The notes below the pieces were generated by a model, which was not told where the DNA came from, did no database searches, and was given only the letters and a program-made list of their open reading frames with translations. A DNA stretch of 44,026 nt from positions 1-44,026 of the forward strand of contig MFQY01000053.1 of NCBI GenBank assembly GCA_001783185.1. The letters are read 5' to 3'. The translations under genes were made by a program, and so were the position numbers. Numbering within the stretch: the first letter of the stretch is position 1; every line of letters starts with the position of its first letter. Positions 1 through 44,026 of this stretch are shown in pieces. The stretch comes from Candidatus Magasanikbacteria bacterium RIFOXYC2_FULL_40_16. Lineage in GTDB: Bacteria > Patescibacteriota > Patescibacteriia > Magasanikbacterales > UBA922.

Positions 1-330
1 GTTTCCTTTCGGCTCGCTCTGGCGGGTATAAAAAAACCGCACTCTTTTGTGTAGCTCAAGCAAAGGCTTTATTCTGTCCAACTTCCCTTTTTCCTCCAAA
101 AACTTCTCCAACGCCGGGTCATGGTCAAAATGGTCCTCAATCGCCCGCTTTTGGGAGCTGGTCACAAACATAATATCCGTAATCCCGCTGTCCGCCATTT
201 CTTCCACTATGTATTGAACCACCGGCTTATCTAAAACCGGCATCATCTCCTTCGGCATCGCCTTGGTGGCCGGCAAAAAACGGGTCCCCACTCCGGCGAC
301 GATTATCACTCCTTTGGTTATCTTAGGCAT
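1..330 (-). CDS. galU: UTP--glucose-1-phosphate uridylyltransferase, N-terminal ~110 codons (gene runs off the window start)
   Basis: Reverse-strand ORF from ATG at 330, open to the window edge. Translation: [69 protein letters not shown]. It carries the G[10 protein letters not shown] nucleotidyltransferase signature typical of GalU. It is absent from the ORF track because it is truncated. Confidence 0.8.
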
Positions 331-405
331 AAATATACTAATTAAAGTAAACCCATTATAACACAACTTTTCTCTTTTTTACCAGCATGTATCATGTAAC
401 ATGTT

Positions 406-1701
406 TCAATCCGGCACCACTTCTATCCAGTCTTCAATCAGCCATCCGCCTCCCGGTCCGCTGGAAAAATTCAAATTTATCAAACCGGATTCATAAATAA
501 TCTGGCAATTGTTCTCCGCCTGAATTTGATAAGCGGTCGCTTCTTTCAAAGTCGCGCTATTTTCAATAAACAACAGCCCGTGTGGAGCATATAAAATCCC
601 GCGAAGCTGGGCGTTGTTTTGCATCCTTATTGCCGGGTCAGATGGATCAAGCTGGTCAACAGAGCTAAGAAGCATTACATAGCTATCATTTGGCTCATTG
701 CAACCGTCATCATAATCGTATCCTTCAGAACCACAAATAATAAAATTGTTTTTTATATCAATATCCCCGTCCACAATTATCATTCCACTATTGTCTCCAT
801 AGGCTGAATCCAATTGTAAAACTCCATTATTATATAAAATCAGATTTCCTGTCACCCAAATCGTGCCGGCCAGAGTGAACACATCATTGCCATCTCCGCC
901 AATAGTCAGATTGCCGACTATTTTTGTCAAACCGAGCGAAGTGTTACCGTCTTCATAAGTAAAATTACCTGTCATCTCTTCTCCGCTGGCGACGGTCGCT
1001 TTCCAGCCATCAATTTGTTCATCCGTAATCGGCATATCCACCGGCTCGGGATCAGGGCTGTCCGGATAAGAAGTGCCGGCGACAGAACCGCCTGATATGC
1101 TTTGGTAATATGCATCCCCGCCAATCACACTATCTTTAATAGTATGCGCGTGCGCGTCTCCGCCTACATCAAAAGTATCAATTTTCCCTGTTGCCCCCAC
1201 TACCCACACATCTCCTGTGGCATGAGCGGAATTGACACCCACTACATCTCCGTTGGAATAAAGATTGCCTACAATCGTACTGTCATTTTTCATCAAAATT
1301 CCTCCTTGTCCGGTTTGGATGCCATAATTAAAACTTGCTCCTTCCACCGATGGCGTCAAATTTACTTCCACCGCCCTGACAAAACCGTCCTTGTCCGCGG
1401 AAGAGGAAATTATAAACAAATCGTCAACTTGCCCGAGACCGACAGTGGCTGTCGCCCCGGCCAAACTTAAAGTATTAAACCACTCATAACTCAAATCCGG
1501 ATTAACCATTCGTAAAATCATATCTTCCAATCCCGACTCGGCCGTATAATAACTCTGAGCCGAACCTAAGATATTGCGGACGATTTTTTCTCTGATTACC
1601 AAAATGGAAGCGATGCTGTTGACAATAACAAAGCCAATGGTGGTTGCCAGCAAAACACTGACAATCGCCGCATAGCCTTGGTTGTTTAAAAACTTTTTCA
1701 T
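406..1701 (-). CDS. PilX-like / minor pilus-associated protein (N-terminal hydrophobic anchor, beta-helix-like G-D-rich repeats)
   Basis: 431-aa ORF, last gene of the pseudopilin operon. The N-terminus NNQGYAAIVSVLLATTIGFVIVNS resembles the PilX_N hydrophobic segment. The body has repeated GDV/GGDA motifs. No canonical G|F..E cleavage motif. Confidence 0.5.
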   Translation of the reverse strand: MKKFLNNQGYAAIVSVLLATTIGFVIVNSIASILVIREKIVRNILGSAQSYYTAESGLEDMILRMVNPDLSYEWFNTLSLAGATATVGLGQVDDLFIISSSADKDGFVRAVEVNLTPSVEGASFNYGIQTGQGGILMKNDSTIVGNLYSNGDVVGVNSAHATGDVWVVGATGKIDTFDVGGDAHAHTIKDSVIGGDAYYQSISGGSVAGTSYPDSPDPEPVDMPITDEQIDGWKATVASGEEMTGNFTYEDGNTSLGLTKIVGNLTIGGDGNDVFTLAGTIWVTGNLILYNNGVLQLDSAYGDNSGMIIVDGDIDIKNNFIICGSEGYDYDDGCNEPNDSYVMLLSSVDQLDPSDPAIRMQNNAQLRGILYAPHGLLFIENSATLKEATAYQIQAENNCQIIYESGLINLNFSSGPGGGWLIEDWIEVVPD

Positions 1702-1706
1702 ATAAA

Positions 1707-2270
1707 TTAATATTGTCTAAACGACACCGTAGTCGTCAAAGTCACCCTGCTCTGATCTTGAACCTCAGACGAGGGTGTATCAAAAGAAGCAGTAATGGAA
1801 ATCCGCACCGCCTGATGCTGGTCGACTGAATTCAAATGCGTAAAAGTCAAACTCTCTACTTGGATTTTTTCCGAAACAATAATTTGTTCCACCTGTCCCT
1901 CTTTTTTTACATAAAGCCCGCCGTCGTCAACAAAAAAATCTACAAAAGTATAATCTTCTCCGGCAACCGCGTTTCTGACTGTTTCCAAACTTAACTGTCC
2001 GGGACTGGCGTCAAAAACACTGGTTGGCGTATATACACTGGAAGCATGTCTGACTTCCTGCGACATTGTCTCTAAAGCGCTTTTTATATTTCCCAACACC
2101 TCGCTCCGCGCCTGCACATACATATTATTTCTGACCAATTGCGGCAAAAAAGCGGCCACCATCGTCGCGACAATCGCCATAATCATCACATACATAATCA
2201 TCTCTACCAAAGAAAACCCAGCACCACTTTTTTTTGTAAAAAAAAGTGGTGCTGGGTAAACCCTCTTCAT
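1707..2270 (-). CDS. type IV pilin-like pseudopilin (prepilin leader MKRVYPAPLFFTKKSGAG|FSLVEM)
   Basis: Class III signal peptide: G|F cleavage site, Glu at +5 and a hydrophobic helix (IMYVMIMAIVATMVAAF). The ORF track extends to 2345, but the ATG at 2270 is the first start after the upstream half-repeat. The start is uncertain. Confidence 0.7.
   Translation of the reverse strand: MKRVYPAPLFFTKKSGAGFSLVEMIMYVMIMAIVATMVAAFLPQLVRNNMYVQARSEVLGNIKSALETMSQEVRHASSVYTPTSVFDASPGQLSLETVRNAVAGEDYTFVDFFVDDGGLYVKKEGQVEQIIVSEKIQVESLTFTHLNSVDQHQAVRISITASFDTPSSEVQDQSRVTLTTTVSFRQY
2217..2256. repeat. perfect palindrome CCCAGCACCAC-T8-GT-A8-GTGGTGCTGGG inside the pseudopilin leader codons
   Basis: Read directly: 19-nt arms, and the right arm encodes ..SGAG of the prepilin cleavage site. 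A half-copy (AAAAAAAGTGGTGCTGGATAAAC) lies at 2286-2308. Confidence 0.9.
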
Positions 2271-2348
2271 TCTTTTTTTTTTCACAAAAAAAGTGGTGCT
2301 GGATAAACTCCCTCTAATCCCTTTATTTTTGGAAAGAAAAAACATAAA

Positions 2349-3137
2349 CTAATTATTCAAAAAATTTGTCAGATATGCCTGTAAAGATACAGCCTCATTA
2401 TTTCCCCGCTCAAGCCAAGAAACACTCGCGACAATTCTTTTTGTTTTCGGGTCATCAGTCCCCGCCTCGGCAATATCATCATTAACATCCCGATTAACAC
2501 TATATATCGTTATCGTTCTGGTAAAAACGCCGTTAATGGCCGGTTGCGCGACCGCTGTCAAAGTCCATCGTCCATCAACAATCACCGGATAATACGCCAC
2601 ACCGCTTGTTAAAATCGCAATGTCATCCGTCCAATTATTATTTTTTATCGTCCTGACTATTTCTACCCCCTCTTGAGCAAACTGGATCGCTTCGGTTTTT
2701 CTCAAACCCTCATGCATAATTTTATTTGAGAAAGAAATTATTCCATAAATTGAACTGAAAAAAAATAAAGCAATCGCAATCGCAATTATAATTTCCACCA
2801 TGCTAAACCCAGCACCACTTCTTTTTACAAAAGAAGTGGTGCTGGGTAAACCCTCCTCATTTTTTTTTACAAAAGAAGTGGTGCTGGGTAAACCCGCTCT
2901 CTTTTTAAGTTCCCTTAACGCATTACCATTGTGTTTTAATCTTTTTTCTCTCATACGAGCTAATTCTTCTTTATTATACGCTTCATAATATATAAGCTTC
3001 CATGGTTTATGTTGTCTTGTATAAAACTCTCCTTTTTTATTATGATAATCTAATCTCTCTTTCAAATTTTTTGTAGACCCTACATAGATTTTTCCATTTT
3101 TTTCACTCTCTAACAAATAAACATAATACATACTCAT
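2349..3137 (-). CDS. GIY-YIG nuclease domain (N-terminal ~85 aa) in one continuous frame with a type IV pseudopilin (..KRSGAG|FSMVEI..)
   Basis: The N-terminus YYVYLLESEKNGKIYVGSTKNLKERLDYHN...E..R.. matches GIY-YIG (YhbQ/UPF0213-like). It is followed by duplicated GLPSTTSFVK units, then a prepilin motif and a hydrophobic helix. No in-frame ATG lies between the two parts. The ATG at 2860, homologous to the neighbouring pilin's start, is out of frame by 1 nt. Confidence 0.6.
   Translation of the reverse strand: MSMYYVYLLESEKNGKIYVGSTKNLKERLDYHNKKGEFYTRQHKPWKLIYYEAYNKEELARMREKRLKHNGNALRELKKRAGLPSTTSFVKKNEEGLPSTTSFVKRSGAGFSMVEIIIAIAIALFFFSSIYGIISFSNKIMHEGLRKTEAIQFAQEGVEIVRTIKNNNWTDDIAILTSGVAYYPVIVDGRWTLTAVAQPAINGVFTRTITIYSVNRDVNDDIAEAGTDDPKTKRIVASVSWLERGNNEAVSLQAYLTNFLNN
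2808..2846. repeat. palindrome CCCAGCACCACTTCTTTT-TAC-AAAAGAAGTGGTGCTGGG in pseudopilin leader codons
   Basis: Read directly: 18-nt arms. An extra tandem half-copy (ACAAAAGAAGTGGTGCTGGGTAAACCC) lies at 2869-2895. Confidence 0.9.
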
Positions 3138-3146
3138 CCACTATTT

Positions 3147-4043
3147 TTATTGAACAGTCATATCCCCACCAAACACAGCCACAGTCGCGACTCCGTCCGC
3201 GGTAAAAGAAACAATGTCTTTTCCATCAACCGACACATCCAAAGCTTTTGTATTATATCGGCCATCCCGATGAATACATAAAACCGTATCAAACTCATCC
3301 AAAGAATGAGTGTGTATGCGTACAACTTGACTCTCGCCATCAACAACTACTGTCCCCGACCAATCAAATACCGTCTCTCCCGCGTCAAAATAATCCGCCA
3401 TCGTAATAACTTCATCCACATCCACTGTTCCGTCAAAATGCAATTCCAAATCACTGCTTCCTTGTAAACTCCAACTAAGGTCAAAATGTGTATGGCGAGA
3501 ATCAACTTCTCTGGTATCTTCCAATTCAATCGTTCCTTCCAACCCGACCCGTCCCGAAGGTAAAATCTTTATCGTCCGGCTTTCACTGTGATCATCGGCC
3601 AACCGTAAAATTACATCTTCAGTATGTCCTGTCGTCCCGGTCAGACGGTCAAACGCTATCGTATCGCTGGTGCCCTCCCAAATATCAGTGTATTCAACGC
3701 TTGTCGGGAAATATGTAATTTCATTTTCCGGGTCCAATGGATTCCAATCAAACCCTTTAAAAAGGGCATAAAAACCAGTCTCAAAATGAACGCCATACTG
3801 TTCATTATCTTCCGATGAAACCGTTTTTTCCGCCGCCAATTGCAAAGTGGCAATCACATCGCTGACTGAAGTGCTTAATTCCAATCTTTTTTGAAAAGAC
3901 CGGTAGCTAATAAGACCGGCCGTCGCTAAAATCATAATCGTGGCGACAACCAATAAAATTTCAATCAGTGAGAACCCAGCACCATTTTTTTCCCAAAAAA
4001 AGTGGTGCTGGATAAAACCTTTTTTATTTAAGTATTTAAACAT
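3147..4043 (-). CDS. type IV pilin-like pseudopilin, GspH/FimT-like with long C-terminal extension (leader ..EKNGAG|FSLIEIL)
   Basis: Prepilin motif with Glu at +5 and a hydrophobic helix LLVVATIMILATAGLISY. The ORF track starts at 4067; the second ATG at 4043 is equally possible. Confidence 0.7.
   Translation of the reverse strand: MFKYLNKKGFIQHHFFWEKNGAGFSLIEILLVVATIMILATAGLISYRSFQKRLELSTSVSDVIATLQLAAEKTVSSEDNEQYGVHFETGFYALFKGFDWNPLDPENEITYFPTSVEYTDIWEGTSDTIAFDRLTGTTGHTEDVILRLADDHSESRTIKILPSGRVGLEGTIELEDTREVDSRHTHFDLSWSLQGSSDLELHFDGTVDVDEVITMADYFDAGETVFDWSGTVVVDGESQVVRIHTHSLDEFDTVLCIHRDGRYNTKALDVSVDGKDIVSFTADGVATVAVFGGDMTVQ
3976..4011. repeat. near-perfect palindrome CCAGCACCA-T7-CCC-A7-GTGGTGCTGG in pseudopilin leader codons
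   Basis: Read directly. It is the third member of the same family, with a one-nucleotide bulge. Confidence 0.85.
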
Positions 4044-4120
4044 AAAAACATACAAGCATTTAAACATTACAATATGTTTGTATGTTTAAATGTTTAGATG
4101 TTTACATGCGCGTATTATAC

Positions 4121-4169
4121 CACAAAAAACAAAAAACCGCCCTGAATATAGTCGAAGGACGGTTTTTTA
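4121..4169 (-). terminator. intrinsic terminator after rpsR
   Basis: Hairpin ACCGCCCT...AGGACGGT (one mismatch), flanked by an A-run and a T-run. On the minus strand the stem is followed by UUUUUUGUUUUUUG. Confidence 0.6.
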
Positions 4170-4173
4170 ATTT

Positions 4174-4407
4174 TTACTTGGGAACAAAGGCTATCAATCC
4201 CGCAATCCTTGCCTGCTTTATCGCTTTGGCAACTTTGCGTTGATGAAACGCGCATAATCCGCTGCGTCTGCGCGGGGCGATTTTCATATAAGATGAAATA
4301 AATCTGCGTAGAGTTTGAATATCTTTATAATCAATCGCTTTTTTATTGTTCACACAGTAATGACATTGTTTTTCTTTCTTCTTTTCCATAAAATATTTAT
4401 TAGGCAT
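4174..4407 (-). CDS. rpsR: 30S ribosomal protein S18
   Basis: The translation CHYCVNNKKAIDYKDIQTLRRFISSYMKIAPRRRSGLCAFHQRKVAKAIKQARIAGL is the classic S18 sequence, and the gene sits in the rpsF-ssb-rpsR order. Confidence 0.9.
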   Translation of the reverse strand: MPNKYFMEKKKEKQCHYCVNNKKAIDYKDIQTLRRFISSYMKIAPRRRSGLCAFHQRKVAKAIKQARIAGLIAFVPK

Positions 4408-4531
4408 TAGGCAATAGCGTTTAGATTATTTAGTAATTGTTCTTTTCATGAATTCGCTTACTTTAACAGGCAAATATATAATTCCTATATACTCTAACTA
4501 TTCTAATCGCTAAACGCTAATCGCTTTTCAA

Positions 4532-4975
4532 TTAAAAGGGTATATCCTCAACTTTCACTTCTTCCACCGGCTCTTCCTGTTGGTAGCTCGGACCAGGGTC
4601 TTCAGCCGGAGCTGAATTGTTGACAGGAGCTGAACCGCTAGTTCTCGTCCCGCCGTCCAACATTATCATATTATCCACAATAATTTCCGTTCGGTATTTT
4701 TTTACGCCATCTGTTCCCATCCAATCGCTGGTCTGTAATCTTCCTTCAACATAAACTCTTTTCCCTTTTGTCAAGTATTGTCCGGCAATATCCGCGATTT
4801 TACCCCAAAGCACGCAATTATGATATTCAACTTTTTCCTGCTTTTGACCGCTTTGGTCAGTCCAAACTCTGTTTGTCGCCACACCTAGTTTCGCCACTGT
4901 TCTGCCGCTAGGAGTGTTTTTTACTTCCGGATCGCGAGTCAAGCGTCCCAATATGGTTGCTCGGTTTAAGTCCAT
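4532..4975 (-). CDS. ssb: single-stranded DNA-binding protein
   Basis: OB-fold N-terminus MDLNRATILGRLTRDPEVKNTPSGRTVAKLGVATNR, a Pro/Glu-rich tail and a terminal DIPF motif. Confidence 0.9.
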   Translation of the reverse strand: MDLNRATILGRLTRDPEVKNTPSGRTVAKLGVATNRVWTDQSGQKQEKVEYHNCVLWGKIADIAGQYLTKGKRVYVEGRLQTSDWMGTDGVKKYRTEIIVDNMIMLDGGTRTSGSAPVNNSAPAEDPGPSYQQEEPVEEVKVEDIPF

Positions 4976-5000
4976 ACATTTAGATTTAAGATTAAAGATT

Positions 5001-5030
5001 CCAGCCTACGGCTGGTCCGCCTTTGGCGGA
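5001..5030. repeat. double-hairpin element CCAGCC-nnnn-GGCTGG-TCCGCC-nnnn-GGCGGA, copy 1
   Basis: Read directly in the ssb leader region. The stems are identical to the copies at 20657-20686 and 30971-31000; the loops differ. Confidence 0.85.
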
Positions 5031-5091
5031 AAAGATTAGAGATTAAAGATTTAAGTGATTGAGTGGTTAGGTGGTTAGGTGATAAAGTGAT

Positions 5092-5649
5092 TTACACGTC
5101 CGCGATATTGCTCTCCAAAAGCTCATCAAGTTTTTTATCAATATCTTCCATTTTGATATTCTCCGCTTTGGTTTCCGTTTTTTCTCTTGATTTAGCTTTG
5201 GCAGGCTTCTTCGCGTCAATTTGATGGCTGGCTTCCACATCCTCGCTCGGCTTTGGCTGTTCTTCCCTAACTGCCCTGACCGGTTCGTTTTCTCTTTCTT
5301 TCACCGCGTCTCTGACAGTAACATCGCTAATCGCGCTTATTTTATCCGGGATTGATTCTTCTTTGCCGGCAATCCTTACCACCATTCTCAATAATTCATT
5401 CATCAAGCCCAAATTATTTCTAATGGCTCCAATATCTTTTGTTTCCGCCTCAAAATTGCACAACTGAAAATATCCGTATCTGATATGTTTAACCGGATAC
5501 GCGATTCTACTTTTGCCCAAGTCCTTTACGCTTAATTCCTTTCCTCCGCCTTTTTCAATAACTTCTTCAACTTTCTTAACAACCGGAGAAATCTCATTTT
5601 CCGCCAAAGTGCCGGGCAAAATAAATAATAGTTCGTATTTTTTTACCAT
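5092..5649 (-). CDS. rpsF: 30S ribosomal protein S6 with long charged C-terminal extension
   Basis: MVKKYELLFILPGTL...SRIAYPVKHIRYGYFQLCNFEA is S6-like, and this is the first gene of the rpsF-ssb-rpsR operon. Confidence 0.85.
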   Translation of the reverse strand: MVKKYELLFILPGTLAENEISPVVKKVEEVIEKGGGKELSVKDLGKSRIAYPVKHIRYGYFQLCNFEAETKDIGAIRNNLGLMNELLRMVVRIAGKEESIPDKISAISDVTVRDAVKERENEPVRAVREEQPKPSEDVEASHQIDAKKPAKAKSREKTETKAENIKMEDIDKKLDELLESNIADV

Positions 5650-5764
5650 AGTAATATTAAAGTATTTTGTTTAGATTCACGTTTTTTGCCTATCCTTGGG
5701 ATCGACCGATACACAAAAACCGCAAATAATAGTGAAAATAATATATCATTTTGGCGTAAAAATG

Positions 5765-5923
5765 TCAACCCCGTCACCATTCTGGCATAGGTTGCGGGTA
5801 ATACAAAAACAGAGCCGCGAGGTCCCGACCGTGGTCGAGGATCCTCGGTTGGACGCAATCGGGACGACTCCGTCTTTGTGTTTTGGGAAACAAAAGATGT
5901 TTTCAGAAAGGTGACGGGGTCAA
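5765..5923. mobile_element. MITE-like element with ~20-bp terminal inverted repeats (TCAACCCCGTCACCATTCTG / CAGAAAGGTGACGGGGTCAA), copy A
   Basis: The terminal repeats and an internal core (AGCCGCGAGG...GACTCCGTCTTTGT.TTT) are shared with 30595-30711. This copy has an extra nested TCCCGA...TCGGGA hairpin at 5823-5864. Confidence 0.7.
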
Positions 5924-5986
5924 TAGTTAGCGGTTTGAGCAAAAATATGATATAATGAATTAAATTAATCTGTCTAAACCAACGTT

Positions 5987-7714
5987 ATGTTATCTGAAAA
6001 AATAATAACAAAGGTGCTGAAACAGAAATACGGAATAAAAACCAAAGAACTGGAAGACCGCATCGCCACCGCCCAAAAACAAAAAAAAGACCTTGAGCAA
6101 TACATAATTGACGAAAATATCGTTGATGAAATTGAGTTATATACCGAAGCGGCCAAACAGATGAAAGTGCCCTTTATCACTTTGAAAGGGCGTGATTTGA
6201 AAAAAGAAATCTTAAACATGATACCGGCCCCTTTGGCCCAGACTCATCATATAGTAGTATTTTCCACCACTAAAGATGAAATGTTTTTGGCGATGCTTGA
6301 CCCGACTGACATCCAGACCATTGAATTTATCCAGAGGAAAACCCACTTAATTCCAAAAGTTTATCTAACCACTCCTAGCGATATCAAAGATGCCTTGCGC
6401 CGATACCATGCCGACTTGAGCGATGACATGTCCATTGAACAGCTGAAGGATACCCCCGCCACCGAAGGAGGCGATCTAAAAAAGGCCGCCGAAGAAATGC
6501 CGGTTATAAATATCGTGAATAATATTTTGGAGCATGCGGTTTTTGAGGGCGCGTCCGATATACATATTGAACCACAAGAAAAAGAAGTTATCATCCGCTA
6601 CCGCGTTGATGGTATTTTAAAAAATGTAATGACTTTGCCCAAAACTATCCAAGATGGAATTATCGCCCGAGTCAAAATCCTTTCCAAACTGAAAATTGAT
6701 GAGCATATGGTTCCGCAGGACGGGCGGTTCAAAATAAAAATACAGGAGGAAAAACTTTCTTTCCGCGTTTCCATTATTCCGGTATATGATGGAGAAAAAA
6801 TAGTTATGCGTCTTTTACATGAAGGTCAAAAACCTCTTAATCTTGACCAGCTCGGATTTCTGCCCGGTCCGAAAAAGAAAGTGGAGAGAGCGATAACCAG
6901 TCCGCACGGGATGATTCTTGTCACCGGTCCGACCGGAAGCGGTAAAACCACCACTCTTTACTCTATTCTGGGTATGTTGAATGAACCTGGAGTAAATATC
7001 TGCACGATTGAAGACCCAATTGAATACCATGTAAAAGGCGTCAATCAAAGCCAGATTAATCCGCGCGCCGGTTTTACTTTTGCCAGCGGACTGCGCTCGT
7101 TTTTACGCCAAGACCCTGACATTATAATGGTCGGCGAAATCCGCGACAAAGAAACCGCTGAAATCGCCATCCACTCCGCCATGACCGGCCATTTAGTGCT
7201 ATCCACTCTTCACACCAACGACGCGCCCACCACTCTGCCTCGTTTGATTGATATGGATATTCCTCCTTTTCTTGTCGCTTTTACCGCTAACATAATTGTC
7301 GCCCAGCGTTTGGTCAGAAAAACCTGCGAATTTTGCAAAAAAGAATTTATCTTGGAAAAGGAGGCTATTGAAGAACTGGAAAAAATCGTGGACATAAAAA
7401 GATTAATGGAACTTTTTCAAGAAAATAAAATAGAATTAAAAAAACAGGAAGTCAATTTTAATTCTTTCACTTTTTTTCGGGGCGAAGGCTGCAGGCGATG
7501 CAATGACAGCGGTTATAAAGGCCGAATTGGCATCTATGAAGTGCTGGATATTGATACGGAGTTAATCAATAAAATCAATGCCGGCGCCAACGCCGAAGAT
7601 ATAAAAAAATACGCTCAAGAACAAAAAATGATTACGATGTTACAGGACGGCTTAGTCAAAGCGAAGCAGGGCATCACTACTATAGAAGAAGTATTGCGAG
7701 CGACCAGAGAATAA
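5987..7714 (+). CDS. pilB: type IV pilus assembly ATPase PilB (GspE family)
   Basis: T2SSE N-terminal domain, Walker A GPTGSGKTTT, Asp/His boxes and a C-terminal tetracysteine motif (CEFCKK...CRRCNDSGYKGR). Confidence 0.9.
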   Translation: MLSEKIITKVLKQKYGIKTKELEDRIATAQKQKKDLEQYIIDENIVDEIELYTEAAKQMKVPFITLKGRDLKKEILNMIPAPLAQTHHIVVFSTTKDEMFLAMLDPTDIQTIEFIQRKTHLIPKVYLTTPSDIKDALRRYHADLSDDMSIEQLKDTPATEGGDLKKAAEEMPVINIVNNILEHAVFEGASDIHIEPQEKEVIIRYRVDGILKNVMTLPKTIQDGIIARVKILSKLKIDEHMVPQDGRFKIKIQEEKLSFRVSIIPVYDGEKIVMRLLHEGQKPLNLDQLGFLPGPKKKVERAITSPHGMILVTGPTGSGKTTTLYSILGMLNEPGVNICTIEDPIEYHVKGVNQSQINPRAGFTFASGLRSFLRQDPDIIMVGEIRDKETAEIAIHSAMTGHLVLSTLHTNDAPTTLPRLIDMDIPPFLVAFTANIIVAQRLVRKTCEFCKKEFILEKEAIEELEKIVDIKRLMELFQENKIELKKQEVNFNSFTFFRGEGCRRCNDSGYKGRIGIYEVLDIDTELINKINAGANAEDIKKYAQEQKMITMLQDGLVKAKQGITTIEEVLRATRE

Positions 7715-7741
7715 AAATTAATTAAATTATCATCGCGGAAT

Positions 7742-8860
7742 ATGTCCCCGAAAAAAGAAAAAAAAGAATTAAGCGAATTTGAAGAAAAACTGAATAACTG
7801 GATAGCAAAATTAACTCATATTTCTTTCATACAGAAAATATTTTTCGTGGACCATTTGCGCACCATGATTCACGCCAGTCTTTCTTTGGTTGAGTCGCTG
7901 GAAATCTTGGCTAAAGAAACCACTAATAGAAAATTCAAAGGAATTATTTCCGAAGTTAAAGGCGAAGTTGAAAAAGGCCGGCCGTTGAGCGAAGTCCTGA
8001 ACGATTATCCAAAAGTGTTTCCACCCATCTATGTAAAAATGATTGCCGCAGGCGAAATGTCCGGAAAGCTCAATGAAACACTGGAACAAATTGTCGTCCA
8101 GATGAAAAAAACCCAGGAACTCCGTTCCAGCATCAGGGGCGCGATGATTTATCCGGCGGTCATCATTATCGCCATCGTCGGCGTCGCCATATTTATGATG
8201 ACATCGGTTCTGCCAAAAATGATGTCTTTGTTTTCCGAATTTAACGCTGAACTGCCATTAGCCACCAGAATTCTTATAAAAACAACCAACTTTTTTAGCC
8301 ACCCTCTCAATGTTATAATGATTATCGTGGGAGTTGTCGGATTAATAACGTTGTTTATTTTCACGCTAAAAAAAGTCTATGGTTTTCGCAAAGCCATTCA
8401 TATTATAAATTTAAACTTGCCGATTATCGGGCCGGTTATCAAACAAATTAATTTGGCGCGCTTCTCTCTAACGCTCTCCTCACTTTTAAAAAGCACCATC
8501 CCAATTATTGAAGCTATGGACATCACCGCTGACACTTGCACCAATCTGCAATACCAAACTTCTCTGCACAAAATCGCCGTAGAAATAAAATCCGGTCGGC
8601 CGCTCTCCGAACTTTTAGCGGAATATGATAAACTATATCCACCGATGGTGACGGAGATGATTATGGTGGGCGAGAGATCCGGCGAGGTGGACAGACTGTT
8701 AAACGAATTATCGGATTTTTACGGGTCGGAAGTAGATAAAACCATGAAAAATTTCGCGCAAATCATAGAGCCAATTATAATTATAGTGCTGGGTTTGGCC
8801 GTGGGTGGCGTGGCCGTGGCGATAATAATGCCAATGTACACATTAGTACAGGCGGTGTAA
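7742..8860 (+). CDS. pilC: type IV pilus platform protein PilC (GspF family)
   Basis: 372 aa with two GspF-like repeats and three transmembrane segments, immediately downstream of pilB. Confidence 0.85.
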   Translation: MSPKKEKKELSEFEEKLNNWIAKLTHISFIQKIFFVDHLRTMIHASLSLVESLEILAKETTNRKFKGIISEVKGEVEKGRPLSEVLNDYPKVFPPIYVKMIAAGEMSGKLNETLEQIVVQMKKTQELRSSIRGAMIYPAVIIIAIVGVAIFMMTSVLPKMMSLFSEFNAELPLATRILIKTTNFFSHPLNVIMIIVGVVGLITLFIFTLKKVYGFRKAIHIINLNLPIIGPVIKQINLARFSLTLSSLLKSTIPIIEAMDITADTCTNLQYQTSLHKIAVEIKSGRPLSELLAEYDKLYPPMVTEMIMVGERSGEVDRLLNELSDFYGSEVDKTMKNFAQIIEPIIIIVLGLAVGGVAVAIIMPMYTLVQAV

Positions 8861-8862
8861 TT

Positions 8863-8934
8863 GATGTTCTAGGTGTTGTAGATGCTTAAGATGTTCTAGT
8901 TGTTCTAATTGTTCTAAGTGTTCTAAGTGTTCTA
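8863..8934. repeat. eight tandem 9-nt units NNTGTTCTA in the pilC-pilM spacer
   Basis: Read directly: gatgttcta ggtgttgta gatgcttaa gatgttcta gttgttcta attgttcta agtgttcta agtgttcta. Confidence 0.9.
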
Positions 8935-8937
8935 ATG

Positions 8938-9014
8938 AACATTTTGAACAAGCCAAGCGATATAACATTTTGAACATTTTGAACAAGCCAAGCGATATAA
9001 CATTTTGAACAAGC
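8938..9014. repeat. tandem ~26-nt repeat AACATTTTGAACAAGCCAAGCGATAT (2 full copies plus partials)
   Basis: Read directly. The words TTGAAC/TAGAAC are the reverse complement of the GTTCTA words in the preceding array. Confidence 0.85.
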
Positions 9015-9081
9015 AACGGCGGTATATCAATTTAAACAAACGCTAACGATAGAACAATTAGACCATTCAAAACACTTAAAT

Positions 9082-10185
9082 ATGTTTTTCAACCCTTTTC
9101 CACACGCAATCGGACTGGACATAGGCGACCTGACAATAAAAATGGTCCAGCTTGATAATATCTCCCGGAGAAAAAATCATCCGTCATTTAGGTTGGTAAA
9201 CGCGCGCAGTACCCAACTTCCGCACGGATTGATTGTTAATGGTGAATTGGAAAAACCGGAAGCGGTCAGAAAATATCTTCTCCATTTACTTGAAAAAAGG
9301 GGCGACCGAAAAGATAAATACTACAAATCCCCATGGGTGGTTGCATCCATTCCCGACAGATATGGTTTTATAAAACTAATCCAACTGGAAAAAGAACCCG
9401 AAGACATCATAGACGAGGATATTATCATCGCTTCGCAAAAGCATGTGCCTTTTCAGGAAAATGATTACTACCTTGATTGGCAAATCGTGCCCAGCCACAA
9501 TCATGGAACCGAATATACCAATGTTTTACTGGCGAGCATTCCAAAAAATATTGCCAATATGTACACCTACCTGCTGGAAAGCGTAGGCTTAATCGTGGTG
9601 GCGCTGGAACTTGGCGCTCTCTCAACCGTCAGAACCATGATAACGGCCAATAAACATTATGATAGCGAAGGTCGTGGCATCCTGCGTCTTGGCTCAACCG
9701 AATCAACCCTGACCGTGTATGACCACGACCATGTGCAGTTCAGTAAATCGCTGAATTATTCCGGAGAAGTTTTAACAGCCGCCATCGCCCAAAATCTGCA
9801 TATCACCTACGAAGAAGCGGAGATGAAAAAGAAGGCCTACGGTCTGGAATACACAAAAAATAAAGTCTGGCCGATATTGGCGGAGCAAACCGACAAGTTA
9901 ATCGTTGAAATAGAACAAATTTTGGATTTTTACTACACCCATTTTCCTTTTACCAATAAAATCACCAAGATAGTGATGTGTGGGGGCGGTTCAACTCTGA
10001 AAAATCTGGATAAGGCGCTGACGGCAAAATTAAAAATAGAAACAAAAACCGGCGATGTCTGGAAAAATCTTTCTCCATCCAAACCGATTAATATGGATAC
10101 GGAAAAATCACTGCGTTTCGCCAAAGCAATCGGTTTAGCCTTGCGCGCGGCCGGCAATCCGTTTTTTGATAATAACTATATATAA
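9082..10185 (+). CDS. pilM: type IV pilus assembly protein PilM (actin-like ATPase fold)
   Basis: The N-terminus GLDIGDLTIKMVQL and the CGGGS motif are typical of PilM/FtsA-like proteins. It is followed by PilN/PilO-like genes. Confidence 0.8.
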   Translation: MFFNPFPHAIGLDIGDLTIKMVQLDNISRRKNHPSFRLVNARSTQLPHGLIVNGELEKPEAVRKYLLHLLEKRGDRKDKYYKSPWVVASIPDRYGFIKLIQLEKEPEDIIDEDIIIASQKHVPFQENDYYLDWQIVPSHNHGTEYTNVLLASIPKNIANMYTYLLESVGLIVVALELGALSTVRTMITANKHYDSEGRGILRLGSTESTLTVYDHDHVQFSKSLNYSGEVLTAAIAQNLHITYEEAEMKKKAYGLEYTKNKVWPILAEQTDKLIVEIEQILDFYYTHFPFTNKITKIVMCGGGSTLKNLDKALTAKLKIETKTGDVWKNLSPSKPINMDTEKSLRFAKAIGLALRAAGNPFFDNNYI

Positions 10186-10189
10186 AAAC

Positions 10190-10717
10190 ATGTACTCCAT
10201 AAAAATCAATTTACTTTCAACTGAAAAAAGGAAAAATCTTAACCGGATGATATATGTTCAGTTTGTCAAAAATACTTTTGTCAGTATTGTGATTGTATTT
10301 TGTATATCCGGTATTACTCTGCTCGGCGCCCAATTGGTGCTGGAAGAATACTTCAGCGAGGTCAACAACAGCCTGGCTTTTTCCGGCGATATGTATTCGG
10401 GACAAAACAAAAAAATATCCGAGGTCAACGATATAATTAAAAAAACCGAAGTTATCCAAGATATCCATAATTTATGGTCGCAAAAAATCCTGGAGTTAGG
10501 CAACGCCACCCCCAAAAATGTTTCTTTAAACAGTATGGCGTTGAATAAACAAAAAAATGAAATCAGTCTTTCCGGGATAGCCAAAGACCGCGACTCGTTG
10601 TTGGAATTGAAAACCAACATAGAAAAACTGGATTTTATAGAGAAAATAGAAATACCGCTTTCCCAATTAACGGAAAAAGAAAATATAGATTTTTCCATTG
10701 TTATAAAAATGAAATGA
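10190..10717 (+). CDS. pilN: PilN-like bitopic membrane protein
   Basis: INLL..E motif near the N-terminus, then a single transmembrane segment and a periplasmic-type domain. The start is moved to the ATG at 10190, just after the pilM stop. Confidence 0.65.
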   Translation: MYSIKINLLSTEKRKNLNRMIYVQFVKNTFVSIVIVFCISGITLLGAQLVLEEYFSEVNNSLAFSGDMYSGQNKKISEVNDIIKKTEVIQDIHNLWSQKILELGNATPKNVSLNSMALNKQKNEISLSGIAKDRDSLLELKTNIEKLDFIEKIEIPLSQLTEKENIDFSIVIKMK

Positions 10718-10730
10718 ACGGAATAAGTTT

Positions 10731-11303
10731 ATGAAAAAAATTGATATTAAAAAACAGATGTTCACAATGATGCTGTTGATAATCGCTATCAGTTTTGTTA
10801 TCGCTTTTTCCGTTATTTTGCCGACAATTCAAAGCATTAGAGGTTTGCAAAAAGACATCAATGACACGCGGTTGTTTTTGGAAGAACAAAGCGAAAAAAT
10901 ACAAAAAATGCGTCGATCAATACACAGCCTCGGCGACATAGAAAAACAAATTGAGAAATTTAGAGAGACTTCAACCGTCGGCAATCATGAATTGGAGATA
11001 ATCACCAAGCTGGAACAAATCGCCAACGAACACAATATCAACCAATCCTTAAAAGCCATTCTTTACGAAGCTAAAACCGGTTCTTCCGCTGGCGACAACC
11101 TGCCTCCGCTTTTAAAAGACAAAAATTACTATGTATTTTCATTTAGTAGCGAAGGAAAATATGAAGACATAATAAAATACCTTAGAGCAATTGAACAGCT
11201 CCCCTACTATTTCAGCATAAACTCTATTCAGCTTTCCAGAAAAAACGACATAGGAACCATATCTTTACGATTTGACGCCACGTTGTTTATCTTTGACAAA
11301 TAA
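10731..11303 (+). CDS. pilO: PilO-like bitopic membrane protein
   Basis: Transmembrane segment followed by a coiled coil and an alpha/beta domain, positioned after pilN. Confidence 0.55.
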   Translation: MKKIDIKKQMFTMMLLIIAISFVIAFSVILPTIQSIRGLQKDINDTRLFLEEQSEKIQKMRRSIHSLGDIEKQIEKFRETSTVGNHELEIITKLEQIANEHNINQSLKAILYEAKTGSSAGDNLPPLLKDKNYYVFSFSSEGKYEDIIKYLRAIEQLPYYFSINSIQLSRKNDIGTISLRFDATLFIFDK

Positions 11304-11311
11304 AAAATTTT

Positions 11312-11725
11312 ATGAGATTAGGCGACCTGATAGCAAAAATTAAAGTTAAAAAGGAAGAAATCCAAAAAAAGCAATCCTCCAGGAAGGCTGATTCTGATAT
11401 CAAAACAAAAGACAAAAGAAACCGGCCAATAGTTATTTTAAGGCTATTGAGTTTTTTGATAATTTTTCTTTTAATACTGGCCTTGATGTTTACTTTTATA
11501 TTTGTGTATAATAGCGTCACCAATTCAATCGGCTATATCCAGACCATAGTCAACTACAAAAAAGAGACACAAGTCTATTTGATAGAATTCAGCAAACTGG
11601 ATAAAATAGAAAAATACTGGCAGGAAAAAATCCAGACGGAGTTGCCGGTTATAACCAGAAATCCTTTCCTGGAGCCACAATCAGCTGTTATCGTCACCAG
11701 CACTCCTCAAACACCCGCCCCATAA
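11312..11725 (+). CDS. small membrane-anchored protein of the pilMNO operon (unknown function)
   Basis: 137 aa with a Lys-rich N-terminus and one transmembrane segment (LLSFLIIFLLILALMFTFIFV), tightly packed after the pilO-like gene. Confidence 0.4.
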   Translation: MRLGDLIAKIKVKKEEIQKKQSSRKADSDIKTKDKRNRPIVILRLLSFLIIFLLILALMFTFIFVYNSVTNSIGYIQTIVNYKKETQVYLIEFSKLDKIEKYWQEKIQTELPVITRNPFLEPQSAVIVTSTPQTPAP

Positions 11726-11730
11726 TAAAT

Positions 11731-12858
11731 ATGCCTCAATATAATTTTTTTCTTGGAAATCACCCTGCACTATCTACCGCTGAAATAAAAGCGGTTTTTT
11801 CTGCTGAAGACGTTAATTACGAAATTACAGGCAAAAAAGGAAAAAATCTGTTTGTTTCAACCGATAAAAAAATAAACTCCTTAAAAATAATGGACAAGTT
11901 GGGCGGAACCATAAAAATCGCCAGAGCTGTAGATAAAAAGAAAGATACCGTCTCTGATATAGTTGATTTTCTGCAAAACACACAGTCTGAGGGGAAAATA
12001 CAATTTTCACTGAGCGGGGCAGACCAAAAAGACGCGCTTAAAATAAAAAAAATTCTAAAAGAAACCGGCCGAAACGTGCGCTATGTGGAAATAAAAAATA
12101 CCGCCAGCATTATCCATAATAATTTAGTGGAAAAACAGGGCGATTTATCCATGATTGACGGTTTGATTTTTGTGACCGAAGCGGTTCAACCGATTGAAGA
12201 ATTAAGCCGACGCGATTTTGGCCGGCCCGGTTCTGACAGCCTCAGCGGAATGCTCCCGCCCAAGTTAGCCCGAATAATGATAAATCTGGCCGATGCGCCT
12301 TTCGCTTCCAAAATACTTGATGCTTTTTGCGGATCCGGAACAATCCTGACAGAAGCCATTGCCATGGGCTACAAAAATATTTTTGGAAGCGATCTGTCTG
12401 AACGGGCGATTGAAGATACGGAAACAAATATCCAATGGTATCTCCAAGAAAAAAATCTTAACGATATAAAGTATAAATTATTTTTGTCAGACGCCGCCAA
12501 TCTGGATAATGTCATTGAAAAAAATTCTATTCAAGCGATTATCTCCGAACCATATATGGGCAAGCCTCTTCACGGAAACGAGGGCAAAATATATATATTA
12601 AAACAAACGGAGGAACTGGCGCAATTATATATTAATTCATTTAAAACATTACATAAAATACTGCGCCAAGACGGTTCAATTATTTTTATAATCCCAACTT
12701 TTAAAATTAAAAATGAATTAGTGAAAATTGATTGTATTGATGAAATAAAAAAAATCGGCTTTAATGTTGAACCATTGTCAGAAGAATCTCCTTTCCTAAG
12801 ATATGGGCGCGAAGGCCAGCATCTGGCCAGAGATGTGTGGAAATTTGTTAAAAAATAA
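11731..12858 (+). CDS. SAM-dependent RNA methyltransferase, Trm11/RlmL-like (N-terminal THUMP-like region plus class I MTase)
   Basis: Motif I LDAFCGSGTILTEA and motif IV ISEPYMGK (an (D/N/S)PPY-like motif). Confidence 0.55.
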   Translation: MPQYNFFLGNHPALSTAEIKAVFSAEDVNYEITGKKGKNLFVSTDKKINSLKIMDKLGGTIKIARAVDKKKDTVSDIVDFLQNTQSEGKIQFSLSGADQKDALKIKKILKETGRNVRYVEIKNTASIIHNNLVEKQGDLSMIDGLIFVTEAVQPIEELSRRDFGRPGSDSLSGMLPPKLARIMINLADAPFASKILDAFCGSGTILTEAIAMGYKNIFGSDLSERAIEDTETNIQWYLQEKNLNDIKYKLFLSDAANLDNVIEKNSIQAIISEPYMGKPLHGNEGKIYILKQTEELAQLYINSFKTLHKILRQDGSIIFIIPTFKIKNELVKIDCIDEIKKIGFNVEPLSEESPFLRYGREGQHLARDVWKFVKK

Positions 12859-12871
12859 AATAATAAATAAA

Positions 12872-12901
12872 AGCCCCCCGCTGAACAGCGGAGGGCTTTT
12901 T
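12872..12901 (+). terminator. intrinsic terminator
   Basis: AGCCCCCCGCTG-AACA-GCGGAGGGCT followed by TTTTT. Confidence 0.7.
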
Positions 12902-12973
12902 AAAATGAAAATGTCCTTAGAAAAAAAAGAGAGCTTAACCGAAGTTAAGCCTGTATGGAGGTGGAGCGAATCA

Positions 12974-13021
12974 GATTCGAGTCTCACTTTCCTAGCCTTG
13001 TAAGGAAGTAAGACTCGAATC
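12974..13021. other. long hairpin GATTCGAGTCTCACTTTCC...GGAAGTAAGACTCGAATC between convergent genes
   Basis: Read directly: roughly 18-20-bp imperfect stem and about an 8-nt loop. Confidence 0.6.
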
Positions 13022-13101
13022 AAATCACTGCTTTACCATCTCTTATGTTTTTATAATACTCCTCCATTTAAATACCGTCAAACAATCCCTGTGGATAACT
13101 T

Positions 13102-13842
13102 TTAGATAAACATTTTTTCTACAATCTGCCCCACTATATACCCCACCACAGACGCGATAGAAGCTAAAACAAACATCTCAAAACCGGCTTTAAACCAATT
13201 CCTTTTGGAAAACTTGGAAGTATATACTCCCAATGAAAACAGAGCTAACAAAGTTGAACCGATTGAAACAAACACCGCTACCGGCAAACCCATGAAAAAA
13301 TAAGATGCCACCGGTATCGCCCCGCCCAAAACATACGAAAACAGCATAACTATCGCGTTTTTAAAAGGATTTTCCATATTTTCCGGCACAATCCCCAATT
13401 CCCGATAAGCCATTTCCTGTAAAAATAGTTTTTTATCCTTGGAAGCGACACCTGCCATTTCTTCCGCCAGCTCTTTTGGCCAGCCGTCTATAATATACAT
13501 CTCTTTTAATTCTTCCTTTTCTTCTCCAGGGAATTTGTTCAGCTCGGTTTTTTCTTCTTCTAATTTTCTTTGGTCTATCCCTTTGACTGATTTAGTGGAT
13601 AAATATGTTCCGACCGCCATTGAGATTGACTCAACGGAAATAATAACCAGACCGGACAAAATAACCGTAAAATGATTGCCGGTCGCGGCAGCAATACCGG
13701 TAATCGCGCCCAAAGTGGAAACCATACCATCTTCCATGCCAAAAACCAATTCCCTGAAAGAGGATGATGATCCGTGATTTTGGTGATGGATATAATTTGG
13801 ATTAAATTCTATAGACATAAACACATTAAAACATAAAAGCAT
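13102..13842 (-). CDS. VIT1/CCC1-family iron/manganese transporter
   Basis: FRELVFGMEDGMVSTLGAITGIAAA, a central charged loop and C-terminal transmembrane segments. The likely true start is the ATG at 13818 (MSIEFNP). Confidence 0.75.
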   Translation of the reverse strand: MLLCFNVFMSIEFNPNYIHHQNHGSSSSFRELVFGMEDGMVSTLGAITGIAAATGNHFTVILSGLVIISVESISMAVGTYLSTKSVKGIDQRKLEEEKTELNKFPGEEKEELKEMYIIDGWPKELAEEMAGVASKDKKLFLQEMAYRELGIVPENMENPFKNAIVMLFSYVLGGAIPVASYFFMGLPVAVFVSIGSTLLALFSLGVYTSKFSKRNWFKAGFEMFVLASIASVVGYIVGQIVEKMFI

Positions 13843-13967
13843 TAAAGCATAAAAACAATAATATTATATCTCAATATCAACATATAGACAAATCCGATTA
13901 GCTTCTGATTTCTGTCTAAATTTATGATAAAAAAGCCCTTTGATACTAATATCTCCGGGCTGGCGCA

Positions 13968-14225
13968 TTATATGATTCTCTCTCTGGCATAATAGAGAAT
14001 TGTCAGAAAAGTTTTTGTGTATTGTTTATCACTTACGTAATAAATCATTGAGTTTTCAAAAAACTTAATGTCTTCACGTTTGATGCCGAGATCCAAGAGG
14101 CAGTTTACAAAGTTTACCAACTCTATGTAATTTTCCGCGTATTCCCAAGGAGTATCGCACCAATAAATTTTGGTATAAATTTTAATTCTTTCCTGTCCTC
14201 TATACGGTCCCCCGCCGTCTTGCAT
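13968..14225 (-). CDS. hypothetical protein (85 aa)
   Basis: ORF only; no motif recognised. Confidence 0.35.
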   Translation of the reverse strand: MQDGGGPYRGQERIKIYTKIYWCDTPWEYAENYIELVNFVNCLLDLGIKREDIKFFENSMIYYVSDKQYTKTFLTILYYARERII

Positions 14226-14246
14226 AAAAATACCTTTCTTGCGCCT

Positions 14247-14359
14247 AATTTATCCAGCACCTTCCCAGAATCCCCCGCGGCTTGTTGTGAAGATAAATGG
14301 GTATAAAAATTATTTTTCCTGCAGAATTTAATACTCCACAGGAAGGTGCTGGATTTATT
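14247..14359. repeat. long-range inverted repeat ATCCAGCACCTTCC ... GGAAGGTGCTGGAT (~75-nt spacer) in the leader of the 85-aa ORF
   Basis: Read directly. The CCAGCACC/GGTGCTGG core is the same as in the pseudopilin palindromes. Confidence 0.8.
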
Positions 14360-14427
14360 ATACCAAATCTAAAATCATCCGCCTAGACGGATGACAAAAG
14401 GAGATAAGAGATAGGAGATAAAATTAT

Positions 14428-15510
14428 TTAAGTGGAGATGTGGAAATAACACACGTCTCCGTCTTTAATCAAATAATCTTTTCCGACCAATTGCATTTTG
14501 CCTTTCTCTTTCACCCCAGCCCAACCGCCACATTCCACAAAATCCTGCCATCGGGTAATTTCTGCTTTTATATATCCTTTTTCAAAATCAGTATGAATCA
14601 CTGCCGCCGCTTGCGGACCAGCCGTACCGGCTTTGACTGTCCAAGCGCGCGTTTCCGGTTCGCCCGATGTCAAAAAAGTAACCAAGTTCAATAATTTATA
14701 GCCCGCTAAAATAATTTTATCAAGTCCGGATTGTTCCATACCCAATTCTTTCATATATTCCTTCGCGTCATCCTCGGATAATTCCGACAATTCCGCTTCC
14801 AGTTTCGCGCAAACCTCAACCACTTCACTCCCAAATTCAAATTTACTTTTGGCTATTGTCTTTGAACTGCCAATCTCATCAACATTAACGACATACATCA
14901 TCGGCTTCATCGTCAATAAACACAATTCTTTTAAAATACTCATCTCGTCCTCGTTATATTCAAGCTGACGAGCCGGCTGGCCTTCTTCCAAATGTTTTTC
15001 TAATTTTTCCAACAGATTTATTTCCGGCACGCATTCTTTTATTGCTATACCTTTCGCTTTTTTTCTGGTATTATCCAATCTTTTTTTAACCGTCTGCAAA
15101 TCGGCCATAACCAATTCCAAATTAATAATATCCGCATCGCTGTCCGGATCAATTTTATTGTAAACATGAGTAACATTACCATCGGCAAAAGCTCTAACAA
15201 CCTGAACAATCGCGTCCACCTCGCGGATATGTGATAAAAATTTATTTCCCAAACCCTCGCCTTCAGAAGCGCCTTTTACCAATCCGGCAATATCAACAAA
15301 TTCAATCGCCGTCGGGATGATTTTCTTTGATTTGGAGACATCGGATAATTTTTGCAACCTCTCATCCGGCACGCTTACTATTCCGACATTCGGTTCAATT
15401 GTGCAGAACGGATAATTTTGCGCGTCCGCCAGCTTACTGCGAGTCAGCGCGTTAAACAAAGTGGATTTTCCCACATTCGGCAGACCAACAATTCCGAGTG
15501 ATAGTGACAT
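14428..15510 (-). CDS. ychF: ribosome-binding ATPase YchF
   Basis: GIVGLPNVGKSTLFNALT P-loop and a TGS-like C-terminus. Confidence 0.9.
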   Translation of the reverse strand: MSLSLGIVGLPNVGKSTLFNALTRSKLADAQNYPFCTIEPNVGIVSVPDERLQKLSDVSKSKKIIPTAIEFVDIAGLVKGASEGEGLGNKFLSHIREVDAIVQVVRAFADGNVTHVYNKIDPDSDADIINLELVMADLQTVKKRLDNTRKKAKGIAIKECVPEINLLEKLEKHLEEGQPARQLEYNEDEMSILKELCLLTMKPMMYVVNVDEIGSSKTIAKSKFEFGSEVVEVCAKLEAELSELSEDDAKEYMKELGMEQSGLDKIILAGYKLLNLVTFLTSGEPETRAWTVKAGTAGPQAAAVIHTDFEKGYIKAEITRWQDFVECGGWAGVKEKGKMQLVGKDYLIKDGDVCYFHIST

Positions 15511-15581
15511 AGATTAGAATATAGAATATAGAATTTAGAATATAGAATATTTTTTAAGCCCCTTTAATGGGGCTAAAACAG

Positions 15582-15654
15582 TGGACTGTGCGAGATTCGA
15601 ACTCGCGACCTCCGCATTGCAAATGCGATGCTCTACCAGCTGAGCTAACAGCCC
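15582..15654 (-). tRNA. tRNA-Ala(UGC)
   Basis: Hand-folded cloverleaf GGGCTGT TA GCTC..GAGC A TCGCA TTTGCAA TGCGG .. GCGAG TTCGAAT CTCGC ACAGTCC A, with the G3:U70 identity pair. CCA is not encoded. Confidence 0.9.
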
Positions 15655-15681
15655 TTAATACATTTTAATAACTTAAACTTA

Positions 15682-15764
15682 TCACCCTCCCGACTTAGTC
15701 GGGATGCTCCCAAATGCTGAGCCGAAAGCGAAGTCCCGATCTCACATCGGGAAGCTAGTGGCCC
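15682..15764 (-). pseudogene. degenerate tRNA-Ala-like remnant interrupted by TCCCGA..TCGGGA hairpins
   Basis: Minus strand: GGGCCACTAGCT-[TCCCGATGTGAGATCGGGA..]-CTCAGCATTTGGGAGCA-[TCCCGACTAAGTCGGGA]-GGGTG.. The acceptor and D-arm are recognisable, the anticodon arm is replaced by a hairpin and the T-arm has decayed. Confidence 0.6.
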
Positions 15765-15953
15765 TCAAAAACAAAAAAACTATACCAGTTTTTTAATAAA
15801 ATGTCAATTAAAGTATACCGTATCAAGTATTTAGTATTAAGTATTAAGTATTTGATAATTGATAATAGTTCACCATGTTAAATAATTCCGCTTTGCAGGA
15901 TTGCCCAAAGGACATTTAATAGGGTAACTAGAAAACAAAATATAAAAAACAGA

Positions 15954-15986
15954 CCCCCAGATTTTTCCGAAAAAAAATTCTGGGGG
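15954..15986 (-). terminator. intrinsic terminator after the GC-rich orphan gene
   Basis: CCCCCAGA..TTCTGGGGG stem; on the minus strand it is followed by TCTGTTTTTTAT. Confidence 0.6.
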
Positions 15987-16038
15987 CCAAAGTAACAAAG
16001 AGCCAAAGGGTCAAGGGCAAAATGCCCAAGAACCTAAG

Positions 16039-16749
16039 TTATGAATCGCAGGAGAACACCCGGCGGCCAGCGTCCCACTCAAACGGATCCTCGACCGAGT
16101 AGGCGTACACGCACCAGCCGTTGCCGTACCAGTACACGCACACCGCGCGCAACACGCCGTTGATGTAGTGAAAATAGAAGATGTTCGCGTAGCCATTGGT
16201 TAAGAGCGCGCCCTGTTTGCCATCGGGTTGCTTCCACATTAGGGCGGCGATATGGAAGAGGGTGGTCTTGACCTTATCTTCACCGCCCAGTTCCTTGATG
16301 ATGGGGCCGTCCACCGAACTCCGGTTGAGCGTGTAGTAGCACAAGACGCTTTTGTCGGCGCCGTTCTCGCCGAGCGTACGGTAAGGACCCTCGCCAGGCT
16401 CGGTTTCGTCCGCGTTCGGCTGTACCTCCACCTTTCCGTAGAACCACGTTTTGAAGTTGTCTCCAACATAGGAGATCTTCACCAACGAGTTATTCTCGTT
16501 GAAAAACTCGCTTGCCACGAGCTTCTTCATCAGTTGAACCTTGACGGTTCCGGTGAAAGTCAGAAAGGGTTGCGGTTCTGGCTTGGACTGTTCTTCCTGC
16601 TGACGGTTTTCTACCGCCTGAACAAACAGGGCGATGGCCGATTTGGGATTTTGAATCACCCATTGAGCGTTACCGGTTGTTAATAACTTAAACTCCGACT
16701 GGTGTTCCACAAGAGACGCTACAAGCTTCGGGACCTGTTGTTCGGTCAT
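16039..16749 (-). CDS. hypothetical protein (236 aa), visibly GC-richer than its neighbours
   Basis: Long ORF with a good Shine-Dalgarno sequence (AAAAGGAGAAAACA-ATG). The overlapping antisense ORFs are typical GC-rich artefacts. No family recognised. Confidence 0.6.
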   Translation of the reverse strand: MTEQQVPKLVASLVEHQSEFKLLTTGNAQWVIQNPKSAIALFVQAVENRQQEEQSKPEPQPFLTFTGTVKVQLMKKLVASEFFNENNSLVKISYVGDNFKTWFYGKVEVQPNADETEPGEGPYRTLGENGADKSVLCYYTLNRSSVDGPIIKELGGEDKVKTTLFHIAALMWKQPDGKQGALLTNGYANIFYFHYINGVLRAVCVYWYGNGWCVYAYSVEDPFEWDAGRRVFSCDS

Positions 16750-17026
16750 TGTTTTCTCCTTTTTGACCGTTTTTACAGATACTCCTTGCTGTTGGGCTTG
16801 GCCGGTATGGTTTCGCCACAGCGAAAAATCTTTTATCTATTCAAAGTTAAACACAAAATCCGTAATTTGTCAATAAAACAATTCAACAATATATCAATTT
16901 TTCAATTCAACAATCACTGTCTATAATCTAAAATCTTTAATCTTCTATCTCTTACTTCTTCCACCCTACTTCTTCCACCTCTCACCTAACACTTACTATT
17001 TACTATTTTCTATTTACTAATTACTC

Positions 17027-18784
17027 TCAATCAACATGCATATTCGCATCAAACCTCTGCTTCATTTCAGACGACTGCTCCTTCTTAAGTTTATCAAAAG
17101 TTTTTCTTGTCCAGGGCTTCTCTTTCAAAATATGAGAAATCCAATTTCCCCCCAACAAATGAGGCATCATCACATAATTCGCCCCGGCCTTATATACTTC
17201 GTCCAAATATGTCGGGTGATATAAATTCGCTATTATTACCGCCTTACCGCCGTCGTTCCTGACTGTTCTTATCAAAGTGTTCTGGTCTTCAATATCGGGA
17301 ATGGTGGAAATAATCATCTTTGTTTTTTCCAACGACAAACTCTGTAAAAACTCCACATCGGCCGCATCGCCAAAATACGCGGGAATATTTCTCCCTCGCA
17401 ACTTTTCAATCGCTTCCGGATTAAAATCAACCACGGCAAATTTTATTTTCATTTGTTCAAGCTCCTCGCAGACTTTCCAGCCGATTCTATGATAACCAAA
17501 TACCCAAACTTTATACGCTTTAGCTTCCTCAACTCTGTTTTTAAAATTATCTTTGCCGAATTTTTTCAATAACGGAGAAATTTTTTGGTATATTTGTTCA
17601 TTATAGGTAATAAAATATGAGGAAATTATTATCGTGATAAGCGCCACCATCGTCAACACCGTCACCTCGTTACCCTGCAAATAACCCAAGTCTTTACCCT
17701 TAAAAACCAAAATGAAGCCAAACTCGCTGACTTGAGCCGAGGTAATACCGGCAAGAAAAGCGTTCCTTCGCGTATATTTTAACCTTCTCATCACAGCATA
17801 GAGAATCAACGGGTCAATAACCAAAATGAAAACTGATAAAATTATTGCCGGGCGAAAAGAAGAATTTAAATCGCCAATCTGCATTTGGCTGCCTAAAACA
17901 ATAAAAAACAAAACTAAAAAGAAATCACGCAAAGGGCGGATACGGCTGGCAATTTGCGATTGGTAAGGCGAAGCTCCAAGTGAAATGCCGGCGATAACCG
18001 CGCCGATTTCAATATTAAAACCCGCCCAATAAACAAGGCTAGCAACACCAAAACACCAAGTAATCGTAAAAATAAATAATAATTCTCCCGAATGCGCAAC
18101 TTTTTCCATCAAAATCGGCAAAACATACCTCGCCGCCAAAAACACGATGCCAATTAAGACAATTCCTTTGCTGGCGGTTATTATCAGCGTCTCGCTCAAA
18201 GTTCCGTCCAGTCCCACCGTATTCAAAAAAATCATTATCGTGACCGCGATAATATCCTGCACCAAAAGCAAACCGATTACATACCGGCCGTACATTGTTT
18301 CCGCGTCTTTCTTGTCCGTCAAAAACTTAACGACAATAATCGTGCTTGAAAATGTAATCGCGATGGCGATAAACAGCGAAGGAATAAAAGAAAAACCAAG
18401 CCAATTCATTATTAAAAAACCCAAAGACGCGGTAACAAAAAACTGCGCGATTCCGCCGATTAAAACCGACTTGCCGACTTTTCTGATATAATCAAAATTC
18501 AAACTCAAACCGACAATAAACAACAAAAGCACGATTCCGAAATGGGCGAAAGTCTCAAAAAAATCCTCCCCACCATGAAGCAAATTAAAAAATAACGGCC
18601 CGCCAATTATACCGGCGATTATATACGCGACTACAAGAGGCTGGCGGAACAAACGCAAAACAAGAGCAATCGCCACCGTGATTGCCAGCAGAGTGCTGAT
18701 TTGGATAAAAATATTATCAACCATAAAAATAGTTCGGAGTCCATAGTTCGGAGCCAATAAAAAATTTGTTAGTACATTGACCAA
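17027..18784 (-). CDS. Kef-type cation/proton antiporter (CPA2) with C-terminal RCK/TrkA-N domain
   Basis: About 12 transmembrane segments, then VWVFGYHRIGWKVCEEL (a Rossmann-type G-x-G-x-x-G variant). The alternative start is the ATG at 18724. Confidence 0.8.
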   Translation of the reverse strand: MVNVLTNFLLAPNYGLRTIFMVDNIFIQISTLLAITVAIALVLRLFRQPLVVAYIIAGIIGGPLFFNLLHGGEDFFETFAHFGIVLLLFIVGLSLNFDYIRKVGKSVLIGGIAQFFVTASLGFLIMNWLGFSFIPSLFIAIAITFSSTIIVVKFLTDKKDAETMYGRYVIGLLLVQDIIAVTIMIFLNTVGLDGTLSETLIITASKGIVLIGIVFLAARYVLPILMEKVAHSGELLFIFTITWCFGVASLVYWAGFNIEIGAVIAGISLGASPYQSQIASRIRPLRDFFLVLFFIVLGSQMQIGDLNSSFRPAIILSVFILVIDPLILYAVMRRLKYTRRNAFLAGITSAQVSEFGFILVFKGKDLGYLQGNEVTVLTMVALITIIISSYFITYNEQIYQKISPLLKKFGKDNFKNRVEEAKAYKVWVFGYHRIGWKVCEELEQMKIKFAVVDFNPEAIEKLRGRNIPAYFGDAADVEFLQSLSLEKTKMIISTIPDIEDQNTLIRTVRNDGGKAVIIANLYHPTYLDEVYKAGANYVMMPHLLGGNWISHILKEKPWTRKTFDKLKKEQSSEMKQRFDANMHVD

Positions 18785-18843
18785 GTTTTTTAAAACTATT
18801 GGCTATGAACTATTGGCTATGAACTTTAACTATTATACCAAAT

Positions 18844-21000
18844 TTATCCGCGTTTTACGAATGCTAAAACCACTGCGCCGAGTTTTTTTATAAATCTCAC
18901 CACAAAAAATCCGCGCGCTTTAACAGACAAACCGATTAAAATTGAAGTTAGCCCACCGGCGGTGGCGATCAAGTATTTTTCCGCCGTGTCTGTTTGACTG
19001 GCTTCTGCCACAGCCTCGCCCTCGCCGGCCGTATTTAACAATTCAATATCCTCGCTGGAACGAGGAAGCAACTGATAACCAGCCGACCTCTCAATTAAAA
19101 TCCCTTTAACAGCGATCCTGTCCCCTGTTTCAAAAGAACTGCTGTCTATATTTGCGTTTTCCTTGAAAGAAACTTTGATTTCCTCGGCGCCGTCATCCAA
19201 ATAAATATATGAACTTTTCTTTTCCGTCACTTCGCCCTCAATCCGCAAAAAACTCCCCTCATATTTTTCATCTATCTCGCTTATTTTCAATGCAATAACT
19301 TCCGGCTCGCTTTTGCCGACGACTTTAATATCTTCTTTGTTCTTTATCTTTATTCTGGTCTCGCCATAGGCCTCGGATATTTCCCCGGCGACTTCAACTT
19401 CATCGCCGATTGCCAACTCCGGAAAATCTTTGCTATACATATATATCTGCGCTCCGCCGTCTTGGTTGGAAATATAAAAATACTGCGTGCCAAAAACCCC
19501 CGGCAACACCGTCACCACTCCTTTTGTTTTTACTCTGGAACCAACGGCGCGGTCGCGAAGTTCAGCCAATCCGGTTTCAACTGTCGCGCTGTATTTTACG
19601 CCGGCAACCGCGGTCAACGCCGGAGCGGAAAAACTGTTTTTTGCCCCCGGAGTAATTTTCGTCGTCCACGTCCATTGATTGGAATCATTTCTGGCAAAAC
19701 CTGCCCCCTCCGTCACGCTTGAATAATCTATTTCATCTATTATGGCGTTATCACCGGCTAACAATCTGGCCGAATCCATATCATTATTAAGGGCAATTTT
19801 TGTTTCCCATTTTCCAAAAACCAAATACTCCCCCGCTTTTATAATTGTATCCTTCGGAAATTTATACGGACTGGAACCACCATCCTCGTCATCCAGCTTT
19901 AAGCCATACAAATTAAAATCTTCTTCCGTCGGATTATATAATTCTATCATCTCCGTGGTGTCCGAACCGGCCGGATTGGGCAAAATTTCTGTGATAATAA
20001 TTTTTACATCCCCAATTTTAACCAACTCTTTCACTTCGCTTTCCACGACAACTTTTTTCGTGCTGGTTGAAATTAAAAAAGCGGTTGTCGTCGTTTGATT
20101 ATTTTGAGTTTTACTTTCCGACACGCCAATTTCACCCTCAACATAAATAACGTTCGGCTTGCCTTTGGTAATTTCCTGCGTGAGAGCAAAATCAACATCA
20201 TCTTTATCAGTATCCTGTCCGTCGTAAACTCTCGCCGTCGCGAGCGGATCGTCCGCTTTTGGCGCGTTGTCATTTTTATTGCCGTCGTCCCAATTGCCGT
20301 AAGACATTTGGTCTATCAGCCCGCCCGCCGGGTCAAACAACTTAATTATATCGCCCGTGTTATTCAAATTCCCTTTTGGTTTTTCCAAAACAAAAAAACC
20401 GTTCGCCAAAGTTGTTCCGCCCAAAATGCTTTTACGCACGGAGCCGTCTTCAATCCACCAACCGGACAAATCAATACTATATATAGTGGTATTATACAAT
20501 TCTAAAAACTCCACTTCGCCGTCAGCCGGGTCGCTGACGAATTCATTTATTACCACTGAACCAATATCATAACCCAATAATTCCGGCTCGCTTTGAATAA
20601 TTTCGATATTGTTTTGAACTGGCGGTGGTTCAGATTCTTGTTCATTGTTAATTGTTCCAGCCGAAGGCTGGTCCGCCTCTGGCGGAGATTGTTCATTGTC
20701 GCCTACTGTAATCAAATCTTTTAATCCATCAAAAGTAACCTGTCCGATGCCGGATACATCCATAATTTCTTCTATTGTTTCAAACGGACCATTCAGCTCG
20801 CGGTAATCAATAATCGCTTGGGCTTTTACCGCTCCAATCCCGGGCAGTAATAAATCCAGCGTTCCCACATCAGCTGTGTTAATGTTTATTTTAAGGGAAT
20901 CGTCAGCCAAAACATTTTGCATAAATAAAAAAATACCGCCTAAGATCATTAGCAATAAAAATAGTTTTTTCATATAAAAAAATAAATTAATTATGGACAT
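18844..21000 (-). CDS. ComEA-like HhH DNA-binding surface protein with two lamin-tail domains, an OB-fold and a C-terminal membrane anchor
   Basis: The signal peptide is followed by ININTADVGTLDLLLPGIGAVKAQAIIDYRELNGPFETIEEIMDVSGIG, a ComEA helix-hairpin-helix. The lamin-tail-like segments are VINEFVSDPADGEVEFLELYN and ITEILPNPAGSDTTEMIELYN. The probable start is the ATG at 20973 (MKKLFLLL). Confidence 0.7.
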   Translation of the reverse strand: MSIINLFFYMKKLFLLLMILGGIFLFMQNVLADDSLKININTADVGTLDLLLPGIGAVKAQAIIDYRELNGPFETIEEIMDVSGIGQVTFDGLKDLITVGDNEQSPPEADQPSAGTINNEQESEPPPVQNNIEIIQSEPELLGYDIGSVVINEFVSDPADGEVEFLELYNTTIYSIDLSGWWIEDGSVRKSILGGTTLANGFFVLEKPKGNLNNTGDIIKLFDPAGGLIDQMSYGNWDDGNKNDNAPKADDPLATARVYDGQDTDKDDVDFALTQEITKGKPNVIYVEGEIGVSESKTQNNQTTTTAFLISTSTKKVVVESEVKELVKIGDVKIIITEILPNPAGSDTTEMIELYNPTEEDFNLYGLKLDDEDGGSSPYKFPKDTIIKAGEYLVFGKWETKIALNNDMDSARLLAGDNAIIDEIDYSSVTEGAGFARNDSNQWTWTTKITPGAKNSFSAPALTAVAGVKYSATVETGLAELRDRAVGSRVKTKGVVTVLPGVFGTQYFYISNQDGGAQIYMYSKDFPELAIGDEVEVAGEISEAYGETRIKIKNKEDIKVVGKSEPEVIALKISEIDEKYEGSFLRIEGEVTEKKSSYIYLDDGAEEIKVSFKENANIDSSSFETGDRIAVKGILIERSAGYQLLPRSSEDIELLNTAGEGEAVAEASQTDTAEKYLIATAGGLTSILIGLSVKARGFFVVRFIKKLGAVVLAFVKRG
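20657..20686. repeat. double-hairpin element, copy 2, inside the ComEA-like CDS (encodes ..PPEADQPSAG..)
   Basis: Same stems as the copies at 5001 and 30971. On the coding strand it is flanked by the direct repeat ACAATGAACAA. The distance from repeat start to repeat start is 51 nt, so the reading frame is kept. Confidence 0.85.
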
Positions 21001-21042
21001 AATAATAACATAATAAAATTAAAAAAGGAAACAAAAAACCCT
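20999..21042. repeat. 44-bp direct repeat, left copy
   Basis: ATAATAATAACATAATAAAATTAAAAAAGGAAACAAAAAACCCT, identical to 21858-21901. Confidence 0.95.
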
Positions 21043-21082
21043 CTCTCCGAAGGTTAATCAACAAATAACAATACTACTACTT

Positions 21083-21850
21083 TTAAATATCAAATAATTT
21101 CTTATTTTCCTTAATAACCTTGTATGCTTGTTTCAAAAATTCTTCAAAATTTCCACCCTTTTTCATATTTTTAATATATAAATCCGTAAAATATGCCGTT
21201 GCTTTTTTATTATCAATTTTTATTTTTTCATGTTCCGGATAAAAAAATGCTTTTTGTTTGAGTAATTTTTGCACCCGAAAATCATTCAGAATAACGGGGG
21301 CGAATATCTCACTGAGATGCCACTCAATATAAGGCGATTCAAACTTTTTTATGTCCATATTTGGATATATTTTTTTCCATTTTTCAAAATATAAAAAATG
21401 ACAAGTTTCATGCATAATTGTCTCCATAGCATGAGATAATTTTTTATAATTATAAAAAATAGAAAAACTCCACTCATCCAAAAATCTGGGGCAAATTGTA
21501 TTTATAGATATTTCCGCTGTAATTATTTTTCTGTTTTTGGGCCAGTCAATATCCATTATTCCGGATAAAAGTTTGAAATATTTATTTTCAATCATTTGCC
21601 ACTTTTTATTATATTTTATTTTATTTGCCTCTATTCTATCAGCATTTTCTTTTCTAAAATCAATAATATATTTTTTAAAAAATAAAATACGCTCTTTCTT
21701 TGTCTTTAGTGACAAAACATATTTAATCTTTGGATGTTTTCTTATAATATACTTGCCCCAGCCCATGTCATTTTCAAACAAAAAACCATAAAGCCCATCT
21801 ATTTCAGCTTTTAAAGATATGTTTGTAAATTTTACTTTAGGGATACTCAT
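21083..21850 (-). CDS. hypothetical protein with HExxH motif (possible zinc metallopeptidase), very AT-rich
   Basis: 255-aa ORF. IMHETCHFLYF contains HExxH. No other motif recognised. Confidence 0.45.
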   Translation of the reverse strand: MSIPKVKFTNISLKAEIDGLYGFLFENDMGWGKYIIRKHPKIKYVLSLKTKKERILFFKKYIIDFRKENADRIEANKIKYNKKWQMIENKYFKLLSGIMDIDWPKNRKIITAEISINTICPRFLDEWSFSIFYNYKKLSHAMETIMHETCHFLYFEKWKKIYPNMDIKKFESPYIEWHLSEIFAPVILNDFRVQKLLKQKAFFYPEHEKIKIDNKKATAYFTDLYIKNMKKGGNFEEFLKQAYKVIKENKKLFDI

Positions 21851-21857
21851 AATGGCT

Positions 21858-21901
21858 ATAATAATAACATAATAAAATTAAAAAAGGAAACAAAAAACCC
21901 T
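21858..21901. repeat. 44-bp direct repeat, right copy
   Basis: Identical to 20999-21042. It overlaps the efp terminator. Confidence 0.95.
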
Positions 21902-21920
21902 GTACCGTTCTGGTACAGGG
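21886..21920 (-). terminator. intrinsic (bidirectional-looking) terminator after efp
   Basis: CCCTGTACCG-TTCT-GGTACAGGG flanked by an A-run and a T-run. Nearly the same hairpin recurs inverted at 24399-24421. Confidence 0.7.
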
Positions 21921-21926
21921 TTTTTT

Positions 21927-22499
21927 TTATTCTTGTGATCTTCCGCCATAATCTCCCGTTTCCGTATTCACGATGACTTCTTCGCCTTCTTTGATAAATA
22001 TCGGCGCGTAAATTTTTAAATCATTGTCCAACACAATCTCTTTGGTCACATTTCCGCTGGCCGTGTCGCCTTTGACCGCCGGCGGGGCTTGCTTCACTTT
22101 ATAAACCACTTTTTTGGGTAATTCTATGGCTACAACGCTTCCTTCGTGGGTTATAGCAATCACATCTAAACCATCCTTCAGATATTTAGCGTCTTCTCCA
22201 AGCACATCAGCCCTGACATCAACCGTTTCATAAGTTTTTTGATTCATAAAAGAATAAGAATCCCCGGTTTTATACAAATATTGCATATTCACATGCTCCA
22301 CGCTTACCACATCCACGGTTTCACCGCTTTTGTAAGTAATTTCCGTTCCTTTTCCGCTGGAAATGCTTCTTAACTTTGTTTTTGTAAAAGCCGCGCCCTT
22401 GCCCGGATTTACAAATTGGCAAAAAGTCACCACCCACAAATCATTTTGGTGGCGGATAATTGCTCCTTTTCTTATATCAGTAGTTGATCCCATATTCAC
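21927..22499 (-). CDS. efp: elongation factor P
   Basis: IRKGAIIRHQNDLWVVTFCQFVNPGKGAAFTKTKLR, with the conserved modified-Lys loop PGKG. Confidence 0.9.
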   Translation of the reverse strand: MNMGSTTDIRKGAIIRHQNDLWVVTFCQFVNPGKGAAFTKTKLRSISSGKGTEITYKSGETVDVVSVEHVNMQYLYKTGDSYSFMNQKTYETVDVRADVLGEDAKYLKDGLDVIAITHEGSVVAIELPKKVVYKVKQAPPAVKGDTASGNVTKEIVLDNDLKIYAPIFIKEGEEVIVNTETGDYGGRSQE

Positions 22500-22791
22500 T
22501 TAGTCACTTTACCACCTAATCACTTAATCACTGTGGTGGCGGTAAAATTATATTAATAAAAATAATTAATCTAACTATTCTAAATAAATCCCAAATTCCA
22601 ATCAATAATCATATTTTAAATTCTAAATCCGAAGCCCGAAATCCGAAACAAATTCAAATGTTCAAAATCCTAATGTTCAAAACGTTTTGAATTTAGGTAA
22701 TTTGAATTTCGTTATTGTTTCGAGTTTCGATATTCGATATTCGAATTTCTAATACGGTGAATTAGGCCAGTTGGAATAATTAAACTTATGT

Positions 22792-23841
22792 TTAGGTTGT
22801 CAGATGGTCAGGTGATAAAATGATTGATGCTGGTAATACTAACACATCATCTATATTTTGGCAAGATAAAAATACCTGAACCAAACGGTCTACACCCAGC
22901 GCGATTCCCGCGCATTTCGGCAATTCCCCCACCGCTTCTATAAAATCCTCATCAATCTCAAACACATCCACGCCACGAGACGAAGTTTTTCGTGGTTTTC
23001 CCAATTCTTTTCTTAATTCTTTCTCCTCTACCAGCCGTTTTCTCTGCTCTTCCTCATCGGTCAACTCGGAAAACGCGTTGGCGATTTCCATACCATTCAC
23101 ATATACTTCAAATCTTTCCGCGTAGCGATTGTCTTCATCGGACAGTTTCGCCAAGGCGGCCATCTGCGCCGGATAATGATGAATAATTACCGGATCTTTC
23201 AATTTCGGTTCAATCTCGTTTAAAAATATGCGGTAAAATAAATCTTCATATTTTTCATCCTTGTCCGGATTAAAACCCCTTTCCACGCAAAGCGTGAACA
23301 TTTTTTCTTTTTCCAAATATTCATCCAAATCAATACCCGCGTATTTCTTCCACAAATCACGCATGTGAATTTTTTCAAAGAATTTGGAATTTGGAATTTG
23401 GAATTTGGAATTTTTATTTTGTATTTTTAATTTTAAATTTTGAATTAAATCCTCTACATCATCCATTATCTTATAAAAATCAACTTCGGTTCGGTACCAC
23501 TCTATCATGGTAAATTCCGGATTGTGCAATCCGCCAAAACTTTCATTATCGCGAAAGCATTTACAAATGGAAAAAATATTATCAAACCCGCCGGCCAGCA
23601 TTTTTTTCATCGCGTATTCCGGTGAAGTATGCAAATACGCCTGATACTGCTTTTTATTTTCATCGCTGATTTTTAAACTCATCGGCGACAAATACGGCTC
23701 CTGTCCGGGTAAGGCGACAATGTTCGGCGTTTCCACTTCTGTAAAATTCTTGGACCAAAAAAACTCGCGCATTGATTTTACAATTTGCGCGCGCGAAATT
23801 AAATTATCTTTGTTGTTTTTTATGTGCTGAAGCTGATTCAT
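22792..23841 (-). CDS. epmA: EF-P lysine ligase, EpmA/PoxA/GenX-like (class II lysyl-tRNA-synthetase paralogue)
   Basis: Class II motif 2 CFRDNESFGGLHNPEFTMIEWY and motif 3 AGIALGVDRLV. It lacks an anticodon-binding domain and lies next to efp. Confidence 0.7.
   Translation of the reverse strand: MNQLQHIKNNKDNLISRAQIVKSMREFFWSKNFTEVETPNIVALPGQEPYLSPMSLKISDENKKQYQAYLHTSPEYAMKKMLAGGFDNIFSICKCFRDNESFGGLHNPEFTMIEWYRTEVDFYKIMDDVEDLIQNLKLKIQNKNSKFQIPNSKFFEKIHMRDLWKKYAGIDLDEYLEKEKMFTLCVERGFNPDKDEKYEDLFYRIFLNEIEPKLKDPVIIHHYPAQMAALAKLSDEDNRYAERFEVYVNGMEIANAFSELTDEEEQRKRLVEEKELRKELGKPRKTSSRGVDVFEIDEDFIEAVGELPKCAGIALGVDRLVQVFLSCQNIDDVLVLPASIILSPDHLTT
23380..23414. repeat. heptanucleotide tandem repeat (GAATTTG) x ~5 inside the epmA-like CDS
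   Basis: Read directly. It encodes NSKFQIPNSKF on the minus strand. Confidence 0.9.
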
Positions 23842-23862
23842 CTTAATTATTTAGAGTCAATT

Positions 23863-23944
23863 TGTCATTCCCGAGAAAGCGGGAATCTAGTTAATAAAAG
23901 ACTGTACTAGACAATTCTGGATTCCCGTTTCCACGGGAATGACA
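23863..23944. mobile_element. 82-bp MITE/REP-like element with ~27-bp terminal inverted repeats GTCATTCCCG.G.AA.CGGGAATC.AG
   Basis: Left end TGTCATTCCCGAGAAAGCGGGAATCTAG, right end CTGGATTCCCGTTTCCACGGGAATGACA. Each end is itself a hairpin. Confidence 0.75.
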
Positions 23945-24011
23945 GTAAAAAATCTCACACAAACTGCAATAATGTGCTATAATACACACATTATATTTAA
24001 AAATCAATAGT

Positions 24012-24398
24012 ATGGAATTTCTAATTTTCTCCGGACAATTAATTCTCTCATCCGGTCTTGGTTCAATTTTGGGCTGGCAAAGACATAAAATCGGCAAATC
24101 CGCCGGCGCCAGAACTTTCGCCATGGTGGCTTTCGGTTCCACTTTATTCACCCTTCTTTCTTTAAGCGTCGCCAACGAGCCATCCAGAATCGCGGCGCAA
24201 ATTTTGACCGGCATCGGTTTTATCGGCGCGGGCACGATTATTCATAAAAAAGAAAGTGTTGAGGGGCTGACAACCGCGGCCGGACTTTGGGCATCAGCCG
24301 CGATTGGTATGGCGGTAGGATTTGGTTGGTATATTCAAGCGATTATCGCTATGGTTTTGATGTTTGCTATTTTAGCGCTTAAACCGGATTATAAATAA
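24012..24398 (+). CDS. MgtC/SapB-family membrane protein
   Basis: GWQRHKIGKSAGARTFAMVAFGSTLFTLLS...AAQILTGIGFIGAGTII matches the MgtC N-terminal domain. An extended -10 (TGcTATAAT) lies at 23975-23983. Confidence 0.7.
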   Translation: MEFLIFSGQLILSSGLGSILGWQRHKIGKSAGARTFAMVAFGSTLFTLLSLSVANEPSRIAAQILTGIGFIGAGTIIHKKESVEGLTTAAGLWASAAIGMAVGFGWYIQAIIAMVLMFAILALKPDYK

Positions 24399-24421
24399 CC
24401 CCGTACCAGAACGGTACAGGG

Positions 24422-24450
24422 TTGACAATCAAAAATAATTGCTATAAGAT
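24422..24450 (+). promoter_or_regulatory. sigma70-type promoter for tRNA-Gly(UCC)
   Basis: TTGACA at 24422-24427, a 17-nt spacer and TAAGAT at 24445-24450, 11 nt before the tRNA 5' end. Confidence 0.5.
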
Positions 24451-24461
24451 ATAGCCCAAAC

Positions 24462-24533
24462 GCGAGCGTCGTATAATGGTTATTATCTCGGTTTTCCAAA
24501 CCGATGACGCCGGTTCGATTCCGGTCGCTCGCT
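24462..24533 (+). tRNA. tRNA-Gly(UCC)
   Basis: GCGAGCG..TCGGT TTTCCAA ACCGA..GCCGG TTCGATT CCGGT CGCTCGC T. CCA is not encoded. Confidence 0.85.
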
Positions 24534-24598
24534 CATAGAAAAATTTTAATTAAAAAAGACCGTGTGTAAAATACGGTTTTTTGTTTTAAATAAAAAAA

Positions 24599-24622
24599 TG
24601 CCCCCGCCGAAACGGGGGCATA
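24599..24622 (-). terminator. intrinsic terminator after the PBP gene
   Basis: TGCCCCCG-CCGAAA-CGGGGGCA; on the minus strand it is followed by TTTTTTTATTT. Confidence 0.7.
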
Positions 24623-24648
24623 TGCGCGTTATTCTGAAAAAGAATCAA

Positions 24649-27210
24649 TTATTTCAGAAACTTCTTCGGAACATATCCGCGCTGGAAAGGAACAACATCT
24701 TCGCCAATCGGTATCAACACGACATCCGACGGCACAGGGAAATCACGAGGCGGAGTATCAGGATGAGCCGCCTTCATGAAAGCCAACCAAATTGGCAAAG
24801 CCACACTGCCGCCGGTCGCCTCTTTGGCAATCGGCGATGGTGTTTTCCGGCCAACCCAGACTCCGACCACAAGGTCCGTGGTAAAACCCATGAACCAAGC
24901 GTCAAAGAAATCATTGGTCGTGCCCGTCTTGCCGGCGGCCGGACGACGGAGTTCTTGGACTCGCCTGCCGGTGCCGAATTCAACCACGCCTTTCATCAAA
25001 TAGATGAGCGCGTAGGCCGAACCTGACGAAACCGCTTGCTTTGCCGGCTCGGGAACATACTTGTAAAGAATCTCGCCATCAACCGTCGCCACCTCAAGGA
25101 TATAGATCCCGGGAATTTCCGCCCCGGGATGCTTTGGCATTTCCATACCGTTTGAGGCAATCGTATTGTAGGCGTAAGTGTGCTCCCAAAGAGTCACCTC
25201 AAGAGCGCCAACCGCAATCGGCATGACTCGCTCAATCGGCGACTTGATGCCAACAGCCCGCATCGTGCGAATGACTTCGTCCACTCCAACTTTGGCCAGT
25301 AATTGCACTGAAACCGAGTTGAGCGACTTAGCCAAAGCAGTGCGGAGGTCAACCGACCCCATATACTGATGGCGCGTATTGGGTCCCAGGTAGTTCTGCG
25401 GACACCACTGCCCCGAAGCTGTGGAATAGCAGACCTGATGGTCATTGATGATATCAGTGACCACGGTTCCGTTTGTCAAAGCAGACAAATAGACAAGGGG
25501 CTTAACCGATGATCCGGTTTGCCGGCGCGCTTGAGTGGCGTTATTGAACTGGTTTTCTTTCCGGTCAAAACCGCCGACCAACGCCCGCAGAAATCCGGTG
25601 TATGGCTCTACCGCGACCAGCCCCGCTTCCAATGATTCCGGATGATCTTCACCCGCAGTCCGCCTCGCGGAAATCGCGTAGCGAACCTCGCGAGTTTCTT
25701 TGCGAGAAACTTCCTCACTGAAAGTCCGAATCATCACCGGGAAATAATCGCCGACAAGAAGTTTCTTGCCCACGCGTCTTTCCCAAGAATTGATGCGGGT
25801 GACATCTTCGTCATGCATCGGGAATTTTTCGCCTCTGACACAAACGGACACACCGCTTTTTGGGCTGGTGAAAATCACTTTACCCACAGTGATGAGCTCA
25901 TCCGGCACAGGCAATCCGTCCGCCTGGCAACTGCCGTCATATTCCGGGTCATTTCCGTCCGGACCGGTGAAGCCGAGCCTGCGTTCCAGTTCAACCAGAC
26001 CTTTTTTGACCGCTTCCTCCCCAATCTTCTGCATTCCCGGATCCAAGGTTGTCTTGACCAAGAGGCCTGTTTTGTAGACAGCATCAAAACCAAACATTCG
26101 TTTGAGTTCTTGTTTTAGATGCTCACAGAAATATGGCGCGGCCATGCGGTTGGACGGCTCGTTGTAGTCAACGAGAATAATCTCTTCCGACTCCGCTTCT
26201 TTTTTGTCGGCGTCGCTGATGTAATTCAGTTCGCGCATTCTGCCAAGAACATAGTGCTGGCGTTCTTTGGCCCTTTCATAACGATTGAAAGGGGAAAAAT
26301 CAGAGGGCGCTTTAGGAAGACCGGCCAGCATAGATGCCTCAGCCAAACTGAGATTGCCGACATGTTTACCGAAATAAGTTCGAGAAGCCGCTTCTATTCC
26401 GTAAGCGCCATGCCCCAAGAAAATTTCATTCAGATAGATTTCCAAGATTTTTTCTTTGGAAAGCTGGCGTTCCATCTTTACCACGAGTAGAGCTTCTCGG
26501 GCCTTCCGGAGGTAGCTCTCCTCGTTACTTTTGAGGACCACCGACTTAATCACCTGCTGGGAAATAGTTGACCCGCCCTGAAGAATTTCACCGCTACTGT
26601 AGTTTGCGTAAGCGGCGCGAACAATCGCCTTGAGATCAATACCATTATGTTCGTAGAATGTTTTGTCTTCGGAAGCAATGAATGCCCGCTTAACAAACAG
26701 CGGTATCTTTTCGCTGGGGACAAAGATTCTATCCTGAAGCGAATACCGGCATATTTCCTGACTGTCGTTGGAATAGGCAATAGAGGAAACCTGCGGCTTA
26801 TACTTCAACACCCTATCCATGATGTTGGGGGGGAGATCCGCCAAAAGAATATTTTCCACTTTCGGAGCGAATAATGTCCCTGTAACAATCAAGACAGTGG
26901 AGGAAAGACAAACAATACGGAAACAGAAACAAATAACCCGCCAGAGAAAAAACATTATGGTCTTCAGAAAAAAGACCAAAACGGTCCAAAGAGATTTTCT
27001 TTCTGGCCAACTCGGCTGGGACTTCTTTGTTTTCCTTCTCAATCTTGGCGGACCGGACACGATTGCCGACACACCAAAAATTAATGCCGATGGAATTGCC
27101 AATCCGTCATTTGCAGTTATCCAATAGACGGTCGCCCAAATCCAGTAAGCGATAACTCCGATAGCAATCAACCACGAACCTATCTTAAGTAAAGAACGTC
27201 TGTCTGACAT
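24649..27210 (-). CDS. bifunctional class A penicillin-binding protein (GT51 transglycosylase plus transpeptidase) with a long multi-TM N-terminal extension
   Basis: GT51 motif RAFIASEDKTFYEHNGID. Transpeptidase motifs SSVKP (SxxK), SLN (SxN) and KTGTT. Shine-Dalgarno AAGGAAGGTG before the ATG. Visibly GC-richer than the core genes. Confidence 0.85.
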   Translation of the reverse strand: MSDRRSLLKIGSWLIAIGVIAYWIWATVYWITANDGLAIPSALIFGVSAIVSGPPRLRRKTKKSQPSWPERKSLWTVLVFFLKTIMFFLWRVICFCFRIVCLSSTVLIVTGTLFAPKVENILLADLPPNIMDRVLKYKPQVSSIAYSNDSQEICRYSLQDRIFVPSEKIPLFVKRAFIASEDKTFYEHNGIDLKAIVRAAYANYSSGEILQGGSTISQQVIKSVVLKSNEESYLRKAREALLVVKMERQLSKEKILEIYLNEIFLGHGAYGIEAASRTYFGKHVGNLSLAEASMLAGLPKAPSDFSPFNRYERAKERQHYVLGRMRELNYISDADKKEAESEEIILVDYNEPSNRMAAPYFCEHLKQELKRMFGFDAVYKTGLLVKTTLDPGMQKIGEEAVKKGLVELERRLGFTGPDGNDPEYDGSCQADGLPVPDELITVGKVIFTSPKSGVSVCVRGEKFPMHDEDVTRINSWERRVGKKLLVGDYFPVMIRTFSEEVSRKETREVRYAISARRTAGEDHPESLEAGLVAVEPYTGFLRALVGGFDRKENQFNNATQARRQTGSSVKPLVYLSALTNGTVVTDIINDHQVCYSTASGQWCPQNYLGPNTRHQYMGSVDLRTALAKSLNSVSVQLLAKVGVDEVIRTMRAVGIKSPIERVMPIAVGALEVTLWEHTYAYNTIASNGMEMPKHPGAEIPGIYILEVATVDGEILYKYVPEPAKQAVSSGSAYALIYLMKGVVEFGTGRRVQELRRPAAGKTGTTNDFFDAWFMGFTTDLVVGVWVGRKTPSPIAKEATGGSVALPIWLAFMKAAHPDTPPRDFPVPSDVVLIPIGEDVVPFQRGYVPKKFLK

Positions 27211-27295
27211 TTAACACCTTCCTTTTAGGTGAGTGTGATTCAGTTTACCTCTAATAATAAAGCTCCTTTTTTTGTCTTTTGTCAACTTCATCAGG

Positions 27296-27324
27296 TTGAC
27301 TTTTGCCCGAATAAGTCCTATATT
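27296..27324 (+). promoter_or_regulatory. sigma70-type promoter for the TPR gene, overlapping the palindrome TTGTCAAC-N8-GTTGAC
   Basis: TTGACT at 27296-27301, a 17-nt spacer and TATATT at 27319-27324. Confidence 0.5.
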
Positions 27325-27383
27325 TAATGCTGGTACCAGGTTTGATTTAACAGGCCCGCACTCGCGGGATGGAGTAAAACCAG

Positions 27384-29573
27384 ATGTGGAAACCTTTATT
27401 GTTTTTAACAGTGTTCTTTATAATCAACTTCAATACCAGTTATACTTGGGCAAACCCCTCTGCAAACACAATCGTCGCGCCTTTTGAAAATCGCAGTACG
27501 CAAAGAAAATCGCATCAAAAAGCGCAACATTATCTCACGATTGCTTTCCCGGTCGCTATCGCTGAAAAGTTGGAAAACTCCGTTTCTTTCAGGATGGTAA
27601 ACAGCCGTATTCCGACGCTAACGCCGGAACAGGCGCAACTAATGCGCGCAGACGGGACTGTTGATCTTGAGGGCGTGGCGACTCTCGCCCGTGAAAAAGG
27701 AGCGACCCGCTTCATCACCGGATATTTCTCCGGATTGGAATGGGACTGGACAGTAACGGTTGAAATCTACACCGTCTCTGACAATCAATACACATTGATT
27801 GGCTCCGGCTCGGCTCATGGCGACCAAACCATAGAGTTCATCACTAAAAGCGGACGTAAAGCGAGAATTGTTGGCGCGGAAAAACTTTACAGCATCTTTG
27901 CTGAAGCTTTTTTCAAAGCCTGTGATTCTGCCAAACTGCCGTTGTCAGCCGAAGAAAAAATCGCGCTGGCAACACCGCCGTCGTTGGACTCATACGCCAA
28001 CATCTTGTTGAACAGAGCTTTCATAAAGTATCTGAACTTGGGCGAAGAAAAACCCGAAAGCAAGGGAAAGAAAAAAGAGGAGAGCAAGTCCGAAAAAACC
28101 CCGCTGGGAATAGCTGAACATGCCGTCAGGGTTGACCCGTCTTCAAATCAAGCTCAGCGTTTCTACGCTTTCCTGCTTGAAGAAGTCGACAAACTGAAAA
28201 AGGCGCGCCCGCATTACGAGGCGGCCATCAAGCTTGACCCGACTGACGCGCGTTCATTTCTCCGGCTGGGCGTAATTGAAATGACGGAAAAGAACTTTGT
28301 TCCCGCTGAAGCGGATTTCCGCGAAGCGGCTAGGCTGTCTCCAAATGACGCTTTGGTTTTCTTCAATCTTGGTTTAGCGCAACTGGCGCTGAACAAAATC
28401 AAAGACGCCACTTCTTCGTTGGAAACCGCTCGCGATTTGGATCCGGCCGATATGATTATCCGACGCCAGCTCGCCGAGCTGTATGCCGGAGAAAAAAACT
28501 ATCGCGCCGCCGCCATTGAGTTTGAAATCATCACCATAAACCTGCCTAACGACAAGAGCGCGGCCTTTCTTCTGGGAGCCTGCCTCAGAGCGGACAAAAA
28601 CTTTGAAAAAGCCGTCGTGGCTTATTCCAAAGCCACCGAGCGTTTCCCGGATGACAACCGCTTCTTGAAGTTCAGGGGCGATGTATTTTTGAAAACCGGA
28701 GACCTTAACCAAGCGACTGACTCTTACCTGCAAGCGCTGGAAATCAACCCGCGAGACGAACAGCTTCTTTCGCTGGGTCTGGGTTCTGCCAAAATAGAGG
28801 AAACAAAAAACTATCTTGGCGGAGAAAAATTGATTAAGGTTATTCACGGCATTTCCGCGGATTTCATTCTGGCGGAAAATCTTAGGTCAAAGTACCAAGA
28901 GACCGCGAATGATGTTGTAATCAATTTCACCACAACAAAAAATAAGGGTTGCGGTGTTTTCAGGATTTCTTCCTACTTGTTAGCGCAAGAATTTGGCAGA
29001 CAATATGCCAACCTAAATAAATCGCTTGACAAGAGAATTAACGCGACTATTCTGGCTTTTGAGATAGGGGGCTGGGCTTACCTGACTCCTGACGAAACAC
29101 TGACTGCCAACAAAAACCTGGAAAACCAAAAGCTCCACCACCGTGATTTGGACGAAATTGCCGCCCAAAATCGCGTGGCGTTGGTTCCGCTTCTTAATAA
29201 AAATGAATGCGGCAGCCAAATTGAATTCATAACTAACCATTATGAAGAGGTTGCTTTCAGAAACCAGAATCAATTTGTTGAACTGCCGGAAGTTGAACCG
29301 CCGCGGCATATGATGGCAATAACGCCTCAAATTCCGCCGGTTACTGCCGGAATAGTTCAATGTACGGTTGACAACACCCTCGGTCAAAAGGATTACATCC
29401 TTACGATTGACGGGCAAATAATCAACCGTGTGCCGTCGGGCAAAAAAAGCGATTTCACCGCCAAGGTCGATCGCCGCCGATTGTGCCTGTTGCCGGAAGG
29501 CAAAACCTGCAATCCGAAAAATGAACGCAATGTATTCATTTATAAAGACTGGACTTTAACAATAAAACCTTAG
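27384..29573 (+). CDS. secreted TPR-repeat protein (729 aa)
   Basis: Signal peptide MWKPLLFLTVFFIINFNTSYTWA and multiple TPR-like 34-aa repeats in the central region (..A..Y..ALE.NP.D..). Confidence 0.6.
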   Translation: MWKPLLFLTVFFIINFNTSYTWANPSANTIVAPFENRSTQRKSHQKAQHYLTIAFPVAIAEKLENSVSFRMVNSRIPTLTPEQAQLMRADGTVDLEGVATLAREKGATRFITGYFSGLEWDWTVTVEIYTVSDNQYTLIGSGSAHGDQTIEFITKSGRKARIVGAEKLYSIFAEAFFKACDSAKLPLSAEEKIALATPPSLDSYANILLNRAFIKYLNLGEEKPESKGKKKEESKSEKTPLGIAEHAVRVDPSSNQAQRFYAFLLEEVDKLKKARPHYEAAIKLDPTDARSFLRLGVIEMTEKNFVPAEADFREAARLSPNDALVFFNLGLAQLALNKIKDATSSLETARDLDPADMIIRRQLAELYAGEKNYRAAAIEFEIITINLPNDKSAAFLLGACLRADKNFEKAVVAYSKATERFPDDNRFLKFRGDVFLKTGDLNQATDSYLQALEINPRDEQLLSLGLGSAKIEETKNYLGGEKLIKVIHGISADFILAENLRSKYQETANDVVINFTTTKNKGCGVFRISSYLLAQEFGRQYANLNKSLDKRINATILAFEIGGWAYLTPDETLTANKNLENQKLHHRDLDEIAAQNRVALVPLLNKNECGSQIEFITNHYEEVAFRNQNQFVELPEVEPPRHMMAITPQIPPVTAGIVQCTVDNTLGQKDYILTIDGQIINRVPSGKKSDFTAKVDRRRLCLLPEGKTCNPKNERNVFIYKDWTLTIKP

Positions 29574-29587
29574 AATAAAAAACAAAG

Positions 29588-29624
29588 ACCGGCCGTCTGA
29601 AAACAGACGACCGGCATTTTTTTT
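29588..29624. terminator. bidirectional terminator between convergent genes
   Basis: ACCGGCCGTCTG-AAAA-CAGACGACCGGC (one mismatch) with an A-run upstream and T8 downstream. Confidence 0.7.
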
Positions 29625-29647
29625 CGCACGTTCAGTTCTCGGTCAAA

Positions 29648-30541
29648 CTAACGCGTAAAAATTTCCTTTATTATTTTTCCCTCCGCTTCAGGCAAAAGTA
29701 TGGCCGGATTCTGCCCCAAGATTTTCAAAATCGTGGGCGTTATATCCAGCAGACGAACTTTGCCTTTTATTTTATAACCGGCTTTGATGCCGGCGCCAAC
29801 CGCAATCCAAGGAACTTGTAAATCCGATTTGATAGCGGCGCCATGGGTTTTTCTGTGTCCACCATGGTCACCGAAGATAATCATCACCACCGGAATTCCG
29901 GATTTTTTTTCAGACCAGCGCGCGCAATACGCCAAATCCGCAATGGCTTTGTCCACCGACAAAGCGGCAATCTTTTGTTCCGGCGAAAGCCAACCATATT
30001 CATGCCCGGTAGCATCAAGGTCTTCAATATGCGCGAAGACCAGAGAATACACCGGCTCATCGCTGTTAATCGCCGCGCAAGCGTTATCAACGATTTTCTT
30101 CTTGTTACGGAAAAGACCGAACTCGTCCACTGACTTGCTCGGCAAGACCGCCGCCACTTTCAGTTTTTGCACAAAAGCGGCCGTCTTTTTGTTCCTGATA
30201 TGAACCGCTTGAAAAACTGTTCTGACCTTGAGTGGCCACCAGTCTTTGACTCGCTTCGGTTCATAACGGACGACACCGTTTTTCTCCGGCACCGCGCCGG
30301 TAAAAATTACGGCGTGAGACACGACCGTAATCGGCGGGATCGGCGCTTCGGCTTCCAGCGTCCACGAACCGTTTTCCATCAATTCCTTGACCGCAGGCAT
30401 TTCTTCCGCCAGAGACGCGTGCCAGCCGTCAATTGAAATAAAAAGCACCTTCGGCTTTTTTCGGTGAGGCTTCGCCTCACTCGTTTGGTTGAACGAACAG
30501 ACACAGATGGCAACTATGAAAATAACTTTCAAATTCCGCAT
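29648..30541 (-). CDS. alkaline-phosphatase-superfamily enzyme, nucleotide pyrophosphatase/phosphodiesterase-like, secreted
   Basis: Signal peptide, then FISIDGWHA (metal-binding Asp), DATGHEYG and FGDHGGH motifs. Shine-Dalgarno AAAGGAGAA. Confidence 0.6.
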   Translation of the reverse strand: MRNLKVIFIVAICVCSFNQTSEAKPHRKKPKVLFISIDGWHASLAEEMPAVKELMENGSWTLEAEAPIPPITVVSHAVIFTGAVPEKNGVVRYEPKRVKDWWPLKVRTVFQAVHIRNKKTAAFVQKLKVAAVLPSKSVDEFGLFRNKKKIVDNACAAINSDEPVYSLVFAHIEDLDATGHEYGWLSPEQKIAALSVDKAIADLAYCARWSEKKSGIPVVMIIFGDHGGHRKTHGAAIKSDLQVPWIAVGAGIKAGYKIKGKVRLLDITPTILKILGQNPAILLPEAEGKIIKEIFTR

Positions 30542-30594
30542 CGCGTTCTCCTTTAATTGGGTTTATGACACCATAACATAAATTGTAATTTATT

Positions 30595-30711
30595 TCAACC
30601 CTGTCACCATTCTGACATTAATTTGAGGTAAAATAAAAACTAAGCCGCGAGGCGACTCCGTCTTTGTATTTTAGAAAAGAATAGACATTTTTAGAAAGGT
30701 GACAGGGTCAA
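30595..30711. mobile_element. MITE-like element, copy B (same terminal repeats and core as 5765-5923, without the nested hairpin)
   Basis: TCAACCCTGTCACCATTCTG ... AGCCGCGAGGCGACTCCGTCTTTGTATTTT ... TAGAAAGGTGACAGGGTCAA. Confidence 0.7.
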
Positions 30712-30770
30712 CCCTGTGTGATGTATTTGGTATCTTGTATTTAGTATCAAGTATTTTGATGATTTAATGG

Positions 30771-30799
30771 GCAAAACAAAAAACCATGCTACGCGCATG
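30771..30799 (-). terminator. terminator after the tRNA-fMet/tRNA-Gly unit
   Basis: On the minus strand, stem CATGC-GCGTA-GCATG is followed by GTTTTTTGTTTTG. Confidence 0.5.
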
Positions 30800-30840
30800 A
30801 CTTTTTAAATACTCCCTCACCCCGACCAAGTCAGGATTCG

Positions 30841-30917
30841 TGGAGCGGCAGACCGGATTCGAACCGGCGACCTTCTCCTTGGCAAGGAGACGTTCTAGCC
30901 AACTGAACTACTACCGC
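30841..30917 (-). tRNA. tRNA-Gly(GCC), CCA encoded
   Basis: GCGGTAG TA GTTC AGTTGGCTA GAAC G TCTCC TTGCCAA GGAGA AGGTC GCCGG TTCGAAT CCGGT CTGCCGC T CCA. Confidence 0.9.
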
Positions 30918-30970
30918 ATGTTTGATTTTATTGTAATTATTATAACGGATACTTTATTGATATTCTAGCC

Positions 30971-31000
30971 CCAGCCAGAGGCTGGTCCGCCTTTGGCGGA
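30971..31000. repeat. double-hairpin element, copy 3
   Basis: CCAGCCAGAGGCTGGTCCGCCTTTGGCGGA. Confidence 0.85.
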
Positions 31001-31002
31001 AA

Positions 31003-31048
31003 CTGTAAGGGCACCTTACCCCGCCGGACGGCGGGGAACTACTACCGC
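31003..31048 (-). repeat. orphan tRNA-Gly 5' fragment (nt 1-12, GCGGTAGTAGTT) fused to the hairpin module CCCCGCCGTCCGGCGGGG-TAAGGTGCCCTTAC-AGTT
   Basis: The 12 nt at 31037-31048 are identical to the 5' end of the intact tRNA-Gly(GCC) about 120 nt downstream. The module is shared with 39199-39247 and 37812-37845. Confidence 0.8.
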
Positions 31049-31053
31049 ATTAG

Positions 31054-31127
31054 TTGCGAGGCCCGGATTTGAACCGGGGACCTTCTGGTTATGAGCCAGA
31101 CGAGCTGCCAGACTGCTCCACCTCGCT
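31054..31127 (-). tRNA. initiator tRNA-fMet(CAU)
   Basis: AGCGAGG TG GAGC AGTCTGGCA GCTC G TCTGG CTCATAA CCAGA AGGTC CCCGG TTCAAAT CCGGG CCTCGCA A. It has a 1:72 mismatch (A x A) and an A11:U24 pair as in bacterial initiators, and it is close to E. coli tRNA-fMet (recalled from memory). Confidence 0.8.
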
Positions 31128-31251
31128 ATATGTGCATTAATATAACACAAAAAAATAAATATTGCAAGAGTGTGTATTGACAACCCCGAATTTCTTTGAT
31201 TAACTTGGGTGGGTATTTTCATCCGCTCTTTCTAGTTCAAAGGAGGCTGTT

Positions 31252-31512
31252 GTGATTTGGCAAGACATCCTAATAAGCATAGCCAGCGCTATTTCTTGTA
31301 TTTCTCTTATCCCTCAAGTTTACTCCGGCTTTAAAGAAAAATCCGGCCCGATAAAATACTTGACCTCCGTGCCAACTTTCGCCGGCCTATTCGCGATCTC
31401 TTTGGCCATGTGGACATTGTCGTTGTTTTTATCAAGCACTATCGCGGCAATTTCCGGAGTTTTATGGTTTTTGCTGTTTATTCAAAGAGTAATATACAGA
31501 CAAAAATCATGA
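31252..31512 (+). CDS. SemiSWEET / PQ-loop family 3-TM membrane protein (GTG start)
   Basis: 86 aa with three transmembrane segments and a PQ motif in TM1 (SLIPQVYSGF). Shine-Dalgarno AAAGGAGG. Confidence 0.55.
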   Translation: MIWQDILISIASAISCISLIPQVYSGFKEKSGPIKYLTSVPTFAGLFAISLAMWTLSLFLSSTIAAISGVLWFLLFIQRVIYRQKS

Positions 31513-31612
31513 CCTAGACCAAAACAAAAGGGGGGCTACCCAAGCTAAATAAAATATCTTGGGTAAACACAGAAGCAACTCAAATACGGGTTGCTTTTAT
31601 TTTAATTAAATT

Positions 31613-32641
31613 TTACTCTTTCTCCACCCTATTTACCATAAATTCAACCGCCTTATTCATATTTTTAGGGATAACCTTAACATCGGGATATTTCATCTTA
31701 AAAACCCTAAATATCTCATCGGCAAATGCCTGCCCAACTGTCGGGACTTTATCAAAATCCATAATTATCACTTTAAACTTTTCAAGACCGACCAATACCC
31801 TCCGCGCCTGCGATCTGGAAACATGCACCGTCCCGATTGTAAAAAGACGAACCAAAACCTCGGTCTTATCAAAATCCATCTCCCCATCATCTGATTCATA
31901 TTTTTTAAAAACATCTCCCAAATGGCGCTCCGATTTTTCCGATATTACACAGGTGACTTTTGTTCCTTTTTTTACCGGCTTAATTTCTTCCATAAAGACA
32001 TCCTTAATTATATTGTCTATACGCAATCTCCAACCAAAACTATCCAAAATAAATTCATCCACGGCTTTGGAAGTAAAAAATATACCCTCCCCAGAATGAG
32101 CCTTCGGAGCGGTGGTGGTTTTGCCTTTCAATAAATCCTGCATCGCTTCCATCTCCGATTCCAATTTCTTTTTATCTATAACATTATTAAAGACGCCAAC
32201 CCCAAAATCCTCAACTATAAACTTTAAATCTTTTCCATTACTTTGGATATCCACTTCTATATTTTTTGTTTCTGAGTGGTCTATGGCATTATTAAGCATT
32301 TCATCAAAACTGTATTCCAAAATACTGTAAACATTTTCACTCAAGTTTTTTATAAAATAAGATTTTTCCTTTAAATCGCTAAAAACTCTGTGCTCTTCCA
32401 GATTTTTGTTTACAAGCGACGCTTTAACTCTCTGAACAAACTTATCGGTATATTTTGGCAAAAAATAAAAAGAGGAGCGAGTTGAACCGCCTTTAATGAT
32501 TTTCCCCTGTTTTACAAGTCTTTGCAAAACCAAAACTACGGCCTGGCGAGTTATCTTGTTCTTAAGCGCGCGAAGTATATCAGCGGTAGTAAAACTGTCT
32601 TTTTCCGAAGCTATCTTTAAAATTGTTTGCTCAATATTCAT
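31613..32641 (-). CDS. wHTH - GHKL (HATPase_c) ATPase - STAS-like (DUF4325-type) three-domain protein
   Basis: N-terminal winged-helix-like region (TTADILRALKNKITRQAVVLVLQRLVKQGKI). N-box LNNAIDHS, G1 box EDFGVGV and G2 box HSGEGIFF. The C-terminus VSRSQARRVLVGLEKFKVIIMDFDKVPTVGQAFADEIFRVF is STAS/DUF4325-like. The start is set at 32641 because a consensus promoter lies inside the longer ORF. Confidence 0.55.
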   Translation of the reverse strand: MNIEQTILKIASEKDSFTTADILRALKNKITRQAVVLVLQRLVKQGKIIKGGSTRSSFYFLPKYTDKFVQRVKASLVNKNLEEHRVFSDLKEKSYFIKNLSENVYSILEYSFDEMLNNAIDHSETKNIEVDIQSNGKDLKFIVEDFGVGVFNNVIDKKKLESEMEAMQDLLKGKTTTAPKAHSGEGIFFTSKAVDEFILDSFGWRLRIDNIIKDVFMEEIKPVKKGTKVTCVISEKSERHLGDVFKKYESDDGEMDFDKTEVLVRLFTIGTVHVSRSQARRVLVGLEKFKVIIMDFDKVPTVGQAFADEIFRVFKMKYPDVKVIPKNMNKAVEFMVNRVEKE

Positions 32642-32669
32642 AAATATACAGTCAAAAGTAATTAAAACA

Positions 32670-32698
32670 ATTATACCACATTGTAAAGTAATTGTCAA
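32670..32698 (-). promoter_or_regulatory. consensus sigma70 promoter for the GHKL-STAS gene
   Basis: On the minus strand: TTGACA, a 17-nt spacer, then TATAAT with an upstream TGg, about 22 nt before the ATG at 32641. Confidence 0.65.
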
Positions 32699-32732
32699 GT
32701 GGTATTTTGATAATTGTAAAGTAATTGACAAG
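32680..32732. promoter_or_regulatory. two 20-bp direct repeats ATTGTAAAGTAATTG(T/A)CAAG spaced 33 bp apart (putative operator); inverted partial copy at 32806-32816
   Basis: Read directly. Repeat 1 overlaps the -35 box of the promoter above. The repeats lie in the divergent intergenic region. Confidence 0.6.
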
Positions 32733-32838
32733 CAACTCTTAAAGGGCGCTTGTTTATCAAAAAACGAAACCGTGTTAAAGTAAAGGTATCTTTTCACAAT
32801 TTTGTCCTTTACAATTATAAATACGCCGGGAGTAAAAA

Positions 32839-33591
32839 ATGGAAAAATGGGAACTTATTTCTTTAGAAACCGATTATAGTGGCGAAACGGTCGCCGAGTT
32901 CTTGGAAAAAGAAGCCGGTCTGCCGATTAAAAGGCGGATGCAACACAAAAGAAAAGAATACATTGTTAAATTAAAACAAAGAATAATCCGCATTATAAGC
33001 GAAGCGGTCGGCGCGAGCAAAAACAGAAAAATGGTCGTGATGGGAAGCGGGTCTTTCCACCACTACACTTACGGTTTATGCAAACACGCCGACAAAATCA
33101 GCCAAAACTACGGCTATATCCATTTTGACCAACACGACGATTACCAGTACGAAGAAGAATTGGGATACCGAGACAAACAACGGCTAGGCTGTGGCTCATT
33201 CGTTAAAGATATTCTTGAAGACACAAACGCGTCCGCCGCGCTATTCATCGGTTCAGTCCCGCCAAAGCCAATTCTTGTGCCCGGCAAAAGGCATCTACAT
33301 ATCAAAGACAAAGAAATCGCCTCCGGAAACTGGTTTGAGAAACTTCAAAAAAAACTAGCCTGGCTTCCTTTCGAAGTATATCTGTCGTTTGACCTGGATG
33401 TTATGGAGGGAAAAGCCATAACAACCGCGTGGAGTCCGGGTTTTATGACGACAAAAGATTTGCTTAGGGCAATCGCCATAATCAAAAAAAGCAAAAAGAT
33501 TATCGGCGCTGATATCATAGGATACGGCGGAGCCGACAACATCGTCCCCGGGCGAGAACTGTATCAAAAAATAATCAAAGCTCTGTCATAA
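32839..33591 (+). CDS. divergent arginase/ureohydrolase-fold protein
   Basis: Motifs are spaced as in the arginase family: GSGSFHHYT (compare GGDHS), IHFDQHDDY (compare DAHxD) and LSFDLDVMEG (compare SxDxDxxD). The residues are non-canonical. Confidence 0.4.
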   Translation: MEKWELISLETDYSGETVAEFLEKEAGLPIKRRMQHKRKEYIVKLKQRIIRIISEAVGASKNRKMVVMGSGSFHHYTYGLCKHADKISQNYGYIHFDQHDDYQYEEELGYRDKQRLGCGSFVKDILEDTNASAALFIGSVPPKPILVPGKRHLHIKDKEIASGNWFEKLQKKLAWLPFEVYLSFDLDVMEGKAITTAWSPGFMTTKDLLRAIAIIKKSKKIIGADIIGYGGADNIVPGRELYQKIIKALS

Positions 33592-33686
33592 AATAATGAC
33601 GCAAACAAAATTAGAAAAGATAACCGCCTCAAAAAGGCTAAAGCCCAAGCGTCCAAAACGCGCGGGCTTTTAAAATTCACCAAAAA

Positions 33687-34661
33687 ATGGTATTTTACAT
33701 ATATATGACAAGGCTTTTTGCTACTATAAATAATAAATACATCTTGTTTGTATTTTTTTTGTTTTTCTCATTATTTTCAGCCAAACATGCGTCCGCCGTT
33801 ACCGTCAACTCCGGTTTTGTCAGCGGTATTTGGTATTCGCAAACTCCGTTTTTCGCGGAAGATGACATCAGAATCTACACTGCCATACAAAACGAATCCG
33901 GCTTTGATATCACAGGAACAATCCGGTTTTACGACGGCGAAGAAATAATCGGCGAATCGGAATTTTCCTCAATCAGCGGACATCTAATAGAAGAATGGGC
34001 TGATTGGCATGTGACCGAAGGCGAACACCGAATCAAAGTGGAAATAGTCAACCCTGTGAAATCTTCCCCCGGCTCTGATTCGGAACCGATTACATTATTA
34101 TCAAGCTCATCACCAATAGACGCGCGCTACGCGGATATTGATACGGACAAAGACAGAATCGGCAATAAAAAAGACCCTGACGATGATAATGACGGATTGA
34201 CTGATGAAGAAGAGGCTGATTTAGGAACAAACCCATTGATAGCCGACACGGATAATGACGGCACCGGCGACAAACAAGAATTTGAACCGGAAAAAACCGA
34301 CGAGAATAAAGCCGTGGAAATAAAACCAGAAGAAAAAACCGACAGCGCGAAAACAAATGAAGACGAGCAGACAAAAATCGTCAATACTTTAAAAAATATT
34401 TTAAACTCAATTGATAACGGTGTGGAAACCGCGCTGAAAAAAATCATTTTAACTTTGGAAAAAAAATCCAGCAGTCTGGAAGCGGAATTGCAAGATGAAA
34501 AAAATCCGGACAACAAAAAAAGTTTCTTTAAAAACTTTTATTCAGTAATACTTCCTGTCTTCATCCGGATATTTAATAACCGATGGGCGGCCTATGTTTT
34601 GATATTTATAATCTTGGTTATAATTTGGAAAATCTTCCGGTTTTTCAGAAGAAGGCGGTAA
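33687..34661 (+). CDS. secreted/anchored protein with thrombospondin-type-3-like Ca-binding Asp repeats and a C-terminal TM anchor
   Basis: Signal peptide (probable start at 33705, MTRLF..). DTDKDRIGNKKDPDDDNDGLTDEEEADLGTNPLIADTDNDGTGD. C-terminal transmembrane segment followed by RRRR. Confidence 0.55.
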   Translation: MVFYIYMTRLFATINNKYILFVFFLFFSLFSAKHASAVTVNSGFVSGIWYSQTPFFAEDDIRIYTAIQNESGFDITGTIRFYDGEEIIGESEFSSISGHLIEEWADWHVTEGEHRIKVEIVNPVKSSPGSDSEPITLLSSSSPIDARYADIDTDKDRIGNKKDPDDDNDGLTDEEEADLGTNPLIADTDNDGTGDKQEFEPEKTDENKAVEIKPEEKTDSAKTNEDEQTKIVNTLKNILNSIDNGVETALKKIILTLEKKSSSLEAELQDEKNPDNKKSFFKNFYSVILPVFIRIFNNRWAAYVLIFIILVIIWKIFRFFRRRR

Positions 34662-34668
34662 AACAAAA

Positions 34669-34694
34669 ATCCCCCTTGCGTAAGCAAGGGGGAT
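34669..34694. terminator. bidirectional terminator between convergent surface-protein genes
   Basis: ATCCCCCTTGC-GTAA-GCAAGGGGGAT with flanking A-rich and T-rich runs. Confidence 0.75.
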
Positions 34695-34705
34695 TTTATT
34701 ATTTT

Positions 34706-37456
34706 CTATAACGCCCCGCCACTAAGAGGATTAAAGCCATTATTCACTTCCCTGCCATCTAAAAACCCATCATCATCAGAATCATCATCATCCGGATCAG
34801 TTCCATAAAACCCTTCCTGCAAATTGCTCAAACCGTCTCTGTCAAAATCCTGTTCCGTAAAATCAATCGCCAAATCCGTCTGGTATTCATTCACTTTGGC
34901 TCCGCTGACCGTTAACACGGATTCCCACTCAAAACCAAGCGCCAAAAATATTCTCTCACTGGTAATGATTCTCCTTCGGTTATTTGAAATCAAATAAACT
35001 ATCGGACTGTTTTCGCTTTTTATAAGACTCCCCTCTTTGACCGCTTCATCGTTTGACATATACACCAGCGGCAACCCTTCTTCATAATCTTCAATTATCT
35101 CCGGACTCAAAACTAAAATATCGCTCCATCTGTATCCTCTTGATTCAAACGCCTGCCCCGTAGTGAACGGCCTCTTTTTCGCGCTCTCAATCAAATATAC
35201 TGCCGGACTGTCGCTTGATTTTACCACGCTTCCTTCCCGCACATCTTGAGCTGTCGCCACAAAAACCACCGCTTCCCCTTCTTCCAAAGCGGACAAAGAC
35301 GCAATACTGACAATAACAATATCGCTCCACTCATGTCCTGCCCCCAAAAATGCCTGACCGGTCGCGAACGGTCTTTTCTTTCCCTCCTCAATTAAATACA
35401 CGGTGGGATTATCACTGCTCTTGACCACACTGCCCTCAACTATCGCTCCGGCGGATACGCCCAAATCGTCGCCAATTTCATAGCCATCCAATTCTTCTTG
35501 TGAAACATTGATGACATTTTCCCACTTATATCCGTATTTGGCGAAAACATCCAAACTGGAAATATATCTCAACTGGCCGTCCAACAATACATAAGTTTTC
35601 CCGGTAGTGATGGATCTAAGCAAAGAATTATTTGGTCTTGTGACTGCCGGACGAGGGTCGGAAATGGATTCAATCGCGACCGTCTCCAAATTCTTTACCA
35701 AATTGACCGTAGTCAAGAAACCATCTTTTACAACCAAATTAAACTTAGTCGTACTGCCGGCGCCGACCGCGTAAGTTCCTCCCGGCACTCGTATATCCGC
35801 GTAGCCTTTGTCGCCGGTGTTTACAGAAATAAGCTTTGTTCCTAAAATTTCAGTCTTAGCCAAATCATAATTTTGTTTGTATAAAGACGCGGCGACATTT
35901 TTCACCAGTTTGCCTTCGCCATCACGCGCCACCACGCGAACCACGCTCAACGTCAAATTAATTGTAGGCGCTTGTTCATTCACAATTTCTTTATCCCAAA
36001 AATAATAATACTCGGCAGTCGTGCCCTTGACTTTGAAAGCATAAACCGCCGGCGGGAAATAAAACTCGGTCAAACCGAACTCTCTGGTATTTTTCGTCTT
36101 TAAAACTTTTCCGACCGCGTAATTCCCTTCCGCGTCTTTCAATTGTTCCACCAAAGAAATCGGAATATCGCGAAGTAGATTGCCATCAGCATCTTTCAAA
36201 ATAATTTTTAAAGCGCTCAAAACTTTTTCCAAATTCAAGATTCCTCTTTCCGCCAAAACATTACTTTGATAAAGATTTTTTTGCCCGTCAGGGCCGGTCA
36301 ATTCAACCGTGTATGTGCCTGGCGGAATAAAAAACTTCACCACGCCATTGTCGCCGGTATTTCCGGACGCGACCACATCCCCCAATAAAATCTTGCCATC
36401 AATATTTTCAGTCTGTTTATAAATTTTAACGGCGATATTGCTTTGCAGTTGATTATCAAAACCGCGGGCGGTGACGGAAATCGTCGCCAGCCTATAATTC
36501 AAATTATAACTTTGCGTTTCATTGATTGTCTGATCCCACAAATAAATCAGATTAGTTCCGGTGCCGGCAAAAGTCATTACATAAGTGCCATTGGGCAAAT
36601 AAAGGCTTTTCTGTCCGGTCAGGCCGGTCGTGTAAGTCCCCATTTTTGTTCCTAATACCCTGACACCATCAGTATTGGTAACTTGCTGATAGACACTAAA
36701 ACTGTTGTTGGGTAATAAATTACCAGCTCCATCGCGGACAACAATAGATACATTGCTGAGAATATAATCAACCACGGTTTCCCTGCCCGAATTAACCACG
36801 ATATCCTCTCTTTGATAACTCAAACCGACATCAGACGGAACCTTAATCAAATAACGTCCCGGCGCGACAAAAATTTCTTTCTCGCCATAATCTCCGGTGG
36901 TAAAAGTCTTGCTGACCGCGTCGCCAATTATAATATTCCCTTCTCTATCAGAATCTTGTTCATACAATTCAAACTTTTTATTTTTCAAAGAAGTCCCATC
37001 CAAATTCCTTAATATGACTTTTACACTGCTCAAAGTGGAAGTTTCCGTGTATTGATTTCCACAGGCGTAGGTTCTGTCCCAAACAATATATTCACCGACA
37101 CTCGCGTTTGTTTCATAAAGTTTAATCACAAATTTTGCGGCCGCGCCCGTTTCCGGATTATTGTACGCGTCAGGATGAAAAGTGGTGGTACCGATTCCGG
37201 TAGAATCAATCGTGCCGGTTTTTAAAGACTTCCCCAACAATTTATCGCCATCCACATTTTTGTCCTGCAAATATAATCCCCATTTAATATCGCCGACAAG
37301 TTCCCCGCCGGAGTCTCTGGCGACGATATTTAATTCGGTTATTTGTCCGCTGGCGCAAGCCAAGGCTTTTTCCGTCGGGCTGAACAAACAAGCAACCCCC
37401 AACACTATAACAATAAAAGGTACACAAAAATTTCGCAAAAGTCTAACTGACCGCAT
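34706..37456 (-). CDS. large secreted repeat protein (916 aa): ~6 Ig/CarboxypepD_reg-like beta-sandwich repeats, 4 copies of a ~55-aa repeat, and a C-terminal TSP3-like Asp-rich motif
   Basis: Signal peptide. Repeated pattern V.V..RD..G..L.N....LY.Q......G..LG...T...G......P.GTY. Repeated GSVVKSSD.P.VYLIE..KKRPF.TGQAF...G..WSDI. The protein ends DFDRDGLSNLQEGFYGTDPDDDDSDDDGFLDG. Confidence 0.65.
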   Translation of the reverse strand: MRSVRLLRNFCVPFIVIVLGVACLFSPTEKALACASGQITELNIVARDSGGELVGDIKWGLYLQDKNVDGDKLLGKSLKTGTIDSTGIGTTTFHPDAYNNPETGAAAKFVIKLYETNASVGEYIVWDRTYACGNQYTETSTLSSVKVILRNLDGTSLKNKKFELYEQDSDREGNIIIGDAVSKTFTTGDYGEKEIFVAPGRYLIKVPSDVGLSYQREDIVVNSGRETVVDYILSNVSIVVRDGAGNLLPNNSFSVYQQVTNTDGVRVLGTKMGTYTTGLTGQKSLYLPNGTYVMTFAGTGTNLIYLWDQTINETQSYNLNYRLATISVTARGFDNQLQSNIAVKIYKQTENIDGKILLGDVVASGNTGDNGVVKFFIPPGTYTVELTGPDGQKNLYQSNVLAERGILNLEKVLSALKIILKDADGNLLRDIPISLVEQLKDAEGNYAVGKVLKTKNTREFGLTEFYFPPAVYAFKVKGTTAEYYYFWDKEIVNEQAPTINLTLSVVRVVARDGEGKLVKNVAASLYKQNYDLAKTEILGTKLISVNTGDKGYADIRVPGGTYAVGAGSTTKFNLVVKDGFLTTVNLVKNLETVAIESISDPRPAVTRPNNSLLRSITTGKTYVLLDGQLRYISSLDVFAKYGYKWENVINVSQEELDGYEIGDDLGVSAGAIVEGSVVKSSDNPTVYLIEEGKKRPFATGQAFLGAGHEWSDIVIVSIASLSALEEGEAVVFVATAQDVREGSVVKSSDSPAVYLIESAKKRPFTTGQAFESRGYRWSDILVLSPEIIEDYEEGLPLVYMSNDEAVKEGSLIKSENSPIVYLISNNRRRIITSERIFLALGFEWESVLTVSGAKVNEYQTDLAIDFTEQDFDRDGLSNLQEGFYGTDPDDDDSDDDGFLDGREVNNGFNPLSGGAL

Positions 37457-37539
37457 ACATAATATATTAGTTAATTTATGAATTAATTATAGCAAAACGC
37501 CCCCTTTATGTAAATTTACCCCTGGTTTTACGCCCAATA

Positions 37540-37623
37540 TTGACAGAATAAACCCCTTATATTATAATATCCCCAGTCTGTTATTGACAGACTCATGACA
37601 TAGTGTAAAAACTGTGTTATAAT
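37540..37623 (+). promoter_or_regulatory. two tandem sigma70-type promoters with no protein gene downstream
   Basis: P1: TTGACA at 37540-45, 17-nt spacer, TATAAT at 37563-68. P2: ATGACA at 37595-600, 17-nt spacer, TATAAT at 37618-23 preceded by TGt. Confidence 0.6.
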
Positions 37624-37629
37624 AATCAT

Positions 37630-37722
37630 GTATATAAGTATTGCTCTGCCTTGCGCAGGGCCAGCCCACTTATATACTGTATGGCAAAAACAAAAGAATC
37701 CCGACAAAATCGGGGTTTTTTT
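37630..37722 (+). ncRNA. candidate small RNA (~95 nt from P2; ~150 nt from P1)
   Basis: A 10-bp stem, GTATATAAGT (37630-39) with ACTTATATAC (37668-77), encloses a GC-rich loop. The terminator CCCGA-CAAAA-TCGGG plus T7 follows at 37700-37722. The overlapping 99-aa ORF runs through the terminator and repeats, so it is unlikely to be coding. Confidence 0.4.
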
Positions 37723-37811
37723 GTTGATATTATTTCGTCATCCTAAACTTAATAGAAAGGTTCCGTCTTGTCCCCTATCATTGCGAGTGTCCACTTTTCT
37801 CCCCCTATCAG

Positions 37812-37845
37812 GTAAGGGAACATTTATCCCGATTTTACATCGGGA
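37812..37845 (-). repeat. third copy of the hairpin module (TCCCGATGTAAAATCGGGA-TAAATGTTCCCTTAC), downstream of tRNA-Val
   Basis: Same two-hairpin module as at 31003-31036 and 39199-39235, but not preceded by a recognisable tRNA fragment. Confidence 0.7.
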
Positions 37846-37932
37846 GGGAGTCAGAGGGGGTCTTTTTCCATCATCCCGCTTGTCCCGTCACTGGCGGGAA
37901 GCAAAGTCAAGGTGTCTCTTGATATAAAATAG

Positions 37933-38006
37933 TGCTCGCAACTGGATTCGAACCAGTGACCTTTGCAATGTGAATGCAACGCTCTAACCAACTGAGCCAT
38001 GCGAGC
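37933..38006 (-). tRNA. tRNA-Val(CAC)
   Basis: GCTCGCA TG GCTC AGTTGGTTA GAGC G TTGCA TTCACAT TGCAA AGGTC ACTGG TTCGAAT CCAGT TGCGAGC A. CCA is not encoded. Confidence 0.9.
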
Positions 38007-38273
38007 ATTTTAGTAAAACAATCTTACAGCAAAAAAAGTAAAAGTTCAAGTCCTTTTCTCATCAAAAAATACCCTTGCGGGTTTGTTTTTATCCTGTACC
38101 ATTTTGAAGCAGGACTAATCCAAGAACTTTAGCGCCACAATTTGCTATTCCTAAATTTTAGGCAAGTAACCACAATCACAATCCACGACTGCAACATTAT
38201 GGGTTTCCTTTTATACCCTTATTGTAGAATAATAATTAATAACCCCAATTTTACACCTCTCCTAAATTAATAA

Positions 38274-38298
38274 GGCACCTTGATCTGTCAAGGTGCCC
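38274..38298 (-). terminator. intrinsic terminator after the 232-aa orphan gene
   Basis: GGCACCTTGA-TCTG-TCAAGGTGCC; on the minus strand it is followed by TTATTAATTT. Confidence 0.6.
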
Positions 38299-38311
38299 AA
38301 AATAGATACTA

Positions 38312-39010
38312 TTATGCCTTTTCCCCCCAAAGAACGGCATCAATCCTTTTCAAGGATACATCCGAACCATTACCTGTAAACAGGGCTACAATTTCTATCC
38401 ACAATGCTTCAGCATTGGCTTGACCAACCTCCAAGCGCTCAACAATTTCTTTAATGAAATAGTCCTTGGGTATGTATTGACCCTTCATTTGAAGACCATC
38501 CGCGGTAAGACAAGCCACATCTTCTTCATCAGAAAAGATACAACCAAATGTCAAAACCAATTTGGTTATGGCAAGATATGTACGAAGTAACGCCGGAGCA
38601 ATTTCTCCAAGCAACGGACTTGGGGCTATCCTTTCATACGAATTCAAACTACCAATTGATAGGCCATGTTGTACCGCGGGGGCAAGCCCGGCCAACACAC
38701 TTTGCGCGGCGGTCAGAACTTGTCTTTGTTGATTCGCGACTAATACTTGCGACAAACGAAGATCTTCTATGCCCTCTTGGTCCAGTTCGCAAGCAGGGTC
38801 AATTGCATCCTCAATAATTGCCTGAACTTCAATGAAGTTTTTTCTATTTTCTTCCTGCACAAGTGCTTCATCAATTATTTTTTTACAGGCTTCGCAAGTC
38901 GCTACATGAATAGAGAACGACTGTATCTGCAATGTTACTTCATCCTGGATACCTTTATCATCCGGGTTTAAAAAAAGTTCCCTCAATAGATCACAAAATG
39001 TTTTTGCCAT
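38312..39010 (-). CDS. hypothetical protein (232 aa), GC-richer
   Basis: ORF only, starting 39 nt downstream of tRNA-Pro. No family recognised. Confidence 0.5.
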   Translation of the reverse strand: MAKTFCDLLRELFLNPDDKGIQDEVTLQIQSFSIHVATCEACKKIIDEALVQEENRKNFIEVQAIIEDAIDPACELDQEGIEDLRLSQVLVANQQRQVLTAAQSVLAGLAPAVQHGLSIGSLNSYERIAPSPLLGEIAPALLRTYLAITKLVLTFGCIFSDEEDVACLTADGLQMKGQYIPKDYFIKEIVERLEVGQANAEALWIEIVALFTGNGSDVSLKRIDAVLWGEKA

Positions 39011-39048
39011 CGTCTTTTTCCTTTTCTAAGTGGATTTATAACCACACG

Positions 39049-39122
39049 TCGGAGTGAAAGGACTTGAACCTTCGACCCTCTGGTCCCAAACCAGATGCTC
39101 TAGCCAACTGAGCTACACTCCG
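39049..39122 (-). tRNA. tRNA-Pro(UGG)
   Basis: CGGAGTG TA GCTC AGTTGGCTA GAGC A TCTGG TTTGGGA CCAGA GGGTC GAAGG TTCAAGT CCTTT CACTCCG A. Confidence 0.9.
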
Positions 39123-39198
39123 ATATTTTATTGAATTTTATAATACAAATTTTTTAGTTGCGCTTACTTTGATTGTATATTAAAGCGAAGTTGTCCCA

Positions 39199-39247
39199 AC
39201 TGTAAGGGAACACTTACCCCGACCTTGCGTCGGGGAGCTACACTCCG
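39199..39247 (-). repeat. orphan tRNA-Pro 5' fragment (nt 1-12, CGGAGTGTAGCT) fused to the hairpin module CCCCGACGCAAGGTCGGGG-TAAGTGTTCCCTTAC-AGTT
   Basis: The 12 nt at 39236-39247 are identical to the 5' end of the intact tRNA-Pro about 115 nt downstream. Confidence 0.8.
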
Positions 39248-39261
39248 ATATAAAATTTTTG

Positions 39262-39942
39262 TTAAATCTGTTTTTTCAATCCGTCAATCCATCCAATTAA
39301 TTTATAAAAAAGTTTGGTGTTATATACTCTTAAATGGATAGTCCCGTATTTTAATATATTTTTACTTTTCCCCTTGCTCGCTGAACTTAAAGATCTCGAC
39401 ACTTTCATAAATTGATCTTTTTTTATTCCTGTCACTCTTGACCAATACTCTACAGCTTTATTACCAGATAAATTTCTATGTAAAATAACTTGTACTCTCA
39501 TTTTATCTTCTTCAACCTTACAAATCTCTCTAAAAAAACGCATCATCATCATAACCATAGTTGAATCAGAATTTGTAAAATCTACACACTTCCAAATACT
39601 TCCTTCCGCGCCTTTTTTATATCCCTCTCCCCAATATAATGAAATCCCCACAAGAAAAAGGTCATTTTCTCTTATTTTTTTTACCTCTTTAGCGGCCTTT
39701 TCACGTATTTCTTTTGCCCTCTCCTTGGCAAAAACTGTTTGTTCTTTGTTTCTACGAATTAATGCTTTCACACTTTTCTCATATACCCTATTTTCTATTC
39801 TAGTTTTCGCTTTTTTTGACAAAACTATATCTCTCAACCAATAAGAAAGTGTGCTTTTGGGGATTTTTAACGATTTACTTATTTCATTATAACTTTTCCC
39901 CAACTTGCGAAGTTTTATCGCATTTATTTTTTCTACCTTCAT
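39262..39942 (-). CDS. HTH plus single-motif LAGLIDADG-like homing-endonuclease-like protein (free-standing)
   Basis: N-terminal HTH (KSYNEISKSLKIPKSTLSYWL). DLFLVGISLYWGEGYK resembles the LAGLIDADG (L..G....GEG) motif. The size and the basic C-terminus fit the family. This is a motif-level call only. Confidence 0.45.
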   Translation of the reverse strand: MKVEKINAIKLRKLGKSYNEISKSLKIPKSTLSYWLRDIVLSKKAKTRIENRVYEKSVKALIRRNKEQTVFAKERAKEIREKAAKEVKKIRENDLFLVGISLYWGEGYKKGAEGSIWKCVDFTNSDSTMVMMMMRFFREICKVEEDKMRVQVILHRNLSGNKAVEYWSRVTGIKKDQFMKVSRSLSSASKGKSKNILKYGTIHLRVYNTKLFYKLIGWIDGLKKQI

Positions 39943-40004
39943 ATAAATTGAACTTACGGTAATTAGACATACAAATTATACCGTAAGTTCAAAATATATA
40001 CAAG

Positions 40005-40306
40005 TGCCGAGGGCGAGGATTGAACTCGCGACACGTGGATTTTCCAATTTATTATCTTGTGTTTCCACAAGGATCGGACTATATCATCACCCCGACTCAG
40101 TCGGGGGTTGGGCGCTAATGCGAGATTATTGTTGGGGCTCACTCGCTAGTCTCTACACCTTCCCCGATACTTTTACCCATCGGGGCTTGGCTCGGGATTA
40201 TCCGCTAGTCGACGGACTTCCCCGAATTCACCCAATTTTCTCATCTTAATTTACATTAAGAGGGACCGAAATTCAGTCCACTGCTCTACCACTGAGCTAC
40301 CTCGGC
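40005..40306 (-). tRNA. tRNA-Phe(GAA) interrupted by a group I intron (exons 40275-40306 and 40005-40044)
   Basis: Exon 1: GCCGAGG TA GCTC AGTGGTA GAGC A GTGGA CT. Exon 2: GAAAA TCCAC GTGTC GCGAG TTCAATC CTCGC CCTCGGC A. Joined, they give a canonical 72-nt tRNA-Phe. Confidence 0.85.
40045..40274 (-). ncRNA. group I intron (IC3-like), 230 nt, inserted between U33 and G34
   Basis: The 5' exon ends in U, which pairs as U-G in a P1 helix (GGACU with GGUCC at intron nt 8-12). The intron ends in G. The core strings AAUCCCGAGCCAAGCC.. and ..GGAAGGUGUAGAGACUAGCGAGUGAGCCCC.. and ..AUAGUCC.. resemble the cyanobacterial tRNA-Leu intron core (recalled from memory). Confidence 0.8.
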
Positions 40307-40340
40307 TTTTTCGTGATAGACAGACTCACAATAAAGTGAG

Positions 40341-40416
40341 TGGTGGACCCTACCGGATTTGAACCGGTCACCTCTTCCATGCCATGGAAGCATTCTACCA
40401 AATGAACTAAGGGCCC
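40341..40416 (-). tRNA. tRNA-Ala(GGC), CCA encoded
   Basis: GGGCCCT TA GTTC ATTTGGTA GAAT G CTTCC ATGGCAT GGAAG AGGTG ACCGG TTCAAAT CCGGT AGGGTCC A CCA, with G3:U70. Confidence 0.9.
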
Positions 40417-40419
40417 GTC

Positions 40420-40683
40420 TTATTTTAATTTAATAATTTTATTTTCAATAATATCTTCTATAATATCTCGTCTTTTTAATTTTTTAATCTTATATTCAAT
40501 GCATCTAGCCTGTTTTATATCATTATAAATTTGAAAAAATTTTAATTCCCATTTACCCTTATTTTTTGTCGCGATATTTTTACCGGAATTATGTTCAGCC
40601 ATTCTTCGATCTAAATCAATCGTTGACCCTATATAATACTTGCCCGCTAATTCGCTATATATAATATACAGATAACCTACCAT
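40420..40683 (-). CDS. small GIY-YIG nuclease-family protein (87 aa)
   Basis: MVGYLYIIYSELAGKYYIGSTIDLDRRMAEHNSG...; paralogue of the N-terminal domain of 2349-3137. Its stop codon lies 3 nt from the tRNA-Ala 5' end. The start is taken at 40683; the longer ORF reads into the pseudo-tRNA. Confidence 0.75.
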   Translation of the reverse strand: MVGYLYIIYSELAGKYYIGSTIDLDRRMAEHNSGKNIATKNKGKWELKFFQIYNDIKQARCIEYKIKKLKRRDIIEDIIENKIIKLK

Positions 40684-40694
40684 AATATTATTTA

Positions 40695-40784
40695 CCAGCC
40701 ACCTTCCCGATGTGGCATCGGGACGTTCTACCAAATGCTTTTAGTCCCGATGAGCCAAAGGCGACATCGGGAAACTAAGGGCCC
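40695..40784 (-). pseudogene. decayed tRNA-Ala(GGC)-like copy carrying two TCCCGATG..CATCGGGA hairpins, truncated in the T-loop by the GIY-YIG gene
   Basis: Minus strand: GGGCCCTTAGTT-[TCCCGATGTCGCCTTTGGCTCATCGGGACTAAAAG]-CATTTGGTAGAAC-G-[TCCCGATGCCACATCGGGA]-AGGTGGCTGGTAAAT.. The intact gene reads GGGCCCTTAGTTCATTTGGTAGAATG[anticodon arm]AGGTGACCGGTTCAAAT. Confidence 0.7.
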
Positions 40785-41003
40785 GTTGATATGCCTCAAC
40801 ATAATACTAAAAATTTCACAAAAAGTCAAGGCGCGACATCATATTGATAACAATTATATCACACGCGGTTTTAAACAAACAAATCAAAACCACCCGCTCA
40901 AGAATCTGTGTGGGCGGTTTGTGTCTTGCCAGCTACACCGGCATCATCACCCGTCGCAATTTTTTTGAGCATATAATTTTTAAAGACTGAGTTAATATCT
41001 TTT

Positions 41004-41023
41004 CAGAAAGGTGACGGGGTTGA
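41004..41023. repeat. solo right-end repeat of the MITE-like family (CAGAAAGGTGACGGGGTTGA)
   Basis: Matches the right terminal repeats at 5904-5923 and 30692-30711. No left end was recognised. Confidence 0.6.
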
Positions 41024-41070
41024 CAAAAATGACTTTTTGGTATAACATTTTTAAACAAAAGGAGGAAAAA

Positions 41071-41481
41071 ATGACTTTCGAAGAATTGGTCCAAAAAGTG
41101 GGAATTGGGTTGGCAACCGTAATCCAAAGCGAGAGAAGCGGGCTGACCGAAGAAGTCCTCGCCCGTCTTGATAACTTCCAAAAGTGGGAAGAGGTGTTTC
41201 TTGAATCTCTACCACATAGCCAGCTGGAAATAACAGCTCATAAAAAAATGGGAGAATTCATAAGTTCAGACGAAGACCTCAGAAAATATCAGGCATACCA
41301 CCCATGGATCACCATCTATGGCCATCCAAGCCACAAAGAGCTACGCTCCCCACCCGAGGAAACGCCCCTGTTCACACTTGAACAATGGAGCTGGATCTGG
41401 CGCATGAACCGATACGCTCATTCAAATCCGGAATTGCGTTATTTGGCAATGAGGCAGATGATTGCCTTGAGCGAAACGTAG
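41071..41481 (+). CDS. hypothetical protein (136 aa), GC-richer
   Basis: The Shine-Dalgarno AAAGGAGGAAAAA-ATG at 41071 favours this start over 41011. No family recognised. Confidence 0.5.
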   Translation: MTFEELVQKVGIGLATVIQSERSGLTEEVLARLDNFQKWEEVFLESLPHSQLEITAHKKMGEFISSDEDLRKYQAYHPWITIYGHPSHKELRSPPEETPLFTLEQWSWIWRMNRYAHSNPELRYLAMRQMIALSET

Positions 41482-41508
41482 CCAAAACCCAAACAAGAAA
41501 GTCTCCCG

Positions 41509-41536
41509 CCCCCGACTAAGTCGGGGGCTTTGTTTT
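41509..41536 (+). terminator. intrinsic terminator
   Basis: CCCCCGAC-TAA-GTCGGGGG followed by CTTTGTTTT. Confidence 0.75.
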
Positions 41537-41554
41537 CCCTCAACTCAACCGTGA

Positions 41555-41583
41555 TTGACAAAATAAAAAAAATCCGCTATATT
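41555..41583 (+). promoter_or_regulatory. sigma70-type promoter for tig
   Basis: TTGACA, a 17-nt spacer, then TATATT. Confidence 0.55.
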
Positions 41584-41662
41584 AAAGCAACTCAAAACTA
41601 AGCAACTAAAATCTAAAATCTAAAATCTCTAATCTATAATCTATAATCTAACAATTAACAAT

Positions 41663-42949
41663 ATGTCCCACTCATTAAAAAAACTGGAAAAATCGGAAAT
41701 TGAACTGACATTAACAGTCGCCCCGGCCGATTATGAAAAACATCTGCAAAAAGCCGCGCAAAGACTGTCCGAACGCACTACCATCAAAGGCTTCCGCAAA
41801 GGCAAAGTTCCTTTTGATGTTGTTAAAAAAGAAGTCGGCGAAATGGCCATCCTGCAAGAAGCGTTGGAAGATGTAATCCGCGAGACTTTTTATAACGCGG
41901 TAACGGATGAAAAACTGGAGACCATCGGTATGCCAAAAATTGATATAGAAAAAATCGCCCCGGGCAATGATATTATCTACAAAGCAACCGTTGGGCTGAT
42001 GCCGAAAGTTGAGCTCGCGAACTTATCCAAAATTGAAGTAAAAAAAGAAATCAAAAAAGTGGACGATGCTAAAATCACGGAAACGCTTGACGCTATTCGT
42101 GGGATTAATGCTACGGAAACACCAAAAGACGGCCCAGCTGTTGGGACAGACAAACTGGTGATTGATATGGATATGAAACTTGATAATGTGCCGATTGAGG
42201 GCGGACAAGCCAAAGACTACCAGGTTTATTTAAGCGAGGACCATTATGTCCGCGGATTTAATAAAGAGGTTGAAGGTCTTAAAAAAGGCGAAGAAAAAGA
42301 ATTTACGCTGGATTTTCCGGACACTCATTACCAAAAAATGCTGGCCGGGAAAAAAGTTCAGTTTAAAATTAAAGTAAAAGAAGTGTTGGAAAGACACTTG
42401 CCGGAATTGACGGATGAGATGGCAAAAAAACTCGGGCAAGACACTGTAGAAAAATTAAAAGAGACCATAATAAAAAATTTGGAAGCCGAAGCCGAACAAA
42501 AGGCGGAGCAAAAAACCGAAATAGAAATGTTGGAAAAAATAGTTGCGGACAGCAAGTTTGAACCGATCCCGACAGTAATTATTGATAGTGAAAGACAGAA
42601 GATGTTCTACGAATTAAAAAGCAATTTGGAAAGACATGGCGTAGAAATTGACCAATACTTGGCTGACATCAAAAAAACGGAAAAAGAATTATATGAAGAA
42701 TTCAAAACCCAGGCGGAAAAAAGAGCCAAAGCAGCGCTAGTGTCGCGCCAGGTGGCAATAGAACAAAATCTTAAAGTCAGCGAAGAAGAATTGAATCAGG
42801 AAATTGAAAATATGCGCGAAATTTACAAAAATGAAAAAGAAACGCTGGAAAGATTAAATGATGCCGGCGTGAGAGAAAGTATCGCCACCGCCATTCAGAA
42901 CAAGAAAGTGGTAAAATGGCTTAAAGAAAAAATTGTAAAAAACGCTTAA
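41663..42949 (+). CDS. tig: trigger factor
   Basis: The N-terminal ribosome-binding domain has GFRKGKVP, followed by an FKBP-like middle domain and a helical C-terminal domain. Confidence 0.9.
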   Translation: MSHSLKKLEKSEIELTLTVAPADYEKHLQKAAQRLSERTTIKGFRKGKVPFDVVKKEVGEMAILQEALEDVIRETFYNAVTDEKLETIGMPKIDIEKIAPGNDIIYKATVGLMPKVELANLSKIEVKKEIKKVDDAKITETLDAIRGINATETPKDGPAVGTDKLVIDMDMKLDNVPIEGGQAKDYQVYLSEDHYVRGFNKEVEGLKKGEEKEFTLDFPDTHYQKMLAGKKVQFKIKVKEVLERHLPELTDEMAKKLGQDTVEKLKETIIKNLEAEAEQKAEQKTEIEMLEKIVADSKFEPIPTVIIDSERQKMFYELKSNLERHGVEIDQYLADIKKTEKELYEEFKTQAEKRAKAALVSRQVAIEQNLKVSEEELNQEIENMREIYKNEKETLERLNDAGVRESIATAIQNKKVVKWLKEKIVKNA

Positions 42950-43109
42950 AAACCGACGACTACTCAAATTTTAGACCAAGACAGCTTCTGTTGTTTCATG
43001 TTTCATGCCTCATGACTTATGCTCAACGGGGGTCTTTACATTTTTGTCAAAATATGATAGAGTGTCTTGAGGTAAATAAAACCTTTCACAACTTTCACAA
43101 GGGGGAGTT

Positions 43110-43379
43110 ATGGACAAATACACAAAGGAATTGATTTCTCGTTGTTGTGGGGAAGTGGTGGGACTCAAGTTCTACTTGATTCCTATGATCAAAGAAATGT
43201 CGCTTAGCGACGAGCAGATCCAGGACTTCTTCCGCCTCACCGGAGCCCGCAAGGTGGAGCTCTGGATCAAGATCTCCGAGTTCATCTCGGAGAAGAAGAT
43301 TCTAGACAGGAAAGAGGGGGCAATGGAGTTCATCAAGAACACCCTGAAGTTCTCCAAGAACCCAGTGGAGGAAAAGTAG
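43110..43379 (+). CDS. small hypothetical protein (89 aa)
   Basis: Shine-Dalgarno GGGGGAG and a plausible upstream promoter (TTTACA, 17-nt spacer, TAGAGT). GC-richer. Shares an EVVGL motif with the next small ORF. Confidence 0.45.
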   Translation: MDKYTKELISRCCGEVVGLKFYLIPMIKEMSLSDEQIQDFFRLTGARKVELWIKISEFISEKKILDRKEGAMEFIKNTLKFSKNPVEEK

Positions 43380-43456
43380 TTCCTCCTTACACCCGGCGCT
43401 AACGCGCCATCCAAGCCGTATGGTTCGCCCAGCGGCTTTTTTTAGTTTTTAAAGAG

Positions 43457-43486
43457 TTGACAAAACACCCTTTTTGGAGTTAAAAT
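43457..43486 (+). promoter_or_regulatory. sigma70-type promoter for the 80-aa ORF
   Basis: TTGACA at 43457-62, an 18-nt spacer and TAAAAT at 43481-86. Confidence 0.5.
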
Positions 43487-43521
43487 ATAATGTCCGTAAA
43501 AATTAACAATGGACAAAGGAG

Positions 43522-43764
43522 GTGGGTATGACCGCGGAAGAACTGACAAGTATTGACTGCGCTCTCGCGTCAGAGGACCCGGTTACCCAGGAGGTGGTGG
43601 GGCTTATTTACAGATATTGCGAAGACAAGAAACTAAATGCTTGTGCCTGCAAGAAAATTTATGAAAGGCTAACGCCGGATGATTTCAACCATCTTAAAAA
43701 GATGGTAAACGAAAAAGAAACAGTCAGCCACATCTGGCAACAGTTTGACGCAATCCTGAAATAA
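43522..43764 (+). CDS. small hypothetical protein (80 aa)
   Basis: Shine-Dalgarno AAAGGAGGTGGGT-ATG. The hairpin GAGCCCCG-CTAATAA-CGGGGCTC follows at 43779-43801. Confidence 0.45.
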   Translation: MGMTAEELTSIDCALASEDPVTQEVVGLIYRYCEDKKLNACACKKIYERLTPDDFNHLKKMVNEKETVSHIWQQFDAILK

Positions 43765-44026
43765 CCCACTCCTCCACGGAGCCCCGCTAATAACGGGGCT
43801 CTTACTAATTAATCAAAAACCCCCAGCGTAGCCATCCCGTCATCCCGACCCGCCAGCTGGCGGGGAGGGATCCCCCTATCATTCTCGCGAAAACGAAAAT
43901 CCAGAAGAATAATTTTCTCTCCTCCACTTTTTTTATAAAAAGTGGAGCAAAAAATCGAGCCGTTAGTTCGCTCAGAGCCAGTTGCGGCTCACCGTCGTAT
44001 TTTGTCCTTGACTTAACCTTGACGGG

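Follow-up and report, generated by a model that had tools for sequence, protein, structure and literature searches.

The closest described system to the locus reported here is the pair formed by Ssn nucleases and NTS hairpin repeats, published in 2025. Ssn is a single-domain GIY-YIG nuclease of ~94 aa that acts on ssDNA, and its gene is bordered by hairpin repeats of its own (Chenal et al. 2025, Nat Commun, PMC11893778). SsnA and NTS repeats act around Neisseria surface-protein genes, and 2% of NTS lie within genes (PMC11893778). An IS-like architecture was raised by the Ssn authors and left as an idea (PMC11893778).

We analysed a stretch of 44,026 nt, called the window, from Candidatus Magasanikbacteria bacterium RIFOXYC2_FULL_40_16 (GCA_001783185.1, contig MFQY01000053.1, positions 1-44,026 forward). 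Three minus-strand pseudopilin genes in the window each carry a palindrome, CCAGCACCAC-loop-GTGGTGCTGG. We propose that these palindromes are probably copies of a small mobile DNA element that is paired with a GIY-YIG gene and targets prepilin cleavage codons.

Palindromes in three pseudopilin genes

With at most one mismatch allowed, CCAGCACCAC was found 11 times in the window, compared with 0.86 matches expected from shuffles, which excludes a chance origin of the palindromes. The three palindromes and two extra left arms are formed by the seven exact copies together with an arm that has one mismatch (CCAGCACCAT at 3976-3985), the mismatch being carried by the right arm of gene 3, ATGGTGCTGG. 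Three other 1-mismatch matches (411, 9598 and 10334) lie in unrelated coding sequence; the latter two, considered as further pilin-like sites, fall within PilM and PilN and were rejected. A preliminary description of this DNA had claimed that the right arm always encodes the cleavage site and that conservation of the left arm is at the nucleic-acid rather than the peptide level. Every element it listed was recovered at the positions given, and both claims were confirmed: the right arm reads SGAG|F in genes 1 and 2 and NGAG|F in gene 3, and the left arm is translated as YPAPLFF, PSTTSF and IQHHFF, that is, in three reading frames. The extra tandem left arms in two genes were also recovered (Table 1), and the inverted repeat that had been placed at 14247-14359 proved to be real and related.

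Folding of the three hairpins as ssDNA gave -21.8, -22.4 and -14.4 kcal/mol, with z-scores of -8.8, -9.5 and -6.1. The homopolymer runs had been taken for loops, but the T and A runs pair together as stem (19 bp in gene 1), and the true loops are just 3-4 nt. Over its 44 kb, the window contains three full and two half copies, plus one variant. We rejected a DNA uptake sequence because the motif is not scattered across the window. Rfam searches gave no match to an RNA family at the pilin locus and no intron at 1700-4100; a single group I intron was identified elsewhere in the window, at 40055-40283. Carriage by phages was rejected, as no exact match was found among 2.9 million viral contigs. 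The window also carries a type IV pilus/competence set (PilB, PilC, PilM/N/O and a ComEA-like protein).

Table 1. Positions of the pseudopilin genes, palindromic units and nuclease domain in the window
Feature	Position	Strand	Description
Pseudopilin gene 1	1707-2345	-	N_methyl profile match
Palindromes of genes 1, 2 and 3	2216-2257, 2807-2847, 3974-4013		in minus-strand genes
Extra left arms	2293-2302 (gene 1), 2878-2887 (gene 2)		exact CCAGCACCAC copies
Gene 1 full palindrome with flanking direct repeats	2212-2261	-	GTTTAC-CCAGCACCAC-T8-AC-A8-GTGGTGCTGG-GTTTTC
Gene 1 distal tandem unit	2262-2308	-	left arm 2293-2302, flank GTTTAT 2303-2308, degenerate right side GAATGAAGAGG
Single 262-aa ORF	2349-3137	-	GIY-YIG domain joined in frame to pseudopilin gene 2, with the hairpin units between them
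Gene 2 full palindrome with flanks	2803-2851	-	GTTTAC-CCAGCACCAC-TTCTTTTGTAAAAAGAA-GTGGTGCTGG-GTTTAG
Gene 2 tandem unit, 42 nt	2852-2893	-	left arm and flank; absent in near-identical strain L214
GIY-YIG nuclease domain, ~83 aa	2889-3137	-	Pfam GIY-YIG 8.8e-17, residues 3-73
Pseudopilin gene 3, GspH-like	3147-4067	-	leader MFKYLNKKGF-IQHHFFWEKNGAG|FSLIE
Gene 3 palindrome	3970-4017	-	TTTTAT-CCAGCACCAC-T7-GGG-A7-TGGTGCTGG-GTTCTC
Related element between genes; its arms are variants and are flanked by direct repeats	14248-14358	.	ATTTAT-CCAGCACCTTCC-75 nt-GGAAGGTGCTGG-ATTTAT

Insertion sites and the GIY-YIG gene

Comparison with orthologues revealed that the pilin palindromes are insertions at Gly-Phe-Thr/Ser codons, flanked by GTTTAC-like direct repeats and with the cleavage site rebuilt. 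The gene 3 palindrome is a 42-nt in-frame insertion, and its closest orthologue reads ...MLKCLNKRG|FSLVE. Plain short leaders were found in 76 of the 83 gene 3 orthologues, and the insert in only 3, each in its own frame (QHH, PAP and KHH). Presence/absence polymorphism was also seen at orthologous sites in whole operons. The syntenic locus L130 has neither hairpin nor GIY-YIG at any of the three pilin genes, its insert-free gene 1 orthologue reading MFFLKKNKKG|FTLIEMMMY. In the syntenic locus L132, gene 3 has the hairpin, gene 2 is plain and gene 1 has GIY-YIG plus hairpin. A clean 45-nt in-frame insert was found in L021, MPKNSGFT[QHHKDRIRKSGAGFT]LIE. Between filled and empty sites, GTTTA(C/G) is duplicated, and the central NN of GTNNAC is the same on both flanks in 25 of 47 copies, versus 6.5 in shuffles (maximum 15). 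The near-identical strain L214, an independent assembly, has matching sequence, which argues that the palindromes are not an assembly artefact.

In gene 1, the ancestral start (MFFLSKNKG...) is retained at 2345, and the frame is open across both of the units inserted there, so that the leader is 43 aa long and ends KKSGAG|FSLVEM. An in-frame ATG lies within the degenerate right side of the distal unit. Simple excision of one unit and one flank did not yield MKRGFSLVE and was rejected as a way to restore the frame. Initiation at the ancestral start with a frame running through both units is the better reading.

In gene 2, the 262-aa ORF passes into the pilin at ...KKRAGLPSTTSFVKKNEEGLPSTTSFVKRSGAG|FSMVEIII... 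Between its nuclease domain and the G|F, no start codon is in frame, and the window gene 2 has no alternative in-frame start. The corresponding ORF of strain L214 has 246 aa. Pfam matches on this ORF were limited to GIY-YIG, T5orf172 and N_methyl. Every residue invariant in the family is kept (Y18, G20, R28, E52, R63, E64 and others), and the best PDB relatives of the domain are the UPF0213 proteins 1ZG2 and 1YWL, and SLX1; no Ssn structure was found in the PDB. Its free-standing homologues are single-domain proteins of 81-104 aa with invariant catalytic-core residues. No left arm remains 5' of the window copy, which has repeats on its 3' side only, so this copy may be immobile.

Inverted arms of 10 nt or longer flank 66 of 80 metagenomic GIY-YIG homologues, and these arms are the two halves of one palindrome. 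The gene enclosed by the arms (as in L070, L021, L125, L119, L127, L094 and L139) was in no case other than GIY-YIG, and no DDE, HUH, serine or tyrosine recombinase transposase was found between them. The arms vary between homologues, with both changing jointly, for example CCCGCACCAC/GTGGTGCGGG and CCAGCACTAT/ATAGTGCTGG; such covariation would also be expected of protein-recognised termini that form no hairpin. In-frame GIY-YIG::prepilin ORFs recur at 12 of 18 loci and in about 56 protein clusters. Furthermore, the old leader, ATG-initiated and ending G-F-T/I, is still seen 5' of the left arm in 7 of the 14 loci inspected.

The same arms were found in dozens of MAGs from unrelated studies. 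Copies at many non-pilin loci, which the preliminary description had named as refuting, do occur outside the window: ~80% of copies in other CPR genomes lie away from pilin genes. About 20%, however, sit exactly on prepilin G|F codons, which indicates that the element is not a random REP landing. The solo non-pilin copies lie between genes, border RNase P RNA motifs or abut -35 TTGAC boxes. At most of the other CPR loci a single copy was found per 8 kb, and the low apparent copy number per genome, unlike that of classical REP or NTS repeats, counts against a mobile-element model. As in MITEs and insertion sequences, we found terminal inverted repeats, target-site duplication, presence/absence polymorphism and a longer partner with the same termini.

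A proposed mobile element and its alternatives

In the proposed explanation, the arms (A)CCCAGCACCAC-T-run and A-run-GTGGTGCTGGG(T) would form the inverted ends of an element that, when complete, holds the ~83-aa single-domain GIY-YIG nuclease gene between them. The short hairpins would be gene-less copies, either derived by internal deletion or representing unoccupied sites into which the nuclease gene can land. Insertion would occur at a GTNNAC-type target with GTTTAC favoured, a hexamer built into the prepilin Gly-Phe-Thr codons (GGN TTT ACN). The target would be duplicated on insertion, and the right arm and the duplicate would together re-encode K-S-G-A-G|F-T, an intact prepilin-peptidase site. 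Sequence 5' of the rebuilt site would then be leader and be cut off. Because the upstream part is removed leader, an insert that keeps an open frame and a start codon should be harmless in any frame, which would account for the three reading frames of the left arm. With every insertion the target would be regenerated on both sides, so that tandem insertions and extra left arms would be expected. In gene 2, the nuclease gene stands ahead of the hairpin and reads through it into the pilin. By likeness to Ssn nucleases, which cut ssDNA beside their hairpin, the GIY-YIG protein may recognise its hairpin specifically and mobilise the element. More tentatively, the nuclease may serve as the N-terminal cytoplasmic leader of the prepilin, freed by the host prepilin peptidase at KSGAG|F, a step that we hold to be possible rather than probable. 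The mobile-element explanation leaves room for a secondary host role, for example in expression tuning or recombination control.

In a domesticated Ssn-like system, the hairpins would mark pilin genes for cleavage by the ssDNA nuclease, thereby limiting or steering the recombination of transforming DNA, or shuffling pilin 5' ends. SsnA and NTS modulate natural transformation, and NTS cluster near membrane-protein genes (PMC11893778). The window encodes a type IV pilus/competence set, and a nuclease expressed with competence pilins would couple both processes. Moreover, the nuclease ORFs are intact in the window and L132 despite the lost left arm. A junction common to genes 1 and 2, ATGA(A/G)GAGG-GTTTAC, is missing from L214 gene 2, which suggests ectopic exchange between repeats. 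However, most orthologous pilin operons have neither hairpin nor nuclease, indicating that the element is not a conserved part of pilus biology, and a selfish element under purifying filters would leave an equal pattern. We consider domestication unlikely. The 'recombination or nuclease target' of the preliminary description comes closest among the roles it proposed.

That description had also suggested an attenuator or translational regulator. The stems are very stable, and a 19-bp stem placed after the start codon and ahead of the mature part must affect expression somehow. On this view the hairpin would act in cis, as RNA or DNA, and would have been selected as an attenuator, terminator or translational brake that holds minor-pilin expression down. 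In a scan of the three hairpins, a terminator-like pattern was found for gene 1 only, where the hairpin is followed by UUUCUUU. But the U-tract is present in 1 of 3 copies, there is no Rfam match, and the hairpin is missing in 76 of 83 orthologues and throughout the syntenic L130 operon. In addition, the same palindrome occurs at promoters, beside RNase P RNA motifs and around the nuclease gene. A role as attenuator or translational regulator is contradicted by orthologous pilins that lack both arms, an outcome that the preliminary description had itself named as refuting, and we regard a cis-regulatory origin as very improbable.

A phase-variation switch, in which slippage in the T/A runs toggles the reading frame, is more improbable still. 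Runs of T7-T8 and A7-A10 do separate possible start codons from the mature pilin, and an upstream ATG in gene 2 is off frame by one base. However, the runs are paired stem, and their lengths in genes 1 and 2 are identical in the window and L214 assemblies; the single within-run difference is an A-to-T substitution that leaves the length unchanged. The long ORFs are open in both strains, and the sole indel between them is the 42-nt in-frame unit in gene 2. Finally, palindromes can form as chimeras in amplified libraries, but the excess over shuffles, the same structure in independent assemblies and the arms in dozens of MAGs leave chance similarity or an assembly artefact with a negligible probability.

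A mobile element at the cleavage codons explains nucleotide-level conservation inside coding sequence without a regulatory RNA. It would follow a safe-harbour strategy, inserting on the most conserved type IV pilin motif, rebuilding the peptidase site and being shed with the leader; we found no description of such a strategy. The dozens of database proteins that combine GIY-YIG and N_methyl, and over-long CPR pilin leaders, are products of the element, an origin that annotators and pilus researchers should know. With target-site duplications, empty sites and strain polymorphism at hand, the mobility of hairpin-repeat/GIY-YIG pairs, a question open since the 2025 Ssn paper, becomes directly testable. 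Processing of the fusions would mean that prepilin peptidase accepts leaders of ~100 aa that hold a folded domain. If the nuclease is indeed released as a leader, a selfish nuclease gene would exploit signal-peptide processing as inteins exploit protein splicing, and would ride on the expression signals of the pilin gene. Ssn-type hairpin/nuclease pairs would then be genuine mobile elements that have a defined target and duplicate it.

Comparison with described systems

The preliminary description knew of no equivalent. For the pairing of hairpin and nuclease, Ssn/NTS is one (PMC11893778); for the targeting of pilin leaders, none was found. Within the searchable literature collection, a search on GIY-YIG with prepilin, pilin leaders or CPR palindromes returned nothing relevant, and we found no description of prepilin-cleavage-site targeting or of recurrent GIY-YIG::prepilin ORFs. 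The system described here and Ssn/NTS share a single-domain GIY-YIG protein of ~80-95 aa without a DNA-binding domain, dispersed solo copies, and a repeat that co-varies with the nuclease clade. The Ssn gene is bracketed 5' and 3' by hairpin-forming inverted repeats of 20-50 nt, each a complete hairpin. The inverted arms around the GIY-YIG gene here may be a counterpart, but they belong to a single palindrome that is split by the gene, and the window copy has repeats on its 3' side only. The stems are 14-20 bp versus about 7 bp, copies are few, against tens to hundreds of repeats per genome in the Ssn/SRM system, with target-site duplications and empty sites, and about a fifth of them lie in coding sequence at prepilin cleavage codons. 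In-frame nuclease::prepilin ORFs are unreported for Ssn/NTS. NTS-like hairpins are present in the window at 23863-23944. When the published SRM consensus HGTCWY..RNCYNB was searched as a regex in the window, it gave one unrelated match and none at the pilin palindromes or 23863-23944.

REP/BIME sequences and their RAYT partners (REPtrons) are likewise dispersed short palindromes found inverted around a cognate enzyme gene, and action on ssDNA hairpins may be common to both systems. Here, however, the enzyme is GIY-YIG and not a Y1/HUH transposase, copy number is low, and copies are not strictly extragenic and have flanking duplications. IS200/IS605 elements move in a hairpin-dependent manner and insert beside a short specific sequence, which for IS608 is TTAC, compared with (G)TTTAC here. 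They have subterminal imperfect hairpins and a Y1 transposase and make no target duplication, whereas a target duplication and a GIY-YIG gene are found here.

Rickettsia palindromic elements (RPE), reportedly described by Ogata et al. in 2000, are about 100-150 bp and are retained in the mature protein; to our knowledge they have no associated nuclease. In contrast, the insert here lies in a leader that is predicted to be removed, and it is tolerated in each of the three frames. The present element resembles homing endonuclease genes and inteins (GIY-YIG I-TevI, T4 Seg) in that the nuclease gene occupies a strongly conserved motif within a host gene, harm to that gene is avoided, presence/absence polymorphism is seen, and translation is fused with the host coding sequence. 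Unlike them, the pilin locus has no group I intron in Rfam and the nuclease has no DNA-binding domain, and separation from the host protein, which inteins achieve by protein splicing, would here need the host prepilin peptidase.

Palindromes in the pilin genes and at orthologous sites

The three pilin genes resemble minor pseudopilins of the GspH/ComG type. The genes for S6, SSB and S18 lie upstream of them on the minus strand, and PilB, PilC, PilM, PilN and PilO are encoded on the plus strand of the window. A Candidatus Magasanikbacteria MAG has an annotated 99%-identical protein. The same 44-kb window encodes a ComEA-like protein, likely a DNA receptor of the competence machinery.

Features of the window, with positions and strands
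Feature	Position	Strand	Remarks
Pseudopilin gene 1	1707-2345	-	Prokaryotic N-terminal methylation motif
262-aa ORF, GIY-YIG domain and pseudopilin gene 2	2349-3137	-	GIY-YIG and prokaryotic N-terminal methylation motif
Pseudopilin gene 3	3147-4067	-	Prokaryotic N-terminal methylation motif
Complete palindromes	2216-2257, 2807-2847, 3974-4013		Built from CCAGCACCAC arms
Extra left arms	2293-2302, 2878-2887		Built from CCAGCACCAC arms
718-aa protein	18844-21000	-	ComEA-like helix-hairpin-helix, lamin-tail and OB-fold domains
Inverted-repeat elements, ~115-160 nt	5768-5923, 30598-30711		Arms TCAACCCCGTCACCATTCTG / CAGAAAGGTGACGGGGTCAA
Solo arm of TCAACCCCGTCACCATTCTG / CAGAAAGGTGACGGGGTCAA type	40994-41020		Abuts TTGACA box
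NTS-like hairpins	23863-23890, 23917-23944		Divergent intergenic region
Hairpins ACCC(T/C)GTACC...GGTACAGGGT	21896-21932, 24387-24423		Start and end like nuclease-element arms (ACCC...GGGT)
CCCGAT...ATCGGG-like hairpins	37812-37844, 39202-39234
Group I catalytic intron	40055-40283	-	93 bits (Rfam)
tRNA-Ala	40341-40416
Second, divergent GIY-YIG ORF, ~88 aa	40420-40684	-	Directly 5' of tRNA-Ala
Duplicated tRNA 5' part	40700-40800		Interrupted by CCCGAT...ATCGGG hairpins
Short-period AT-rich tracts and 35-nt duplication	4026-4107, 13801-13860, 5040-5100, 22781-22825, 41588-41656, 8936-9005		Upstream of operons

Searching the window for CCAGCACCAC with at most one mismatch gave 11 matches against 0.86 expected. 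Eight of them form the three complete palindromes and two extra left arms; the remaining three fall in unrelated coding sequence and were rejected as copies. Read in the direction of the genes, the right arm codes for SGAG|F in genes 1 and 2 and for NGAG|F in gene 3 (the bar marks the prepilin cleavage point), and the left arm is translated as YPAPLFF, PSTTSF and IQHHFF, that is, in all three frames. The T and A runs, earlier taken for loops, pair with each other, giving stems of 16-19 bp and loops of 3-4 nt. Folded as ssDNA, the hairpins have free energies of -21.8, -22.4 and -14.4 kcal/mol (z-scores -6 to -9.5), and RNA folding was consistent with this; a U-rich tail follows the gene 1 hairpin only. 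Matches, translations and folds thus bear out the palindromes, extra left arms and three-frame left arm of the preliminary description. Its view that selection acts on nucleic acid, not peptide, is supported.

Ordinary short leaders (for example MNKKG|FSL) are found in 76 of 83 homologues of gene 3, and four homologues lack a recognisable cleavage site. A palindrome-type leader was found only in the window protein (GFIQHHFFWEKNGAG) and two others, P0029 (GVYPAPLFFRKKSGAG) and P0063 (GFTKHHFYSFHKSGAG), the palindrome being in a different frame in each. The leader of a 64%-identical orthologue is MECLYVYMLKCLNKRG|FSLVE. In a relative's locus, L130, the gene order is that of the window (PilM/C/B, S6-SSB-S18, three pilins, 431-aa gene), hairpin and GIY-YIG gene are both absent, and the pilin leaders read ...KRG|FSLVE, MLKIF...NNSG|FSIVE and MFFLKKNKKG|FTLIEMMMY. 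At the second syntenic locus, L132, gene 3 contains a hairpin, gene 2 is plain (MKNNKG|FSLVE), and gene 1 bears both a GIY-YIG gene and a hairpin. These comparisons indicate an in-frame insert of 42 nt behind KKG-F in window gene 3. The ancestral start MFFLSKNKG is retained in gene 1, whose frame stays open across two inserted units.

Target site, copies elsewhere and the enclosed nuclease gene

Scanning one genome per species, we found the exact palindrome at at least 118 loci. About 46 of these are low-GC and mostly labelled CPR (the bacterial group containing the host), with the stem extended to CCAGCACCACTTT(T)...(A)AAAGTGGTGCTGG and variable loops. The six bases flanking the copies on either side follow [G/A]T-NN-A[C/T], and the central NN matches between both flanks in 25 of 47 copies, compared with 6.5 (maximum 15) in shuffled pairings (for example GTTTAC/GTTTAC, GTTGAC/GTTGAC, GTCAAC/GTCAAC and GTATAC/GTATAC). 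GTTTA(C/G) is present once in the empty orthologous site and twice in the filled one. A canonical prepilin in L021 contains a clean 45-nt insert, MPKNSGFT[QHHKDRIRKSGAGFT]LIE. The Gly-Phe-Thr codons contain the preferred target, (G)GTTTAC, and the right arm with the duplicated target re-encodes K-S-G-A-G|F-T after insertion.

Copies exactly on prepilin sites make up about 20% of CPR copies (9 of ~46, plus the three in the window), and insert-free pilin genes are also present in loci carrying them. Most CPR copies lie at non-pilin sites, which speaks against a restriction to pilin genes. Some adjoin -35 boxes (GTTGACA-N17-TATAAT-like), some lie beside RNase P RNA motifs, and others stand between genes with flanks of the TTTAC type. 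A hairpin of this kind adjoins RNase P RNA motifs in two Saccharibacteria-labelled MAG loci, L055 (7703-7844) and L089 (1229-1277), and in metagenomic L180 (316-1058), Rfam confirming the RNase P RNA gene in L180 only. Both L055 and L180 have it directly 5' of GAGGAAAGUCC, and a copy occupies a second variable region in L055 and L089. L180 has a whole GIY-YIG gene between the arms, at the P3-side position of RNase P RNA, and an additional CCCGCACC hairpin near the 3' end.

A GIY-YIG domain (8.8e-17) with every family-invariant residue makes up the first 83 aa of the 262-aa ORF; the nearest solved structures are UPF0213 proteins and SLX1. In relatives, a homologous gene lies between both arms. 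L070 reads GTTTTTAC-CCCGCACCACTTTT-ATG...-AAAAGTGGTGCGGG-GTTTAT, where a compensatory change affects both arms; L021 has the nuclease-gene arms with a tandem solo hairpin; L125 has, in order, the old leader RKG-F, left arm, nuclease gene, second left arm, new ATG, right arm and FTLIE; and L119, L127 and L094 carry the gene with variant arms at sites other than pilins. Inverted arms of at least 10 nt bracket 66 of the best 80 metagenomic homologues, starting 0-28 nt before the ATG, and their sequence varies by homologue, both arms changing together (CCAGCACCACTTTT, CCCGCACCTTTT, CCCACACATAAC, CCCCTCACC and others). The closest relatives of the window nuclease lie nearly all directly 5' of a prepilin G|F site (19 of the best 80). 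Upstream of the left arm, 7 of 14 inspected loci still show an old leader that starts with ATG and ends in G-F-T/I; its stop often overlaps or abuts the nuclease start. The nuclease copies of the window and L132 have lost the left arm.

Nuclease-prepilin fusions and the origin of the palindromes

Of 18 unique pilin-associated loci, 12 have a nuclease ORF that continues without a frame change across the right arm and on into the mature pilin (binomial p 0.004 against one-third, in a small sample of phylogenetically non-independent loci). With the 262-aa ORF as query, HMMER retrieved from 1.84 billion representatives about 56 GIY-YIG::prepilin clusters (at most 50% identity) among the top 150 matches; these proteins have 112-612 aa and most commonly the junction KSGAG|F. 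We found no in-frame ATG, GTG or TTG between nuclease domain and G|F in the window ORF, and the sole nearby ATG in gene 2 lies in another frame, which terminates in the loop. In L214, a nearly identical strain of a different metagenome (five substitutions over ~1 kb), one 42-nt unit is missing and hence no ATG at all occurs there; the fusion frame is nevertheless kept. Gene 2 has an intact, orthologue-like mature part. Only the glycine at -1 is known to be critical for prepilin peptidase, and prepilin leaders are on the cytoplasmic side; topology would therefore permit a nuclease 'leader' in the cytoplasm. The fusion may be produced and processed. Separately, two other prepilin genes, in locus L002 (3103 and 6198), have in common a long upstream peptide, identical in both, ...LESVVAHNGNKS(Q/H)ARERGALSSLTG|FTLIE, which may be a different repeat family in the same leader position; its SSLTG junction recurs in one fusion cluster (P0168).

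We consider it probable that the pilin palindromes are a target-specific mobile hairpin/nuclease element tolerated in the prepilin leader. The element would insert at a specific target there and the cleavage site would be rebuilt; insertion would be tolerated because the site is rebuilt and the leader discarded, and tandem left arms would arise because the target is regenerated on both sides of every insert. Of the roles proposed earlier, nuclease target is likely, and attenuator and phase switch are not supported. A domesticated role in recombination or transformation, by analogy with SsnA/NTS in Neisseria, would fit both the competence genes of the window and the unit junction that genes 1 and 2 share; we regard it as unlikely. 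A purely regulatory hairpin is highly improbable, being contradicted by the non-pilin copies and by the empty orthologues: the orthologue comparison, suggested earlier as a test of this role, found 76 of 83 gene 3 homologues and L130 without the palindrome, and with both arms missing the hairpin is no conserved regulatory feature. Phase variation via the homopolymer runs is barely credible, given identical run lengths in two strains.

Other repeats in the window and comparison with known systems

The NTS-like hairpins are TGTCATTCCCGAGAAAGCGGGAATCTAG and its near reverse complement, inverted; the first is two positions off the Neisseria NTS consensus printed in PMC11893778, with zero copies expected by chance. 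L119 has three further ATTCCCG-N-CGGGAAT hairpins, and neither these nor the window pair match the strict SRM regex. The second GIY-YIG ORF and the hairpins around it look like another nuclease/hairpin family inserted at a tRNA gene. The group I intron, ~60 nt downstream of tRNA-Ala, possibly splits a tRNA missed by ARAGORN. The TCAACCCCGTCACCATTCTG / CAGAAAGGTGACGGGGTCAA arms are similar to arms flanking some GIY-YIG homologues (CCCCTCACC type), and one copy of this element lies between the S6 and pilB operons. One of the ACCC hairpins is bidirectional terminator-like; the other abuts TTGACA-N17-TATAAG. The AT-rich tracts have a period of ~7-8 nt (for example TTTAAACAT, GGTTAGGT and AATCTAAA), the 35-nt tandem duplication is perfect, and tracts of this kind also stand ahead of the gene 3 orthologue in L130 and L132; the tracts may be promoter-region elements.

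No description turned up in a literature search combining GIY-YIG with prepilin, pilin leader or CPR. The palindromes had been thought to lack a described equivalent, yet a described relative exists in Ssn, single-domain GIY-YIG proteins of ~94 aa (cd10448) which cleave ssDNA beside their own hairpin repeat, NTS/SRM (Chenal et al. 2025, PMC11893778). That repeat flanks the Ssn gene and is also dispersed in the genome, with 2% of NTS within genes; its authors noted an IS-like architecture, mobility not being demonstrated (PMC11893778). The present element resembles this pairing of nuclease and hairpin. It differs in that the gene sits inside one palindrome, the stem length is different, the palindromes fail the SRM consensus, target duplications and empty sites are clear, and prepilin cleavage codons are targeted with in-frame fusions. 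Partial analogues are REP/RAYT, Rickettsia palindromic elements, homing endonucleases and inteins, and IS200/IS605.

Follow-up and report, generated by a model that had tools for sequence, protein, structure and literature searches.

What is to be made of a GIY-YIG nuclease that shares one uninterrupted reading frame with a type IV pilin? Such a frame lies on the minus strand at 2349 to 3137 of the stretch of DNA studied here, which comprises 44,026 nucleotides from Candidatus Magasanikbacteria bacterium RIFOXYC2_FULL_40_16 and is called the window below. The reading favoured in this study, to which a probability of roughly 60% is given, is that the locus holds a mobile, Ssn-like element made of hairpin arms and a GIY-YIG gene, placed at the Gly/Phe codons of the pilin (the slash marks the predicted point of cleavage) and expressed as a cleavable N-terminal fusion. 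The parts of the fused frame are as follows.

2349 to 3137, minus strand: fused ORF of 262 aa, with GIY-YIG nuclease, linker, prepilin cleavage site and minor pilin (ORF list, Pfam, NCBIfam)
2892 to 3131, minus strand: GIY-YIG nuclease domain (aa 3-82), ending ...NGNALRELKKRAG like its free-standing homologues
2871 to 2895, minus strand: left-arm copy 1, GGGTTTA plus CCCAGCACCACTTCTTTT, translated GLPSTTSF, on the C-terminal side of the nuclease
2808 to 2891, minus strand: linker of 28 aa (LPSTTSFVKKNEEGLPSTTSFVKRSGAG), two left-arm units plus the right arm, with Gly110 as its last residue
2825 to 2860, minus strand: out-of-frame ATG mini-ORF of 11 codons (ATG AGG AGG ... TTG TAA), within a dispensable 42-nt repeat unit
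2807 to 2847, minus strand: perfect palindrome, with left-arm copy 2 (2829-2846), loop GTA and right arm AAAAGAAGTGGTGCTGGG (2808-2825)
2349 to 2807, minus strand: mature minor pilin 2 (F111 to N262 plus stop), with FSMVE, hydrophobic helix and beta-sheet domain; orthologues P0003-P0012

The initial annotation, made from the sequence alone, described a GIY-YIG ORF in frame with a pseudopilin, and domain searches of the 262-aa ORF bear this out: PF01541 (Pfam GIY-YIG) matches aa 3-73 at 61.6 bits (cut-off 22.6), and a prepilin N-methylation motif spans aa 109-130; TIGR02532 scores 16.8 (cut-off 16.3), and PF07963 stays slightly below its cut-off of 21.2, at 18.9. The conserved start is probably ATG 3131 (MYYVY), which would give 260 aa; an exact database look-up of the 262-aa product returned no record because gene callers begin at this ATG. 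The ORF at 2349-3137 is also present in five other assemblies. Homologues of the nuclease domain are 81-104 aa long and terminate at ELKKRIGL, and the same left arm forms the C-terminal tail of P0024, P0018, P0026, and P0028. The best structural and sequence matches (Foldseek, phmmer) are 1ZG2 (UPF0213) and the nuclease domain of Slx1 (Foldseek match 7cq3_A, rmsd 1.4 A over 76 columns); among relatives of solved structure, UPF0213 BH0048 scores best (E 7e-6). TIGR01453 reaches 27 bits against a cut-off of 56, over residues 6-38 only. The catalytic domain model of GIY-YIG matches each of the 31 fusions aligned, with Y5, Y7, Y18, G20, R28, and H32 invariant and E52 nearly so, and the protein is accordingly called a nuclease here, its activity, substrate, and role in mobility being putative. 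The nuclease part consists of the ~82-aa catalytic domain without a separate DNA-binding domain, Pfam and NCBIfam scans of the fused ORF gave no Hint-family match of the kind expected of an intein, and no recognised transposase (DDE, HUH, serine, or tyrosine) was found, GIY-YIG being the sole enzymatic domain. To our knowledge, GIY-YIG enzymes form no recognised class of bacterial transposase.

The cleavage site, RSGAG/FSMVEIIIAIAIALFFF, has Gly-1, Phe+1, and Glu+5 followed by a hydrophobic helix, as expected of a class III site, and Gly110 is the -1 residue that closes the linker. Known prepilin leaders are short and basic, of about 5-30 aa; here 110 aa precede the cleavage point, folded nuclease included. 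An AlphaFold model of the fusion has a confident nuclease (pLDDT 92-98), a disordered linker (pLDDT <50 for residues 96-108), and a pilin helix at 113-166 followed by a beta-sheet. The locus adjoins genes for PilB, PilC, PilM, PilN, and PilO; a gene for prepilin peptidase (peptidase A24) was not found among the window ORFs scanned. Cleavage of the fusion by prepilin peptidase is predicted from the site, and we know of no demonstrated case in which the peptidase removes a folded domain of ~110 aa.

Two further minor pilins flank the fusion and share its repeats.

1707 to 2345, minus strand: pilin 1, start most likely ATG 2345, old leader MFFLSKNKG...; the leader also contains an extra left arm (2286-2303), a ATGAAGAGG unit and a perfect palindrome at 2216-2257 (KKSGAG/FSLVE)
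3147 to 4067, minus strand: pilin 3, GspH-like, old leader MFKYLNKKG/F (Gly-Phe codons 4014-4019); a solo palindrome at 3976-4011 is in frame after the old leader and gives a second site, NGAG/FSLIE

The sequence ATGAGGAGGGTTTACCCAGCACCAC, which begins at 2860 in +1 relative to the pilin frame and reaches TAA after 11 codons in the palindrome loop, does resemble ATGAAGAGGGTTTACCCAGCACCAC at 2270 in pilin 1, as had been noted, and the distance from ATG to GGT GCT GGG is indeed 44 nt at 2860 and 45 nt at 2270. The resemblance is that of repeat copies: CCAGCACCAC occurs seven times exactly and once with one mismatch, always at the three pilin 5' ends, against 0.86 matches expected from shuffles. 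The ATGARGAGG units belong to a recurring palindrome-arm module and are dispensable, with 42 nt missing from pilin 2 in L004 and 48 nt, including ATG 2270, from pilin 1 in L154, where the gene (196 aa) is still called from the upstream ATG. The same out-of-frame ATGAGG is found in the linker of L136. The proposal that ATG 2860 is the original pilin start, displaced by one nucleotide, therefore has to be given up, since the native start, known from alleles described below, is ATGTTTAAATGCCGT..., unlike this unit, and the unit is missing in L004.

No short-range inverted repeat in the window is stronger than the pilin palindromes, which have 20 nt at 100% (pilin 1), 19 nt at 100% (pilin 2), and 16 nt at 94%. 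The RNA folding z-scores of the three pilin hairpins are -6.7, -5.0, and -4.5, and the stretch 2800-2900 (101 nt) folds at -45.8 kcal/mol (z -6.7). The right arm in pilin 2 (2808-2825) codes for the K-R-S-G-A-G of the cleavage site, and the predicted fusion product carries ELKKRAGLPSTT upstream of SGAGFSMVE. The palindromes of pilin 1 and pilin 3 are best read as ORF-less derivatives that lie in frame within extended leader peptides; an orthologue of pilin 3 (L006) reads MFKCLNDKG/FTIVE and has no palindrome. Besides the three copies in the window there are many in CPR genomes. In pilin leaders, each of the 10 solo palindromes with a short loop shares the frame of an upstream start (chance about 2e-5), and solo palindromes elsewhere have matching 6-nt flanks, such as GTTGAC/GTTGAC in L043. 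RNase P was considered as a neighbour of the palindromes in L068 and L108, and Rfam gave no confirmation.

Near-identical genomes differ in whether this site is occupied. The window and L001-L004 are filled, while L152 and L154, from the same population, have neither nuclease nor palindrome, and pilin 2 there begins at its own ATG with a 22-aa leader, MFKC...LNDKKG/F (empty-site sequence AAAAAAGGTTTCAGTATGGTGGAA). The mature pilin 2 of the empty alleles is 99-100% identical to that of the window (the empty-allele protein P0197 is identical in this part), and L152 has zero differences over about 2.4 kb downstream. Filled and empty alleles are related by segment replacement rather than clean insertion: in the window, the native leader of pilin 2 and the intergenic region appear to have been replaced by the element, so pilin 2 would now depend on the nuclease start codon. 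Because of the two empty alleles, the GIY-YIG gene is considered a mobile or accessory insertion, and this half of the suggestion that the pilin decays after a mobile GIY-YIG gene has landed can be kept; the decay itself finds no support, the strain differences being mostly synonymous and the orthologues intact. The initial annotation had also held that relatives with an independent pilin start and no GIY-YIG gene would reduce the locus to two ordinary adjacent genes. Such relatives exist in L152 and L154, but they show mobility and do not make two ordinary genes of the window's single frame. The nuclease has 0 strain differences, but so do all the housekeeping genes, and SNP density is thus uninformative as to a recent sweep. 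Calls of 122 aa in the protein cluster are artefactual and stem from a scaffold with an N gap.

A search of GTDB genomes with a nuclease-only query gave 20 related loci, 19 of them evaluable for the junction; the same search with the pilin part found no relatives. A pilin lies directly 3' of the GIY-YIG gene in 20/20 loci, and the gene often stands between two arms. In 13/19 loci nuclease and pilin form an in-frame fusion without interruption, the linker being 5-51 aa long (binomial P 1.9e-3 against an expected 1/3), and the junction is in the GIY-YIG frame in 14/19 (binomial P 4e-4), values to be read with the caution that the loci may be partly non-independent. A stop in the linker, together with a pilin that has its own ATG, is found in 5/19 loci, so the fusion is not obligatory. 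Beyond these loci, the same architecture is found in at least 46 protein clusters at 50% identity. Of the best 150 cluster representatives, 48 are fusions, with lengths of 112-612 aa (191-612 with a single exception); a word-indexed nuclease search returned short free-standing proteins only, missed the query's own fusion, and was left out of these frequencies as biased. The fused pilin domains are varied (T2SSG, ComP_DUS, GspH); Gly-1 and Glu+5 are invariant throughout and Phe+1 nearly so. Linkers are merely 5-7 aa in L141, L144, and L145, the nucleases of L144 and L145 are remnants that are truncated yet in frame, and L128 has an in-frame TGA. Of the three possibilities that had been listed for the locus, a true nuclease-pilin fusion is thus the one that comparison with other genomes favours, and a hairpin-flanked GIY-YIG element of this predicted kind is widespread in Patescibacteria (CPR).

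That the palindrome goes with the nuclease gene is a point absent from the initial annotation. In 19/20 loci, and also at L146, the gene has an arm or a complete palindrome beside it on at least one side, as in Ssn genes, whose flanking hairpin repeat recurs in the genome. The nuclease ORF is ~250 nt long and the associated palindrome ~40 bp. The left arm consists of CCCAGCACCAC and a T run and always follows the Gly-Phe codons GGN TTY A; the right arm, an A run and GTGGTGCTGGG, always precedes TTT ACN. In 11/20 loci the left arm is located between -5 and +7 nt relative to the nuclease ATG, in a twelfth it is 48 nt upstream, and in at least 11/20 it is found within the linker. The arms form terminal inverted repeats of 10-16 nt that bracket the ORF and are 93% paired (19 loci). 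With left arms picked by best complementarity, double changes occur in 9/16 pairs, a covariation score that was reached by 0/500 shuffles. The codons of the site are near-fixed as DNA (Ser AGT 15/15, Gly GGT 18/18), and the Thr codon that follows is freely mixed. Old short leaders ending in Gly-Phe-Thr, for example MKKG/FT, remain directly 5' of the left arm in L126, L131, L132, L133, L136, L137, and many solo copies. Many copies have direct repeats at their flanks (GTTTAC/GTTTAC, GTAAAC/GTAAAC, GTTGAC/GTTGAC), with none at L128 and L129; in pilins these repeats are also the Gly-Phe-Thr codons. In the window copy a left arm is missing 5' of the nuclease, and this copy may be immobile.

Taken together, the arms and the junction suggest how such an element could live in a pilin gene. 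It would sit at the first codons of the mature pilin part, where its right arm would supply a new cleavage site, Lys-Ser-Gly-Ala-Gly/Phe. The nuclease ORF is usually stop-free, so translation would run straight into the pilin; the fusion protein would insert with the nuclease facing the cytoplasm, and prepilin peptidase would cut after Gly110 to give a normal mature pilin and a free nuclease. Release of these two products would make the insertion cheap for the host, an outcome akin to the splicing of introns and inteins. By analogy with the Ssn family, the probable target of the nuclease is its own hairpin in single-stranded form, and the nuclease probably drives the spread of the element, which resembles a selfish one in that it is recurrent in CPR bacteria and absent from sister strains. 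A stronger version holds that a hairpin-ended element homes to the Gly/Phe codons of all type IV pilin genes, that its right arm rebuilds the cleavage site and the host peptidase excises the protein, and that GIY-YIG is the mobility enzyme of a new class of transposable element; this version is tentative and its chances are put somewhat below even. None of the papers searched joins GIY-YIG with a prepilin or pilin fusion, or describes the palindrome.

The fusion could instead have been domesticated, with the nuclease a working part of the pilus or DNA-uptake machinery that reaches the membrane together with the pilin and is set free at the base of the pilus, where it could, for example, cut incoming single-stranded DNA like SsnA in Neisseria. 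The adjoining PilB, PilC, PilM, PilN, and PilO genes, the modulation of natural transformation by Ssn nucleases, the conserved catalytic residues of the 31 fusions, and the wide occurrence of the architecture are all consistent with such a role. A passenger is indicated, however, by sister strains of the same population that do without the nuclease and have a normal leader, by its attachment to many unrelated pilin types, by the truncated remnants in L144 and L145 and the in-frame TGA in L128, by a close paralogue at a non-pilin gene, and by the commonness of ORF-less palindromes. As these are the marks of a mobile or accessory element, domestication is thought unlikely.

Pilin 2 could also be translated separately, from Met62 within the nuclease (ARMREK), from Met113, which closely follows the cleavage site, or from a non-canonical codon. 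In the 5/19 loci with a linker stop the pilin does have its own ATG, located in the loop, and gene callers sometimes begin the pilin at Met113, although only on empty-allele contigs. In the window, reading of the sequence confirms the earlier statement that the middle pilin has no in-frame ATG of its own: ATG, GTG, and TTG are all absent in frame between the end of the nuclease (aa 82) and Gly110/Phe111. A start at Met113 would lose Phe+1 and with it the cleavage site, Met62 is variable (Leu, Ile, or Val in homologues), the 5-7-aa linkers of L141, L144, and L145 leave no room for a start, and the excess of in-frame junctions would go unexplained. Independent initiation is accordingly regarded as improbable.

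The palindrome might act as a terminator, attenuator, or translational control of pilin operons, its link with the nuclease being incidental. The RNA hairpins are very stable, and the pilin 1 copy fits a terminator-like pattern; it is the only copy to do so, and a terminator role was rejected. A T-rich tail is present in 1/3 copies only and is fixed by the Phe-Thr codons, the palindrome is translated as part of a coding frame, the nuclease ORF lies between the arms in many loci, copies with matching flanks are found outside pilin genes, and close relatives have no palindrome, all of which leaves a regulatory function very improbable. An equally slender chance is given to pilin 2 being a dead gene that lost its start when the nuclease landed and now decays behind a frame that is open by accident. 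The native leader and start of the empty allele are gone from the window, and two further minor pilins adjoin. Nevertheless, the strain differences (6 synonymous vs 2 conservative, P about 0.004) indicate that pilin 2 is under purifying selection, its 152 mature codons contain neither stop nor frameshift, its orthologues at 63-73% identity are intact, linker indels are multiples of three (42 nt), and the in-frame design recurs in dozens of lineages.

A one-base error, programmed frameshift, or bypass that joins ATG 2860 to the pilin frame has scarcely any standing: one T added to the T4 run of the palindrome (2829-2832) would give MRRVYPAPLLFVKRSGAG/F, as in pilin 1, and the hairpin between matched GGGTTT repeats is loosely like T4 gene 60, but the ATG unit is missing in L004 and the parallel unit in L154, no X XXY YYZ heptamer is present (the ATG-2860 frame reads CCA CTT CTT TTG TAA), the hairpin is not downstream of a candidate shift site, no take-off and landing codons match, and the nuclease ORF is stop-free even with the ATG in frame. 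The slippage that had been proposed for expression falls with it, the junction being invariant. Error in sequencing or assembly is ruled out by six Illumina-based assemblies from different samples and strains, in which the T run is identical; the junction is the same in the window, L001, L002, L003, and L153, and L004 differs solely in a clean 42-nt deletion of one repeat unit.

Among known systems the Ssn family is one of the closest to the element proposed here. Ssn nucleases recognise flanking hairpin repeats and have an IS-like NTS-ssnA-NTS layout (PMC11893778). Ssn proteins consist of a single GIY-YIG domain of ~80-100 aa; free-standing homologues of the window's nuclease measure 81-104 aa, and the domain is pilin-fused here and in at least 46 clusters. 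The likeness extends to the flanking 20-50-nt inverted repeat that recurs in the genome, to the IS-like layout, and to a link with type IV pili and competence. In contrast, the NTS/SRM consensus, CGTCATTCCCGCG...GCGGGAAT, is unrelated to the pilin palindrome CCCAGCACCAC...GTGGTGCTGGG, Ssn hosts are mainly Pseudomonadati where the present hosts are Patescibacteria, and NTS rarely lie inside genes, whereas the repeat described here is within coding sequence, the nuclease is translationally fused to its neighbour, and one arm encodes a peptidase site. Proteins over 150 aa were excluded from the Ssn study (Chenal et al. 2025, PMC11893778), and the fusions would therefore have been missed.

Homing endonuclease genes that splicing renders harmless (group I intron GIY-YIG enzymes such as I-TevI, inteins, IStrons) resemble the proposed element in placing a selfish nuclease in a conserved host gene, with presence/absence polymorphism at one site, decayed copies, and restoration of the host product after expression, which is predicted for the element. 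The locus described here has no ribozyme and no Hint domain, removal would fall to the host leader peptidase, it lacks the separate DNA-binding domain of I-TevI, and the element has inverted-repeat ends and, in many copies, repeated flanks that homing genes do not have. REP/RAYT, IS200/IS605, and MITEs share with it the scattered short palindromes that flank an enzyme gene, the ORF-less derivatives, and a short preferred target, GT[TA][TA]AC here and TTAC in ISHp608, but their enzyme is a HUH/Y1 or DDE transposase instead of GIY-YIG, and only here do copies cluster strongly at a single codon position in a single gene family and stay in frame. Type IV prepilins processed by PilD have the same Gly-1, Phe+1, Glu+5, helix, beta-sheet head, and PilBCMNO neighbours, and differ in having short basic leaders where the fusion has a 110-aa "leader" with a folded enzyme.

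Production and cleavage of the fusion would mean that prepilin peptidase is able to remove a folded 110-aa domain, and a mobile element could then use leader-peptide cleavage to stay harmless, a counterpart by proteolysis to what introns and inteins achieve by splicing. The means known so far of keeping inserts harmless are splicing of RNA, splicing of protein, and translational bypass. The pairing of GIY-YIG with hairpins would also reach the uncultured CPR radiation and be tied there to type IV pili, which CPR bacteria use for host attachment and DNA uptake, and the CPR elements would be a natural experiment on whether a nuclease of this sort mobilises its own hairpin.

The element is not confined to pilins: the paralogue at L146 occupies a non-pilin site with GTAAAC direct repeats. 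The window also has a second GIY-YIG gene.

40420 to 40683, minus strand: second GIY-YIG gene (61.3 bits)

It had been described as lying 5' of a gene with a duplicated 5' end, and that gene proves to be tRNA-Ala(GGC), 3 nt away, of which the first ~24 nt are duplicated upstream. The hairpins beside it (CGTCCCGATG..CATCGGGA) look more NTS-like than the pilin palindromes. As for annotation, dozens of database entries named "GIY-YIG nuclease family protein" or "hypothetical protein" are pilins, and pilin counts in CPR genomes are therefore too low; likewise, long pilin "leaders" that contain GLPSTTF, VYPAPL, or GFTQHHF are palindrome arms in translation.

At the second of three adjacent pilin genes, a conserved, polymorphic, hairpin-bracketed nuclease ORF lies at the Gly|Phe codons of the pilin, where such ORFs are usually in frame and the prepilin cleavage site is rebuilt. 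The features of the fused ORF are as follows.

2349-3137, minus strand: fused nuclease-pilin ORF, 262 aa
aa 3-73 of this ORF: GIY-YIG domain, 61.6 bits against a cut-off of 22.6
aa 109-130 of this ORF: prepilin N-terminal methylation motif

The nuclease part, which is similar to UPF0213 (1ZG2) and Slx1, ends in ...NGNALRELKKRAG and is followed by the linker LPSTTSFVKKNEEGLPSTTSFVKRSGAG, then by FSMVEIIIAIAIALFFF and the remainder of a minor pilin. Reading through the sequence between aa 82 and Gly110 revealed no in-frame ATG, GTG, or TTG. In the AlphaFold model, the nuclease domain is confident (pLDDT 92-98), the linker is disordered with residues 96-108 below 50, and the pilin part forms a long helix followed by a beta-sheet. 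The initial annotation placed the ATG at 2860 out of frame, and it is indeed +1 relative to the pilin frame with a stop after 11 codons; the accompanying comparison of 44 nt from this ATG with 45 nt from the pilin 1 ATG at 2270 is also correct. The two ATGARGAGG units compared there as pilin starts are nevertheless dispensable repeat units, because each is absent from a related locus. The L004 junction differs solely in missing one 42-nt repeat unit, so that ATG 2860 is gone and the frame is kept, while the pilin 1 leader of L154 lacks the 48-nt unit bearing ATG 2270 and the gene is still called from an upstream ATG. The pilin 1 start is most likely 2345.

The fusion is not peculiar to this genome. 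Used as the query of an exhaustive HMMER search, the 262-aa ORF returned 7092 matches, and 48 fusions were present among the best 150 cluster representatives (191-612 aa, except for P0166 with 112 aa). In 31 aligned fusions, Gly-1 and Glu+5 are invariant and Phe+1 nearly so, while in the catalytic columns Tyr, Arg, and His are invariant and Glu52 nearly so; the GIY-YIG domain is matched in 31/31 and N_methyl in 27/31. Because their pilin domains vary (T2SSG, ComP_DUS, GspH), the fusions do not represent a single inherited gene. In public records the proteins are listed as "hypothetical," "GIY-YIG nuclease family protein," or "putative endonuclease." A nuclease-only profile search of GTDB species genomes gave 20 loci from Levybacteria, Buchananbacteria, Saccharibacteria, and "Patescibacteria group"; a few of the MAGs are labelled Gammaproteobacteria, yet are CPR-like. 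All 20 have a pilin gene with (K)SGAG|FT(L/I)(I/V)E directly 3' of the nuclease. A stop-free nuclease ORF runs into the pilin at 13 of 19 evaluable loci, with linkers of 5-51 aa, against an expectation of 1/3 (binomial P 1.9e-3); L137, which reaches a contig end, is not among the 19. The junction is in the GIY-YIG frame at 14 of the 19 (binomial P 4e-4) when L128 is included, where the junction is in frame but a TGA lies inside the nuclease (codon 25; L128:2001-2240). This TGA is either a nonsense mutation or a sense codon in a lineage using code 4 or 25. Five related loci have a stop and a separate pilin ATG. A loop of ~77-83 nt recurs between the palindrome arms in L129, L135, L139, L140, L142, L150, and L151, and carries an ATG and a new basic pilin leader in five of them (e.g. 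MKRNVIMFFKKLLSNNLKSGAG|F) and GTG in L142; with its own pilin start, the loop constitutes a variant of the element in which nuclease and pilin are not fused.

A near-perfect ~40-bp palindrome, CCCAGCACCAC(T/A run)GTGGTGCTGGG, is present in each of the three neighbouring pilin genes, and its right arm encodes the Ser-Gly-Ala-Gly directly before the cleavage site. In pilin 3, the leader MFKYLNKKG|F is followed by the palindrome and NGAG|FSLIE. The palindrome 10-mer occurs as seven exact copies and one with a single mismatch, solely at the three pilin sites (0.86 matches expected from shuffles), and these palindromes are the strongest short-range inverted repeats of the window and fold very stably (z -4.5 to -6.7). 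The left arm is translated as GFIQHH, VYPAPL, or GLPSTT, and because the three genes use three frames it is conserved as nucleic acid and not as protein. Among the 20 GTDB loci, Gly-Phe codons GGN TTY A always precede the left arm, which lies -5 to +7 nt from the nuclease ATG in 11 and 48 nt upstream in a twelfth (L134), and within the linker in at least 11; the nuclease ORF is thus often inside the palindrome "loop." The arms covary, as in CCCCGCACCAT/ATGGTGCGGGG of L133 and CCACCTT/AAGGTGG of L131: with left arms selected by best complementarity, double changes occur in 9/16 pairs and 93% of cells are paired, a score reached by 0/500 shuffles. Junction codons are nearly fixed (Ser AGT 15/15, Gly GGT 18/18, Ala GCT 16/19), which shows that the right arm is constrained as DNA; codons for the next residue, Thr, are evenly mixed. 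Free-standing nuclease homologues (55-67% identity, 81-104 aa) terminate at ...ELKKRIGL, and several extend into a translated left arm (P0024 ...GLPSTTFS; P0028 ...GFTQHHF; P0018 and P0026 ...SPSTTF). These features assign the palindrome to the nuclease gene. Imperfect inverted and direct repeats based on ATGTTTAAATG cluster at window 4026-4108, spanning the pilin 3 start and the sequence upstream of it, and a similar repeat precedes the pilin 2 orthologue at L006:1984-2014.

The nuclease ORF at the pilin is a polymorphic insertion. In the L152 and L154 assemblies, pilin 2 is in an "empty" state, its mature part 99-100% identical (in L152, ~2.4 kb downstream is also identical), with no nuclease, SGAG, or palindrome at this gene; the pilin 3 stop is followed by a 150-nt spacer, a separate ATG, and the leader MFKCRASYRALLWYWGLNDKKG|FSMVE. 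The segment that differs between filled and empty alleles lies between the last pilin 3 codons on the left and the Gly-Phe-Ser codons on the right (GGT TTC AGT versus GGG TTT AGC). In the window copy, a left arm 5' of the nuclease is missing, and the change relative to the empty allele is a segment replacement. Relative to orthologues such as MFRCLNDKKG|F, the native empty-allele leader (L152:200-260, L154:470-530) itself has a 36-nt insert (RASYRALLWYWG) holding a small hairpin, CTCG-TAT-CGAG. At many loci, the left arm is directly preceded by a retained short, basic leader whose last residues are Gly-Phe-Thr:

L131: MKKG|FT
L136: MVIDKKG|FT
L126: MRKAFSILKSTAG|FT
L133: MKKLCPKSLG|FT

Short-loop palindromes without an ORF in pilin leaders are in frame with the upstream start in 10/10 cases (chance ~2e-5). 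Truncated nuclease remnants (last 24-33 residues) in frame with the pilin at L144:1900-2120 and L145:500-640 seem to be degenerate copies that persist because the pilin relies on the upstream start. The close paralogue P0017 (L146 and L147; ENA ERZ27254739, ERZ27254732) lies at a non-pilin site between a glycosyltransferase and a YfhO-family gene, with a solo palindrome upstream, a degenerate left arm, and a right arm inside the first YfhO-family codons in another frame (flanks GTAAAC/GTAAAT). Low-GC CPR contigs contain the palindrome at many further places, and its 6-nt flanks often match. A pilin 2 orthologue of 73% identity (L005:861-900) has the leader MYKKNIKKSGAG|F with a right arm and no left arm, and starts ATGTAT as does the nuclease (MYYVY); this leader may have arisen from an earlier fusion by internal deletion. 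In two Saccharibacteria contigs (L068:7703-7844, L108:~1228), the palindrome has an equivalent place beside a GAGGAAAGTCCGG motif, which we take to be typical of RNase P RNA, with no Rfam match to RNase P there at the gathering threshold.

Normal prepilin topology leaves the N-terminal part in the cytoplasm. Most likely, the fusion would be translated from the nuclease ATG and insert with the nuclease in the cytoplasm, and prepilin peptidase, cutting after Gly110, would separate the nuclease from a normal pilin. By analogy to the Ssn family, the freed nuclease may recognise its own hairpin and mediate spread of the element. A folded leader of 110 aa has no precedent known to us. The nuclease might instead be a domesticated one associated with the pilus, although the empty alleles, remnants, and non-pilin copies fit poorly with this. 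Separate internal initiation of the pilin fails at loci having 5-7-aa linkers. The data contradict each of the pseudogene, sequencing-error, frameshift/bypass, and terminator readings: the error raised in the initial annotation is opposed by an identical junction in the window, L001 (GCA_001784355.1, Candidatus Magasanikbacteria), L002, L003, and L153, and the pilin decay also raised there by six synonymous and two conservative codon differences between strains in the pilin 2 part (P ~0.004 under neutrality) and by intact orthologues at 63-73% identity. Across ~6 kb compared with L001-L003, strain differences are confined to pilin 2 and the 3'-terminal third of pilin 3; 2349-2810 and 3147-3500, directly flanking the nuclease, differ by 1.3-1.7%, while ribosomal, SSB, and other genes have 0 differences. 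Recombination, co-conversion tracts, or diversifying pilins could explain this pattern.

Among known systems, the pairing of Ssn nucleases with hairpin repeats comes closest, although the repeat sequence differs. Those nucleases bind the hairpin repeats on their flanks in single-stranded form and have an IS-like layout; proteins >150 aa were excluded from that study (PMC11893778). Like homing endonuclease genes, the element shows site-specific presence/absence, and like MITEs and IS elements it has inverted ends and derivatives without the ORF, but it lacks the defining enzymes and domains of all three. A literature search found no paper describing the nuclease-pilin fusion or the palindrome, and the putative strategy of excision at the protein level has a substantial chance of being novel in kind.

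The second GIY-YIG gene (40420-40683, minus strand; 36% identity to the first) lies 3 nt 5' of tRNA-Ala(GGC) (region 40330-40800, minus strand), and a hairpin-split duplicate of the first ~24 nt of this tRNA is found upstream. Two hairpins, CCCGATG..CATCGGG, are located nearby (40706-40722 and 40746-40771), one of which, preceded by CGTC, resembles the Neisseria NTS. The arrangement suggests a second hairpin/nuclease element, which likewise restores the 5' end of the gene it targets. A group I intron (Rfam RF00028, 93 bits, 40055-40283) splits a tRNA gene at 40004-40320 (minus strand); the anticodon of this tRNA, read by eye, is GAA (Phe), and the tRNA is not among the ARAGORN calls.

Follow-up and report, generated by a model that had tools for sequence, protein, structure and literature searches.

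The window, i.e. the whole stretch of 44,026 nucleotides that was analysed, carries eight tRNA genes, and 4 of the 8, those for Gly(GCC), Pro(UGG), Ala(GGC) and Ala(TGC), are preceded by a partial copy of a tRNA 5′ part, termed "pseudo-half" in the following. The copies at Gly and Pro had been recognised in a preliminary description; inspection of other tRNA genes has added the two Ala cases in the window, and more in related genomes. The Gly and Pro loci comprise the following features, in the direction of transcription.

31053 to 31127, minus strand: initiator-type tRNA-Met(CAT) (ARAGORN call and promoter scan)
31048 to 31036, minus strand: GCGGTAGTAGTTC, exact copy of tRNA-Gly nt 1-13, 118 nt upstream of the intact tRNA-Gly
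31035 to 31005, minus strand: Gly two-hairpin module, inserted at tRNA position 12/13-13/14
31001 to 31004, minus strand: AGTT, copy of tRNA-Gly nt 14-17
30971 to 31000, minus strand: REP-like double hairpin of 30 nt, TCCGCC-AAA-GGCGGA / CCAGCC-TCT-GGCTGG, inserted at Gly nt 17/18
30963 to 30970, minus strand: GGCTAGAA, copy of tRNA-Gly nt 18-25, final tRNA-derived block of the pseudo-half
30918 to 30962, minus strand: AT-rich spacer or leader with TATAAT, between pseudo-half and intact tRNA
30917 to 30841, minus strand: intact tRNA-Gly(GCC) (ARAGORN; Rfam tRNA, 68.9 bits)
39247 to 39235, minus strand: CGGAGTGTAGCTC, exact copy of tRNA-Pro nt 1-13, 112 nt upstream of the intact tRNA-Pro
39234 to 39202, minus strand: Pro two-hairpin module, inserted at tRNA position 12/13-13/14
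39196 to 39201, minus strand: AGTTGG, copy of tRNA-Pro nt 14-19
39123 to 39195, minus strand: Pro spacer, beginning with GACAACT
39122 to 39048, minus strand: intact tRNA-Pro(UGG) (ARAGORN; Rfam)

Anatomy of the pseudo-halves

The 5′ copies at Gly and Pro are exact, as originally described, and extend over 13 nt rather than 12; the chance of finding a given 12-mer within about 500 nt is approximately 3e-5 per tRNA (500/4^12). Both are followed by the same two-hairpin module, which in Gly consists of CCCCGCCG-TCC-GGCGGGG (hairpin 1) and GTAAGG-TGC-CCTTAC (hairpin 2). Identity with the tRNA, thought at first to stop at position 12/13, is instead interrupted at 12/13 (or 13/14) and resumes past the module, with nt 14-17 and 18-25 in Gly and nt 14-19 in Pro. 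The fragments are thus truncated tRNA pseudo-copies with a hairpin insert in the D-arm.

At the Gly locus, the copy of nt 1-13 starts 4 nt downstream of tRNA-Met, and the final ~20 nt of the spacer are homologous to the leader of a sister-species tRNA-Gly. The 30-nt double hairpin belongs to a dispersed repeat family (D7) with further copies at 4999-5030 and 20656-20686, as found by a repeat search of the window. One hairpin repeat (20656-20686) lies in frame within a 718-aa ORF. At the Pro locus, the GACAACT at the start of the spacer forms a snap-back hairpin with the preceding AGTTG, and the final ~32 nt of the spacer are similar to the native sequence upstream of tRNA-Pro in a sister genome (p ~0.01). 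The copy of nt 1-13 begins 14 nt past the stop codon of ORF 39262-39942; the intact tRNA-Pro of the sister genome begins 19 nt past it. This ORF was considered as a LAGLIDADG homing endonuclease on account of an "LYWGEGYK" motif and rejected as such, only an N-terminal HTH being detected, with PDB and PHROG support absent. Its family is widely conserved in Patescibacteria (293 matches), and the ORF is also present at the empty site (see below); it was not counted as part of an element.

The two Ala loci show a more elaborate arrangement:

40694 to 40784, minus strand: tRNA-Ala(GGC) pseudo-half, immediately downstream of a conserved promoter (40829 to 40801)
40420 to 40683, minus strand: stand-alone GIY-YIG nuclease gene, 87 aa (Pfam GIY-YIG, E 1.1e-16; PDB 1ZG2 UPF0213, E 2e-6)
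40341 to 40416, minus strand: intact tRNA-Ala(GGC), starting 3 nt past the GIY-YIG stop codon
15764 to 15688, minus strand: diverged Ala-like pseudo-half, upstream of tRNA-Ala(TGC) (15654 to 15581)

The Ala(GGC) pseudo-half consists of nt 1-12 (40784 to 40773), a 35-nt hairpin insert at 12/13 and nt 13-24 (40737 to 40726), after which the anticodon arm is replaced by TCCCGATG-CCA-CATCGGGA and followed by AGGTGGCTGGT, a remnant of the T-stem. Between this pseudo-half and the intact tRNA-Ala(GGC) sits the GIY-YIG gene, whose product is the catalytic domain alone, a recognisable DNA-binding domain being absent according to Pfam. The Ala(TGC) pseudo-half is built of GGGCCACTAGCT, a hairpin at 12/13, a D-loop-like segment and a hairpin replacing the anticodon arm; the gap that follows is devoid of an ORF. 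It is preceded by a promoter (TTGACA-17-TATAGT, 15807 to 15779), and it retains 9/12 identity with its tRNA, with complementarity lost. The Ala(TGC) leader hints that pseudo-halves may descend from a common mobile tRNA-like leader, as opposed to being kept alike to their neighbours by gene conversion.

The same architecture recurs at numerous tRNA genes in related CPR genomes, with similarly built orphan fragments at tRNA-Ile, Lys, Val, Thr and His. A partial tRNA copy was found in about a quarter to a third of the sampled CPR tRNA contexts (a quarter to half of the genes overall), and at none of seven tRNAs in loci from other phyla, one Saccharibacteria locus included. Position 12/13 is the break point in 8 of 9 D-arm insertions, representing 8 tRNA species, and the sequence that follows the insert agrees with the D-loop of the respective tRNA (Pro, AGTTGG; Val, AGCTGG; Lys, AGCTGGTAGA; Ala, 12 nt). 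Given this match past the module, the duplicated block spans 19-64 nt with the module nested within it; its extent varies by case (to nt 19, 25, 34, 48, ~54 or ~64), and 112-355 nt lie between the repeats. Some orphans lack a D-arm insert (L048, L054, L146), so that duplication and insertion of a hairpin into the D-arm are separable. Orphans of 3′ type lie downstream of tRNA-Asn, Gln and Lys (L107, L083, L049, L090). A target-site duplication of 12-13 nt, as initially envisaged, does not account for resumed tRNA identity, variable extents, insert-free orphans and 3′ orphans. That the copied blocks are exactly identical could reflect recent origin, gene conversion or selection.

The two-hairpin module as a dispersed repeat

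The third copy of the module noted previously (37844 to 37812, minus strand) is located away from any tRNA fragment. It forms the core of a dispersed repeat:

37799 to 37862, minus strand: class A repeat of 64 nt, with an outer helix CCCCCTC/GGGGGAG around module 37812-37844

This repeat separates tRNA-Val from its conserved terminator and belongs to a segment missing from the sister genome. A degenerate pattern of the module had 2 matches in the window compared to 0.00 in 100 shuffles, and a looser pattern of hairpin 1 (CCCGAY..RTCGGG) had 10 matches compared to 0.04 expected. In related metagenome bins, the module (31-33 nt) occurs in about 18 sequence variants at about 31 sites, with compensatory variants in the stems of hairpin 1 (GCC/GGC, GAC/GTC, GAT/ATC). 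Only 5 of the ~31 sites are linked to a tRNA, always in the orientation of the tRNA; the other ~26 copies are nested in other palindromes, form part of the 64-nt repeat (whose flanks are unrelated), or lie within a long-hairpin RNA. The sequence TAGYT before the insert, which corresponds to tRNA nt 8-12, is limited to tRNA contexts and is absent from the flanks of class A, B and C copies, and a common target sequence for module insertion was therefore rejected.

A scan of 185,579 species genomes yielded 34 matches to the module, all in other phyla, two of them in Saccharibacteria, and mostly in coding or GC-rich DNA. These are apparently due to chance, and the module appears to be essentially lineage-specific; IMG/VR gave 0 matches. 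No known RNA family was recognised by Rfam at the modules, the class A repeat or the long-hairpin RNA (L001:6549-6722), either at the gathering threshold or at E <= 10. The possibility of a tRNA intron also failed, as module copies lack an Rfam intron or ribozyme match and the interrupted tRNA copies lack a 3′ half; a true group I intron in the tRNA-Phe of the window was detected by Rfam at 93 bits.

Empty sites, promoters and the GIY-YIG gene

Empty sites were found in a relative at both Pro and Ala(GGC). In the syntenic sister locus (L057), where a neighbouring protein is 77% identical, tRNA-Pro follows the upstream ORF after 19 nt and both fragment and module are absent, and tRNA-Ala(GGC) directly follows the same conserved promoter as in the window, the GIY-YIG ORF being absent. 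The conserved ancestral promoter that abuts the intact tRNA-Ala in the sister genome thus abuts the pseudo-half in the window, and from this comparison of sequences the Ala(GGC) pseudo-half demonstrably occupies the ancestral position of the tRNA. The earlier suggestion that the upstream fragment represents the replaced 5′ end is supported at Ala; for Pro it is ambiguous, the orphan being placed like the tRNA of the sister genome and yet the spacer at the intact tRNA resembling native upstream sequence. A Gly orphan is present in two species, the D-loop of each matching its own tRNA variant, with completely different content and extent: at the sister Gly locus (L148) the insert is at 16/17, the anticodon arm is replaced and the orphan has a snap-back end.

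Consensus promoters sit upstream of the pseudo-halves. The -10-like motifs previously pointed out before the intact tRNAs (TATAAT and TATAAA) are indeed present in the Gly and Pro spacers, but a two-hexamer promoter was not found in the Gly spacer, and the best candidate in the Pro spacer (TTGGGA-16-TACAAT, 9/12, ~1.0 expected) is at chance level. Since the promoter-like site upstream of tRNA-Met (31167 to 31139) is the sole consensus promoter on the minus strand of the Gly region, tRNA-Met, the Gly pseudo-half and tRNA-Gly probably form a single transcription unit.

In the window and at four homologous loci (L045, L048, L049/L050 and L054/L055), a tRNA follows the GIY-YIG gene within 9 nt or overlaps it. 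These four are all the homologous loci with assembled downstream DNA, two others (L052, L053) ending at or inside the cassette. A pseudo-half lies upstream of the GIY-YIG gene at every locus but L045, which has no room for a 5′ orphan. The homologues are 47-64% identical and belong to different CPR lineages, with the same placement relative to tRNA and pseudo-half. Among the Gly, Pro and Ala(GGC) insertions, only that at Ala(GGC) contains the nuclease ORF. Remnants of GIY-YIG sequence were not detected in the ORF-less spacers, Gly and Pro included (tblastn with 22 homologues, all E > 0.1), so that the link of the ORF-less cases to the nuclease is circumstantial; local alignments of the Gly and Pro spacers with the 3′ end of the GIY-YIG ORF were non-significant (p = 0.26 and 0.59, respectively). 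A phage origin of the GIY-YIG gene was rejected, tblastn of 50,697 phage records giving no match and IMG/VR no relative.

Possible origins and comparison with known systems

In CPR bacteria (Patescibacteria), genomes are tiny and tRNA genes mostly single-copy, and DNA landing inside such a gene should be lethal. The interpretation that we favour, and to which we would give an even chance of being correct, is that the structures are scars left where tRNA genes underwent insertion or duplication, subsequently colonised by REP-like hairpins and co-transcribed as a leader. The copies of Gly nt 1-25 and Pro nt 1-19 are then best read as dead, truncated 5′ ends of their neighbours, with no dedicated fragment-plus-hairpin device. 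As for the order of events, insertion or partial duplication would have regenerated a complete tRNA 45-75 nt past the last tRNA-derived block; a lineage-specific REP-like module would then have entered the dispensable copy in its D-arm, at nt 12/13-13/14, and other hairpin repeats may have entered the same D-arm site or other loop positions. Because a GIY-YIG gene occupies the gap in one case in the window and at the homologous loci, we propose that these events were made by, or were like those of, a homing-endonuclease-like cassette that targets tRNA or hairpin structures. Its gene, of the Slx1/UPF0213 type, apparently uses the tRNA promoter for its expression, and at Gly and Pro the versions without an ORF would be by-products or derivatives of the nuclease cassette. 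Pseudo-half and hairpins would most likely be co-transcribed as a structured 5′ leader, which cleavage by RNase P at nt 1 would remove. The location of 8 of 9 inserts exactly at 12/13 is not predicted by random colonisation and might point to a site preference or to a shared ancestral cassette, both hypothetical.

The events may also have occurred without a nuclease, if tRNA genes were hot spots of slippage or template switching, with snap-back junctions and templated hairpins, where GIY-YIG genes merely settle. Inverted repeats of the last tRNA-derived bases are indeed found at junctions, i.e. AGTTG-GGA-CAACT at Pro, AGCTGG-A-CCAGCT at L132 and AGGTCGC-TG-GCGACCT at L148, and orphan units form tandem arrays at L146, L107 and L055. 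The window's pilin-like genes also contain inverted copies of their own 5′ ends, and the likeness of the Pro spacer end to native upstream sequence would also fit. We nevertheless regard this explanation as unlikely, as it accounts neither for the preference for position 12/13 nor for the same placement of GIY-YIG homologues of 47-64% identity in different lineages.

A discrete mobile element, composed of module, spacer and promoter, that inserts at tRNA position 12/13 and carries or duplicates nt 1-13, with RNase P freeing a normal tRNA, would explain the 13-nt direct repeats flanking ~112-118 nt at Gly and Pro, the empty orthologous Pro site, the recurrence of 12/13 in 8 orphans, the co-orientation of module and tRNA in all linked cases and the folds compatible with a tRNA with a large D-arm insert. 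The similarity of the Gly and Pro spacer ends (p ~0.008) is consistent with a common element as well as with a common promoter function, and the spacers of the remaining cases are unrelated. Insertion at 12/13 was the initial proposal; empty sister sites at Pro and Ala and the recurrence of the site support it, but the module is nested in a pseudo-copy rather than joined to a tRNA end. Moreover, tRNA sequence resumes after the module within a duplicated block of 19-64 nt, the majority of module copies lie outside tRNA contexts and show no duplication, and the Pro spacer end resembles native upstream sequence (p ~0.01). The sample also suggests that the interval between module and tRNA lacks conserved ends and that the length of the duplication is unrelated to the position of the module. 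Such an element is thus rather improbable.

It is tempting to speculate further, if with still less confidence, that the GIY-YIG protein is a structure-directed nuclease for cloverleaf or cruciform DNA, which would cut at stem-loop junctions (12/13, anticodon arm, T-loop) and mobilise its own cassette and, in trans, hairpin repeats. Insertions would then be self-healing, since the 5′ part of the gene is duplicated and the dead copy would be trimmed by RNase P, and gene conversion would keep the copies identical. If so, this would represent a GIY-YIG counterpart of the REP/RAYT partnership.

That pseudo-half and hairpins constitute a selected pre-tRNA leader, which might tune RNase P by competition for the acceptor strand or serve as a nuclease decoy or binding platform, seems very unlikely. 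In minimum-free-energy folds, orphan nt 1-7 are predicted to be free of local hairpins and to pair with the 3′ acceptor strand of the tRNA, and the complete unit is compatible with a tRNA carrying a large insert in its D-arm; the leaders at 4/8 tRNAs of the window and the Gly orphans of two species, each matching its own tRNA variant, would also agree with a function. However, a close relative lacks such leaders at its orthologous Pro and Ala sites, the two Gly orphans differ completely in content and extent, the Ala(TGC) pseudo-half has lost complementarity (9/12), and the module is mostly found away from tRNAs. Finally, a role of the hairpins as intrinsic terminators or insulators for the preceding gene (tRNA-Met or ORF 39262-39942), as also suggested initially, or an origin as remnants of integrase att sites, is hardly tenable, despite the GC-rich hairpins immediately past the upstream gene and the role of tRNA genes as integration sites: a U-tract is absent and terminator-like sites were not found on the minus strand in 30780-31260, 38980-39330 and 40300-40900, integrase, transposase (Y1 type included) and reverse-transcriptase domains were not found in ORFs of 150 aa or more in the window, the repeats are separated by only 112-355 nt, and the orphans are 5′, not 3′, fragments.

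A full-text literature search did not retrieve a description of such tRNA pseudo-half insertions in CPR bacteria, and a recurrent insertion of DNA into essential tRNA genes that leaves them functional, as these apparent scars would suggest, seems to be undescribed. In practical terms, the repeats break assemblies, several contigs ending exactly at these cassettes, and pseudo-halves confuse tRNA annotation and could pass for integration scars or novel RNA motifs. If an active mechanism is involved, it would offer selfish DNA a new, costless route onto the strongest and most conserved promoters of the cell, and would be a mirror image of classical integration into tRNA 3′ ends.

tRNA genes are classical integration sites, and integrase-mediated integration into them reportedly leaves partial tRNA duplications (att sites). 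Common to both situations are a direct repeat of a part of the tRNA flanking the insert, regeneration of an intact tRNA and break points in loops. In contrast to att sites, the fragment described here is a 5′ fragment located upstream (mirror polarity), the insert measures 112-355 nt instead of several kb, the ends of the duplication vary, and window ORFs of at least 150 aa are devoid of an integrase domain. Free-standing GIY-YIG homing endonucleases are exemplified by SegB in the tRNA cluster of phage T4, and endonuclease insertions with duplication of a host-gene part by the Allomyces atp6 element, which carries a replacement gene end. At Ala(GGC), features shared with homing endonucleases are a GIY-YIG ORF in an essential gene region, presence/absence polymorphism and a duplicated segment that preserves the host gene. 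Unlike I-TevI and the Seg proteins, the putative endonuclease found here is an 87-aa catalytic domain, whose nearest solved relative is UPF0213 protein BH0048 (1ZG2), of a type assigned to the prokaryotic Slx1-like GIY-YIG clade (Dunin-Horkawicz et al. 2006, PMC1564403).

With regard to the hairpins, Rickettsia palindromic elements (RPE) occur as insertions in protein genes and in the tmRNA gene (PMC1458961). Palindromes are likewise tolerated within genes here, including a stable-RNA gene and, in frame, the 718-aa ORF. They are shorter than RPE (30-64 nt compared to ~100-150 nt), and with respect to tRNA they are confined to dead partial copies and were never seen in a functional gene. REP, BIME and REPIN palindromes are mobilised by RAYT transposases and build mosaics and clusters by mutual insertion (Bertels & Rainey 2011, PMC3116915). 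The module differs from these by the absence of a RAYT/IS200-like gene among window ORFs of at least 150 aa, by the absence of a conserved 5′ GTAG/GGAG tetranucleotide beside the hairpin outside tRNA contexts, and by copies inside tRNA pseudo-genes, in structured RNA and in frame in an ORF. It shares with REP/REPIN sequences the character of short, GC-rich, imperfect palindromes, with many dispersed copies, nested mosaics and restriction to a lineage.

Truncated tRNA copies in the window

Seven tRNA genes are called in the window by ARAGORN. An additional gene, tRNA-Phe(GAA), was found by Rfam but not by ARAGORN; it is interrupted (approx. 40300->40000) by a group I intron in the anticodon loop (RF00028, 93 bits, 40283->40055, - strand), which is kept in the sister locus L057 (approx. 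9645-9945). The tRNAs of interest are all on the - strand. The window matches contigs of CPR/Patescibacteria MAGs from the Rifle aquifer (e.g. GCA_001784365.1, MFQS01000054), and since at least 12 contigs of independent assembly contain the same protein and locus, the structures described here are not assembly artefacts. Every tRNA was compared with the window by k-mer scan, which yielded tRNA-Ala(GGC) as a third case besides tRNA-Gly and tRNA-Pro, and the extent of each copy was set by collinear matching of upstream regions to their own tRNA.

Partial tRNA copies and module copies in the window
30917->30841, -: intact tRNA-Gly(GCC), first 13 nt repeated exactly at 31048->31036
39122->39048, -: intact tRNA-Pro(UGG), first 13 nt repeated at 39247->39235
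40784->40773, -: copy of tRNA-Ala(GGC) nt 1-12, followed by a 35-nt hairpin insert
40737->40726, -: copy of tRNA-Ala(GGC) nt 13-24, followed by a hairpin where the anticodon arm would be, then a T-stem remnant
15688-15807 (including promoter), -: fourth, diverged Ala-like pseudo-half of the same two-hairpin layout, upstream of tRNA-Ala(TGC)
37799-37862: third copy of the two-hairpin module, within a member of the class A 64-nt repeat

The preliminary description had reported 5′ copies of tRNA-Gly and tRNA-Pro upstream of the intact genes, each joined to one and the same module. Both points hold: the copies are exact over 13 nt, and each is followed by a 31-33-nt module (hairpins CCCCG..CGGGG and GTAAG..CTTAC) for which none is expected in shuffled sequence. 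The tRNA identity does not end at position 12/13 as had been proposed, but resumes past the inserts. The Gly copy reads nt 1-13, module, nt 14-17, a 30-nt double hairpin and nt 18-25; the Pro copy, nt 1-13, module and nt 14-19; the Ala(GGC) copy, nt 1-12, hairpin, nt 13-24, replaced anticodon arm and approx. nt 44-54. The double hairpin of the Gly copy is itself an independent repeat (three copies in the window, one of them in frame in a 718-aa ORF). Because identity resumes past the inserts and the double hairpin is an independent repeat, these fragments are truncated tRNA pseudo-genes holding inserted palindromic elements.

The pseudo-half of tRNA-Ala(TGC) sits between a perfect sigma-70-type promoter (TTGACA-17-TATAGT) and the tRNA, with one hairpin at 12/13 and another standing in for the anticodon arm. 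Only 9/12 positions of its tRNA-derived parts agree with the adjoining tRNA, and these parts look closer to leaders of the tRNA-Ala(GGC) type in the GIY-YIG cassettes described below. Pseudo-half leaders are thus present at four of the eight window tRNA genes (Gly(GCC), Pro(UGG), Ala(GGC) and Ala(TGC)), and none was found at tRNA-Gly(UCC), Val, Met or Phe.

Dispersed palindromic repeats

The module pattern has an expectation of zero in the shuffled window. Across 596 Gb, with a single genome standing for each species, it matched only 34 times, in every case in another phylum and judged to be chance, and a scan of IMG/VR gave no match. The JGI metagenome scan returned 90 loci; after removal of GC-rich chance hits, approx. 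18 variants were left, spread over approx. 31 distinct sites of related groundwater bins. The module is a lineage-specific repeat in dispersed copies. It occurs within class A, a 64-nt repeat with outer helix CCCCCTC/GGGGGAG and unrelated flanks (9 sites), in a multi-copy mosaic of GTCATTGCGAGG type, inside loops of terminator-like hairpins, in the tRNA D-arm (five sites), and in a long-hairpin RNA of approx. 175 nt just outside the window. Variation in its hairpin 1 consists of compensatory changes. The stem type of this hairpin, CCCGAY..RTCGGG, occurs 10 times in the window versus 0.04 expected; terminators and group I intron stems also draw on this hairpin “word”, which is in general use in the genome.

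The long hairpin (L001:6549-6722, approx. 80 nt past the right end of the window) is RNA-like, with a fold z-score of -7, closes with a T-run, recurs unchanged in at least 8 metagenome contigs and has no Rfam match; the module branches off its side at a site like a tRNA D-arm (CAGCTAGT, module, AGTTGC). Another dispersed repeat of approx. 130 nt, containing TCAACCCCGTCACC..TTCTGA (families D8, D10 and D13), lies at 5762-5923, 30592-30711 and 40994-41020 of the window and at L148:4255-4420; tRNA-Gly(GCC) is closely followed by one copy, and another precedes the Ala(GGC) promoter. The in-frame double hairpin (20656-20686; CCAGCC-N3-GGCTGG and TCCGCC-N3-GGCGGA) is bordered on both sides by TTGTTCATTGT, in an ORF (18844..21000, -) with LTD, HHH and OB-fold domains.

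Related loci and GIY-YIG genes

Empty sites for Pro and Ala(GGC) were found in a relative. In the sister genome locus L057, where the neighbouring 226-aa protein is 77% identical, tRNA-Ala(GGC), intron-containing tRNA-Phe, the 226-aa ORF, tRNA-Pro and tRNA-Val are syntenic with the window; there is no Ala orphan (dead partial tRNA copy), GIY-YIG gene, Pro orphan or module, nor a class A repeat after tRNA-Val, and tRNA-Pro begins 19 nt past the 226-aa ORF. The Ala pseudo-half holds the ancestral position, since the promoter next to intact tRNA-Ala in L057 adjoins the pseudo-half in the window. For Pro the ancestral position is ambiguous: the orphan follows the 226-aa ORF stop, as tRNA-Pro does in L057, but over its last approx. 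32 nt the spacer beside the intact tRNA is similar to the native L057 upstream region (p ~0.01), a likeness that would fit tandem duplication with junction filler. The sister Gly locus L148 (flanking protein 77% identical) is not empty but has its own, differently built orphan: nt 1-16, a 58-nt composite hairpin, nt 17-27, a replaced anticodon arm, nt 43-50, a snap-back GCGACC and a 24-nt leader homologous to that of the window. Each Gly orphan matches the D-loop variant of its own species' tRNA (GGCTAGAA vs GGTAGAA), which argues for recurrent origin or gene conversion.

L057 has an odd tRNA-like gene (9535-9609; tRNA-Tyr(ATA) according to ARAGORN) 6 nt after tRNA-Ala(GGC), absent from the window, and lacks a 232-aa ORF without family match (38312-39010, -) which separates tRNA-Pro from tRNA-Val in the window; their spacing in L057 is 84 nt. 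The 226-aa protein (39262-39942, -), with an HTH at its N terminus and an uncharacterised domain at its C terminus, is encoded directly 3′ of the intron-containing tRNA-Phe in both loci and has 293 homologues (50-77% identity) across Patescibacteria, many on contigs of approx. 1 kb.

The same design recurs at three module-linked loci, tRNA-Ile(UAU) (L090), tRNA-Lys(UUU) (L118) and tRNA-Val(UAC) (L132), in the order promoter, tRNA nt 1-12/13 (Ile, Val), module, D-loop remainder, spacer and intact tRNA; an extra hairpin splits the Lys copy after nt 5. A scan of all tRNAs in the fetched loci added a Thr orphan (nt 1-12, then another hairpin type), a His orphan (nt 1-56, then T-loop hairpins, in tandem repeats) and 3′ orphans downstream of tRNA-Asn, Gln and Lys. 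Leaving out the tRNAs for which loci had been fetched, orphans accompany approx. 5/19 CPR tRNA contexts; they accompany 0/7 tRNAs in loci from other phyla, one Saccharibacteria locus included. The break point of the preliminary description is recurrent: D-arm inserts lie at 12/13 (or ambiguous 13/14) in 8/9 cases, and the D-arm is intact in the orphans of L048, L054 and L146. At L090:8270-8480 and L107 (approx. 9895-9967), leader and trailer of the intact tRNA are mutual inverted repeats, extending the acceptor stem by 12-20 bp. In L090 this whole unit is framed by orphans of the same tRNA-Ile, 5′ (nt 1-34) on one side and 3′ (nt 37-76) on the other, an arrangement suggestive of a full gene, processing stem included, having entered a resident copy at its anticodon loop.

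The gap separating the Ala(GGC) pseudo-half from the intact gene holds an 87-aa GIY-YIG ORF (Pfam E 1e-16). UPF0213 protein BH0048 (1ZG2) is the nearest solved structure, which places the protein in the stand-alone prokaryotic Slx1-like clade (PMC1564403). Homologues from other CPR lineages (47-64% identity) are encoded directly upstream of a tRNA wherever downstream DNA is assembled; the contigs of L052 and L053 end at or inside the cassette, with the downstream tRNA outside view.

GIY-YIG genes upstream of tRNA genes in related loci
L045: GIY-YIG gene before tRNA-Pro(CGG)
L048: GIY-YIG gene before tRNA-Ala(GGC)
L049/L050: two tandem GIY-YIG copies before an Ala-like tRNA
L054/L055: GIY-YIG gene before tRNA-Pro(CGG)

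At every homologue locus other than L045, an exact tRNA copy (nt 1-27), a hairpin and nt 44 to approx. 58 lie ahead of the ORF. This hairpin, a perfect 7-8-bp palindrome (YCCGACG-NNN-CGTCGGR) replacing the anticodon arm, is of the same type as module hairpin 1 (CCCCGACGTAAAGTCGGGG in L132, TCCCGACGTAACGTCGGGG in L048). A tRNA-derived GGAGGT from the variable/T-stem region appears to lie at Shine-Dalgarno distance from the ORF start. ORF-less spacers have no detectable GIY-YIG remnant, and no relative of the 87-aa protein was found in phage collections. The window encodes another GIY-YIG domain (3137->2886, -), with 36% identity to that of the 87-aa ORF, which adjoins hairpin-forming duplicated leaders of pilin-like genes. 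Here (1707-4067, -) the domain is read through into a type-IV-pilin-like gene, and in three consecutive pilin-like genes the mature coding start (K-S-G-A-G-F) is preceded by its own inverted complement, forming a perfect hairpin of approx. 19 bp whose upstream arm is tandemly duplicated.

Origin and present role of the pseudo-halves

Comparative anatomy leads us to favour a history in which insertion or partial duplication at a tRNA gene would have left a dead 5′ part upstream while regenerating the full gene, with REP-like palindromes then entering the dead copy, preferentially at 12/13. Recurrent adjacency points to a tRNA- or hairpin-directed GIY-YIG cassette as the most likely agent of the first step. 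The main rival, nuclease-free template switching, draws support from snap-back inverted repeats at three junctions. The single element inserted at tRNA position 12/13, as initially envisaged, is weakened by the nested architecture of the inserts. A terminator role for the module finds no terminator-like site alongside any copy.

RNase P strips 5′ leaders from pre-tRNA. Given the lack of terminator-like sites at the modules and the consensus promoters upstream of tRNA-Met (for Gly) and of the Ala pseudo-halves, the pseudo-halves may most simply be read as pre-tRNA leaders cut off by this enzyme. In minimum-free-energy folds of orphan-to-tRNA transcripts, base pairing joins the free nt 1-7 of the orphan to the live tRNA at its 3′ acceptor strand. 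A competing fold is possible.

The open-access full text searched held nothing relevant on GIY-YIG genes with tRNAs in CPR/Patescibacteria or on palindromic insertions in CPR tRNA genes, and the combination, polarity and frequency of the components found here appear undescribed. The components themselves, REP-like repeats, homing-type nuclease genes and partial tRNA duplications, are of known kinds. The in-frame double hairpin of the 718-aa ORF recalls the Rickettsia palindromic elements in coding genes. GIY-YIG fusions to TrmH-type tRNA methyltransferase have been recorded in the Slx1-like clade (Dunin-Horkawicz et al., PMC1564403), and these are echoed by the gene order in L045 (3538-4353), where 2 nt separate the end of a SpoU/TrmH-type methyltransferase gene from the GIY-YIG gene, which is followed by tRNA-Pro(CGG).

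Follow-up and report, generated by a model that had tools for sequence, protein, structure and literature searches.

How does a chromosomal tRNA array in a bacterium come to hold a group I intron that lacks an endonuclease gene, two free-standing genes of endonuclease type and several broken copies of its own tRNAs? The question is raised by one locus within the window, a 44,026-nt stretch of DNA from Candidatus Magasanikbacteria bacterium RIFOXYC2_FULL_40_16 (GCA_001783185.1, MFQY01000053.1:1-44026), a member of the Patescibacteria. An initial annotation made from the sequence had listed seven elements, and all seven were found on the minus strand at coordinates that were exact or off by a few bases. 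In order, they are a pseudo-tRNA-Ala, a GIY-YIG gene, tRNA-Ala(GGC), a split tRNA-Phe(GAA), a 226-aa HTH gene, a tRNA-Pro fragment, and tRNA-Pro (Table 1). The explanation that we favor, with confidence somewhat above even, is that an ancestral Ala-Phe-Pro tRNA array took up several independent selfish insertions, in which free-standing homing endonucleases would target tRNA genes and the intron would shield tRNA-Phe, an arrangement called collaborative homing.

Table 1. Features of the tRNA array, with positions counted from the first letter of the window.
Feature	Position	Strand	Description or evidence
Promoter-like site TTGACT, 17 nt, TATTAT	40801..40829	-	Directly 5' of pseudo-tRNA-Ala; consensus match alone
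Pseudo-tRNA-Ala, 5' copy of tRNA-Ala as far as the T-arm	40694..40784	-	Repeats D9, D2; exact tRNA-Ala matches
Mini GIY-YIG nuclease gene, 87 aa, catalytic domain alone	40420..40683	-	PF01541
tRNA-Ala(GGC), intact	40341..40416	-	ARAGORN; Rfam tRNA 58.7 bits
tRNA-Phe(GAA) 5' exon, ends at U33	40275..40306	-	ARAGORN intron mode; P1 pairing; collinearity with intronless relatives
Group I intron, ORF-less, 230 nt, anticodon loop (U33/G34)	40045..40274	-	RF00028; ARAGORN i(34,230)
tRNA-Phe(GAA) 3' exon	40004..40044	-	ARAGORN intron mode; collinearity with intronless relatives
Palindrome/hairpin, 21-nt arms, between tRNA-Phe and the ORF start	39941..39999	-	Inverted repeat I1, 90% complementary
Free-standing 226-aa gene	39262..39942	-	N-terminal HTH, long helix, C-terminal LAGLIDADG-derived domain (remote link)
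Orphan tRNA-Pro 5' fragment, 4 nt leader and 13 nt tRNA	39235..39251	-	Exact 17-nt direct repeat D4
108-nt insertion between the 17-nt repeats	39127..39234	-	GC-rich hairpin; weak promoter-like site
tRNA-Pro(TGG), intact	39048..39122	-	ARAGORN; Rfam tRNA 68.9 bits

The split tRNA-Phe and the insertions around it

The tRNA-Phe gene is interrupted by a group I intron. Rfam model RF00028 matches positions 40055-40283 at E 8.8e-23 (93 bits, gathering score 50), and ARAGORN in intron mode reports tRNA-Phe(GAA) at 40004-40306 with a 230-nt intron, its exons giving a canonical tRNA. The exons are collinear with the intronless tRNA-Phe genes of two genomes from the same family (G281 and G308). The cmscan alignment shows P1 as GGACU/GGUCC with a U.G pair at its end, the terminal G is present in the sequence, and one metagenome contig connects 40041 directly to 40272 and so lacks the 230 nt in between. 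GAA is present at both junctions, which leaves each boundary uncertain by up to 3 nt. In the best explanation the intron would be self-splicing. At 230 nt it is too small for an endonuclease gene; the initial annotation had described it as lacking an ORF. Known bacterial tRNA group I introns include those of cyanobacterial tRNA-Leu(UAA) and tRNA-fMet, and tRNA introns of Patescibacteria. Like them, the present intron is small and lies in the anticodon loop; it differs in its host, tRNA-Phe(GAA), its site, U33/G34, and the external endonuclease-like gene alongside. The accessible part of one report mentions group I introns in tRNAs of the CPR (PMC8172020).

Comparison with relatives reveals empty and filled versions of the array. 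In G281 and G308 it reads Ala(TGC)-Phe-Pro(TGG), with an intronless tRNA-Phe and neither the ORF nor the GIY-YIG gene, and with 16 nt (G281) or 4 nt (G308) separating Phe from Pro. A genome of the same order (G334) carries a tRNA-Phe with a 225-nt intron (93.7 bits), then a 225-aa ORF, then tRNA-Pro. Because the array is bare in the former and filled in the latter, the intron and ORF are insertions, and in the four close genomes compared they are either both present or both absent. The array is thus polymorphic, and not identical in all relatives as the initial annotation had allowed it might be.

Two further features mark the ends of the array. The tRNA-Pro fragment lies 10 nt past the ORF stop, at the position where tRNA-Pro starts in relatives, and its 17 nt recur at the intact gene (39110-39126 and 39235-39251, 125 nt apart). 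The hairpin of the 108-nt insertion between these repeats comes from a genome-wide repeat family, and the insertion as a whole is unique in the genome. In the explanation that we favor, this repeat-bearing insert, with its 17-nt duplication, split the 5' end of tRNA-Pro. At the other end, the promoter-like site matches 10 of 12 consensus positions, the top score on the minus strand in a consensus scan, and is probably the original tRNA promoter, now serving the whole array.

The mini GIY-YIG gene inside a duplicated tRNA-Ala

The gene ahead of tRNA-Ala occupies a long frame (40420-40734) whose likely start is the ATG at 40683, in agreement with the earlier call, and its stop codon falls 3 nt ahead of the tRNA. 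Pfam places the product in the GIY-YIG family, as first proposed, with an E-value of 1e-16 for PF01541 (61.4 bits, cut-off 22.6, residues 20-89 of the long frame). PHROG families named 'homing endonuclease' match at E 2.8e-5, and the TIGR01453 'group I intron endonuclease' model reaches 24.3 bits over 36 residues, below its cut-off of 56.05. A search of the 87-aa protein for a second domain, of the kind that forms the DNA-binding region of I-TevI/Seg-type enzymes, found none, and site-specific homing by this protein alone is hard to picture because it is without a DNA-binding domain. According to the accessible part of one study, SegB is a GIY-YIG homing endonuclease in the tRNA gene cluster of phage T4, and the present gene resembles it as a free-standing GIY-YIG gene among tRNA genes (PMC2330249). 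Unlike SegB, it encodes a bare catalytic domain, lies inside a duplicated tRNA, and belongs to a family with many copies per cellular genome.

The pseudo-tRNA-Ala upstream of the gene matches nt 1-12 and 13-24 of tRNA-Ala exactly, with a 35-nt hairpin between the two segments, within the D-loop. An 8-bp hairpin takes the place of the anticodon arm, and in the T-loop the copy breaks off as the start region of the GIY-YIG gene begins. The repeats comprise an exact 14 nt (40405-40418 and 40773-40786) and 25 nt at 76% identity, and both hairpins are members of a genome-wide CCCGA..TCGGG repeat family. A similar arrangement recurs elsewhere: five of the eight copies in the same genome adjoin a tRNA, in other genomes a tRNA follows the gene immediately at 19 of 29 loci, and in 12 of those 19 the gene is closely preceded by an exact copy of 11-36 nt from the 5' end of the tRNA that follows it. 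We suggest that the mini GIY-YIG cassette would have inserted close to the T-loop of a tRNA-Ala gene, where the tRNA promoter lies ahead of it, and brought a fresh 5' tRNA segment with it. The tRNA downstream would thereby have stayed intact, and the sequence left upstream would be a pseudo-tRNA in decay.

The mini GIY-YIG protein could instead be an ordinary small, stand-alone cellular nuclease that uses tRNA promoters, with the pseudo-tRNA a processed leader and no scar of invasion. We regard this as unlikely. A catalytic domain of 87 aa on its own, present in 44 of the 61 genomes of the class and preceded at this locus by a pseudo-tRNA with a promoter-like site directly 5' of it, would suit such a role, but the remaining 17 genomes have no match, and single genomes of about 1 Mb hold up to 10 copies, several with internal stops or in tandem duplicates. 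Moreover, each copy has a different tRNA and is preceded by the 5' duplicate of that same tRNA.

A remote LAGLIDADG link in the 226-aa protein

The 226-aa protein consists of an HTH (residues 1-40), a 48-residue helix (43-90), and a C-terminal domain (94-226) with a single motif, LYWGEGYK, that includes E106 and K109. In Pfam the HTH just exceeds the cut-off for CENP-B_N (21.4 bits against 21.2), with HTH_SB and HTH_23 below their cut-offs, and HTH matches are found in all 38 close homologs. The initial annotation called the protein LAGLIDADG-like and named a plain HTH regulator as the reading that would overturn this label. Pfam does not see the resemblance: the 226-aa protein matches no Pfam LAGLIDADG family at E <= 10, no LAGLIDADG family is among the Pfam matches listed for its 37 close homologs (0 of 38 with the protein itself counted), and only three of 37 diverse members match LAGLIDADG_3 at E <= 1.

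More sensitive comparisons do point to a LAGLIDADG origin. A profile of 37 family members (A4), searched against PDB sequences, has I-DmoI as its sole match (E 1.5e-3), aligning LYWgEGsK..NSDp with residues 104-145 (LYVAEGDK..NKNK..), the second LAGLIDADG motif, in a borderline match (E about 1e-3) that covers only about 43 residues. The motif LYWGEG (residues 102-107) has the conserved acid and following glycine of a LAGLIDADG-type motif helix, and E106, G107 and K109 are invariant in the 38 close homologs and at least 90% conserved across the 37 diverse members. The motif takes a canonical form, LFLAGLYLGDG, in a paralog from the same genome, which matches LAGLIDADG_3 at E 2.8e-4, with 21.5 bits, or 22.7 with neighbors in frame, against a cut-off of 22.5.

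Structure prediction gives a mixed picture. Two AF2 models (pLDDT 87.5 and 87.9) have the topology a-b-a-b-a-b-b-a and so depart from the canonical, superposable LAGLIDADG fold (a-b-b-a-b-b-a). Foldseek searches with both models returned no PDB match at E <= 0.001 (top TM 0.44, OmpA-like or IspF folds), no LAGLIDADG chain among the matches listed, and no match in BFVD at E <= 0.001. The Atlas's own model has a TM of 0.92 to a cluster auto-named 'Homing endonuclease LAGLIDADG domain-containing protein', which is a lead by name only. Single-motif LAGLIDADG enzymes, such as I-CreI, are homodimers. Modeled as a homodimer, the protein scored 0.57 against 0.00 for the best of three controls, a score that may mirror likeness to solved dimers because LAGLIDADG homodimers exist among solved structures; among proteins solved as pairs of one chain, 20 of 30 attained the 0.57 mark, compared with 1 of 23 among those solved as single chains. 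At least 96% of contacts were common to the runs, and partner pLDDT was at least 81. In the model the motif helices form a symmetric interface (domain residues 1-17) in which the two acids touch (17:17, E106:E106).

The protein would thus resemble I-DmoI and other LAGLIDADG enzymes in its aligned motif and in a predicted symmetric motif-helix dimer with adjacent acids. It differs from solved members in lacking a Pfam LAGLIDADG or Foldseek match, in an extra helix between the third and fourth strands, and in an N-terminal HTH joined through the long helix. The motif profile, the LAGLIDADG_3 match of the paralog and the homodimer model all speak against a plain HTH regulator, and the LAGLIDADG link, as drawn from profile and model, is remote. 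The original label therefore holds by remote evidence (I-DmoI, paralog, dimer model) and not by Pfam. The broader claim that candidate endonucleases of two families flank the intron-bearing tRNA fares likewise: Pfam upholds it for the GIY-YIG gene, and remote profiles, not Pfam, for the LAGLIDADG side.

Linkage to tRNA genes and the case for collaborative homing

Both the 226-aa and the GIY-YIG families are linked to tRNA genes phylum-wide. The 226-aa family is sporadic: 90 of 401 phylum genomes have a match, the three other genomes from the taxonomic family of the present bacterium have none, matches number up to seven per genome (three in the present one), and some copies contain internal stops (G059, G309, G032, G397), in addition to the empty and filled sites described above. 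Among the best 80 of 435 matches, chosen from distinct species, the ORF adjoins tRNA-Phe in 75 loci. The tRNA-Phe is intron-bearing in 70 of these, lying upstream on the same strand in 59, downstream in 7 and upstream on the opposite strand in 4, and is intronless in 5; of the five remaining loci, three are at contig ends and two are without a tRNA call. In most loci of relatives the downstream tRNA starts -23 to +21 nt from the ORF stop. Paralogs have a same-strand tRNA about -25 to +60 nt from the ORF end in 37 of 40 loci, two of the 37 known from intron-mode calls alone. Their neighboring tRNAs are mostly intronless, which leaves the self-immunity of most paralogs unexplained.

We propose that the 226-aa gene, about 60 nt downstream of tRNA-Phe, encodes an N-terminal HTH joined to a nuclease domain of LAGLIDADG descent, which has a single motif and would act as a homodimer. 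We infer its target to be the anticodon-arm DNA of intronless tRNA-Phe genes, which, read from the sequence, is a natural pseudo-palindrome centered on or near the intron site. A resident intron would split this site and protect the host copy, and double-strand-break repair would transfer the intron along with the gene to naive alleles. Expression is probably held low by the palindrome ahead of the gene, which encloses an extended -10-like TGnTATAAT and has the start codon at the end of its 3' arm. With a threshold of z < -2, the palindrome is kept in the window and in 52 of 56 related loci, the median z being -5.6, and its changes are paired between both arms. It is a candidate for an operator and/or for an element that controls translation or termination. 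It could act through HTH autorepression or, in tRNA transcripts that read through into the gene, as a hairpin that causes termination or masking.

The initial annotation had likened the locus to the free-standing seg and mob endonucleases of phages, a comparison that is apt and that we would narrow to collaborative homing. Collaborative, or trans, homing is described in the accessible parts of three reports (PMC3984707, PMC2790892, PMC6083498), the first of which also covers free-standing endonucleases. Cases are F-CphI, which pairs with an ORF-less intron in psbA of cyanophage S-PM2, and mobE of T4, which pairs with the I-TevIII intron. In the close genomes compared here, the intron and the gene likewise occur jointly or are both missing. 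Unlike the phage cases, they lie on a cellular chromosome of the Patescibacteria, in a tRNA gene instead of a protein gene, and the enzyme would be HTH and LAGLIDADG-derived instead of Endo VII-like or HNH. The pairing also spans many classes of a phylum, with the intron site as its putative target.

The 226-aa protein might alternatively be a maturase, a splicing cofactor retained beside the tRNA-Phe intron for that purpose. Some organellar LAGLIDADG proteins do serve as maturases, and the adjacency of intron-bearing tRNA-Phe in 70 of the best 80 loci, the joint presence or absence in the four close genomes, and the frequency of group I intron matches in ORF-positive genomes (12 of 15, against 16 of 65 ORF-negative ones) would all follow. 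However, three genomes (G008, G022 and G049) have an intron-bearing tRNA-Phe without the ORF or a remnant of it, so the ORF appears dispensable for splicing. The ORF also stands beside an intronless tRNA-Phe in 5 of the best 80 loci and in one further locus (L122), paralogs mostly adjoin intronless tRNAs, and the protein has a DNA-type HTH and keeps the acid and lysine that align with the I-DmoI motif, of which a pure maturase would have no need. We therefore give this reading only a small chance.

A slim chance likewise attaches to a domesticated HTH transcription factor of LAGLIDADG ancestry that binds the palindrome and regulates the tRNA operon or itself, with no present nuclease or mobility role. 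WhiA, the product of a conserved single-copy gene, has a C-terminal HTH and two degenerate LAGLIDADG domains without catalytic acids. The 226-aa protein similarly combines a LAGLIDADG-derived domain with an HTH, but its HTH is N-terminal, its acid and lysine are conserved, and its gene is patchy and multicopy. The HTH in all 38 close homologs, the conserved palindrome with its extended -10 directly upstream of the start codon, the deviant predicted fold, and an identity of 40-60% between family members across distant classes, which implies purifying selection, are what a regulator would show. Nevertheless, the patchiness, a copy number that varies from 0 to 7, the internal stops and the clean empty sites in relatives make it unsuitable as a housekeeping regulator. 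Autoregulation is also compatible with homing, I-TevI being endonuclease and autorepressor at once.

Least probable, and in our view very unlikely, is that the genes are cargo or agents of another insertion mechanism aimed at the tRNA 5' boundary (a recombinase- or transposase-like HTH protein, or mobilization in trans), with no break-repair homing and a secondary intron linkage: ORF ends abut or overlap tRNA 5' ends in most loci linked to Phe and in 37 of the 40 loci of paralogs, the HTH resembles those of transposases (HTH_SB, HTH_23, HTH_Tnp_1), the duplicated 5' tRNA segments look like att-type or target duplications, and one paralog in the same genome (C26) adjoins a tyrosine recombinase gene, but profile searches of the 226-aa protein found no transposase or recombinase catalytic domain, a repeat search found no terminal inverted repeats around the cassette, profiles connect the C-terminal domain with a LAGLIDADG endonuclease and nothing else, and in the Phe subfamily the upstream partner is always Phe while the downstream tRNA varies (Pro, Gly, Met).

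Free-standing endonucleases that cooperate with ORF-less introns have been proposed, from a few phage cases, as the step missing from accounts of how mobile introns arose. Should collaborative homing apply here, the locus may provide a cellular counterpart, present in hundreds of copies throughout a phylum. The natural states, namely empty, intron-only, gene-only, and intron with gene, make the model open to direct comparative and biochemical testing. It could account for the pseudo-tRNA fragments that litter the tRNA arrays of ultra-small bacteria and for the failure of tRNA finders to report their tRNA-Phe, and it brings to notice a compact HTH-LAGLIDADG scaffold and mini GIY-YIG nucleases. 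Tentatively, and with confidence well short of even, we extend the proposal to a phylum-wide guild of free-standing tRNA-homing endonucleases in the Patescibacteria, composed of HTH-LAGLIDADG-derived subfamilies, each tied to one tRNA species, and mini GIY-YIG nucleases. Such a guild would invade essential RNA genes in two ways not described together before, one of them a cassette with a replacement 5' tRNA segment, a pseudo-tRNA scar and a hijacked tRNA promoter.

The five intronless, ORF-adjacent tRNA-Phe genes among the best 80 of 435 matches all have a strand-swapped anticodon stem (CTTCT, CTTCC or TTTCC), where intron-bearing tRNA-Phe genes mostly have AAGGA or GAGGA; the swap hints at immunity, and the contrast may instead be lineage history and not selection, because kin are not independent. 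The intronless tRNA-Phe of L122 has the stem AACGG, with no swap. Finally, ORF identities of 38-45% compare with trigger-factor identities of 32-45%, an ordering that weakly hints at transfer.

Elements of the tRNA array

All the elements listed by the initial annotation were recovered on the minus strand by ARAGORN, Rfam, Pfam and repeat searches (see table), and its pseudo-tRNA-Ala and tRNA-Pro fragment each repeat, exactly and in direct orientation, the 5' end of the adjoining tRNA. The genome (0.97 Mb in 65 contigs, 86% complete, with the window as contig C53) encodes proteins whose homologues are found in Patescibacteria records, including Moraniibacteriota, Magasanikiibacteriota and Parcubacteria among others. 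Two further open reading frames border the array, a 232-aa ORF directly after tRNA-Pro and a 156-aa ORF separating the array from trigger factor, and neither matches a Pfam or NCBIfam family. Because a terminator-like hairpin comes downstream of the 232-aa ORF, this ORF may be co-transcribed with the tRNA array.

Features of the tRNA array and of other parts of the window
Feature	Position	Strand	Basis or remark
GIY-YIG domain match	2919-3131	-	64.3 bits, inside a 263-aa open frame
Terminator-like hairpin	38273-38298	-	downstream of 232-aa ORF
232-aa ORF	38312-39010	-
tRNA-Pro(TGG)	39048-39122	-	ARAGORN and Rfam
226-aa HTH ORF	39262-39942	-
Palindrome	39941-39999	-	between tRNA-Phe and ORF start codon
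tRNA-Phe(GAA) with 230-nt intron	40004-40306	-	ARAGORN intron mode
Full-length group I intron	40055-40283	-	Rfam, 93 bits (gathering score 50)
tRNA-Ala(GGC)	40341-40416	-	ARAGORN and Rfam
87-aa GIY-YIG gene	40420-40683	-	PF01541, E 1e-16
Promoter-like site	40801-40829		before pseudo-tRNA-Ala
156-aa ORF	41011-41481	+

In the cmscan alignment of the tRNA-Phe intron, the P1 helix pairs GGACU with GGUCC and ends in a U.G pair, and the 5' splice site was therefore placed after U33, giving an intron at 40045-40274; because GAA occurs at both junctions, this boundary is ambiguous by up to 3 nt. One metagenome contig, probably from another organism, joins 40041 to 40272 and omits exactly 230 nt. At 85% likeness, the contigs of four DNA runs were dominated by tRNAs from elsewhere, belonging to other organisms, and yielded no evidence on presence or absence within the species.

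ARAGORN in intron mode also called introns of about 190-250 nt in other Patescibacteria tRNAs, namely Tyr(GTA), Thr(GGT), Arg(GCG), Thr(TGT) and Asn(GTT). Those at loci L142, L163, L171 and L177 coincide with RF00028 matches, while those at L150, L151 and L152 were called solely by ARAGORN and may include false calls. A 2025 preprint reportedly concerns Patescibacteria tRNA introns. Group I introns in these tRNAs have been noted previously (PMC8172020).

The 226-aa HTH protein and its C-terminal domain

The initial annotation described the 226-aa protein as HTH plus LAGLIDADG-like. Pfam detected the N-terminal HTH domain alone, Pfam, NCBIfam and PHROGs together returned only HTH-type matches, and a profile of close homologues produced only weak HTH matches among PDB sequences. 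The predicted structure is confident (AlphaFold2 pLDDT: full length 87.5, C-terminal domain 87.9), and a Foldseek search of PDB and BFVD found no significant match, with no LAGLIDADG chain among the matches listed. By the strict tests of LAGLIDADG family membership, Pfam and fold search, the focal protein gave no match.

The LAGLIDADG link emerges from remote homology. A paralog on another contig of the same genome (C55; 31% identity, E 6e-20) carries LFLAGLYLGDGAK at the position of the focal protein's LFLVGISLYWGEGYK, and scores 21.5-22.7 bits against LAGLIDADG_3, around the cut-off of 22.5. When a profile of 37 diverse family members was compared with all PDB sequences, the homing endonuclease I-DmoI was the sole match (E 1.1e-3 to 1.5e-3), reached only by the more diverse profiles and not by that of the close homologues. 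The family sequence LYWgEGsK..rlaNSDp..wL aligns with I-DmoI residues 104-145 (LYVAEGDKT.LRIWNKNK..WL), which we take to be the second LAGLIDADG motif, with the catalytic Glu and a nearby Lys. In the diverse member set, conservation of E106, G107 and K109 is at least 90%.

Modelled as two copies, the C-terminal domain scored 0.57 (best of three controls, 0.00). Of proteins solved as one-chain pairs, 20 of 30 attained this mark of the domain, as did 1 of 23 solved as single chains. The runs have at least 96% of contacts in common, with pLDDT of at least 81. The modelled interface is symmetric and formed by the motif helix, E106 touching E106 of the other copy, which is the arrangement of motif helices in LAGLIDADG dimers, and the model's success may in part reflect likeness to solved dimers. 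We read the C-terminal domain as a LAGLIDADG-derived homodimeric nuclease domain, probably active, with a divergent periphery.

Between tRNA-Phe and the ORF start codon lies a palindrome that is present at z < -2 in the window and in 52 of 56 related loci. The arms keep a conserved sequence (AATTGAACCTATGGTA), changes are paired in both arms, an extended -10-like TGnTATAAT stands at the loop edge, and a T-run leads into the ATG. The palindrome could be an operator for a dimeric HTH protein, a terminator or attenuator of read-through from the tRNA promoter, or both.

The C55 paralog is one of two in this genome. The other, a third family copy of 220 aa on contig C26 (L084, 4062-6137), shares 38% identity with the focal protein. 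A tyrosine recombinase gene (Phage_integrase, E 1e-30) immediately precedes it, and its end lies 3 nt short of tRNA-Arg(TCT); between that tRNA and tRNA-His there is a weak, partial match to a tRNA (27.9 bits).

tRNA linkage, empty sites and a proposed homing arrangement

The family comprises at least 293 homologues and 435 loci in species-representative genomes. In an evenly drawn phylum-wide sample at E <= 1e-10 it occurs in 90 of 401 genomes (82 of 338 high-quality ones), it is multicopy, with up to seven matches per genome and internal stops in several copies, and it gave no match in the three other genomes of the window's own family. Among the best 80 of the 435 loci, the ORF adjoins tRNA-Phe(GAA) in 75. 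In 59 of these the tRNA-Phe is intron-bearing and stands on the same strand, upstream, typically at a distance of 40-155 nt; in seven an intron-bearing tRNA-Phe is downstream, in four it is upstream on the opposite strand, and in five the adjoining tRNA-Phe is intronless. The other five loci comprise three with less than 370 nt of upstream sequence and two without a call. The tRNA after the ORF is variable (Pro, Gly, Met), while Phe is constant. For 37 of 40 more distant members, a same-strand tRNA starts about -25 to +60 nt from the ORF end, the tRNAs including Gly, Gln, Met, Ile(TAT), Ala(GGC), Val(GAC), Ser, Arg, Tyr and Thr, and some of these members adjoin other intron-bearing tRNAs. At many loci the reading frame stops inside the downstream tRNA gene, overlapping it by 9-23 nt (e.g., L189 of G334, a genome of the same order), and at locus L120 it reads clean through the tRNA.

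Group I intron matches were found in 12 of 15 ORF-positive and 16 of 65 ORF-negative genomes among 80 sampled, seven of which have ORF and intron adjacent. Three genomes (G008, G022 and G049) carry an intron-bearing tRNA-Phe without the ORF or an ORF remnant, which argues against an obligatory maturase, and tblastn of 20 intron loci in ORF-negative genomes returned no ORF remnants. Such independent occurrence fits the cycle of gain, decay and loss of homing endonuclease genes. The ORF is 40-45% identical to copies in distant genomes versus 38% to that of the same-order genome, whereas for trigger factor the order is reversed (32-34% versus 45%), a weak hint of horizontal movement.

The initial annotation proposed comparing synteny of the array among relatives, and the array does vary. 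Searching by synteny with the neighbouring trigger-factor gene found no tRNA array beside trigger factor in relatives, and homologous arrays were located through a short tRNA-Phe pattern, which gave no match in genomes G223 and G018. In two same-family genomes, G281 and G308, the array consists of tRNA-Ala(TGC), a tRNA-Phe(GAA) lacking the intron, and tRNA-Pro(TGG), with Phe-Pro gaps of 16 nt and 4 nt, respectively, and in G308 the tRNA-Phe and tRNA-Pro are near-identical to the window's exons and the 5' part of its tRNA-Pro. The same-order genome G334 has tRNA-Ala(TGC), a tRNA-Phe with a 225-nt intron (93.7 bits), a 225-aa ORF homologue and a tRNA-Pro overlapping the end of that ORF. The compact Ala-Phe-Pro arrays indicate that the intron and the ~740-nt block of spacer plus ORF are insertions into a compact ancestral array. 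Within the small set compared (the window, G281, G308 and G334), intron and ORF are gained or lost together.

The tRNA anticodon arm is a natural pseudo-palindrome with the intron next to its centre, and homodimeric LAGLIDADG enzymes bind pseudo-palindromes and cut at their centre. We therefore propose intronless tRNA-Phe DNA as the target: the 226-aa enzyme would act at the anticodon arm, and a resident intron would disrupt the site. This proposed pairing of a tRNA-Phe intron with a free-standing ORF is the same arrangement as collaborative homing, which is described for phages (PMC3984707). A strand-swapped anticodon stem occurs in all five ORF-adjacent intronless tRNA-Phe genes among the best 80 loci, whereas AAGGA or GAGGA stands on the 5' stem strand in 42 of 73 intron-bearing genes; locus L122 is an exception to the swapped stem in an ORF-adjacent intronless gene, and the compared genomes are kin rather than independent. 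This contrast points the same way as a target-site immunity model.

The intronless tRNA-Phe genes of G281 and G308 (L190 and L191) differ by one base from the window's exons (40030-40044): the anticodon stem's 3' strand reads TCCTC versus TCCAC, which makes a T-T mismatch near the intron site. The change may be a polymorphism of resistance or of co-conversion, or it may mean nothing.

As far as our searches reach, the HTH-LAGLIDADG-derived family with its strict tRNA linkage, and the cellular, phylum-wide pairing of an intron with a free-standing gene on tRNA-Phe, appear to be new.

GIY-YIG cassettes and hairpin repeats

The Pfam match to PF01541 makes the GIY-YIG assignment of the gene, which encodes an 87-aa catalytic domain, solid. 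This gene is part of a cassette in which the promoter-like site is followed by a pseudo-tRNA-Ala that ends within the T-loop, the GIY-YIG gene and, starting 3 nt past its stop codon, an intact tRNA-Ala. Five of the genome's eight GIY-YIG matches abut a tRNA, and the same layout recurs at tRNA-Glu (22-nt duplicate) and tRNA-Leu(CAA) (24 and 13 nt); at tRNA-Asp it recurs in a degenerate state. On contig C55 (L085, 700-2262), two tandem truncated pseudo-tRNA-Ile copies, each carrying a GC hairpin in place of the anticodon arm and ending in the T-loop, precede an intact tRNA-Ile(GAT); an 89-aa GIY-YIG gene starts at the next base, followed by the 231-aa HTH paralog with a canonical LAGLYLGDG motif and then tRNA-Val(GAC).

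Class-wide, such genes occur in 44 of 61 genomes, with up to 10 matches each. A same-strand tRNA lies directly downstream at 19 of 29 loci from other genomes, and in 12 of these 19 a fragment matching 11-36 nt of that tRNA's 5' end exactly is found 289-440 nt upstream, just before the gene. We read the cassette as a nuclease unit that would enter a tRNA gene behind its promoter, bringing a replacement 5' segment. GIY-YIG genes within tRNA clusters are known from phages (PMC2330249). Our literature searches found no paper describing the association in Patescibacteria, which is not proof of absence, and within their reach the pseudo-tRNA, GIY-YIG and tRNA cassette appears new.

The CCCGA..TCGGG hairpins are small and GC-rich, and form a repeat family dispersed in 176 copies across this 40.6% GC genome, in the forms CCCGAC-N3-5-GTCGGG, CCCGATGTGAAATCGGG and a 26-nt form; those in the window include 15689, 37828, 39218, 40706, 40746 and 41511. 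With 29 of the 176 within 500 nt of a tRNA, a zone making up 3.3% of the genome, they are about five-fold enriched there; specificity to tRNA cassettes was rejected, since only these 29 are near tRNAs. The family also matches two hairpins within the group I intron (40091 and 40163). Both the pseudo-tRNAs and the 108-nt insert before tRNA-Pro were colonised secondarily by these hairpins. The insert was rejected as a repeated element, as only a ~21-nt piece recurs and the whole is unique in the genome.

The additional GIY-YIG match near the start of the window belongs to a protein longer than the products of the mini GIY-YIG genes, with no ARAGORN-called tRNA nearby. At locus L090 (G411:C1:203482-206718), an intact tRNA-Ala(GGC) has a GIY-YIG gene and a 5' duplicate of 26 nt ahead of it, and its 3' 30 nt are repeated at least four further times downstream at 94-nt spacing.

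Follow-up and report, generated by a model that had tools for sequence, protein, structure and literature searches.

In Candidatus Magasanikbacteria bacterium RIFOXYC2_FULL_40_16, a functional, ORF-less group I ribozyme of an IC3-like type very probably splits the gene for tRNA-Phe(GAA) between U33 and G34. The gene lies on the minus strand of a stretch of 44,026 nucleotides (nt) (contig MFQY01000053.1; this whole stretch is termed the window herein), and its two exons (exon 1, GCCGAGGUAGCUCAGUGGUAGAGCAGUGGACU; exon 2, GAAAAUCCACGUGUCGCGAGUUCAAUCCUCGCCCUCGGCA; minus strand, 40306 to 40005) are separated by 230 nt. In a scan of the window, the split gene escaped both ARAGORN with default settings and the Rfam tRNA model. 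ARAGORN run with its intron option reported the unspliced gene as tRNA-Phe(gaa) i(34,230) and folded the joined exons as a canonical 72-nt tRNA-Phe(GAA), as the original prediction had expected of the two halves. Exon 2 supplies the anticodon-stem 3' strand, the variable loop, the T arm, and the acceptor 3' strand, and CCA is not encoded. The ligated junction is predicted to read GGACU followed directly by GAAAAUCC.

The insert had been proposed to be a group I intron, with a search against Rfam model RF00028 (Intron_gpI) named as the check. We ran this search, and the model matched positions 40283-40055(-) over its full length (model positions 1-253) with 93 bits against a gathering threshold of 50 (E value, 8.8e-23); this full-length match and the strong covariation among 16 homologues (see below) confirmed the identification. 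The insert had also been described as ORF-less, which holds: stop codons occur in all six frames, there is no ORF of useful length, and no ORF for a homing endonuclease was found in the intron. The minimum free energy (MFE) fold reached −77.3 kcal/mol (z = −3.95), with none of 200 shuffled sequences folding as well, and this thermodynamic fold, which is blind to group I models, recovered P2, P3, P4, P5, P6a, P8, and P9. The features of the locus are listed in Table 1.

TABLE 1 Features of the split tRNA-Phe gene, its intron, and the neighboring genes, in order along the minus strand (positions are those of the window)
Feature	Position	Strand	Description	Evidence or conservation
GIY-YIG gene (104 amino acids)	40420-40734	minus	Directly upstream of tRNA-Ala	Pfam, 1e-16
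tRNA-Ala(GGC)	40341..40416	minus	34 nt upstream of tRNA-Phe, same strand	ARAGORN/Rfam scans
tRNA-Phe exon 1	40306-40275	minus	Acceptor 5' strand, D arm, anticodon-stem 5' strand, C32, U33	ARAGORN
P1	40263..40279	minus	Exon GGACU (40279-40275) with intron GGUCC (40267-40263)	U.G in 16/16 homologues
Group I intron	40274-40045	minus	230 nt, ORF-less	Rfam RF00028, covariation, fold
P10 guide UUUC	40268..40271	minus	Complement of exon-2 GAAA (40044-40041)	Invariant, 16/16
P2 hairpin	40244..40261	minus	GUAA (GNRA) tetraloop	Compensatory changes in 6/7 pairs
P3 5' strand UUGGGUG	40229..40235	minus	Pairs with 40114-40108	4/7 pairs compensatory, 100% paired
P4-P5-P6/P6a domain	40157..40225	minus		Covariation
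P4	40225-40220/40197-40192	minus	UCGGGG/UCCCGA	3 compensatory pairs
P5	40217-40213/40204-40200	minus	Short, UCCG/CGGA	
P6	40191-40189/40159-40157	minus		
P6a	40185-40179/40168-40162	minus		7/7 pairs compensatory
P7 5' strand GACUA	40147..40151	minus	Pairs with 40081-40077	Invariant, 16/16
Extra hairpin between P7 and P3'	40120..40146	minus	Stem GCGAG/CUCGC, loop UGAGCCCCAACAAUAAU	4/5 pairs covary
P3 3' strand CGCCCAA	40108..40114	minus		Alignment pairing
P8 hairpin	40090..40106	minus	CCCCGAC-UGA-GUCGGGG; length-variable in homologues	Rfam alignment, MFE fold
P7 3' strand UAGUC	40077..40081	minus	Conserved J8/7 directly before	Invariant
P9 hairpin	40056..40071	minus	GAAA tetraloop	6/6 pairs compensatory
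Terminal (omega) G	40045	minus		G before exon 2 in all homologues
tRNA-Phe exon 2	40044-40005	minus	Anticodon GAA, A37, A38, rest of tRNA to A73	ARAGORN
14-bp hairpin	39948..39992	minus	Between tRNA-Phe and the next ORF; abuts the ORF start codon	Conserved
Helix-turn-helix (HTH) protein gene (about 226 amino acids)	39262..39942	minus	62 nt downstream of tRNA-Phe	Conserved

Both the intron and exon 2 begin with GAA, which leaves a formal ambiguity of 1 to 3 nt in the boundary. A splice site at 34/35, after G34, would likewise leave a terminal G on the intron, since G stands at both starts, and the ARAGORN notation varies between i(33) and i(34) among homologues. However, only the 33/34 boundary combines a U at the 5' splice site with a terminal G; group I 5' splice sites follow the U of a U.G wobble, and this wobble is kept in 16/16 sequences. 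In one homologue (L071), moreover, the intron begins with A and exon 2 begins with GAAGA, which makes the boundary unambiguous there, and the anticodon G34 can derive from exon 2 only. The P10 pairing (UUUC/GAAA) also requires G34 as the first base of exon 2. A 34/35 site is thus very unlikely, and the insertion between positions 33 and 34 is upheld, as are the 5-bp P1 (GGACU/GGUCC) with its U33-G pair and the terminal G at the end of the intron, both of which are plainly seen in the sequence.

The U33.G wobble of P1 marks the 5' splice site, and one pair of this helix has changed in a compensatory manner from A-U to G-C. The P10 guide sits within the P1 loop, four bases 5' of the internal guide, and its partner is the anticodon itself, namely, the first four bases of exon 2 (GAA plus A37); P10 displays no covariation because its exon side is fixed. 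The AA of J4/5 and J5/4 was invariant in the alignment, as were J8/7 and the GUAGA of J6/7 directly before the P7 5' strand, and the identity across the P7 region, presumed to form the guanosine-binding helix, was 0.98. The L9 GAAA tetraloop was kept in 15 of the 16 sequences, the exception being L071 with GUAA.

Across the 16-sequence alignment, the proposed pairs formed in 94.5% of cells, compared with ∼48% when the partners were slid by one column, and compensatory double changes were present in 44 of the 81 pairs; 0 of 500 shuffles reached the observed values. Covariation extended to the exons, in their acceptor and T stems. Column identity amounted to 0.88 to 0.94 in the exons, 0.90 to 0.98 in the catalytic core, and 0.58 to 0.66 in the peripheral helices, a conservation profile that marks a ribozyme under selection.

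The original prediction had further remarked that two peripheral hairpins of the intron resemble a family of CCCCGA..TCGGGG hairpins scattered through the window. The enrichment is real (4 copies of the motif in the window versus 0.01 expected), and two of the copies do lie in the intron, where they form P8 (40090-40106) and P6a (40162-40185). P8 is, however, a core helix rather than a peripheral one, and we saw no sign of a common origin with the other hairpins. In homologues, the sequence of the P8 and P6a copies varies freely with the pairing kept, and the other two copies (39217 and 41510) stand directly downstream of ORFs in a terminator-like placement; on both grounds, we rejected a link of P8 and P6a to a hairpin family.

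A group I intron in tRNA-Phe had been presented as a rarity, which proved to be overstated: at least about 29 further genomes or contigs in public databases carry a homologous split tRNA-Phe gene. A first pattern for the genome scan was too loose, and most of the 120 matches listed were ordinary tRNA-Lys genes. Scanning one genome per species by pattern gave at least 21 split tRNA-Phe loci (two of these, L009 and L077, are the same DNA), and a search around the neighboring gene gave eight further ones. The genomes are labeled mostly Moranbacteria/Moraniibacteriota, Magasanikbacteria, Parcubacteria, or "Patescibacteria group," and also Giovannonibacteria and Saccharibacteria. A few metagenome-assembled genomes (MAGs) are labeled Gammaproteobacteria or Bdellovibrionales; these labels are unreliable, as shown by L009 ("Bdellovibrionales") and L077 ("Parcubacteria"), which share 5.9 kb at 100% identity. 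In three test sets, 15 of 18, 3 of 4, and 2 of 3 homologous loci were positive for RF00028, with 61 to 97 bits. Rfam at the gathering threshold missed L001, L082, L094, L197, and L203, and it likewise made no call at that threshold for L007, L040, and L072, candidates for additional split tRNAs in which group I-like cores could be recognized by eye. A search for annotated relatives in phage and plasmid collections gave no match to a plasmid and only three matches to phages, all of them weak, 60 nt long, and in Pseudoalteromonas phages.

The source of the window is itself a MAG, and the insert might in principle be an artefact of assembly or a chimera. This reading is scarcely credible, as the identical sequence occurs in NCBI, ENA, and JGI assemblies of different samples and at least 90% of the words sampled were present in each of 11 sequencing runs. 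Six independent assemblies share the 302-nt pre-tRNA without a single difference; among them are strain variants whose neighboring proteins differ. The window was matched in groundwater and soil metagenomes, and its MAG counterparts are contigs of GCA_001784365.1 and GCA_001783095.1. In one run (X16), a contig from another member of the community joins exon-like halves and skips exactly the 230 nt, which represents the empty-site form.

The split gene keeps a clade-specific place within tRNA clusters (Leu-Val-Phe-[Met]-Gly, Ile-Met-Phe-Pro, or Ala-Phe), and it occupies the same place before the conserved hairpin and the HTH gene as the intron-less tRNA-Phe gene of locus L204. This cluster synteny and the downstream module shared with L204 identify the split gene as the orthologous, canonical tRNA-Phe locus. 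No uninterrupted tRNA-Phe gene was present in the window or in 19 related loci (∼150 kb in total), and in a metagenome that holds this organism (X1), no contig joined similar exons without the insert. In complete genomes of the candidate phyla radiation (CPR), the tRNA set is full only if tRNAs with group I introns are counted (PMC8172020). Together, the scan of the window and loci, the synteny, the X1 metagenome, and the published genomes suggest that this is the canonical and probably the sole tRNA-Phe gene of the organism, and within a large CPR clade, the intron seems to have long resided at that locus and to have been inherited vertically.

The search for copies of the gene covered the window and the related loci, and the P5 of this copy has no receptor motif of the kind present in some relatives. 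Both points would fit a decaying pseudogene whose intron no longer splices, with a functional tRNA-Phe gene elsewhere. Against such decay, every junction of the catalytic core is invariant and every helix is intact, the locus is identical in the six assemblies, the exons show compensatory changes across species in their acceptor and T stems, the position is orthologous to that of the canonical gene, and the X1 metagenome shows no intron-less copy with similar exons. Hence, we consider the pseudogene reading extremely unlikely and favor an intron in the canonical gene, which we propose is kept splicing competent because tRNA-Phe is essential.

The genes around the split tRNA-Phe offered possible protein partners. 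The upstream tRNA-Ala(GGC) is probably cotranscribed with tRNA-Phe. Downstream, the conserved hairpin covaries in 11 of its 16 pairs and shows G.U wobbles, and the HTH protein that follows is predicted to consist of an N-terminal HTH, a long helix, and an a/b domain (pLDDT 90). All 18 close members of the HTH family that we examined (18/18) lie 58 to 62 nt downstream of a split tRNA-Phe gene, with otherwise unrelated neighbors. With Pfam, NCBIfam, PHROGs, and PDB sequence profiles, the HTH was the sole match. Structure searches by Foldseek (PDB and BFVD) had no hit at an E value of ≤1e-3, and their top 50 included no LAGLIDADG protein. The motifs F-L-x-G-x-S-L-Y-W-A-E-G-Y-K and I-G-W-I-D-G had suggested a LAGLIDADG-like endonuclease or maturase, a reading that we rejected on the profiles, the fold, and L204. 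The GIY-YIG gene was likewise rejected as the endonuclease of the intron, with a homologue near only 1 of the 21 split loci and a match to the NCBIfam "group I intron endonuclease" family of 24 bits against a cutoff of 56.

The intron might still be real and rely for its splicing or its spread on one of these linked proteins, in the manner of a maturase or by "collaborative homing." The constant position of the HTH gene directly downstream of split tRNA-Phe genes despite differing neighbors, the invariant polar residues in its confidently predicted a/b domain, and the GIY-YIG gene adjoining the tRNA cluster all speak for such a dependence. Nevertheless, a distant member of the HTH family in L204 follows an uninterrupted tRNA-Phe gene with the same hairpin, so that what the module of hairpin and HTH gene accompanies is the tRNA-Phe gene rather than the intron. 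Furthermore, the HTH ORF is absent from the vicinity of eight split loci, one of which, L043, is closely related to loci with the ORF; no endonuclease or maturase family or fold was detected in the HTH protein by profiles or Foldseek; and all but 1 of the 21 split loci have no GIY-YIG homologue nearby. We therefore regard dependence on a linked protein as unlikely.

From these features, we infer that the locus is transcribed and the intron self-splicing, by a pathway that would run as follows. The tRNA-Ala/tRNA-Phe cluster would be transcribed from the minus strand, and the intron would fold into P1 to P10, with P1 formed by the last five bases of exon 1 (G29 to U33) on the guide GGUCC. Exogenous guanosine bound in P7 would attack the phosphodiester 3' of U33 at the U.G wobble, and the guide UUUC would align exon 2 through GAAA, i.e., the anticodon and A37 (P10). 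The terminal G (40045) would then take the site of the guanosine, the 3'-OH of U33 would attack, and the exons would be ligated; RNase P, 3' trimming, and CCA addition would complete the tRNA. Three bases of the anticodon stem are sequestered in P1, so that a folding competition with the tRNA body is possible. None of four metatranscriptome runs covered the locus; one of them (sludge) contained a high-depth contig of a related intron that reaches both exons and is silent on ligation.

The attribution of the intron to subgroup IC3 is plausible. It has the compact architecture of that type, with P2 present, no P5abc, a simple P5, and GNRA loops in L2 (GUAA) and L9 (GAAA). The 11-nt receptor CCUAAG...UAUGG that characterizes P5 of IC3 introns is absent from the UCCG/CGGA helix of the window, and one tertiary contact may consequently be weaker or different. 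Among the homologues, L009/L077 and L028 have the strict receptor, and receptor-like variants occur in ∼9 of 19. IC3 introns also have no helix between P7 and P3', whereas here a covarying hairpin of ∼27 to 30 nt stands in J7/3, with a near-invariant loop (GUGAGYCCCAACAAUAA), where, topologically, IA introns have P7.1. At this point, L017 and L071 have another insert, made up of two hairpins.

This hairpin led beyond tRNA-Phe. An exon-independent scan of metagenomes, with P7 plus the loop motif of the P7-P3' hairpin as the query, found 72 intron copies in 69 contigs, and none of them was in tRNA-Phe. Thirty-nine copies are in high-GC tRNA(CAU) genes at the classical 36/37 site, 2 are in tRNA-Leu(UAA) (L174 and L190), apparently at 33/34, and ∼31 have no tRNA exons nearby, some of them with flanking ORFs. 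Representatives of the intron groups with this motif were confirmed by Rfam. A loop motif common to several host genes indicates that the tRNA-Phe intron is a member of a broad lineage whose host genes have changed. We consider it possible, if rather doubtful, that throughout a major CPR clade (Moranbacteria, Magasanikbacteria, and other Parcubacteria), maturation of tRNA-Phe includes removal of the 33/34 intron as an ancient and obligatory step not described so far, and that this intron represents a broad IC3-derived lineage with the P7-P3' hairpin as a new conserved domain, retargeted via P1 and P10 to tRNA-Phe 33/34, tRNA-Leu(UAA) 33/34, tRNA(CAU) 36/37, and protein-coding genes.

The classical sites of group I introns in bacterial tRNAs are 34/35 (after U34) in tRNA-Leu(UAA) and 36/37 in CAU and CCU tRNAs. 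The intron of tRNA-Leu(UAA) is an ORF-less, self-splicing group I intron of the anticodon loop with long-term vertical inheritance. The intron of the window differs from these classical introns in both the host tRNA and the insertion site, and the tRNA-Leu(UAA) copies of the present lineage (L174 and L190) apparently sit at 33/34 rather than at the classical 34/35. As such, a group I intron in the anticodon loop of a bacterial tRNA is a known kind of element (PMC3984707; PMC4090602). The intron of Agrobacterium tRNA-Arg(CCU) and other proteobacterial tRNA introns (Reinhold-Hurek and Shub 1992, cited in PMC4090602) are alike in being inserted after a U of the anticodon loop; the Agrobacterium intron is in another tRNA and at another position, after the third anticodon base.

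The IC3 intron in tRNA-Ile(CAU) of Azoarcus sp. BH72 is likewise a small, ORF-less ribozyme (∼200 to 230 nt) in the anticodon loop of a bacterial tRNA and shares with the window intron a P2 with a GNRA loop, the L9 GAAA, and the lack of P5abc. A provisional alignment with the Azoarcus sequence gave the window intron a score of 46, compared with 20 ± 3.8 for shuffles, which we treat as a lead. In this alignment, the core strings AAUUCGGxGAA, CCGAGCCAAGC, and GAAGGUGUAGAGACUAG appear identical in the two introns. Members of the lineage defined by the P7-P3' hairpin motif occupy tRNA(CAU) at 36/37, as the Azoarcus intron does. In contrast, the window intron is hosted by tRNA-Phe and inserted at 33/34 instead of 36/37, its P1 uses C32-U33 and the anticodon stem, its P10 pairs with the anticodon itself, it has the extra conserved hairpin of ∼27 nt, and its P5 is without the 11-nt receptor. 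Crystal structures of the Azoarcus intron are cited in PMC3984707.

Group I introns in both rRNA and tRNA genes have been recorded in the same host group, the CPR/Patescibacteria (PMC12641178; PMC8172020), and tRNA finders overlook some CPR tRNAs because of the group I introns within them (PMC8172020). The rRNA introns of the CPR often encode LAGLIDADG endonucleases, unlike the tRNA-Phe intron of the window. A 2025 preprint on such CPR tRNA introns by Nakagawa et al. (10.1101/2025.07.03.662931) is reported to describe "a novel insertion site," which may be exactly tRNA-Phe 33/34. The literature that we searched, a comparison outside of which that preprint stands, yielded no description of a tRNA-Phe host or of a 33/34 site. 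The novelty of the finding is modest, the mechanism being textbook and group I introns in CPR tRNAs being already on record.

If the site of Nakagawa et al. is a different one, the U33 site would constitute a new class of position for tRNA introns, and one that every tRNA offers. The proposed ribozyme would read the anticodon via P10 and cut at the universally conserved U33, and with splicing as inferred, organisms with minimal genomes would depend on a ribozyme for an essential tRNA. Its extra hairpin and its several host genes make the lineage a compact natural set for studying the change of insertion sites in group I introns, and this retargeted lineage with an additional conserved hairpin is the most interesting thread of the analysis. 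The main practical value lies in the annotation of CPR genomes: standard finders miss the gene, so that the genomes of a large uncultured clade appear to be without tRNA-Phe, and recognizing the intron corrects both estimates of their completeness and inferences on their codon usage.

The tRNA-Phe gene is followed on the same strand by a module made up of a hairpin and a gene for a protein of ∼227 amino acids with a helix-turn-helix (HTH) motif. The hairpin has 12 to 19 bp with covarying pairs, arms approximating TTGAACCTAYGRTA and TAYCRTAGGTTCAA, a motif resembling TGnTATAAT at the edge of the loop, and a T-run after it, and it directly abuts the ATG of the protein gene. The protein has the HTH at its N terminus, followed by a long helix and an α/β domain in which no fold was recognizable. 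The family comprises 5,608 representative clusters (E ≤ 1e-3), and some members occur in two or three tandem copies. The module was also found downstream of tRNA-Phe at other public genome or metagenome loci (L025, L041, L048, L068, L079, L082, L090, and L196 to L204), and it is linked to tRNA-Phe whether the intron is present or absent.

Features in the window
Feature	Position	Strand	Remarks
Module hairpin	39948-39992	minus	Conserved, covarying
Module protein gene	39262-39942	minus	Family of ∼227 aa
Tandem double hairpin	5001-5030, 20657-20686, 30971-31000		Three copies
GC-rich hairpins	15689-15703, 39217-39235, 41508-41528		CCC(C)GAC-loop-GTCGGG(G)
GIY-YIG protein gene	40420-40734	minus	Stand-alone, 104 aa; Pfam PF01541, 1e-16
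P7-P3' hairpin	40120-40146		Loop GUGAGYCCCAACAAUAA; lineage marker, also in L127 to L195

The GIY-YIG gene ends 3 nt before tRNA-Ala, and certain strain variants have a product of 87 amino acids. The HTH gene at L203 and L204 is also followed by small GIY-YIG genes, and the GIY-YIG gene shows no consistent linkage to split tRNA-Phe genes.

Each tandem double hairpin consists of CCAGCC-NNN-GGCTGG followed immediately by TCCGCC-TNTG-GCGGA, with stems identical and loops different among the copies, one of which lies between tRNA-Gly and tRNA-Met. The element had no match to an Rfam family at the gathering threshold. The GC-rich hairpins adjoin tRNA-Ala or lie downstream of two ORFs, and the one at 41508-41528 has a T-tail and was scored as an intrinsic terminator. 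Their likeness to P8 of the intron is only superficial.

Two public metagenome-assembled genome (MAG) contigs, L009 and L077, match at 100% identity across 5,864 nt and carry the labels “uncultured Bdellovibrionales” and “Parcubacteria group bacterium,” respectively. Several binchicken MAGs labeled Gammaproteobacteria or Bdellovibrionales share a CPR-type tRNA-cluster synteny, and the labels of these MAGs and of the contig pair look wrong.

The split tRNA-Phe of L010 (MAG label Saccharibacteria) has an anticodon stem containing a U-U mismatch and a shorter intron of 197 nt that, despite lacking the P9 hairpin, scores 71.5 bits with Rfam. Inserts of ∼185 to 220 nt with group-I-like core strings (for example, GGUGUAGAGACU in L007 and L040) were caught by chance in other tRNA genes, possibly tRNA-Asn, -Lys, or -Thr, on contigs L007, L040, and L072, which are labeled Patescibacteria, Gemmatimonadaceae, and Bradyrhizobiaceae; none of the inserts received an Rfam call at the gathering threshold.

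The P7-P3' hairpin was found in 72 intron copies on metagenome contigs, 39 of which lie at position 36/37 of a high-GC tRNA(CAU) and two (L174 and L190) in tRNA-Leu(UAA), apparently at 33/34. No tRNA exons lie close to ∼31 of the copies. Two copies ∼0.9 kb apart, adjoining ORFs, are present in each of L163, L180, and L185. With its loop GUGAGYCCCAACAAUAA, the hairpin marks a broad lineage of group I introns.
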